Source: Candidatus Saccharimonadota bacterium (GTDB lineage: Bacteria; Patescibacteriota; Gracilibacteria; Absconditabacterales; Absconditicoccaceae). Taken from it: a DNA stretch of 32,000 nt. The translations under genes and the position numbers were made by a program. This document shows, piece after piece, positions 1 to 32,000 of this stretch (positions are counted from its first letter, which is position 1; each line of letters starts with the position of its first letter). The stretch lies in contig CP006913.1 in assembly GCA_000503875.1 (NCBI GenBank), positions 120,001 to 152,000 on the forward strand. Direction: 5' to 3'. A model generated the notes under the pieces. The model saw nothing but the letters and a program-made list of their open reading frames with translations. It was not told the origin of the DNA and ran no database searches.

Positions 1-2900
1 AATTATACGAGGAAAATAGGGAATATGTTCCATTTTCTGGTATCTCTCAAAATATGATCAATGCCATCGTTGCGATGGAAGACCAACGTTATTGGGAGCA
101 TAGCGGACTTGATCCAATGGGTATATTAAGAGCATGAATAAATAATGTATTGCGCCCAGGCGGAGGTATGCAAGGAGCATCAACTATTTCTCAACAGCTT
201 CTCAAAAATCTTTTGTTAAATAAAGATTTTAAAAGAGAATCATTTCAAGAAAAAGTTGTAAGAAAATTAAGAGAAATACTTCTCATAGGAAAATTAAATA
301 ACGTATTAGAAGATCAAATATACAAAGAACAACCATCGATAGGAAAAAATGAACTTCATAAAGAAATGAAAGATAAGGTTCTTGAATTATATCTGAATTA
401 TATTGCTTTTTGAAATAATTCTTTTGGAGTAGAAGCTGCCTCAAAGACCTATTTTAGTAAATCAGCAAAAGACTTGGATGTATTAGAAGCTTCTGTTCTT
501 GCTTCAATACCAAAGAGTCCAACTATTTATAATCCATATAGAAATAGAGGAAAAAATATGGGATTGCTTTCTATTGTAGATCAAAATGGAGCACAAGCTG
601 CAGCAACATGAACTCTTTTGGAACAAGTACTTGCCAAAATGGCTCAATGATTAGAAAGTGTAGAAATATCAAAAGATGGTGGCTTTACAAAATCATTGGA
701 AGCTATCTCTTCATTTGTGATAACAGAATGAACAAACAACTATACTATAACATATACAATATGAAGAAAAGATTTTGCTTTGATGAGAATGTACGAAGAT
801 GATTATATTACTCAAAATGAATTAAAACAAGCATTTTTAGAATGATTAACATACGAACTTCGTAGTAATAAAGTAGAAATGTTAGCGCCACATTTTGTTC
901 AATGGGTCATTGAAGAATTAGAAAAAAAATATGATAAAGATACTTTATTTAAGGGAGGTATTATTATCAAAACAACGCTTGATTTAGAACAACAAGTACT
1001 TGCAGAAACATCTCTTGCTAATAATTTAGCAGTTCTTCAAGAAAATGGAGCAAATAATTCATCTATGATTTATTTGGATTCAATAAATGGTGATGTATTA
1101 GCTTATGTAGGTTCTATTAATTACTTTGATGAAAAAATCCAAGGACAAAATGATATGGTAAGAAGACCAAGACAATCAGGGTCTGCTATTAAACCATTTA
1201 TTTACGCGCTTGGTTTTCAGTTACTTCCTTTGACATTGGATACACCAATGTTTGATATTCCATTTAAAATAGGAAGAGATGAACCAAACAACGCTGATGG
1301 AAAATTTGAATGATTATTACCGCTTAAATATGCATTAGCACATAGTAGAAATATTCCAGCTACCAAAATGATTCTTGCATTATGATGAGAAACTGTAGCA
1401 AAACCATTTTTAAGTGATTTGTGATTGGTAGGGGTACAAGATTCTGTAGAATATTGATATACATTAGCATTGGGAGCTGCAGAAGTCACTATGTTGGATT
1501 TAGCTAATGCTTATGCTCATCTATCTACAAATCAACCAGCAGAAATAAATCCTATTTTAGAAATCAGATCAAGAGATGGTTCTTTAATTTATCAAAGAGA
1601 AGATAAAAAACAGGAAGAAGTTATTCCTTGAGGAATTAGATATCTATTATGGAATATTCTTTCAGAACCATCAAATAGATTGGCAGGATGGGTATCTAAA
1701 TTTAATGTTAAATGATTATCATTGGCATTAAAGTCAGGAACATCTAATGTAAAAACGGATAAAGGAAATCGTCCAAGAGATGGTTGGATGGCTGTATATA
1801 ATTGAAGTAAAGTTGCCTTATTTTGGGCAGGTAATGCAGATTGAACAGCCATGAATAGAAATGCTTATGGATGAACAATTCATGCAAATCCTATGAAAAG
1901 TTTTTTCACTTCACTTATGAAAAATAATTATATAACCAATGATGCAGTCAAATCTGTTGATGTAACAAGTGTTGATATTTCAAAGATATCAGGTAAATTA
2001 GCTAGTGAAAATACGCCGTCAGAGCTTGTTATAAGCTCATTGAGATATATTCACAGTCCTGCACTAGAATCAGATGCTGGAGTAAATGCATTTGAATACG
2101 ATATCTTATGTAACGGTGCACAGAGTCCAACAACACCATTGGACAGCCTCAAAAAATGATATGCTATTCAACCAACAACACTTATTCCAAGTAAAATAGA
2201 TTTAGCAGAAATAACTCAATGGCGAAAAATAGGATCAAGTTTTACAGGAATTGCACCAGAAGGATGATTTATTAGTTGAAATATAACATATAATTATCCA
2301 AATATATTTGTAGAAACACCAATCGATGTTTGTGAAGAAAGATGAAGTAAAGAAGATTTATCAATAGATGTTAATATTATTACTCCAGAGAAAAATAGAA
2401 CAGTATCCAATAAGTTTGCATTATGGTATTCTATCAATGGTGATAGAGGTATAAAATCAGTTTTAATTTTTGCTGGAGAAGACCAAATAGCTCAATTTAG
2501 TTATAATGGAAAGAACAAAAATATTAATGAACAAAAATCTATCTCTTCATCATTATCTGCTGGTAAACATACTATAGAGGTAATTGCCATAGACGCTGAA
2601 TGATATTCCAATAAAGAATCATTAGAATTAGAGATAGCTACTTCAGACAGTACGCCACCTATTATATTAGAGAGCAAAACAAATGTTCAACAATTAGAAA
2701 ATGGAAAATATCAAATTAGTATAATATTAGAAGATAACTTATCCTTTATAGAAAACGGAAAAATATCAATACCAGATAAAACACTTCTAGAATTTAAATG
2801 ACAAGCTGCGGTGTTTACTTTAGATGTATTAGTCCCAGTTACGGTTTTTGCAAAAGATGCTTACGGAAATATACTAGAAAAAACAATTACTTTACAATAA
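1..2900 (+). CDS. Class A penicillin-binding protein (GT51 transglycosylase + transpeptidase), 5' end outside window
   Basis: The frame starting at nt 3 is open to TAA at 2898-2900 when 23 in-frame TGA are read as Gly. GT51 motifs: EDQRYWEHSGLD, GASTISQQL, YLNYIAF-G-NNSFGVEAAS. Transpeptidase motifs: SGSAIKPF (SxxK), HSRN (SxN), KSGTS (KTG-like). The C-terminal ~250 aa is an extra Ig-like extension. Confidence 0.93.
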
Positions 2901-2910
2901 GATAATTAAT

Positions 2911-2942
2911 AAAAAAACTGGCAGTTATATGCCAGTTTTTTT
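2911..2942. terminator. Bidirectional intrinsic terminator between convergent genes
   Basis: A-tract, then stem ctggca (2918-2923) / tgccag (2930-2935) with a 6-nt loop, then a T-tract (2936-2942). Confidence 0.8.
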
Positions 2943-2950
2943 ATATTGTT

Positions 2951-4528
2951 TTATTTAATAATATTCGAAGGATAATTTGCATTTAAAACAACAAATGGAG
3001 TAACAATAGCAGAAGAAGTTAGAGCTATTGGTGAATAACAATTTGTTCAATCACTTCATGTTCAACTAAGTTCACAAGACCACGTAAATATATTTTCCAA
3101 ACTGATTCGTTCTTCAAAAGCGCCTGTTCCCAAAACATTATTTACTTGAGTTATTCTTCATTGACTCGGGGTTGTTGGAGTATTAAGGAATGCTAATTTT
3201 CCTAAAAGATGAACTTTGTTTTCTATTCCAAATGTTCCTAAAGCAGTATTGTTTCCAAGCAAAAGACCATTTATAACAAAGTTTCCTTTAATAAATATTC
3301 CAGAATTAGTAACGCTTGCTTCTGCTGGATATCCATCTTGATTAAAATTGGTTTTTGTTGCTACAGGATTTTTGATAAGTAGGTTTCCCCCATCAATAAA
3401 GATATCTAATGCAGGACTGTCCTTGCTCATAGTATTAAGTAAAGTAATGTTTCCATTTTTCACAATGATCGTTTTATCTTTATGAAGTGTATCGGAAAGG
3501 TTGATATCCAAATTATCCGTATTTTTATAACATAATACTTTTTCTTGATTATTAAGCGGTAGAGTTGTTGATGCACCTCCTTCGAGATAAGTTTTTCCTC
3601 TACAGAGAACCTCAGCATTCTTCTTTGCAAGGTTAATAACCGTTGCTGAGTTGATATCAGAATTGATGAGAATAGTTCTTTTTTCTAGATTTCCAAGAAG
3701 GGCTCTTTGTTCATAGATATTCGTCGCTTTTGTTAGAACAACGCTACCTTGAATAAGAATATTCCACATTGTATCTTTAGCTTGCGAGTCTCCTGTAAGA
3801 TTAACAGATCGACTTCCAGAAGAAGAATCAATACTACTTCATGTAATAAGGAAAGAATTGCTAATGCTTCATGTAGTATTAAGGTAGTCCAATAAATTTT
3901 CACTTCAAGCGATAGCTCCACCTACAAATCAAATTCAACCAACACTATCCCATAAAAATCCCAAAGGAGTAACGTTGTTGAAATATTCGAATGTATGAGC
4001 AAATTCTGAAGTATAGTAGTTTTGTTGATAATTAAGCTTAGTTCCAGCTATTATATAAGAAACTGTTCCTCACCATGTATATTCAATAACTCAGAAGATC
4101 CCATATTGATCAGCACTAGAACCGCATGAAGTATATAATCATCCTGTAATTTGAAGATTTCCATATCCTTGTCATCAAGTTGAGTTAAGAAGATCTAAGG
4201 TTTCTTTATCCAATGGCCAAAGTCTCGCTCATCTTGCGGCATTATAATAAATCCCTCTAAGTTGTTTATAACATGATTTATTTGTCCCGTTGGCAGTAAT
4301 GGTTTGTGGTGTAGAAAGAGATCTCATAGGTAACCAGAAAACTCCTCATCAAAAATCGTTTCAAGGAGAAGAAAAATGAATTTCAGAAAACTTTGATAAT
4401 AATGATGTTTGATTAAGTCCTGTAAAGTTGAGCATTAGCCCATTAAGGATATTGTATAAGAAAATTCAAACAATTATAAAAAGTATTGTTCATCCTGTAT
4501 TAGTTATAGAAAATTTTTTATATAACAT
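2951..4528 (-). CDS. Hypothetical membrane-anchored / secreted protein with beta-helix-like repeats (525 aa)
   Basis: ATG at 4528 and TAA at 2951-2953, with 20 in-frame TGA read through by my count. N-terminal hydrophobic helix GGTILFIIVGIFLYNIL. Central region has repetitive N/G/I-rich strands (NGNITLLN, IFIDGGNLLIKN, IFIKGNFVINGLLLGNN). I recognise no family. Confidence 0.72.
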
Positions 4529-4614
4529 CGAAGAAAAAAATAAATAAAAGGTATACCTATATATATAGTATATTCAAAAAAATATTTTTTGCAAATCAAC
4601 CATAAATTCTGATT

Positions 4615-4642
4615 TTTACATTTATATATTTGTGTATATAAT
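4615..4642 (+). promoter_or_regulatory. Candidate sigma70-type promoter P1 of the rRNA unit
   Basis: tttaca (4615-4620), 16-nt spacer, tataat (4637-4642). Confidence 0.5.
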
Positions 4643-4753
4643 ATGTCTAGACACTTTTGTCTACGTTTTTATTTCCATTTCATAAATTTTGCCATAAATA
4701 ATATGGCTTAGTACCTGGGAAAAAAAGAAAAGTAAAAAAAAGTCAAAAAAGTC

Positions 4754-4781
4754 TTGAAATGGAAGATTAAATTACTATAAC
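4754..4781 (+). promoter_or_regulatory. Candidate sigma70-type promoter P2 of the rRNA unit with an A-rich UP-like tract
   Basis: ttgaaa (4754-4759), 16-nt spacer, tataac (4776-4781). An A-rich tract at 4722-4750 lies upstream. A boxA-like acttaacaa sits at about 4824-4834 downstream. Confidence 0.5.
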
Positions 4782-4845
4782 ATCTCACGCAACACTTTTG
4801 GAAGAACAACTCTAGGTGTTGATGAAGCGGATACTTAACAATAAT

Positions 4846-4872
4846 ATCATATATTACATTTTTCAAAAAAAC

Positions 4873-4880
<8 letters not shown>
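4846..4880 (+). other. 5' arm of the 23S rRNA processing stem (pairs with 7798-7833)
   Basis: atcatatattacatttttcaaaaaaacaataaatc is nearly the exact reverse complement of gatttattgttttttttgaaaaatgtaatatgtgat at 7798-7833. This gives a helix of about 35 bp enclosing the 23S, an RNase III-type substrate. Confidence 0.85.
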
Positions 4881-7805
<2,925 letters not shown>

Positions 7806-7907
7806 GTTTTTTTTGAAAAATGTAATATGTGATGTTGTTGTATATAGTTTCTAGCAGATTCTATTGTATTCGAAGAGCGGTTTTATATACTAAAACCCGT
7901 CGATTTA

Positions 7908-8037
<130 letters not shown>

Positions 8038-8064
8038 TAGATGGAAGATCATTAATAGGTTTAA

Positions 8065-8082
8065 AAAGAAATAAAGTATGGC
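8065..8082 (+). other. 5' arm of the 16S rRNA processing stem (pairs with 9617-9634)
   Basis: aaagaaataaagtatggc is the exact reverse complement of gccatactttatttcttt at 9617-9634, bracketing the 16S. Confidence 0.85.
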
Positions 8083-8086
8083 TTTT

Positions 8087-9580
<1,494 letters not shown>

Positions 9581-9673
9581 AACTATAAAATTTAGAGAAC
9601 ACTTAATTACCAACCCGCCATACTTTATTTCTTTCTGAACTTATTGATCAACATTCCTTTCTACTAGGAAAAG

Positions 9674-9698
9674 TCTCATCTTCACGATGGGATTTTTT
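9674..9698 (+). terminator. Intrinsic terminator after the rRNA unit
   Basis: Stem tctcatc / gatggga (one G-U pair), loop ttcac, then tttttt. Confidence 0.75.
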
Positions 9699-9722
9699 GT
9701 TTTTAACTATTAATATAGTATA

Positions 9723-10271
9723 ATGCATTTAGTAAACGATATATCTGCATTTGTAGATCAAAAAAAATGACTTATTAATATGGTTGTTGATATTCCAAAA
9801 TGATCAAATAATAAGTACGAATACGATCATCATCTATGATGTTTCAAACTTGATCGTGTAATTCATCATTCGATGTATTATCCTTGTGATTATGGATTTA
9901 TTCCACAGACGTTATCAGAAGATGGAGATCCTTGTGATATCTGTTTATTGGTTACTAATCCAACATTTACTTGATGTTTAATTAAGGCAAGACCAATCTG
10001 AATCTTATATACGATAGATAATGCTGGAAACGATCCAAAAATAATAGCTGTTCCTGCAGATGATATCGACCCAAGATGGAGTGAAGTTCATTGTATTGAT
10101 GATTTAGGACATCATATGAAAGAGGAATTATTACTCTTATTTAAACAAATAAAAATATTGGAACATAATAAATATGATAAAATTGAAGTGATTTGATTTT
10201 GAAATGTTTTGGAAGCACAAGAAGAAATAATAATATCAGTACAAAGATTTAAAGATCAACAAAAAAAATAA
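9723..10271 (+). CDS. ppa: Inorganic pyrophosphatase, family I (182 aa)
   Basis: Reads [15 protein letters not shown]...LDRV...[24 protein letters not shown]...[13 protein letters not shown]. Six in-frame TGA by my reading, including the invariant Gly of the IPKGS motif (9801-9803). TAA at 10269-10271. Confidence 0.93.
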
Positions 10272-10280
10272 ATAAATAGG

Positions 10281-10307
10281 TCTCACCTTTATGGTGGGAT
10301 TTTTTTA
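10281..10307 (+). terminator. Intrinsic terminator of ppa
   Basis: Stem tctcacc / ggtggga, loop tttat, then a T-tract. Confidence 0.75.
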
Positions 10308-10312
10308 TAAAT

Positions 10313-10344
10313 AAAAAAGCTCCGGATATTCAGGAGCTTTTAAA
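10313..10344 (-). terminator. Intrinsic terminator of the minus-strand surface-protein gene
   Basis: On the minus strand: stem agctcc / ggagct followed by tttttt. Confidence 0.65.
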
Positions 10345-10351
10345 TAATTAT

Positions 10352-11113
10352 TTACTGTGCAGATTCTGTTATAACCTGCGAAATAGTTTCAACACAACCG
10401 TATTGATTAATAACTTGGCAGCTATATACACCAGCACCAATACCTGTTAAAGATGATTCCATTCCATAGGTTTTCATTCCACTTGACCATGAATAAAAAT
10501 CTCCAGGACTACCACTAATAGTAATTGAACCATCATTTTGACCACAGCCAGAAACATCTTTATGAGATACAAATGCTATTGGTAATGGATTAACGGTAAC
10601 TTCAATACTATTTGTTATTCCAATAGCCATTCCACTTTTCATTTGAGCAACAACAATGTCTCCGTTTCTCAAATTATTTGTTGTATAGTTTTTTTGTGAA
10701 TCTAAAGAGGTCACTATAATACCGTTCACTAAGAATTCTACTTCAGGAGCTGATCCTATCACACTAAAAGTAACATATTCTCCAGAACAAAAGGTATTAT
10801 CATTATCAGAAGACACAAGCGTACCATAAGGAGCAGCAGGGTCACTTATTGTCTGTGAAACGATAGTAGAATCACCTAATTCATTAGTAATTACACACGT
10901 ATAGGTACCGCTATACAAACCAGATGCTGTAGGTGTATATTGGACTGGAACAGTATTCCATGAATAACTTCCACCATCACCAGCTCCATTTGCAGTAATA
11001 CTTCCATTATTGATACCGAAATCAGTTGGGTTTGTGAAAGATACTATAACTTGTGCGTTAGCACTACTGATTGCAAAAGCAATCACTATCAAAAAATTCA
11101 CAATAGTTTTCAT
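10352..11113 (-). CDS. Secreted surface protein with SprB-type repeats and an Ig-like domain (253 aa)
   Basis: Signal peptide MKTIVNFLIVIAFAISSANA. Two repeats of the form NNGSITANGAGDGGSYSW...YTCVITN and CGQNDGSITISGSPGDFYSW...YSCQVINQYGC resemble SprB repeats of Bacteroidetes adhesins. The ORF is uninterrupted with no TGA codon. TAA stop. Confidence 0.8.
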   Translation of the reverse strand: MKTIVNFLIVIAFAISSANAQVIVSFTNPTDFGINNGSITANGAGDGGSYSWNTVPVQYTPTASGLYSGTYTCVITNELGDSTIVSQTISDPAAPYGTLVSSDNDNTFCSGEYVTFSVIGSAPEVEFLVNGIIVTSLDSQKNYTTNNLRNGDIVVAQMKSGMAIGITNSIEVTVNPLPIAFVSHKDVSGCGQNDGSITISGSPGDFYSWSSGMKTYGMESSLTGIGAGVYSCQVINQYGCVETISQVITESAQ

Positions 11114-11158
11114 ATTATTGATTTTTAGGTTTTTTTATTTTCTTTTGTTTGCAGATAT

Positions 11159-11186
11159 ATTATATATAAAAAAAGAAAAAAGTCAA
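11159..11186 (-). promoter_or_regulatory. Candidate promoter of the SprB-repeat gene
   Basis: Minus strand: ttgact (11186-11181), 16-nt spacer, tataat (11164-11159). Confidence 0.5.
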
Positions 11187-11242
11187 TAGTAGTTGTTTGT
11201 AAGAAAATTATAGATAGTATTTAATTAAAATTCAGATTTAAA

Positions 11243-12091
11243 TTATCCTTCCTTTTTTACGTACAACAAATCGCTCTTAAATAAAAAGAAACTTAATAAA
11301 AAGAAAAGAAAAATAACCAAAGGGACGGTAACATATGATAGTTGATATTCTAATCCGATATTATATGTTCCATGTAAAGCGACTCATCCAACGATACTTA
11401 TAAAAAGTGCTACTGGTCGAAGGATTTTTTGTTTCAGCGCGTAATATAATGCTCCGATAGTTGTAGTTGCTACGACATGCAGTAAGGCGCTAATTAATCA
11501 TCTACCCACGATGAGACCAAGGATATTTCCTGATCAATCTGCCAATGAAAATAAATAAAAGAGATTTTCAATCAGACTAAATCCAAGTCCCAAGAGGACA
11601 CAAAAGAAAATACCATTTTTGATTCCATGGGAACTGTCTCCAAGTAGGGTTGTGCTCGAGGTATATTTCATATATTCTTCAGCGTATGCAGTGATAATAT
11701 AATATAAGATCAATGAATTGATTCAAAGCAGTATTCCTCCAAAGCTTATCATAAAAAAGAAAATAGCACCGCCCAAAAATACCTGGATAATAAATGATGC
11801 CCATTTACGAAATATCAATAATAGTATTCCCAAAATAGCAGCACAATATCATCAGAATATTAAAAATGATTTCAATGTTAGCTGTTCCATAATATTATAT
11901 ATTTTATAGGAAACCGAATGAGAAATGAGATATTTATATGAAAACAATCCACCCACCAAAATAATTCAGATTAAAAGTATTTTCCAAATATATTGTATTT
12001 TAAGTGAATGTTTGCCAAAAGCTTGATTTATAAGCCAAATCCATATATAAAGAATACATATACTTGCAAAAATAGTCCAAAAAATATGCAT
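11243..12091 (-). CDS. PrsW-family intramembrane metalloprotease (282 aa)
   Basis: Polytopic membrane protein with AEEYMKY (EExxK), GFSLIENLFY, ALLHVVATTTIGALYY and HGTYN motifs typical of PrsW-like proteases. ATG at 12091, TAA at 11243-11245, about 7 TGA read through. Confidence 0.8.
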
Positions 12092-12095
12092 ATAA

Positions 12096-12404
12096 CTAAC
12101 GATACAAAGCTAAATATTTTGCGGCTTGTTCCTGAATAAAAAGGCTAATCTCAGGGATATTTTCTTCTCAACAAATAACAAATAATTCTTGTGCGGTCGA
12201 ACCTTTGCTCATAATGCATTTAATTCAACTCGGCGTAGGATAAGATATTTTAAATAATAATTCTGAACTTCATTTCTGCTGTCTATTGATTCTTCACGGG
12301 ATAATCCTATGGATATGAGGATGTTTTTCAATCGTTAAAAGAAGCTTTTTGAACTCGGGTAAAATATGATGTTCGGTTTTTACTTTCTGAAAAGTTACCT
12401 TCAT
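12096..12404 (-). CDS. Small conserved hypothetical protein (102 aa), possibly DUF2103-like
   Basis: ATG at 12404, TAG at 12096-12098, only 4 nt from the PrsW start (operon). Contains an HRIIPGRINRQQKG motif. The family assignment is from memory only. Confidence 0.6.
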
Positions 12405-12506
12405 AGGTGTATGGGGAATAAAAGAATATTCTATCTATAAAAAATAGTTGAGCAAAAACAAGAAAAAGCCACCTTTGCAGATGACTTTCTATAATTGGGG
12501 TTAGTC

Positions 12507-13406
12507 TTAGAAATTTCTAAAAATATCTTGCAATCTTCTTCTTTCTTCCTCTTCTTCTTGTTTTGCTCTGAGTTCTTTTTCTGTATCTTTTAATTTGCTT
12601 TCAGTCAAGAAGATAAGTTTATTGATTTTTTCTATTACTTGAGATTTTTTCTTGGTATCTTTTATAAGATCAGATTCTTCAAATAACAAAACATCATCAA
12701 GAAATATTTCAAAAAGATGAGATTCTGGATTTAATCAAAGTTTTAATTCGTTGAATGTTGTTTCATCCTCTTCTTTATCTGTTTCAATTCTTTTTACATG
12801 AACTTCATTTTGTTCGTTTAATCCGAATTGATATAATACAGAAACTTTATCGTTGTTAGATCAAATAATTTCCAAAATTTCTCCATCTTTTAATCTAAGA
12901 AGTGAAGTAAGTTCTGAAACATTGTCCAATAAATTGGCAAATTTTTGTTGAATATCTGAAACTGGTTCTCCAAGTGGTTCTTCAATAGGTTCTTCTTCAA
13001 CAACTACTGGTTCTCCAAGTGGTTCTTCTTCAACAACTACTGGTTCTCCAAGTGGTTCTTCAACAGGTTCTTCAATAGGTTTTTCTTCAATAATTACTGG
13101 TTCAGGGGTTGATTCAACAACGGGTGTTGGTTCAATAACAGTTTCTGTTGGAAAAACTATTTCAGGGATTTCTTCAACGGCATTTACTTGTTCAACAATA
13201 GGAGATTCTTGTGGAATAACATATCCATCAAATGGACTAGAAGGAGAAACTTCTGTTGCAGGTTCTTCCGTAGTTGTCTTTTCAACTTGTAAAGGTCAAA
13301 ACATAGAAGGATCGTGAATTATTTCTTCTGGATTACCACCAAAAACGCCTCATCCTTGTTGTGTTGGAGGTGTTGGTTGTCCAGGTTGGAATTGTGTATC
13401 AGTCAT
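12507..13406 (-). CDS. Acidic Pro/Glu-rich repeat protein (299 aa), hypothetical
   Basis: ATG at 13406, TAA at 12507-12509. The N-terminal half is P/E/V-rich with EEPLGEPVVVEE repeats. The C-terminal ~130 aa looks globular and ends in a charged helix KELRAKQEEEEERRRLQ. Confidence 0.7.
12961..13100. repeat. Imperfect in-frame tandem repeats inside the acidic protein gene
   Basis: The unit actggttctccaagtggttcttc recurs at 12961, 13006 and 13039 (spacing 45 and 33 nt), with a degenerate copy near 13093. Confidence 0.85.
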
Positions 13407-13532
13407 TTTTACTAATTAGTGATTAAAGACTACTACTAGTATAATCAGAAGATTCTCTTTTGTCAAATTTTTAGAAACTTTATCAGATTTATTTGAAAAT
13501 CATTTGTAATTAATGAGTAAACTGCTATATTC

Positions 13533-13577
13533 ATGGTGCGTAATTGACTACGCATCATTTATTTTTTGTTTTTTTGG
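13533..13577 (+). promoter_or_regulatory. Leader hairpin plus U-rich tract immediately upstream of the RRM protein start codon
   Basis: A 10-bp stem atggtgcgta (13533-13542) / tacgcatcat (13549-13558), loop attgac, followed by ttattttttgttttttt and then ATG at 13581. Confidence 0.6.
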
Positions 13578-13580
13578 TTA

Positions 13581-13910
13581 ATGGAAGAAAATTTTGTTAT
13601 CAGTCAGACAAAACTATTTGTCGGAGGACTAGATTGGAGTATCAGAGGTAAAGACCTCAACGAAGAATTCTCTAAATTTGGTGAAGTAGTATTTGCTAGA
13701 GTAAATCTAGATAGAGAAAACAGAAACAGAAGTAAGGGATTTGGTTTCGTAGTATTTGCAAACCCAGAAGACGCTGCAAAAGCACAAGCTGAAATGAACA
13801 ATAAAGAAGTAAAAGGAAGAGCTATTAGAGTAGATTTCGCAAAAGAAAATCCTGAAAAAATGAACAAAGAACATGCAAATGGAAACGAATCAGAAGCAAT
13901 TGCTGAATAA
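13581..13910 (+). CDS. RRM-domain RNA-binding protein (109 aa)
   Basis: RNP2 is LFVGGL and RNP1 is KGFGFVVF. No TGA codons. I prefer ATG at 13581 over the TTG at 13566 used by the ORF track. Confidence 0.88.
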   Translation: MEENFVISQTKLFVGGLDWSIRGKDLNEEFSKFGEVVFARVNLDRENRNRSKGFGFVVFANPEDAAKAQAEMNNKEVKGRAIRVDFAKENPEKMNKEHANGNESEAIAE

Positions 13911-13937
13911 TTAAAATATAGTATTCATATATACAAA

Positions 13938-13971
13938 ACATCTTTACACTAGTTGTAAGGGTGTTTTTTTT
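13938..13971 (+). terminator. Intrinsic terminator of the RRM gene
   Basis: An 11-bp stem acatctttaca / tgtaagggtgt (two G-U pairs), loop ctagt, then a T-tract. Confidence 0.8.
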
Positions 13972-13976
13972 ATGTC

Positions 13977-14004
13977 TTGAAAGTATAAGAAAAAAGAATA
14001 TGAT
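13977..14004 (+). promoter_or_regulatory. Candidate promoter of the structured RNA / RNHCP leader
   Basis: ttgaaa (13977-13982), 16-nt spacer, tatgat (13999-14004). Confidence 0.55.
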
Positions 14005-14010
14005 AAATCT

Positions 14011-14158
14011 ACGACTAAAGGGTTAGTAACGGTTAAGAATCACTTCTTCGTCCTTTACTCTGGAGGCCGAGAAATCTCTAGTCCCAGACTAGAGTGAGCC
14101 ATCCACCTTACGTATTGGAGAAAAACTTGATTGACTACGGCTCTTTGGTTTTTTTTGT
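14011..14158 (+). ncRNA. Candidate structured RNA (sRNA or riboswitch-like leader), class not recognised
   Basis: It lies between a promoter-like element and a U-tract (14149-14158) and is noticeably more GC-rich than its flanks. It has a perfect 8-bp hairpin ctctagtc-cca-gactagag (14076-14094), extended by tggaggc (14061-14067) / gcc-a-tcca (14098-14105). A closing helix joins ctaaagggtt (about 14016-14025) to ggctctttgg (about 14139-14148). Confidence 0.5.
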
Positions 14159-14173
14159 TCAGAAAAATATTCC

Positions 14174-14485
14174 ATGAAAAAAATAAACGAATCATTTATT
14201 TGTACTCATTGTGGCAAAGAAATTGCTCAAGCAGCCAAGACATGTAGAAATCACTGTCCCAGCTGTTTTTGTAGTATACACGTAGATGCTAATATTCCAG
14301 GGGACAGAGCAGCGGGTTGCGATTCAAAAATGTTTCCTGTTGATTATAAACTCCTTAATTCTGATTATAAAATTCTTTTTCAATGTGTGAAATGTGGCAA
14401 ACAACATTGGAATAAAAGAGCTATTGATGACGAAATTACAGCTTTGCCAGAACTAATTAAAGCGTATAAAAGATTATTTAACTAA
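14174..14485 (+). CDS. RNHCP domain-containing zinc-ribbon protein (103 aa)
   Basis: Literal CRNHCPSC motif plus CTHCGK and CVKCGK cysteine pairs. Uninterrupted ORF with a TAA stop. Confidence 0.85.
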   Translation: MKKINESFICTHCGKEIAQAAKTCRNHCPSCFCSIHVDANIPGDRAAGCDSKMFPVDYKLLNSDYKILFQCVKCGKQHWNKRAIDDEITALPELIKAYKRLFN

Positions 14486-14516
14486 AAAAACTGATGAGAA
14501 GATCATCAGTTTTTTT
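14484..14516. terminator. Bidirectional intrinsic terminator
   Basis: A-tract, then stem ctgatga (14491-14497) / tcatcag (14503-14509), then a T-tract. Confidence 0.8.
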
Positions 14517-14527
14517 AGTGATTATTT

Positions 14528-15241
14528 TTAATAAAGTCCTACAACATTTTGCTCTTCTATCTTGGTGATTTTTCCATTGTTTAAAGTTATCCAATAGGGG
14601 ATTTTGTTAAATCGAGTATAGTCTTTTACGTCATCTTCAGTAAAAAATTCTAGAAAACAAGGTAATAAAATCTTCTTTAATTTTCTGATTTCTCCATCAA
14701 CTAAATAGTTTACAAAATAGCTATATATTTCTACAGTATCAGTAAGCATAAAAGTTATTGTTTTTTTGCTTTCATTTTTGAAACAGATTTCAAGTCACTC
14801 ACATTCTTCTTTGGGAAGAATTATAATTTCATCAAAAGAAATCTTAGCAATAGAATTATCTTTGAAAACATTAGTAATATATCCAATTTTTTTGAGAATA
14901 GTTGTGGGAGTAGGATTTATTTCTGTTGTAATTTCTTCTGTCTTATTTGTTGGTGAAATAGTGTCTTTTGGCTTAGAAATAGTTTCTTCTTGTATATTTT
15001 GATTTTCCGCTATTTCTTCATTGCTTCAACTCAAAGCAAGTTCTTCCTCTCATAAAAGTGAAATGGGCTCAAGTAAATTAAATTGGTCTTTTATCTCAGT
15101 AATCTCTTTTTTTAATTCCAAAATTTTTTCATTATTTTCATGTTGTTTATCAAGAATATTTCTTACAGGAAAACGCCACAAAATAATGAATCATGCAGTC
15201 AGGAAAAGAAGAGAAATAATTAAGATAATCCATCTTTTCAT
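14528..15241 (-). CDS. Membrane-anchored hypothetical protein (237 aa)
   Basis: ATG at 15241, TAA at 14528-14530. Four TGA join the 73-aa track ORF to an upstream segment. N-terminal TM helix WIILIISLLFLTAGFIILW, then a charged coiled region. Confidence 0.7.
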
Positions 15242-15262
15242 AAGCAAAGTTTACATATAAAA

Positions 15263-15898
15263 CTATGGTTGCAAAACTTCTTCAGGTACTATAGTTACTT
15301 TCTTTATTTGTGAGAACTGCATAGCTGTTTTTTCGATAGAAATTCTTACTTGCTCAACAGCCGCAGATCATCCAAATGCAGTTCCTGGAACTCTTTCAAT
15401 AGTGATGATTAAGTTACCATCATTATCCAAGGTAGTATTCACAAGAGCAAACGGGCTTTTTTCAAAAAGAAGATTCAATGTATCTTTTAAAATATCATCA
15501 CTAGCTGGCATTACATATTTTTTGTATTCACTTCCGTCCAATGGAAAAATCCAGATATTTGTTTTCTTTGTTGTTCTCAAAGAAACGCTTACGGCATCAG
15601 GAGCATTACTATTTTGAATATCTAGTTTTTCATTGATGTCTTTGAGTTGTTGTTTGATATCATCAAGTTTTGTATTTACTTCGTCTGTGGGTACAGCTAT
15701 TGCTCAACTAACAGTTTTGATTTCATCAGCTATTGGCAATACCTCAGTTGCAGTAGTACACGCACCAGAACTAACTTCTTGTTCAATAATATATCCCACA
15801 AAACGTTGTCCTAAGTCTTGATTAATCCATTTGAGATAACCAAAAAATCCACAGAATACAAGCAACCAAAAGATAGTAGTCCAAAAGAAAGTTTTCAT
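15263..15898 (-). CDS. Membrane-anchored GerMN/Gmad-like domain protein (211 aa)
   Basis: ATG at 15898, TAG at 15263-15265. Two TGA join two track ORFs and extend the reading frame to that TAG. N-terminal TM helix. The C-terminal region GTAFG-G-SAAVEQVRISIEKTAMQFSQIKKVTIVPEEVLQP resembles the ends of GerMN-type domains. Confidence 0.62.
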
Positions 15899-15941
15899 CA
15901 GATTTTTTAAATGATATAAATAATTAACAATTTTATATTCT

Positions 15942-16925
15942 TTATTTTTTTAAAATCAAATCAAAATGAACAGGAATCGCTGCCTCAAAAGCTACAGGAT
16001 TCTCACTAAAAAGATCCCAGAAACTGTATTTCCAACAATGCAAAAAGATATGTTTAAGTTTTACTTGTTCTAGAAGAAGTCTATTGATTCTTGGATGTCC
16101 ATACAACATATCTCCAAGTACAGGGAACCCCGCATCGGCCAAATGCACTCTAATCTGATGCATTCTTCCTGTTTCGATATGTACTTTTACCAAAGAAATT
16201 GGTCATAGAATCGGATGTTGAAATATTTTTCGAACCTCACAATGGGTAGTTGATTCTTTTCCTTCTTCGTCTTCGATGTCACTTACTACAGTTTTGCCTC
16301 TTTGAAATTTAGTGCTAAATATTTTTTTGAGAGGTTTGTGCAGAGAAAGTTGTCTGGGAAAACGGCCTACAACTACGGCAAGATACTCTTTCTGGATTTC
16401 TCTTTTTCTGATAATCTCGTTGATATATTGCAGAGAATTATACGTTTTCCCAGCAATCAACACGCCAGAAGTTTCTTTGTCCAATCTATATCAAAACGAA
16501 GGATTGAAGGTCCCTCCTGTTGCGGGAATATACGCGCGAAGCAAGTCATGCATACTGCGTTGTTTGTGTTCATTGTCTGATGGATGAATGCTAATTCCTG
16601 TTGGTTTGTTGAAAACAAGCCAGTTATCATCTTCAAAAAGAATCAATGATTTTACATAATTCACATCGATAGGTAATGATTTTTTGACAGCTGGTTTTTT
16701 ATCTGCATCTTTTCCTTCAAAAAAAGCATCGTCAATTTTGATAACATCTCTATTGCGAACTCTATAATCTTCTTTTGATTTTTTGCCATTTACCGTGATT
16801 TCTCTATTTCTAATTCCACGATAAATATCAGCAAGAGCAATTCCTGGCTGCATTTTAAAATATTTTCTCAAAAATCTATCAAATCTTTGATCGTGATTGG
16901 AACTATCTATAACAATTTCTTTCAT
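15942..16925 (-). CDS. RluA-family pseudouridine synthase with N-terminal S4 domain (RluC/RluD-like, 327 aa)
   Basis: Three track ORFs in one frame are joined by TGA. Catalytic motif is YRLDKETSGVLIAGK. The C-terminal HQIRVH motif is present. Confidence 0.88.
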
Positions 16926-17038
16926 ATTTTATTTCAAAAAATAAATTCAGATTTGGATTTTGGTAAGATTGTTTTTATTGTTTTCCTTGTTTTTTACAAT
17001 GGAGAATTGTTTTTCATTTTGGGACTTGATTTTATTAT

Positions 17039-17066
17039 TGTATAATTTATAGTATTTTCGATATAA
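17039..17066 (+). promoter_or_regulatory. Candidate extended -10 promoter of the lipoprotein gene
   Basis: ttggga (17039-17044), 16-nt spacer ending in tg, tataat (17061-17066). Confidence 0.45.
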
Positions 17067-17100
17067 GCTATTTTGGTATTTTATTTACTAATTATAATCT

Positions 17101-17574
17101 ATGAAAAAAATTTCTTTGCTAGTAATTCTTACTTTTTCTTTTTTACTTGTAGGATGTGGGCGTGAAAAAATTGATAATCAAGAAATCGCAAATCAAGAGG
17201 AAGCTAGCGTAAAAACAGAAAATGATTTTAGTATGTCAGATTGTATGAAATGATGTGAACTGATGCAAAATAAAGACGCAGATAAAGATCAAATATTTAA
17301 AAATTGTTCAGCTTTATGTGAAGCAGGTAAGGCGATAGATAATAATGATGCAAGTGGATGTGAAAAATCAGAAGGAATGATGAAAGATGCTTGTTATTCT
17401 AGTGTTGCTTATGAAAAAGCAAAACCAGATCTCTGTAAAAAAATTAATGATGTAGCACTTCAATTTGGCTGTTATGCTAGTATTGCAGAAAAAACAAAAA
17501 ATCCAGATGTTTGTGATGATATCAAAGATAGTATGTGGAATGAATCTTGTATGCAAGCAGCAAAAGCTGAATAA
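17101..17574 (+). CDS. Cysteine-rich lipoprotein (157 aa), hypothetical
   Basis: Signal peptide with lipobox LLVGC. One TGA is read through (MK-G-CELM). The mature part has 12 further Cys, arranged as six consecutive Cys pairs. Confidence 0.75.
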
Positions 17575-17575
17575 T

Positions 17576-17905
17576 TTATACTATTACAAGTTCTTTGAGA
17601 AGCATTTTATTGTGATTATCCCGTAATTTTCTTAGTTTTTGATCTACGCAAATTTTCTTTTGTAAGAATCATTGTTTTTGATTTTCTTGATAATTATTTT
17701 TGTCTGTATTAAAAAGCAGAAGAGCATATTGTAAATTTTTTTGTACTTCCTCTATTTTTTTTATACGATAATTTCTTCTAGAAATATCTTTTATTTCTTT
17801 TTCTGTTTCTACAGCAAGAATATCAGCTAATCCTAGATAAAAACTAGATTCTGGAAGATGATTTGTTTCTTTTGCAAGAAGAGTTATAGGGTCTATTTGA
17901 TACAT
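17576..17905 (-). CDS. Hypothetical protein (109 aa)
   Basis: ATG at 17905. One TGA extends the 78-aa track ORF to TAA at 17576-17578. Confidence 0.55.
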
Positions 17906-18073
17906 AAAATCGCAAAAACAAAGAATAAATAAAATGTACTATAAATATAAAAGAATAAAAGTCAATCAATAAACGGTGTGGAGAGTAATCTAAAATATTT
18001 ATATAAAGAGACCTTTCTTTTCCTTGAAATTTAGTATTAAATCATTACAACATCTTTCGCTCAATAAAAATAT

Positions 18074-18151
18074 GGCGGCTGTAGCTCAGCTGGTTAGAGC
18101 GCTTGCCTGTGACGCAGGATGTCGCGAGTTCGAATCTCGTCAGCCGCCCCA
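18074..18151 (+). tRNA. tRNA-His (anticodon GTG) with encoded G-1 and encoded 3' CCA
   Basis: The cloverleaf folds by hand. Acceptor gcggctg / cagccgc. D arm gctc-agctggtta-gagc. Anticodon arm cttgc-CTGTGAC-gcagg. T arm gcgag-ttcgaat-ctcgt. An extra 5' G (18074) lies opposite discriminator C, followed by cca. Confidence 0.93.
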
Positions 18152-18156
18152 TTAAG

Positions 18157-18179
18157 ATTCGCATTATGCGAATTTTTTT
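18157..18179 (+). terminator. Intrinsic terminator after tRNA-His
   Basis: Stem attcgca / tgcgaat with a 3-nt loop, then tttttt. Confidence 0.75.
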
Positions 18180-18197
18180 ATTTTTTCTTTTTATCCT

Positions 18198-18461
18198 ATG
18201 TTGGATACCTATAGAGATCAAATAGATATTATTGATAATCAAATTCTTGGTTTATTAGCAGAAAGAGCTCAAATAGTCCAAAAAATCTGAATATATAAAC
18301 AAGAAAATAATCTTCCCATTCATCAGCCAGAAAGACGAGGAATACTTCTTCAAAATCGCAAAAAAAATGCAGAGCTTTTGTGACTTTCGTCAGACTTTAT
18401 CAAAGATCTTCGAAATCGCATTCATCAAGAATCTTTATCAATTCAACAAAAAAATGGATAA
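18198..18461 (+). CDS. AroQ-type chorismate mutase-like protein (87 aa)
   Basis: Reads MLDTYRDQIDIIDNQILGLLAERAQIVQKI-G-IYKQENNLPIHQPERR. This matches the R..ID.iD..il.Ll.eR....ig..K pattern of the AroQ helical fold. Two TGA are read through. TAA at 18459-18461. Confidence 0.7.
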
Positions 18462-19095
18462 ATATGACAAGGCATTAGAATATGAAATATTTATCAAAAA
18501 GGAATACGGTTTTGCCGATGAAACAATCAAAAAAGCAAAAATAATTTTTGATGTTGGAGGACATATATGATTGTTTAGTCAGTATTGTTTATTACTCAAT
18601 CCATGATGTGAAATTCATTACTTTGAACCAATTCCCAAGCTTTATCAACAAGCTCAAGAAAGATTAAAAAATCAGAATGTTATTTTGAATAATGTTGGAA
18701 TAGCATCGAAAACTCGTGCAGAAACGATCTATTTCAATTCGGAAAAAACCATGCAAACAAGTGTATATAATCAGACATTTCTCAATCCTAAATGAACAGG
18801 AATACTCGTAGATATGCAAAATATCGAGGAATATAGCGTGCAGCAAAACATTGAACGCATCGACCTTTTGAAGCTAGACGTCGAATGAATGGAGTACGAG
18901 ATTTTGGAAGCATTGTCCGATGAATTTTTACAAAAAATTCAAGCACTGCTGCTCGAATTTCATCTATTCACTCCTGAAATGGAGAAGAAATTGGATATAA
19001 TAAAAAAGAAATTATCAAAATTTTTTACTATTCAGTATATTCCTAATTCTCATAATCCTCTTGTGTGATATTTGTTGTTTTTGAATTCTCTTTAG
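18454..19095 (+). CDS. FkbM-family SAM-dependent methyltransferase (213 aa)
   Basis: IIFDVGGHI-G-LFSQY motif and DLLKLDVE-G-MEYEIL motif. The start overlaps the chorismate mutase stop by 8 nt. TAG at 19093-19095. Confidence 0.78.
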
Positions 19096-19705
19096 GTTGG
19101 GGATTCTTATTTGGCATAGTAACTTTTACTTCAACTTTTCTAATTCAATTGAGTCAGGTAATATGTTTTTGAAAAATATCTTTAGTATCAAGTTCTGGAT
19201 ATCAATTTTTTAATAGTTTAACTATTGTAAAAACTCAGTTTCAACCACCACCAACTTCAGAGATTTTTCAATTGAGTACTTGATCATTAAATGCATTCTT
19301 TATCGTTTTTAAATCATTTGTAGAGGTTTTATCTGTTTTTTCTTGAAGATGTTCAATATTTTCTTTTTTTGTATAATTTGTTGTTTCAAAAAAAAGAGAG
19401 TCTTTTTTTTCATAAAATCTAAAAGTAGCTTCATGTTCTTGAGCGATTTCTCAATGTTTATGCATGTTATCCAATAATTCAATCACAATAGACATAATAA
19501 TTTTTTTCCTTCTCATTTGTATAATATTTTCTCATCAAAGTCTTTCAAAGATCTCTTTATATGCAAGAGTCGTCTTATTATAAACATCTTTTTTGTCAGT
19601 AAAAAGAAGCTCATAAATCATATCATTTGCATCTAAGGCAATATCTTTTGATCTTGATAAGGATCCTTTAGGAAAAGGATTAGATGAGTTAAAATCTTTA
19701 TTCAT
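19043..19705 (-). CDS. Hypothetical protein (220 aa)
   Basis: ATG at 19705, TAG at 19043-19045, about 12 TGA read through, including a GGGGNG run. I recognise no family. Confidence 0.55.
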
Positions 19706-19864
19706 AGAAAAATATATATCTAAAGATTATTACCCCAAAAGATATAAAAAAAAATATAAAAAGCAAGTTAAAATAACAAAAAAACACACATTAATTACTG
19801 TTGAAAATAAATAACCAAACATTAATATGAAATCCGCCTGCTTATTAGTAGAGAAGGATTTTAA

Positions 19865-21139
<1,275 letters not shown>

Positions 21140-21161
21140 TTAGAAAAAACAAAAAACAAGA

Positions 21162-21187
21162 AACCTAGTGTATGCTAGGTTTTTTTT
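21162..21187 (+). terminator. Intrinsic terminator of eno
   Basis: Stem aacctag / ctaggtt, loop tgtatg, then a T-tract. Confidence 0.8.
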
Positions 21188-21263
21188 GTTTGGTAAAATT
21201 TGACAAATTTTCTCATTCCAGGTATAATAAGAGTGGCTTTACAAATAATAACCACAAAATATA

Positions 21264-22952
21264 ATGGAAAATAGAGAAAATAATAGACAAAATGTTCCAC
21301 AAAAAGAAATAGAGATAGTAGGTGCTCATGCAAAAGAAATTATTGAGAGAAAAATTGTAGATAACCGTGAAGTTAATAAATGGATGGATGCCCTATGTAT
21401 GGACGAAGAGATTTGTAAAAAAATATTATGAGAATATGTCTATTTAGAATGTAAGGACTCTCTTAATGTATCGAAAGAAATATTAGATTGTACTAATGAT
21501 CAAGCTGTTTTGGTATTGCCAGAATTTCAGGAATTTCTAAAAAAATATACAATAGATAAACAAAAGCAAAAAGAACTGTTACTGCGTGAAGAGGAAATAA
21601 ATAAGAAAAAAGGACAATTAAAAAATATGGATCTTCCAGAATCTATAAAGGAAGAAAAAAGCTATTTAGATAGTGTAAAAACGACGATTCGCGAAATACT
21701 AAGTGAAAAGGATGAAAAAATGCTCGGTATGAGTAAAACTTTTTTAGATGTCGCAAAAAAATATATTTCTAACGAAGAAGAAAGAAAACAAAAGTTAAAC
21801 AAAATATATGACTTCATTCTTACTTATGGAGAATCATCTTTTACAAAAAAGAAATATAAAGCTAATGAATCTAGTACAGATTTTTACAAAAGAATTGGTG
21901 TGGATTATATGATGAATGAGGTAAGAAATATTATTCAAGAAACTGAAAAAAAAGTACAAAGCAAAATAAAAAAACGAAAAGAAAAACAATGAGAAAAAAT
22001 AGATATAATTGAAAAAAGAGACGCTGAGATAATTGATTATACGCAAGAAGCTTTACAAGTATTTCGTGATAATATATATAACAATTTATCAATAAAATCA
22101 AAATTTTATTTACCAGAAGATCAACAAGAAATATGAAGAATCCAAACATATTTCAAAAACAATATGTTAGAATCAATAGATTCTTTGAATACAGAAATGA
22201 TAGTGAAAGATATATGAATTCAAGAAAATGTTATTGAAAAATTAGATGATAAGGTAAAAATGCACGTTAACGATTATGCAGAAATAACAAATAGAAAACA
22301 TAAATTTGAGAAAAGATTTTTAGATAAAGACTGGAATCCAAGAGAATATCTATTTGATCGTTTAATAGAATATATAGGAAAGAATATTTTAAAATATGAG
22401 ATTCAAGAAGTTATAAATACATCAGAAAAATATAGAGGAACAACATTTGATATATACAAAACAGATTGTTTAGATGATAGCTTTGCCTACGCAGATTATG
22501 TTGTTTTGTATAAATTTAAAAATGAAAAAAGCGAAAGAATAGCTCTTATTGATTTGTTTGTATCAGACAAAGAATTATCTACAGAAATCGATGATAAAAA
22601 AGAATTGTCTACAGAAACTAATGATGAAAAAACAAAAATAGAAGCGTGATCTTACGCTGCAAAATTGGAAAAAGCAAAAGAACCTAAAATTCCTTATTCA
22701 TTTTATTCTCGATTATTTTCTAAGATTCCACAAAAAAGTTATAAAATGAAGTCATTAACAAGATATGTAGAAAAACAATCACCATGAGTTGTATACGAAT
22801 TATTGAAAGAAATTCCAAAAAAATGAAACATTAATATTGAAAAAACATTAAAAGAACAGATGACAAAAAGAAATTTATGTCTAATAATGAAAAATAAAAA
22901 TAAAATTTCATCCAAAAATATTCTTCAAGAAATAGATAAAAATGCCGCATAA
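21264..22952 (+). CDS. Large Lys/Glu-rich hypothetical protein (562 aa)
   Basis: ATG at 21264, TAA at 22950-22952. I checked the frame codon by codon from 21993 to 22262. Elsewhere it rests on frame agreement between the start, both track ORFs and the stop, plus by-eye reads of individual stretches. Seven TGA read through by my count. No signal peptide and no recognised domain. Confidence 0.68.
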
Positions 22953-22956
22953 TCTA

Positions 22957-22984
22957 TTGACATAATATAACTAATAATTATAAT
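22957..22984 (+). promoter_or_regulatory. Near-consensus sigma70 promoter
   Basis: ttgaca (22957-22962), 16-nt spacer, tataat (22979-22984). Confidence 0.65.
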
Positions 22985-23012
22985 GACAAAAATATAAAAA
23001 AGGAAGGTAAAT

Positions 23013-23126
23013 ATGAGCAGTGAGCGTAAAAAAATGCCGATACCATTAAAAAAATCACAGGAAGATATTCTTCCCAAATCTATTTGTGTCGGCAAAAAGA
23101 AGAAAGAAAAGAATAAAAAAAAGTAA
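23013..23126 (+). CDS. Candidate small basic protein (37 aa, Lys-rich)
   Basis: Sequence MSSERKKMPIPLKKSQEDILPKSICVGKKKKEKNKKK. It is preceded by aggaagg (23001-23007) and framed by a consensus promoter and a strong terminator. It could instead be a non-coding transcript. Confidence 0.45.
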   Translation: MSSERKKMPIPLKKSQEDILPKSICVGKKKKEKNKKK

Positions 23127-23130
23127 TTTG

Positions 23131-23157
23131 AAGCTCCCTATTTTAGGGAGCTTTTTT
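23131..23157 (+). terminator. Strong intrinsic terminator
   Basis: A 9-bp perfect stem aagctccct / agggagctt, loop atttt, then a T-tract. Confidence 0.85.
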
Positions 23158-23346
23158 CAAAAATATTCTTATTGTCTTTAACAAGTAATTATGCATACAT
23201 AATATGTTTACACTAAACCAACTTAGAATTCTGTAATTACTTAAATTAGTTTTAGTATACTCTCTTACATCCCAAAGTCCTCTTTAGAGGGCAAAGCAAC
23301 AGGGAACAGATTCTTTGGTGTGTTCGAGTATAATTTTTGCTTATCT

Positions 23347-23916
23347 ATGGAAATTATCTACAAACCTATCAGACACGCTTATGCAAAAATCACCAAAGAA
23401 GGAAATCTACAACTCTGTATTCCTTCTCGTTTACGCGATAATCAAAAATTCAAAGAGCAACTTTTGGAGAAAGGTGAGAAGCTACTTCTTCGTTACAATA
23501 AAAAAAACCATATTCAATCGGTTACTGATGAATATGTGTTACTGTTTGGCGAGCAGGTCCCTTTGCAAGAGGTAACTTCTTCACCAAAGAAGCTCGCCAC
23601 AGAACTTAAACATATTTTGTATGACTATGCAAAACCGTTGTTTGACGAATATAGCGAAAAATTAAAGACTCCATACAATGAGCTTAAGATTAGAAAGGTA
23701 ACAGCAAAATGGGGAAGTTGTACGAGCGACCAAAGGATGATGTTGAATACAAATCTCGTTCATTTGCCAACCAGATTGATTCAATATGTTATTATCCACG
23801 AAGCTTGTCATCTCAAAATCAAAAACCATAGCCCGCGTTTTCGAAATCTAGTTGAAATTTATTGTCCAAACTATAAACTCCTTAGAAAAGAACTCAGAAG
23901 TTTTATTCTCAAATAA
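23347..23916 (+). CDS. YgjP-like (DUF45 / M48-type) metal-dependent hydrolase (189 aa)
   Basis: WGSCTSDQRMMLN and HEACHL (HExxH) motifs. I prefer ATG at 23347 over the GTG at 23320 used by the ORF track. Confidence 0.8.
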   Translation: MEIIYKPIRHAYAKITKEGNLQLCIPSRLRDNQKFKEQLLEKGEKLLLRYNKKNHIQSVTDEYVLLFGEQVPLQEVTSSPKKLATELKHILYDYAKPLFDEYSEKLKTPYNELKIRKVTAKWGSCTSDQRMMLNTNLVHLPTRLIQYVIIHEACHLKIKNHSPRFRNLVEIYCPNYKLLRKELRSFILK

Positions 23917-23923
23917 TGTGCCC

Positions 23924-24523
23924 ATGTATAACCCGTATGATTTTTATTTTAAAAAAGCAAAACAAGTCTGATATAAAGCACGTAGTGCATTTAAATTGGA
24001 TGAAATTCAAGACAAATTCCATCTGTTTGATAAAACCACGAAACACATCATTGATATTGGCTGTGCGCCATGAAGCCGACTACAGTATGCCATTTCTCAG
24101 TCACAAAAACATCAAGTAAAAGATTATAAAATAGTCTGATTTGATATCAAAGTAGTTACGCTCAATCTTCCCGGGTTAGTTACTTATCAACAAGACGTTA
24201 CGGATCAAGTAAAAGTGAGAGAGCTTCTGGGGGAGCAGGGAATCACCCAGGTAGACCTTATCCAATCAGACATGGCCCCCAATACTACAGGTATCAAAGA
24301 CTTAGACGCAATGAGATCTATGGGATTGATCCAAGATACGCTATGGATGTATAAAGAAATACTTAAACCTGAAGGAAAGTTTGTGATCAAAGTATTTATG
24401 TGACCATGATTCCAGGAATTTGTGGCTGATCTGAAAGCTCATTTTGGATGAAACCATATCAAAATATTTAAGCCCAAAGCCTGCAGATCAGAATCAAAGG
24501 AAACGTATATTGTTAAAATATAG
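23924..24523 (+). CDS. rlmE: 23S rRNA 2'-O-ribose methyltransferase RlmE/FtsJ (199 aa)
   Basis: Reads YKARSAFKLDEI, DIGCAP-G-S (TGA at 24071-24073 at the SAM-loop Gly), SDMAPNTTG and KVF. Six TGA read through. The track ORF at 23916 is in the wrong frame. TAG at 24521-24523. Confidence 0.9.
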
Positions 24524-24551
24524 GAGTGGATTATTTATAAAACAAACGAAA

Positions 24552-24577
24552 AACCCCGCTTTACAGCAGGGTTTTTT
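24552..24577. terminator. Intrinsic terminator between convergent genes
   Basis: Stem aaccccgc / gcagggtt (one mismatch), loop tttaca, with a T-tract on plus and an A-tract upstream. Confidence 0.7.
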
Positions 24578-24608
24578 CTATATGAGTTTTTGTTTGTCTA
24601 AGGAAGAT

Positions 24609-25454
24609 TTATTTCATCAAGTTTTGAATTTCTGTATCAAATTTTTCAAATGGATATGCTCAATTTATTATAACATATTTTCCTGTTTGTTTATCGAGAA
24701 TTACATTTCCAGGAGTTCCATTGATTCCAAATATTGTACGAGCTTCTTCTAAGATACCATCAATCTTTGATTTGAATTCTTGATTGTTTACACAAGAAGT
24801 AAATTTTGAAGAATTAAGTCCAATTTCTTTTGCGAGAGCAAGTACATTATTGTCATCAAAACTTTCTTGTAGAAAAGCCTTGTCTAAGTATTTGTAGAAA
24901 GCATCACTTCCTCCAACTTTACCAGCACATTCAATAGCTTCAGCACCTTTAAATGCTGTAGGATGAAGTTGTACTAATGGCATATTTTTGAAGATAAGCG
25001 CTACATCATTTGGATATTTTTCCGCAACTTTTTGTAATGTTTGATCATTGTGATGTCTTTTACAGAAAGGACAAAGTATATCAGAATATTCGAATATTAC
25101 GAATCTAGCATCTTTGTTTCCTTTTATCAAAGTGTCTTTTAGGATAGCATCCATAGTTGCTTGATCAAGAGTAGTTCCCGTAGTAGCTCCATCAGTAGTT
25201 TCGCTAGTAGCAGCGCCTCCTTCCATAGATCAAAGAACTTGAGCTAATGTTTGTGCTTGTTGGCTTTTGAATGATTCGCTAGTATACAGTTTTTCTATCA
25301 TAGCGAAATTTTCTGATCCTCCAGCTTTAAGTGTTTCTACCCATAATGCATCTCTCTTAAAAAATGCTATATATACAGCAAGAATAAGATTAATAACCAA
25401 AAGAGATACACCAATAGTCTTTAGAGAATTTGTATTTAATATGTGTTTATTCAT
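24609..25454 (-). CDS. Membrane-anchored DsbA-like thiol:disulfide oxidoreductase with an N-terminal GGSENF module (281 aa)
   Basis: Two track ORFs are joined by TGA at 25227-25229. A further TGA at 24660-24662 extends the frame to TAA at 24609-24611. TM helix IGVSLLVINLILAVYIAFF, then ETLKAGGSENFAMIEKLY, a T/G-rich linker, and a thioredoxin fold with active site CPFC. Confidence 0.85.
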
Positions 25455-25482
25455 TGTTTGTGTATATGAAAAGATAAAGTAA

Positions 25483-25713
25483 TTATTTAACTCAAAGTGA
25501 TTCTAAACCTTGTTGTATTCAATCTTTTTGTTGAGCAACATATGATGGATGTTGGTATAATTGTTGCACAAGAGTAAAATTTTCTGATCAACCAGATTTC
25601 ATTATTTCCAATGAAACAGCATCTTTTTTGAAAAAGGAGATATACAATAAAAAGATAGCGTTTAATGCAAGAATAATAACGAGAATAGTATCAAAATGTT
25701 TAGTGATTTTCAT
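25483..25713 (-). CDS. Small membrane-anchored GGSENF-module protein (76 aa), paralog of the DsbA N-terminus
   Basis: ATG at 25713, TAA at 25483-25485, three TGA read through. TM helix ILVIILALNAIFLLYISFF followed by LEIMKSG-G-SENFTLVQQLY. It is missed by the standard-code ORF track. Confidence 0.65.
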
Positions 25714-25741
25714 AGAAATAGGGGATAGAAAAATAAATTAA

Positions 25742-26158
25742 TTATTGTTGTGGTTGTGCTTGTTGAACTTGTTCCATTTGTTCAGGAGTCAATTGAACAT
25801 TTTCTGCTGAAGGTGTAGCTTGTTGTGGTTGAGACAATATTTGAAGTGCTTGTTCTAATTGTTGTCTTTGTTGCATTTTGTATCCTTCAGTTTGGAATAC
25901 TTGTTTTAATAATCCATAATTTTCTGATCCACCAGCTCTTAATGCTTCCATTTTTGTTTGATTAATGAGAACAAGAGCCAATAATACAGTATTTACTACC
26001 ATAAGAATAAGCATAAAAACTTTTCTAACTTTGATATTGTTGCAGCAAGGTGTTGAACAACAAGATTCTGAAGAAGAAATCTTTCTTGTTTCTACAGTGA
26101 TTGTTGGTTTTGCAATTACTTTTGCAGGAGCTTTTGTAATAGGTTTTTTAACTACCAT
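25742..26158 (-). CDS. Membrane-anchored GGSENY-module protein with cytoplasmic CCxxxCC motif and Gln-rich tail (138 aa)
   Basis: ATG at 26158 (the track uses TTG at 26197). N-terminal KKPITKAPAKV...SSSESCCSTPCCNN, TM helix FMLILMVVNTVLLALVLI, then MEALRAGGSENYGLLKQVF and a Q-rich C-terminus. Confidence 0.72.
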   Translation of the reverse strand: MVVKKPITKAPAKVIAKPTITVETRKISSSESCCSTPCCNNIKVRKVFMLILMVVNTVLLALVLINQTKMEALRAGGSENYGLLKQVFQTEGYKMQQRQQLEQALQILSQPQQATPSAENVQLTPEQMEQVQQAQPQQ

Positions 26159-26325
26159 GATAATAAATAATAAAATGTAAAATAAACTACCAATCAAAAT
26201 ATAAATTTACGGAGGAAAAACAAGTTAATACACAATTAGAAAAGCATTTTGGATTGACTTTAAAACGATAATGTTTATAATAAAATATCAAATAAAAACA
26301 AAAAAAACCAAAAAAATAAAAACGT

Positions 26326-27267
26326 ATGAAGAAATTTATTTTGTTTTTGGTAATACTTATTACAATAGGTATTCCAAGTAGAGGTCAGTTTAAAAAGCTA
26401 GGACTTCTTCAAAATTATGGATCGCTTGTAGATGGTTTAGAACCAATGAAGCCATTGCCAGCTAAAGAAAAAGCATTTTATATGCCATGGATGGATACTG
26501 TCGTTTCTATTCATAGAGAGTTAGCTGCCTTTCTTGAGGTCGATTTTCCTTTGGATACCACAATGGTAATAGTTGATAAAGACAAAAAAATATCAAAGGA
26601 AGATTTAGAACTTATTGCAAGAATTAGTCTTATAAAAGACTTTCCAAAAAAAGAAATTGCTTGGAAAGGCTGGAAAGAAAAAGAAAAAAACAAAAGAGCT
26701 GCTTACGAAAAACAAAGATTATCCTTGATAAAAAGTACATTTGAAAAAGCAAATGCAGATTCAAATCTTACTATGATGGGATCAACCTTGGAATTGATGG
26801 TCTTTTATTATCAAAATAGATCTTTGTTATCTACAAAAAAAGCTTATGAAGAATATGGGGAAGAATTTGTTTTGATGAGAGCTCAATTTGATAAAAGGTT
26901 AAAGAACTGCTTGGAAAAAAATTCCTGTTCATATCAAGATGTTAGTAATATGTTTGGTATAGCAGTTAATGCTTGGCCAAACACAAATCTAGCGTATGAT
27001 GTTTTACAAGGATGGTATGGACAACAATTATCGTACCTTTTTCGTGGCAATGATCCTTTGCAAGAAATCACTTTTGTTGCTACCACCGAATGTTTTCTTT
27101 CTCTTCTTTATTTGTATAATATTGAAGGACGAAAAGGATCACCCGAATTAGTAAGAGCATATGAAAATCTTATGAAATTAAATTATCCTTCATGGGAAAA
27201 ACAGATTGTAAAAACTAATATCAAAAGGTATCTAAAAGAAGAGATGGATGTACACCCTTCTCAATAG
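26326..27267 (+). CDS. Secreted hypothetical protein (313 aa)
   Basis: Uninterrupted ORF with signal peptide MKKFILFLVILITIGIPSRG. No TGA codons. I recognise no domain. Confidence 0.72.
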   Translation: MKKFILFLVILITIGIPSRGQFKKLGLLQNYGSLVDGLEPMKPLPAKEKAFYMPWMDTVVSIHRELAAFLEVDFPLDTTMVIVDKDKKISKEDLELIARISLIKDFPKKEIAWKGWKEKEKNKRAAYEKQRLSLIKSTFEKANADSNLTMMGSTLELMVFYYQNRSLLSTKKAYEEYGEEFVLMRAQFDKRLKNCLEKNSCSYQDVSNMFGIAVNAWPNTNLAYDVLQGWYGQQLSYLFRGNDPLQEITFVATTECFLSLLYLYNIEGRKGSPELVRAYENLMKLNYPSWEKQIVKTNIKRYLKEEMDVHPSQ

Positions 27268-27290
27268 AAATTATAAGAAATTAGATTAAG

Positions 27291-27321
27291 GAGCCAGCAT
27301 TATTTGCTAGGCTCTTTTTTT
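27291..27321 (+). terminator. Intrinsic terminator that overlaps the 3' end of the convergent gene
   Basis: Stem gagccagca / tgct-a-ggctc, loop ttatt, then a T-tract. The TAA of the minus-strand gene (27300-27302) lies in the loop. Confidence 0.75.
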
Positions 27322-28604
27322 GTATGAAAAACATATCAAATAATAACTCCAAAAAAGGTAAAAAAAGTATAATTTACCATACTATCTTCAAATACATGCA
27401 AGAAAATTCACATTATAAGCAAAGCAATCCAGCCTATTGCAAAAGCACGGATATATGAGCCAAAAAGTTCTCCATGAAACATTTTTTTGATTTTTTTTCG
27501 ACATACAATATACCATCACACAAAAATCAAAAAGCCAATTATTCAGATATCAATCAATAATTGGATGAAATAATTTTCGGGAAGAATATTTCCGTTGTGA
27601 TGAATTGCTGGTCAAGAACTTCATAAACCATATCAAAGTGGTTTAGATAACACATATCAAATACTAGAAAATTTCGCTGTTATATGAGCCAAAGTCGAAG
27701 ATTCTTTGAGAAAACTTAACCCAAAAATTCCAATGATACCAATACCAATAATAGCTATGCTTATTTTCCAATGACGTTTCCATCGATGAATATTCATCAG
27801 AAATAGGACTACAATTGTCCCCAAAAGAGCGCTCCTAGATAGTGTTAAAACAATAGCTCCAAATCGCAAAAAATAAACAAACAAAGAAATCAGATTTTGT
27901 TTCTTGATAAATATATCTTTCCACGAATTCAAAGAAAATTTAAAATAGCTTATAATCAAAGGTAAAAACACTACCAAAAAATATCCATAATTATTGGGTC
28001 CCGCAAAAATTCATTGCCATCTGAGAGTCCCTCAAAATCCAGTCAAATAATAAATTGGAGGATGTACTCAAAAGAAGAAATCATTGAGTGGACCATATCC
28101 TAACCAAAAGAAAAAATCAGGAAAAATAAGTTTTGCTCATTGCCAAAAAAATCAAATAACGACAACACTTACCAATGTCCAAACAAAAAAACGAAGGAAA
28201 CCATAAACTTTTTCGTCGCGTTCAAGGGTATGTTGTTTTGTATCTGGTTTGGCAAACACATGACCTAGAAACGTAGCACTAAGAAACAAAAAAATGTAAT
28301 GAAAACCATATTTAAATCATACGAACATATCATAGATTGTCTTTTCTTGAATATACGAAAAAAATACAGAAATCCCCAAAAGAGTGAAGAAAAGATATCG
28401 GAGTTGTTTTCGTTGTCTTCGATATGATTTGAACGTAGAAAGTGAAGTGAAAAAATAGCCAATCAATAGGACCATCCAAAGTCAATCCCTTGCTAATGCT
28501 GGGATTTGTGGAAAATTTCCTTGAAAAATCCCAAATCATAGGACGGTAACAAGGACATGATACAACAAAAACAAAAGCAAAAATCCACGAAGAATGACAA
28601 GCAT
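27300..28604 (-). CDS. O-antigen ligase / polymerase family (Wzy_C-like) membrane protein (434 aa)
   Basis: ATG at 28604, TAA at 27300-27302. I followed the frame codon by codon from 27978 to the start. Polytopic protein with TLSRSALLG and G-YGL-G-SS-G-PAIHHNGNILPENYFIQLLIDI-G-IIGF motifs. More than 20 TGA read through. Confidence 0.8.
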
Positions 28605-28713
28605 TATCGATGATTACGAGATAATTACGCCGAAAAAGATAGTCAAAACGTATTGAAAATCAACTCGTAATAGCTACAAATTACATCAGAATTTTTATGT
28701 TTTTGTAAAAGCT

Positions 28714-29640
28714 ATGATTAGTGTAATTATCCAGGGAAGAGGAGATAATATGATAAACGTGAAACGCAGTATTTCTTGTTTTATCAAACAAACACATAAG
28801 GACAAAGAATTAATTCTGGTTATTGATCAGCTATTTACTCAAGAATCATATGACGCTCGAATAAACGAAGTATTTGATTGAAATCTCAATATTTTTAAGA
28901 CGCATAATATTCATATATTTTCCAATCTAAATGCTGAGTTTATTCACAATAATGTCTGCTCAATGAGAAATTTTTGAGCACAACAGGCAAAATGAGAATA
29001 TATTTTGTTTATGGATGATGACGAGGATATACATGCAGATTATTTAACCAAAAATTTGGAATATCGAACAAAATATAAAAAAGTTTTGGGTAAGGATTTT
29101 GTGCTCACACCAACACTTATGTACAGGCATACAGGAGATATCCAAAATCAAGGATTTTCCCATTTTAACTACTGGTTGTCCAGGCCTATCGGATGTGTTC
29201 TGGGGCAAAGAGAGTGGGCAGAGATCCAGATGTACTCCTGAAATTCCCTGTTTGCCCCAGCATTCATCTTCCAACAAAACAAGATGGACGAACGTTTTGA
29301 TTTTATTTACGAAGATCTGGCATATAGTTATGCCCTCCATAAAGCATGATATCCAATACTCGTAACCAAAAATATCAAAGTGTATCATATGGAGAGAGAT
29401 AAAACAAAACTTGACCATGCATGGGTTGGAAACATATATCAGGCACATAGAAAATCCAAACATAGAATCTTATTTGTCCGCAAGTTTGCAACTTTTTGGC
29501 AGAAATTTCAGTTTTTTCTCCTATGATTTCGAGGCCAACCCATCCGACTTACATTAAAAGTCTTATTCAATAGACCCCAAAATATGTTTTCTATTATCAA
29601 ACACATCTGGAAAGGAACTATTGACGGATTAAGGGGATAG
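28714..29640 (+). CDS. Family 2 glycosyltransferase (308 aa)
   Basis: Reads MISVIIQGRG...LILVIDQ and FMDDDED (DxD). Seven TGA read through. TAG at 29638-29640. Confidence 0.8.
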
Positions 29641-29716
29641 TTATTTGATTGCAATTGGACAAGAAATCTCTATACTCGAAGCGATAGATTAGAATTTTAT
29701 TCTCCCTTAGAAAGCA

Positions 29717-31243
29717 ATGGAAAAAGTACTCTTAGTCATCCTTGATGGATTTTGAATAAACACGAAAACTCCAGAAGAAAATGCAATTATACAAGCAAAA
29801 ACACCAACGTTCCATGCTTTGTTTTCTGATTTACATACCAAACTAGATGCTTCAGGAAGAGCTGTTGGTTTACCAGATGGACAGATGTGAAATTCCGAAG
29901 TAGGGCATATGACTATAGGAACAGGTAGAATTATTAAACAAAATTTAGTAGCCATCGAAGATATGATCGATGATGGAAGTTTTGGTAAATTACCTAGTTT
30001 TTTAAATGGAATAGAGCACTGTAAAAAGAATAAATCAAATCTTCATATTCTTCAATTATTTGGTTCGGGTGGTGTACATGCTATGGATTCTCACCTCAAA
30101 AAAATATTACCATTAATTCCCAAAGATATCAATGTTTATCTACATCTTTTTGCTGATGGAAGGGATTTGGAACCAAAGTCTGCCGCAGCTTATATGCAAG
30201 AATTTGAAACATATTTAGAACAATTTCCCAATGTAGTTATTGCTTCTTTGTCAGGGAGATATTACGGAATGGATAGAGATAATAATCGAGAAAGAGTTCA
30301 AAAATCATATGATGAAATTATGTTTGGTCAATTACAAACGAATGATTTACCAAGCGAATATATAGCAAAATCTTACGAAAAAGAATTAACAGATGAATTT
30401 TTGATTCCCGTAAGTTTTATGGATGGAGAACAAATAGAGGATGGAGACGCTATATTCTTTTTGAATTTCAGGTCAGATAGAGCGAGACAAATGACGCAAG
30501 CATTGGTTGCTTCAATGAATCCAGAAAAGACAAAAAATTATATTGATCGTAATTCCAAATTTATGACCAAATCAATTAGAAATATTTATTTGGCTACAAT
30601 GACAAAATATTATAAAGAATATGACGGAAATGTTTTTGTAAAGGCATTTGATATCAAAAATACTTTGGGTGAAGTAGTATCTAGTAATGAAAAAAAGCAA
30701 CTCCATGTTGCAGAAACAGAAAAGTTTGCCCATGTTACCAAATTTTTTAACGGAGACAAACAAATTGTTTATAATGGAGAAAAAGATATTTTGGTTCCTT
30801 CCCATAAAGTAGCTACTTATGATTTAGATCCAGAAATGTCAGCACAAGAAATTTATGATCAACTTATTGAAAATATAAAATCATATGACTTTACCATAGT
30901 AAATTTCGCCAATTGAGATATGGTAGGGCACACAGGTATACTTCCAGCAGCAGAGCAAGCAGTTAAAAAATTAGATACAATCACCAAAAATTTAATAGAT
31001 TTCTGTAAAAAAAATACAATCCATCTTTTGATCACTGCGGATCATGGAAATTGTGAAGAAATGTGAACATTAGAAATTCCAAAAACTGCTCATACAACAA
31101 ATTTGGTTCCTTTTTGGTATATTATCAACGGTAAAACTCAAAAAACAAAAGCAACAGGTGGCTTATCTGATATAGCTCCTACAGTACTAAAACTTATGAA
31201 TATTGCTATTCCAAAAGATATGACAGGAAAATCTTTAGCATAA
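29717..31243 (+). CDS. gpmI: 2,3-bisphosphoglycerate-independent phosphoglycerate mutase (508 aa)
   Basis: Reads [24 protein letters not shown] (TGA at 29888-29890), FADGRD, and HG-NCE near the C-terminus. TAA at 31241-31243. Confidence 0.93.
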
Positions 31244-31266
31244 TTTTTACTTCTTTCTTATACTAT

Positions 31267-31746
31267 ATGAAAAGAGAAGGGTATATTTCTCGGGATGAAT
31301 ATTTTATGGGAGTAGCTTTATTGTCTTCTTATCGTAGCAAAGATCCAGCAAAGCAAGTAGGTGCTTGTATTGTTAACGACAAAAAAAGAATTATAGGAAT
31401 AGGATATAATTGATTTCCTCAAGGATGCTCAGATGAAGAATATCCACGACACAAAGGAGAAGATTTTTTGGACAATAAACATGCATACGTAGTTCATGCA
31501 GAAGCTAATGCTATCCTAAATAGTAGTGGAAATAATATTTATGGCTCAACAATATATGTTCTTTTATTCCCATGTCATGAATGTGCAAAACTGATTATTC
31601 AATCAGGAATCAAAAAAGTAGTCTATCTTTCTGATGAAAAAGCAGAAAGACACGATACGTTAGCAGCAAAAAGAATGTTTAAAAGTGCTGGCGTTGAAAC
31701 AGAAGGCTTTATACCTACAAATAAAGAACTTATACTTAAATTTTAG
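31267..31746 (+). CDS. dCMP deaminase (ComEB/DCTD-type zinc deaminase, 159 aa)
   Basis: Reads GIGYN-G-FP (TGA at 31411-31413), VHAEANAI and [12 protein letters not shown] at 31744-31746. Confidence 0.9.
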
Positions 31747-31820
31747 ATAGATTTTGTCACAAAGGTCAAGATAGCTCGTATACAATAATAGAGAATATCT
31801 TTTATTCGTTATGGTTTTCC

Positions 31821-31922
31821 ATGAAACATATGGTCCTCACAATAAACAATTATTCAGACGCCATTCCGTTATTTGGAGATTTTGCCGTAGCATGATTTGT
31901 CTATATAAACCCCTCGCAATAA
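31821..31922 (+). CDS. Candidate small ORF (33 aa), weakly supported
   Basis: Sequence MKHMVLTINNYSDAIPLFGDFAVA-G-FVYINPSQ with one TGA. It lies between the dCMP deaminase gene and a strong terminator. An alternative 41-aa frame from 31811 exists. Confidence 0.25.
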
Positions 31923-31944
31923 GAGCGCTTATATAAAAAAACAG

Positions 31945-31975
31945 ATGCTACGGAAAGAAAGCCCGTAGCATTTTT
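31945..31975. terminator. Strong intrinsic terminator (bidirectional geometry)
   Basis: A 9-bp perfect stem atgctacgg / ccgtagcat, a 9-nt loop, an A-tract upstream and ttttt downstream. Confidence 0.8.
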
Positions 31976-32000
31976 AGTATATACTAAACAGAAAAAATTA

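Follow-up and report, generated by a model that had tools for sequence, protein, structure and literature searches.

The window analyzed here, a stretch of 32,000 nucleotides, belongs to a genome of the Absconditabacteria (candidate division SR1), in which TGA is read as a sense codon. At the locus under study, three genes follow one another on the plus strand. The first (13566-13910) encodes an RRM-domain RNA-binding protein (Pfam RRM_1, E = 1.3e-20), and its terminator was placed by the terminator scan at 13935-13967, outside the RNA. The second is a 6S-like RNA gene of approximately 146 nt (14011-14156), proposed as ssrS and delimited by matches to RF00013, the Rfam model of 6S RNA, and to R1, our own covariance model. 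The third (14174-14485) encodes a 103-aa RNHCP zinc-ribbon protein (Pfam PF12647, E = 1.3e-23). R1 matched positions 14012-14155 at 133.4 bits; one copy of the RNA was found per locus, and one within the 32-kb window.

The RNA gene is preceded by a promoter at 13977-14004, composed of the -35 hexamer TTGAAA (13977-13982), a 16-nt spacer and the -10 hexamer TATGAT (13999-14004). It matched the consensus at 10 of 12 positions, and the promoter scan predicted a start at approximately 14010-14013, while no plus-strand promoter was found between 14005 and 14173. The GC content was 43-47% over 14000-14149 vs. 22-30% in the flanks. At the 3' end, a tract of eight T residues (14149-14156) abuts the closing stem and provides a terminator-like end, which was missed by the consensus terminator scan because the stem is long-range. 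These results are in line with a first-pass annotation of the bare sequence, which had described this promoter, the GC-rich segment, a closing helix next to a U-tract and the RNHCP reading frame downstream. A discrete structured RNA of approximately 145 nt, with its own promoter and a terminator-like end in the window, was recovered on the plus strand.

The overall fold is an unbranched rod, in which the closing stem and a short apical stem flank a central internal loop of constrained length (about 10 x 12 nt). In the fold of the window copy, the closing stem is built from P1, where GACUAAAGGGUU (14013-14024) pairs with GGCUCUUUGGUU (14139-14150), and P1b, where GUA (14026-14028) pairs with 14136-14138. 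Further inwards lie P2 (CGGUUAAG, 14030-14037, with CUUGAUUG, 14126-14133) and P3, in which the pyrimidine stretch UUCUUCG (14044-14050) pairs with UGGAGAA (14116-14122). The 5' strand of the central bubble, UCCUUUACUC (14051-14060), is unpaired in the minimum-energy fold, and its 3' strand (14105-14115) starts with A-C-C-U-U (14105-14109). Between them, the apical arm (14061-14105) comprises P4, formed by UGGAGGCCG (14061-14069) and UGAGCCAUCCA (14095-14105) with bulged A residues, a 6-nt, A/U-rich bulge (14070-14075), and the hairpin P5, a perfect 8-bp helix of CTCTAGTC (14076-14083) and GACTAGAG (14087-14094) with the 3-nt loop CCA; both helices of this arm had been recognized in the first reading. 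The 3' strands of P3, P2, P1b and P1 extend over 14116-14150 and include a near-invariant ACGGC. Folded by itself, the window copy reached -42.5 kcal/mol (z = -2.17), which is modestly better than chance, and the main support for the RNA structure is the comparison of its sequence with those of relatives, not the single-sequence fold.

Searches with the R1 model detected the RNA in 51 of 80 Absconditabacteria genome loci retrieved through RNHCP and in 70 of 80 metagenome loci retrieved by an RNA-only pattern. Covariation, which the first reading had proposed as a check, was analyzed in a set of 97 distinct sequences. Family members measured 144-150 nt, counted from the start predicted by the promoter to the last base of the closing stem. 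Since minimum-energy folds of single sequences were noisy, with one clean rod in just 44 of the 97 and variable loop sizes, alignment-based measures were employed. Paired cells amounted to 91.1%, compared to 76.2% in shuffles (none of 500 shuffles was as high), 27 of 37 pairs showed changes on both sides, and the covariation score was 0.506 vs. at most 0.14 when the partners were slid. As judged from these alignments, the structured RNA is a genuine conserved family with strong covariation. The promoter is conserved as well: the layout TTGnnn-N16-TAnnnT was present in 87 of 95 distinct homologous loci, and in 74 of those 87 the distance between the end of the -10 element and the first base of the closing stem was 5-7 nt.

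The individual helices were then considered one by one. In P1 and P1b, 11 of 15 pairs had changed on both sides and 93.4% of the cells were paired (alignment A6); a U-G pair in this stem was invariant (96/96), which fixes the strand of the RNA as plus. The pairing of P2 was kept among relatives though its sequence varies. Median duplex energies were -7.1 kcal/mol for cognate and -3.5 kcal/mol for non-cognate partners (97 sequences), and in 60 of the 97 sequences the cognate partner was better than at least 90% of the non-cognate ones. Changes on both sides were found in all six modelled pairs of P3, whose 5' strand was devoid of G in 97/97 sequences; by analogy, P3 would be the 'downstream helix' that is unwound by pRNA synthesis. 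The 5' bubble strand, the presumed template region for pRNA, was 9-13 nt long (mode 10) and pyrimidine-rich, with 4% G in the same 97 sequences. In the apical arm, which spans approximately 17 bp in the family, compensatory changes occurred in 7/7 modelled pairs of P5, and the bases GG..CC and GAGC.A.CCA of P4 were invariant. The 3' bubble strand (10-14 nt) opened with A (97/97), C (91/97), C or U (96/97), U (84/97) and C or U (97/97), and this ACCU corresponds in sequence to the '-10-like' ACCU of 6S RNA.

The 6S RNA is well known in bacteria as a mimic of the open promoter, by which RNA polymerase is sequestered. In scans of the whole window at the Rfam gathering threshold, and of 13880-14220 at E up to 10, nothing was reported over the RNA; the leader and PyrR matches in the latter scan were confined to the terminator of the upstream RRM gene. 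Sub-threshold scans were performed with narrow slices of about 160 nt, and it is just there that a 6S match becomes visible, as the filters relax at this length. RF00013 was the best match in four of the five family members scanned in this way, at 20.5-30.9 bits: the window copy (14009-14155) scored 20.5 bits (E = 0.014), L007 24.0 bits (E = 0.0021), L037 27.0 bits (E = 0.00039) and L010 30.9 bits (E = 4.6e-5), while no 6S match was obtained for the fifth, L013. These E-values are calibrated on random sequence, and rod-shaped RNAs of suitable length may for that reason score somewhat high. The alignments ran end to end (model positions 1-187) and were coextensive with the R1 match. The first-pass annotation had left the RNA unclassified and unmatched to 6S RNA, and this verdict is not supported, given that RF00013 was the top full-length match for the window copy and three relatives. 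The Rfam search proposed at that stage did in substance return a known family, 6S RNA, albeit with every score in the five members scanned below the curated gathering score of 46.4 bits. In the reverse direction, R1 gave no meaningful match to the verified E. coli ssrS with filters off, a result that is uninformative either way because R1 is too lineage-specific.

The invariant columns of the family coincide with the conserved letters of RF00013, i.e., CU, GU.CG, GGG, CCCACCU, CGGC and GG. P4 aligns with GGG ... CCCA of the consensus, the start of the 3' bubble strand with CCCACCU, and ACGGC...GG of the 3' closing strands with CGGC...GG. The same bases are found at the same places in 6S RNA (RF00013; E. 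coli ssrS and B. subtilis 6S-1), with CU and GU.CG in the 5' closing strand, GGG and CCCACCU on either side of the bubble and CGGC..GG in the 3' closing strand, and the rod of closing stem, central bubble and apical stem is likewise shared. In E. coli, CAUUCACCUUG lies where the apical stem passes into the 3' bubble strand, which also starts with ACCU(U) (sequence; PMC8876501), and CAUUCACCUU occupies the same conserved junction as the '-10-like' element of the family. Even the genomic layout is alike, with fau/ygfA located 20 nt downstream of E. coli ssrS on the same strand, its product being a 5-formyltetrahydrofolate cyclo-ligase instead of RNHCP.

The RNA also departs from known 6S RNAs in several respects. 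It has approximately 145 nt compared to 184 nt in E. coli, its template strand is almost free of G, and in the alignments of the window copy and L007 to the RF00013 consensus the 5' bubble strand was about 6-8 nt shorter and the apical arm about 30 nt short. The length of 6S RNAs ranges from about 150 to 200 nt, and the 144-150 nt of the family fall just under this range. In PMC8876501, a size of around 200 nt is given, in comparison with which the family is shorter. Truncated B. subtilis 6S-1 RNAs that comprise the bubble and short arms are still able to bind polymerase, template pRNA and undergo release in vitro, at an approximately 10-fold lower affinity for the engineered minimal RNA (PMC8876501), which makes a natural 6S RNA of about 145 nt plausible in mechanistic terms. 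Those engineered RNAs also place a bubble between short helical arms, but they are laboratory truncations, whereas the RNA described here is natural and conserved and has retained its closing stem at full length. A further parallel is offered by lineage-specific 6S-like families and Ms1 of the Actinobacteria, rod-shaped, polymerase-associated RNAs that the general 6S model scores poorly or misses. Ms1 is much longer than this RNA, which, in contrast to Ms1, keeps the 6S consensus bases. According to PMC9130861, Ms1 has a structural relationship to 6S RNA, and it is reported there to bind the polymerase core, not the holoenzyme. Taken together, the RNA at approximately 14011-14156 on the plus strand is very probably a shortened 6S RNA (ssrS) of this Absconditabacteria genome, and most likely a divergent, unusually short one that Rfam thresholds miss.

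The 6S reading also bears on the alternative pairings of the RNA. The first-pass annotation had pointed out that ttcttc could pair either with aagaa just upstream or with ggagaa downstream. The latter pairing (14044-14049 with 14117-14122) is part of the conserved rod, while the competing aagaa/ttctt hairpin turned out to be weak in the window (about -1 kcal/mol) and unconserved across the family. A different alternative pairing is predicted to be conserved: the 3' bubble strand could base-pair, through its first residues, with the purine 3' strand of P3, as was also predicted by RNAalifold. The energy of this release hairpin averaged -3.6 vs. -1.1 kcal/mol in shuffles and was -2 kcal/mol or lower in 65 of 97 sequences, the hairpin of the window copy being weak, with 3 bp. 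This potential, which would link the 3' bubble strand to the 3' side of the downstream helix, resembles that of 6S RNA, and a release hairpin of this kind would be of the E. coli type (PMC8876501).

As judged by the conserved position of its promoter, the RNA appears to be transcribed from a sigma-70-type promoter of its own. By analogy with the E. coli and B. subtilis RNAs, the following mechanism can be proposed. The rod would mimic an open promoter and sit in the active-site cleft of the housekeeping holoenzyme of RNA polymerase, with the A-C-Y-U-Y that opens the 3' bubble strand in the '-10-like' role. When nucleotides are abundant, the polymerase would use the pyrimidine-rich 5' bubble strand, together with the 5' strand of P3, as the template for a short pRNA rich in purines. 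This synthesis would free the purine strand of P3 (GGAGAA), which, in most family members, could then base-pair with the CYUY that opens the 3' bubble strand. The bubble would collapse and the polymerase would be released. The RNHCP gene, 17 nt past the U-tract, is probably expressed by read-through from the RNA promoter; it would be a neighbour of the RNA and no target of ligand-dependent control.

Among the other explanations, the one that survives best is that the RNA is a 6S look-alike that acts in trans in another ribonucleoprotein, e.g., with the RRM or the RNHCP protein, for which the invariant P4, with its bulged A residues, would serve as the binding site. In line with this idea, the order RRM-RNA-RNHCP recurs, with an RRM gene upstream in approximately 35 of the 51 RNA-bearing genome loci; the RRM gene stays with the RNA in L037, L093 and L145, where a nearby RNHCP gene is absent; P4 and its bulges are invariant; and the RF00013 scores are sub-threshold. 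However, the positions that are invariant in the family are also the ones conserved in bona fide 6S RNAs, among them CCCACCU where the apical stem meets the bubble, and at many loci the RNA occurs without the RRM gene or without RNHCP. Further, this type of RRM protein counts among the general RNA-binding proteins of bacteria (NCBIfam 'RNA-binding regulator', below cut-off), and RNHCP lacks a detectable relative of known function. On balance, we consider a role of this kind unlikely. Other stable RNAs, namely SRP RNA, tmRNA, RNase P, Y RNA and retron RNA, were weighed by their consensus features and were absent from every Rfam scan, SRP RNA being excluded by the variable apical loop.

The first-pass annotation had taken the mutually exclusive folds as the hallmark of a riboswitch or attenuator. 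In this reading, the RNA would be a cis-acting leader of RNHCP, whether a riboswitch, an attenuator or a leader bound by protein. Its structured domain would respond to a ligand or to RNHCP protein, and the closing stem and U-tract would terminate transcription ahead of the gene. The RNA does lie on the RNHCP strand, at a distance of 6-150 nt in most loci (full range 6 to >600 nt), and RNHCP was directly downstream in approximately 55 of about 66 RNA-ascertained metagenome loci with enough flank (~85%). In the window copy, eight T residues come right after the closing stem, a separate RNHCP promoter was not seen, and the pyrimidine and purine strands of P3 take part in mutually exclusive pairings, so that the copy shares with terminating riboswitches and attenuators its position before a gene, a stem with a U-tract and some exclusive pairings. 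Nevertheless, a T-rich tail after the closing stem was found in just 41 of 95 family members, and neither a conserved antiterminator nor a start-site-sequestering element was seen. The downstream gene also varies: the RNA, with promoter and structure kept, precedes the atp operon in L037, L044, L098 and L112, an rluD-like gene in the L087 group and other genes in L093 and L080, and in one clade an ORF-bearing insert of about 460 nt separates it from RNHCP. Conversely, approximately 25 SR1 loci carry RNHCP genes without the RNA, and no such RNA was found upstream of RNHCP in five of five Parcubacteria loci. Unlike terminating riboswitches and attenuators, the RNA has no conserved expression platform or branched ligand pocket, its unbranched rod and symmetric bubble match the 6S consensus, and no riboswitch match was obtained over it at E up to 10 in the five narrow Rfam scans. 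Control of RNHCP in cis is thus very unlikely, and the candidate is explained without a new riboswitch class.

A protein-coding origin, suggested by a 91-codon ORF (13972-14247, plus strand) that appears once TGA is translated, has next to no probability and was refuted in practice by the substitution pattern, with 1- and 2-nt indels between homologues and compensatory stem substitutions in place of a third-position pattern, as well as by the overlap with the well-supported RNHCP frame and by the invariant U-G pair and the promoter 5-7 nt before the stem, which fit an RNA gene.

With the 6S RNA reading preferred, several points deserve attention. 6S RNA regulates RNA polymerase in nearly all bacteria, and in the literature searched we found no report of it in Absconditabacteria, other CPR lineages or Patescibacteria. 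The family would go unannotated wherever the curated Rfam threshold is applied, and a covariance model built from its approximately 100 sequences would enable annotation throughout the lineage. The RNA, with about 145 nt, a template bubble of 10 nt and an apical arm of 17 bp, would be the natural equivalent of the minimal 6S RNAs obtained by engineering, and its presence suggests that ultra-small, host-dependent bacteria retain polymerase sequestration.

Lastly, the association with RNHCP was considered in its own right. An adjacency of this frequency is not needed by a plain housekeeping 6S RNA and could reflect a functional tie. The RNHCP protein gave little indication of its role: in Pfam, it matched the RNHCP domain alone, in NCBIfam only weak zinc-ribbon matches below cut-off were obtained, a sequence search against the PDB returned nothing below E = 0.9, and its AlphaFold model, confident as it is (pLDDT 83.8), had no match better than E = 0.18 in a Foldseek search of the PDB. 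Nothing was found on this protein domain in the literature searched, where the term occurs in unrelated chemistry alone. It is unlikely that the RNA and RNHCP form a functional module beyond a syntenic pair. The common element is a stable-RNA gene located immediately 5' of RNHCP on the same strand in two CPR lineages; in most Absconditabacteria, this is the proposed 6S RNA gene. RNHCP could therefore be expressed by read-through from strong stable-RNA promoters and might act on those RNAs or on RNA polymerase, e.g., by maturing the 3' ends of 6S RNA and tRNA, or as a polymerase-associated protein that cooperates with a minimal 6S RNA without the long '-35-like' arm. In other SR1 loci, RNHCP is preceded by tRNA-Lys, and in two Parcubacteria loci by tRNA-Pro.

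All of the sequence features described in the first-pass annotation were recovered between the RRM-domain RNA-binding protein gene (13566-13910; terminator at 13935-13967) and the RNHCP zinc-ribbon gene (14174-14485). A TTGAAA-16-TATGAT promoter is present at 13977-14004, and G+C content reaches 43-47% over 14000-14149 vs. 22-30% in both flanks and 33% in the window as a whole. When folded singly, the segment formed one long rod (-42.5 kcal/mol, z = -2.17 vs. shuffles), an energy that, taken alone, was only suggestive of a structured RNA. The rod comprises the closing helix already claimed (P1, 14013-24/14139-50), with eight T after it at 14149-14156, P1b (14026-28/14136-38), P2 (14030-37/14126-33), P3 (pyrimidine strand 14044-50, purine strand 14116-22) and an internal loop (14051-60 and 14106-15). 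Beyond the loop lies P4 (14061-69/14095-105), the proposed second helix, which has bulged A residues and, across an A/U-rich bulge (14070-75), extends the perfect 8-bp hairpin at 14076-14094 (P5, 14076-83/14087-94).

To analyze conservation, a covariance model of the RNA (R1) was made from 14 relatives. By BLAST and then R1, the RNA was found in 51 of the 80 Absconditabacteria (SR1) genome loci fetched through RNHCP, and in those 51 it always lay on the RNHCP strand. Metagenome contigs were also scanned with a pattern of conserved RNA bases only, which removes the RNHCP ascertainment bias, and R1 matched 70/80 of the loci returned. Across 97 distinct sequences, standard pairs filled 91.1% of modelled-helix cells (76.2% in shuffles), both-sided changes occurred in 27 of the 37 modelled pairs, and the covariation score was 0.506, compared to at most 0.14 with partners slid by 1-3 columns. 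As P2 was too variable for sequence alignment, it was tested through cognate vs. non-cognate duplex energies; 5' strands matched with their own 3' partners had a median of -7.1 kcal/mol, vs. -3.5 with the strands of distant relatives. An invariant U-G pair fixed the RNA strand as +. Conservation and covariation, which the first-pass annotation had proposed to check, were both found, and on this comparative evidence the structured element at 14011-14156 is a real, conserved RNA gene.

The internal loop is the most conspicuous element: in all 97 sequences, it measured 9-13 nt on its 5' strand and 10-14 nt on its 3' strand. The latter began with A in all members, followed by C, C/U, U and C/U, and G was nearly absent across the family from both the 5' loop strand and the pyrimidine strand of P3. 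A rod with a central bubble of constrained size is the signature of 6S RNA. Rfam scans of the whole window and of a 341-nt slice gave no match over the RNA. When slices of about 160 nt were used, which relax the scan filters, the 6S/SsrS model RF00013 was the best of 4227 families for the matching copies: window 14009-14155 (20.5 bits, E = 0.014) and the homologous loci L007 (24.0 bits, E = 0.0021), L037 (27.0 bits, E = 0.00039) and L010 (30.9 bits, E = 4.6e-5). Locus L013 gave no match to RF00013 in such a slice. As the gathering score is 46.4, all of these are sub-threshold hits and none is a curated-threshold match, and a 6S model may somewhat favour any rod-shaped RNA. The earlier statement that 6S could not be matched has to be revised, albeit with a sub-threshold, full-length hit.

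The alignments covered the whole model (positions 1-187), exactly the span of R1's own match, and bases conserved in the 6S consensus coincided with invariant columns of the SR1 family. In the closing stem these are CU and GU.CG (5' strand) and CGGC..GG (3' strand); GGG lies in the 5' strand of the apical stem, and CCCACCU at the junction between that stem and the 3' bubble strand. E. coli ssrS, whose sequence was verified against 5,426 genomes, carries CAUUCACCUUG at this same junction, a position assigned in the literature to the '-10-like' recognition element of 6S RNAs (PMC8876501). Compared to the Rfam consensus, the apical arm of the SR1 RNA is about 30 nt shorter, and about 6-8 nt are missing from the 5' bubble strand in the window and L007 alignments. 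R1 did not recognise E. coli ssrS. Judged from these sequence comparisons, the RNA is best explained as a divergent, unusually compact Absconditabacteria 6S RNA overlooked by curated thresholds, and is not a new class of regulatory RNA. It is of use in annotation and, as a naturally occurring minimal 6S RNA, of mild interest.

The alternative, a riboswitch or attenuator of RNHCP, had been suggested by mutually exclusive folds. RNHCP is the next gene downstream in about 55 of the roughly 66 RNA-ascertained loci with enough flank, and in the window it starts 17 nt past the U-tract; no promoter of its own was detected there. The aagaa/ttctt alternative hairpin, though, was weak in the window and not family-wide, and this reading was rejected because the promoter is kept but the terminator is not, downstream genes vary and some RNHCP genes have no RNA. 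A TTGnnn-N16-18-TAnnnT promoter, mostly TTGAAA with a 16-nt spacer, was present in 87/95 loci, its -10 ending 5-7 nt before the closing stem in 74 of them, whereas a T-rich tail followed the stem in only 41/95. The RNA also precedes the atp operon (L037, L044, L098, L112), an rluD-like gene (the L087 group) or other genes (L093, L080), and was absent from about 25 SR1 RNHCP loci with adequate upstream sequence and from all five Parcubacteria RNHCP loci examined. The close spacing, which resembles the 20-nt interval between E. coli ssrS and the gene after it, is most simply explained by read-through co-transcription.

By analogy with 6S RNA in E. coli and B. subtilis, the 6S-like rod would most likely mimic an open promoter and occupy the housekeeping RNA polymerase holoenzyme. 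With nucleotides in good supply, the polymerase would transcribe a short purine-rich pRNA from the 5' bubble strand and the pyrimidine strand of P3. The P3 purine strand displaced in this way could then pair with the CYUY that opens the 3' bubble strand, and the bubble would collapse and release the polymerase. The potential for this release hairpin, which corresponds to the E. coli type (PMC8876501), averaged -3.6 kcal/mol across the family vs. -1.1 for shuffles and reached -2 or lower in 65/97 sequences; it was weak in the window copy. Truncated 6S-1 RNAs that retain only the bubble and a short arm on either side still completed the cycle in vitro (PMC8876501), which makes a naturally occurring 6S RNA of about 145 nt plausible.

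With regard to the genomic setting, TGA is a sense codon: code-11 ORF fragments across the whole window fused into full-length genes once TGA was translated (e.g., 54-2900, 15942-16925 and 29717-31243), in keeping with the code-25 lineages Absconditabacteria and Gracilibacteria. The proteins closest to RNHCP carry the source names candidate division SR1, Absconditabacteria or Gracilibacteria, which places the organism in this lineage of the Candidate Phyla Radiation. The rRNA genes, all on the + strand, run 23S (4873-7807), 5S (7915-8031) and 16S (8085-9580), with only 53 nt between 5S and 16S, unlike the usual order 16S-23S-5S.

Upstream, the RNA usually adjoins the RRM-domain gene, as in the window and about 35 related loci, and the two stay together where RNHCP is distant or absent (L037, L093, L145). 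Given this recurrent RRM-RNA-RNHCP neighbourhood, the RNA may have a further protein partner or a different one. RNHCP had no relative among solved structures, and its confident AlphaFold model gave no significant Foldseek match. Without the 6S-like RNA upstream, RNHCP often lies directly 3' of a same-strand tRNA gene (L202 2913-3001; L204 2838-3001; L043, L055 and L059 near 4886-5001; L057 2771-3044): tRNA-Pro in two Parcubacteria loci, just 14 nt from RNHCP in L202, and tRNA-Lys in four SR1 loci. RNHCP seems to ride behind stable-RNA genes. A CCA-adding-enzyme gene was near RNHCP in three Parcubacteria loci.

Finally, one clade carries an insert of about 460 nt with an ORF between the RNA and RNHCP (L013 4541-5000); similar downstream repeats or a gap of that size were seen in L045, L053, L066, L072, L073, L061 and L156. 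The ORF, of about 115 codons, resembles by eye the four-helix-bundle proteins of 23S rRNA intervening sequences. Tandem repeats of 8 nt (CTAAATGA/AAACGAYN; TRF 4538-4577) border the insert upstream, and their apparent reverse complements (CGTTT...) border it downstream; members of this clade also lack the U-tract after the RNA. In another locus (L063 1848-1990), a short tandem repeat (ggtctttagtctat...) stands 3' of the RNA in place of the U-tract of other relatives.

Follow-up and report, generated by a model that had tools for sequence, protein, structure and literature searches.

A conserved juxtamembrane module shared by an anchored DsbA and its single-pass neighbours in TGA-recoding SR1 and Gracilibacteria

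What might explain why, in an SR1 bacterium, the gene for a membrane-anchored DsbA-type oxidoreductase is preceded by two genes that encode paralogous membrane anchors without the enzyme? The three genes, here called C, B and A, lie in that operon order on the minus strand at 24609-26158 of the 32-kb stretch of DNA analysed (the window), and all are intact under genetic code table 25. They coincide in coordinates and reading frames with the three-gene array of the original prediction, and each of the three peptide blocks it quoted was found exactly. Oxidative folding in bacteria without DsbB, VKOR or a respiratory quinone pool is an acknowledged gap, and a preprint of 2026 on MauE notes that gaps remain. 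For their episymbiotic or predatory lifestyle CPR bacteria rely on pili and proteins of the cell surface. MdbA-like oxidoreductases are among the CPR-enriched families (Meheust et al. 2019, PMC6744442) and have been proposed to act in oxidative folding of exported proteins, type IV pilins among them (PMC6744442), and literature searches that paired Absconditabacteria with DsbA or VKOR brought up nothing specific.

Three genes and an ordinary DsbA

Reading the window with table 25 instead of table 11 triples the long-ORF content, from 4964 to 14816 aa. The table 11 reading was rejected: TGA fragments all three genes and falls at invariant glycine columns. In the GGSEN motif of B the second glycine (G42) is encoded by TGA, at a column that is elsewhere invariant glycine throughout the family, which supports the assignment of TGA to glycine (code 25). 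The unit closes with an intrinsic terminator 33 nt past the stop codon of A, the sole terminator-like site in 24300-26500 (Table 1). Comparison with orthologues shows purifying selection on each of the genes, with dN/dS values of 0.24-0.26 for A, 0.19-0.26 for B and 0.32-0.45 for C (closest orthologues). The product of B is identical to NCBI P148_SR1C00001G0142 of SR1 RAAC1_SR1_1, and that of A to P0014, whose NCBI name, 'Sodium/proton antiporter', is a misannotation. C is apparently a gene that was not called in the annotation; its ATG start at 26158 is supported by its orthologues, all of which begin MxVKK.

Table 1. Features of the C-B-A locus (coordinates within the window)
Feature	Coordinates	Strand	Content or basis
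Gene C, 138 aa	25742..26158	-	basic N-terminus, Cys cluster, TM, module, Gln/Pro-rich tail
C N-terminal basic stretch, motif P-T-I-T-V-E-T-R-K-I-S (VETRK/VETKK)	26063..26158	-	predicted cytoplasmic
C juxtamembrane Cys cluster CCSTPCC	26042..26062	-	C34 and C39 conserved in at least 90% (38-sequence alignment)
C TM helix, mid-helix Asn N56	25964..26020	-	model helix 38-74
C module MEALRAGGSENYGLLKQVFQTEGYKMQQRQQLEQALQILS	25832..25951	-	independent HMM, E 3.8e-16
Gene B, 76 aa	25483..25713	-	TM and module, nothing else
B TM helix, mid-helix Asn N18	25630..25689	-	translation, A/B/C alignment
B module LEIMKSGGSENFTLVQQLYQHPSYVAQQKDGIQQGLESL, G42 TGA-encoded	25495..25611	-	independent HMM, E 1.3e-17
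Gene A, 281 aa	24609..25454	-	TM, module, linker, DsbA domain
A TM helix, aa 8-31, mid-helix Asn N22	25362..25433	-	AlphaFold helix 8-31
A module, aa 36-77	25224..25349	-	AlphaFold secondary structure, pLDDT ~70-89; HMM, E 7.9e-21
A linker, Thr/Gly/Ala-rich, flexible, aa 78-97	25164..25223	-	pLDDT <50 at residues 78-90
A DsbA-class thioredoxin domain	24612..25163	-	Pfam, PDB, Foldseek
Intrinsic terminator, end of C-B-A unit	24549..24576	-	12-bp stem, then T-run

The CPFC-containing thioredoxin/DsbA domain that had been noticed in A is borne out by Thioredoxin_4 (PF13462, E 6e-18, 66 bits against a cut-off of 23.2) and DSBA (PF01323, E 8e-11, 42.4 bits against 25.6). The active site occupies residues 128-131 (25062-25073), and C128, P129, C131, C176, C221, T247 and P248 are invariant in an 82-sequence alignment. 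AlphaFold models residues 100-280 with pLDDT >95, and Foldseek assigns the fold to DsbA2, alpha-DsbA, ScsC, MdbA and BdbD with probability 1.0, the TM-scores to DsbA-class structures reaching 0.85 when normalised to the target. As modelled, the catalytic domain of A is a bona fide DsbA fold, with CxxC, a cis-Pro loop and an inserted helical domain. A cleavable signal peptide was ruled out by inspection, the hydrophobic helix being 24 residues long and devoid of an AxA-type site. We infer that the DsbA of A would oxidise proteins exported by the cell, for example pilins.

The original prediction had each gene begin with a TM helix. This stands for A and B, but in C a basic, Cys-rich N-terminus of 46 residues precedes the TM helix at residues 47-65. 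Within this stretch V22, E23 and T24 are conserved in at least 90% of the 38-sequence C alignment. The C N-terminus has no family match in Pfam or NCBIfam, and it is predicted to be disordered (AlphaFold pLDDT <50, model pTM 0.30).

A conserved three-helix module next to the membrane

In each protein a single TM helix is followed by a module of about 40 aa with the pattern E-x-L-K-x-GG-x-[ED]-N-[FYM]…L-Y…[YF]-K-x-QQ…L. A 41-aa module HMM that leaves out the TM helix and was trained on other lineages only picked A, B and C from the 387 window ORFs at E 8e-21, 1e-17 and 4e-16, with the next best ORF at E 0.12, and B matches C in BLASTP at E 6e-11. Judged by these scores, the similarity of the three modules is far above chance. 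The AlphaFold model of A folds the module into three short helices (36-43, 47-58 and 60-77), and in that of C the GG turn leads into helices 78-89 and 91-109. The module forms a conserved three-helix unit of its own, set between the TM helix and a disordered linker; since that linker separates it from DsbA in the AlphaFold model, it does not belong to the catalytic fold. The linkers of A orthologues are of low complexity and vary in length.

Each module helix bears a conserved polar stripe beside a hydrophobic one (E-5/K-2; E+3/Q+10; Q+20/Q+27/Q+31). N+4 is 100% conserved and several other positions exceed 90%. Together the polar and hydrophobic stripes imply a conserved face covering about 200 degrees of helix 3, beyond what self-packing would need.

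The module is without a significant match in Pfam, NCBIfam and PDB sequences, in agreement with the original prediction, which did not recognise it as a described domain. Neither Pfam nor NCBIfam has a match to B up to E 1, and in the PDB the module profile picks up nothing better than chance (E >0.5). The 38 C-type members matched DUF1514 (best E 0.005, short of its 25-bit cut-off) as well as WBP-1; both were set aside as sub-threshold matches driven by TM and Cys composition. The family comprises about 136 clusters at 50% identity out of 1.84 billion representative proteins and is confined to the TGA-recoding lineages, SR1 and Gracilibacteria. P0141, with ankyrin repeats and 18 matched stretches, and P0190, with FG-GAP-like repeats, were discarded as repeat-driven false positives of the exhaustive search. 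The two outcomes that the original prediction named as refuting it did not occur. The module is conserved in other SR1/Gracilibacteria genomes, and it does not belong to an already annotated N-terminal region of DsbA: generic Patescibacteria DsbA lack it and have a plain low-complexity spacer in its place. As the original prediction suggested, the module is a genuine element outside the cytoplasm, conserved, close to the membrane and tied to a DsbA system. In a tree of modules the C-type sequences form one ancient clade, and in three lineages B clusters with A from the same genome.

What the module and its paralogues might do

Gene B encodes only a TM helix and a module. Purifying selection nevertheless acts on it and its length of 76 aa is kept in >10 clusters, so the TM/module segment must have a function in its own right. 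The association of module and DsbA extends to every locus examined, the two being either fused or adjacent. Module genes are neighbours in 11 of 13 distinct loci, arranged as C-B-A in six and C-A in five. In two lineages (L006/L007 and L011) a module-bearing A has no partner gene nearby, so that the module must be able to work within a single protein, where it perhaps forms a homo-oligomer or binds something else. No conserved third gene lies beside the cluster in the 13 loci. Fusions also occur: P0226 has two modules in tandem in one chain, and P0206 combines a C-type Cys-rich N-terminus, TM helix, module and DsbA in one protein, with P0080 and P0084 similar.

The TM helices themselves carry a further common feature. 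A mid-helix Asn column is aligned in 20 of 21 A/B/C sequences, and 148 of 186 proteins with a module have a mid-TM Asn, compared with 11 of 40 DsbA anchors that lack the module, counts that are not phylogenetically independent. An Asn in the middle of a TM helix classically drives such helices to associate. We dropped the idea that this Asn and the partner genes are lost together: it fits L006 and L011 but fails in L013, where an A without the Asn has a C partner. In L002 and L004 the TM helix and helix 1 of A and B have been homogenised by gene conversion, leaving near-identical nucleotide tracts; pS between A and B is 0.43-0.52 within these genomes, against 0.60-0.87 between orthologues. Gene conversion between neighbouring paralogues can be neutral.

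Docking is the role that appears most compatible with this evidence, which speaks neither for nor against substrate recruitment, another role named in the original prediction. We tentatively propose, with something short of even confidence, that the module and the Asn-bearing TM helix constitute a membrane-proximal assembly unit that joins A, B and C into one hetero-oligomeric complex. The three single-pass proteins would associate through their modules and TM helices, which we infer to bind one another rather than a third party. Such a complex would hold the DsbA/MdbA-type oxidoreductase just outside the membrane on a flexible tether, and would couple it to C, whose basic N-terminus with its Cys cluster would face the cytoplasm. 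The adjacency of the module genes, the tandem P0226 and the C-module-DsbA fusions P0206, P0080 and P0084 favour this assembly, as do the conservation of B, the mid-TM Asn, the polar stripes, A-B gene conversion and the linker that separates module from enzyme; trimeric BcfH, PmScsC and CcScsC provide an architectural precedent. The proposal is weakened by distant A-types that have a C partner and no Asn (L013) and by A genes without partners (L006/L007, L011), and also by the possible neutrality of the gene conversion, the non-independence of the Asn statistic and the 8-15 A rmsd of the Foldseek alignments behind the precedent.

The solitary A genes of L006 and L011 speak for a module that docks onto a partner outside the paralogue family, be it the Sec/YidC export site, the machinery that builds type IV pili or an envelope polymer, so that A, B and C would be recruited independently to one place. 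The invariant E, N, Y, Y/F and QQ residues, which form conserved exposed stripes, could serve such an interface, and the proposal that CPR MdbA-like oxidoreductases fold type IV pilins (PMC6744442) points the same way. This explanation is nevertheless rather unlikely: in 13 loci no third gene is conserved with the cluster, and it does not account for a B consisting of TM helix and module that is kept beside A and homogenised with it, nor for the tandem-module and C-A fusion proteins. Could the module instead be a structured spacer or stalk that binds nothing specifically, with B and C left over from duplications of the 5' part of that gene, A? Its location between TM helix and low-complexity linker would suit a stalk, and the three lineages in which B groups with A from the same genome fit repeated partial duplication. 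Purifying selection on A, B and C makes this improbable, as do the age of the C-type clade, which has its own conserved cytoplasmic motif, the complete conservation of N+4 with several positions above 90%, and the generic Patescibacteria DsbA, for which a plain low-complexity spacer suffices.

Whether the trio moves electrons or signals is a separate matter. The original prediction saw no DsbB or VKOR nearby, and this holds across the whole 32-kb window in profile searches; members of the VKOR, DsbB, CcdA and MauE families are absent from it and from 12 related loci. It is conceivable, though in our view very improbable, that an A-B-C complex reoxidises, regulates or senses DsbA without DsbB or VKOR in these quinone-poor, TGA-recoding CPR, with the Cys cluster on the cytoplasmic side of C serving as a metal or thiol centre coupled through TM helix and module to the extracytoplasmic enzyme. 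Conserved cytoplasmic Cys pairs do lie directly before the TM helix of C, and some lineages have them fused to the DsbA chain itself. But the module and the TM helices are without cysteines, it is not obvious how electrons would pass along a single TM helix, the C N-terminus is predicted to be disordered, and the 1.18-Mb genome may encode a reoxidase at another locus. Some DsbA need no dedicated reoxidase at all; that of S. aureus works without one. The suggestion that the module itself is a redox-relay element does not survive: cysteine is the consensus in 0 of 46 module columns and is absent from the module sequences inspected, which excludes a thiol relay through it, a cofactor motif cannot be recognised in it, and the disordered linker of the AlphaFold model parts it from the catalytic domain. 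The cysteines of C are predicted to lie on the opposite side of the membrane from the module.

Relation to known disulfide systems

What is new at this locus is the module domain family and the accessory arrangement; the enzyme itself is an ordinary DsbA. In the SR1/Gracilibacteria branch an MdbA-like enzyme has gained a lineage-specific juxtamembrane module and up to two conserved accessory single-pass proteins beside it, one of them with a cytoplasmic Cys cluster. If A, B and C assemble, they would represent a new DsbA holo-complex architecture and, with proteins of 76 to 281 aa, a small and tractable target; if the Cys cluster of C is truly coupled to DsbA, C would be a new kind of DsbA partner.

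MdbA of Actinomyces oris and Corynebacterium diphtheriae, together with the CPR family fam000318 (PMC6744442), resembles A in having an N-terminal anchor, a linker and a DsbA fold. The CxxC, the Thr-cisPro loop and a monoderm-type envelope are also held in common, and A matches C. diphtheriae DsbA/MdbA (4PWO) with a sequence E of 6e-17 and Foldseek probability 1.0. Unlike A, MdbA and its generic Patescibacteria homologues have neither a module between TM helix and linker nor paralogous anchor-only genes. VKOR, the known MdbA reoxidase, is often adjacent in CPR genomes (88 of 750), whereas the C-B-A locus has no adjacent VKOR.

The best sequence and fold matches to the catalytic domain of A are P. 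aeruginosa DsbA2 (4N30, E 1e-28) and Wolbachia alpha-DsbA1/2 (3F4R, 6EEZ), with TM-scores of 0.72-0.79 normalised to the target. A second, structural disulfide is reported for the DsbA2/alpha-DsbA class, and the invariant C176 and C221 of the A family are, from the alignment, compatible with it. DsbA2 and alpha-DsbA1/2 are soluble proteins of the periplasm whose signal peptides are cleaved off; unlike A, they have no module, TM anchor or paralogous partners.

The trimeric PmScsC (4XVW/5ID4), CcScsC (7RGV) and BcfH (7JVE) and the dimeric DsbC and DsbG, disulfide isomerases, share with A a plan of N-terminal helical element, flexible linker and thioredoxin/DsbA catalytic domain; in them the helical element serves oligomerisation. 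Whole-chain Foldseek alignments of the A model with BcfH, PmScsC and CcScsC span 233-293 columns, but at 8-15 A rmsd and with no homology in the stalk, and the ScsC/BcfH/DsbC profile matches to A in the PDB begin at position 86 or later, with no similarity in the N-terminal element. All of these are soluble homo-oligomers encoded by one gene, whereas the element of A, B and C is membrane-anchored, has three helices and is distributed over up to three paralogous genes, one of them catalytic.

The arrangement is also reminiscent of FtsB, FtsL and DivIC, small bitopic proteins whose hetero-oligomers assemble through a polar TM residue together with a helical segment next to the membrane. The likeness is a functional analogy only: the biological context differs and there is no sequence relation (no Pfam match), and the assembly of A, B and C is a proposal, but a mid-TM Asn and juxtamembrane helices are likewise conserved in all three proteins.

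Genetic code and gene organization

Under the standard bacterial code the C/B/A region is left in short ORF pieces, and that reading was discarded. When TGA is taken as sense, the total of long ORFs in the window (counting stop-to-stop frames >=100 aa long) rises threefold, from 4964 to 14816 aa, and three intact minus-strand genes are restored at exactly the coordinates of the original prediction, whose three quoted peptide blocks agree exactly with the table 25 translation. Invariant Gly columns of the family of the module, a ~40-aa membrane-proximal block around GGSEN[FY], hold TGA codons (in B, for example, at the second Gly of GGSEN), and 17-23% of database entries have 'W' at both invariant module Gly positions, a product of code-4 translation of TGA. 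This Absconditabacterium thus uses code 25, as had been assumed. All related loci examined contain in-frame TGA. Three MAG records (L003, L004, and L005) labeled 'uncultured Candidatus Peribacteria' have conserved genes with in-frame TGA and an SR1-type C-B-A cluster; the label is probably wrong because it clashes with this TGA use.

In candidate division SR1 bacterium RAAC1_SR1_1, one hypothetical protein has the same sequence as B (100% identity), and a second protein from the same record is identical to A. The NCBI name of A, 'Sodium/proton antiporter', is a misannotation of a membrane-anchored DsbA-family oxidoreductase. Protein C is absent as an exact sequence from a 5.8-billion-protein database that does include the A and B proteins from this genome, its best match being 94% identical and from another sample, and gene C is probably uncalled in the public record. 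Each gene was originally thought to begin with a TM helix, which is true of A and B, but in C the helix comes after a substantial cytoplasmic N-terminus. Gaps of 28 nt separate the genes, the terminator after A is the sole terminator-like site in the region, and the neighbors are divergent upstream and convergent downstream (an FtsJ/RlmE methyltransferase gene), so that C-B-A looks like a self-contained transcription unit. Elsewhere in the window, the gene upstream of the 23S rRNA is a minus-strand protein gene, not a 16S; the usual rRNA operon order is 16S-23S-5S, by comparison with which the order here is permuted.

Features of the window and of proteins A, B, and C (nucleotide positions are window-relative)
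Feature	Position	Strand	Description
Gene A	24609-25454	minus	281 aa; TM, module, linker, DsbA-type domain
A TM helix	aa 8-31
A module	aa 36-77
A linker	aa 78-97		Thr/Gly/Ala-rich
A DsbA-type domain	aa 98-281		with CPFC
Gene B	25483-25713	minus	76 aa; solely TM helix and module
Gene C	25742-26158	minus	138 aa
C N-terminus			basic, 46 aa; contains PTITVETRKIS and CCSTPCC
C TM helix	aa 47-65
C module	aa 70-109		followed by Gln/Pro-rich tail
Intrinsic terminator	24576-24549	minus	12-bp stem, after A stop codon
Lipoprotein gene	17098-17574	plus	lipobox LLVGC; 10 further Cys in repeated pattern; no Pfam match
Secreted protein gene	10352-11134	minus	signal peptide; several similar Cys motifs, e.g., G-x-Y-x-C-x-[VI]-x-N
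rRNA genes	4873-9580	plus	order 23S, 5S, 16S
23S rRNA	4873-7807	plus
5S rRNA	7915-8031	plus
16S rRNA	8085-9580	plus

The GGSEN[FY] module

A 41-column HMM, built without TM residues and only from modules of other lineages, recovered A, B, and C alone among 387 six-frame window ORFs (E 8e-21, 1e-17, and 4e-16; next best 0.12), confirming the predicted three paralogous TM + module genes; B matches C by BLASTP with E 6e-11. With the first Gly set as position 0, the weighted consensus has E at -5 (96-97%), K at -2 (85-88%), G at 0 and +1 (invariant if 'W' is counted as TGA-encoded Gly), E or D at +3 (96%), N at +4 (100%), F, Y, or M at +5 (91% combined), Y at +12 (about 90%), Y or F at +17 (94%), Q at +20 and +21 (82-96%), and L or I at +25 (98%). 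In the AlphaFold model of A (mean pLDDT 88.8, >95 within the DsbA domain), three short helices follow the TM helix (36-43, 47-58, and 60-77; pLDDT about 70-89), helices 1 and 2 meet at a turn formed by the invariant GG, and a disordered linker (pLDDT <50) separates the module from the DsbA fold. The C model has a TM helix continuous with helix 1 and, beyond a GG turn like that of A, two helices, with both N-terminus and tail disordered. Helical-wheel mapping gives every module helix a conserved hydrophobic stripe and an adjoining conserved polar stripe (E-5/K-2, E+3/Q+10, and Q+20/Q+27/Q+31, helix by helix), and conservation on helix 3 spans about 200 degrees.

The module has no coverage in Pfam or NCBIfam, and its profile finds no match among PDB sequences (best E 0.55), in agreement with the earlier impression that it was not a described domain. 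Scanned one by one, 38 C-type members gave only sub-threshold, composition-driven matches, and the full-length profile matches PDB entries only downstream of the module. Among 1.84 billion representative proteins searched exhaustively with HMMER, only 138 matched at E <=1e-3, two of them repeat proteins rejected as false positives; source names are SR1, Absconditabacteria, or Gracilibacteria, with three module-bearing genome records labeled 'Candidatus Peribacteria' at odds with their TGA use. The module is present in 80 of the 120 listed full-length A homologs, and the remainder are more distant Patescibacteria DsbA proteins with only a TM helix and a low-complexity spacer, which rules out a general DsbA N-terminal region. 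Nor are the paralogs confined to this genome, since other SR1/Gracilibacteria have the module. Judged by sequence, it is a real, narrowly distributed domain not previously described.

The catalytic domain and evolution of the locus

The CPFC DsbA-like domain recognized in the first gene is borne out by Pfam (Thioredoxin_4 and DSBA, both above thresholds), by matches of the A family profile to P. aeruginosa DsbA2 (4N30; E 1e-28), ScsC proteins, C. diphtheriae MdbA/DsbA (4PWO), Wolbachia alpha-DsbA, and BdbD, and by Foldseek, which pairs the A model with the same DsbA-class structures at probability 1.0. All of 82 sequences retain C128-P129-x-C131, T247-P248, and another two cysteines, C176 and C221. 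There is nothing unusual about the catalytic domain, and the enzyme is already known: its sequence places A in the CPR-enriched MdbA-like oxidoreductase type, proposed by Meheust et al. to help fold pilins and often accompanied by an adjacent VKOR (PMC6744442). Unlike in those cases, no VKOR lies next to A or at the related loci; VKOR, DsbB, CcdA, or another conserved third family is found beside none of the C-(B)-A/A loci examined, and VKOR, DsbB, and CcdA are absent from the 32-kb window; the original observation had seen no DsbB or VKOR nearby. The novelty lies in the module and in the C-(B)-A gene order, both lineage-restricted. The window also encodes a Cys-rich lipoprotein, which could plausibly be a substrate for this DsbA system, and a secreted protein with only sub-threshold Ig-like matches, possibly a disulfide-bonded surface protein.

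Among the loci compared, C-B-A occurs in the window and L001-L005, C-A in L008, L009, L010, L012, and L013, and A alone in L006/L007 and L011. The dN/dS values against the closest orthologs are 0.24-0.26 (A), 0.19-0.26 (B), and 0.32-0.45 (C). C-type modules form a single ancient clade. They have in common a conserved cytoplasmic signature that runs from MxVKK through a stretch rich in K, T, A, and P and then P[TS]V[TH]VETKK[ILM]S to 2-4 Cys directly ahead of the TM helix; in C (aa 1-46) it matches no family and is predicted to be disordered. B of the window lineage belongs to an old separate clade and shares 42-48% identity with A; in three other lineages B is 69-77% identical to its own genome's A, with near-identical A/B nucleotide tracts over TM + helix 1 and A-B synonymous divergence below that of orthologs. 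In L002 (2663-4038) and L004 (4064-5435) the tracts diverge after helix 1, and A-B pS within the genome is 0.43-0.52 versus 0.60-0.87 between orthologs. This pattern indicates that the A and B anchors have been homogenized by gene conversion between adjacent paralogs. In the homologs P0206, P0080, and P0084, a single chain carries a Cys-rich C-type N-terminus, a TM helix, the module, and a DsbA domain, and P0226 has two modules in tandem ahead of DsbA. Three others (P0095, P0097, and P0100) have an odd, partly duplicated architecture: a Cys-containing N-terminus, TM helix, degenerate module-like stretch, DsbA C-terminal-like fragment, and then a complete DsbA domain. An Asn in the middle of the TM helix lines up in all but one of 21 A/B/C sequences and is present in 148 of 186 module proteins versus 11 of 40 module-less anchors, a comparison that is not phylogenetically independent.

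Possible roles of the membrane anchor and module

How might such an anchor serve an ordinary oxidoreductase? The reading that best suits the evidence, which we suggest tentatively and with less than even confidence, is that the TM + module unit mediates assembly and that A, B, and C work together, given the persistent multiplicity of modules in adjacent genes, the existence of B, which is under selection, as the unit alone, the Rosetta-stone fusions of C-type with A-type parts, and the homogenized A and B anchors. Most simply, the paralogs would bind one another through their Asn-bearing TM helices and conserved polar module faces, and the flexible linker would allow the DsbA domain to range over the space above the membrane. 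The main rival, docking of the module to a non-paralogous partner such as export or pilus machinery, is made plausible by solitary module-bearing A genes, and we regard it as rather doubtful. A passive spacer is unlikely in view of the invariant polar residues and the purifying selection on B and C, and the redox relay once entertained for the module is excluded because it contains no cysteines. The cytoplasmic Cys cluster of C might have a redox or sensing function, an idea of low probability that would be of high interest if true.

The finding as a whole would gain sharply in significance if these genomes prove devoid of DsbB, VKOR, and MauE and if A, B, and C do assemble. The stalk-linker-catalytic-domain plan of the trimeric ScsC and BcfH resembles that of A, although their stalk and the A module are not homologous.
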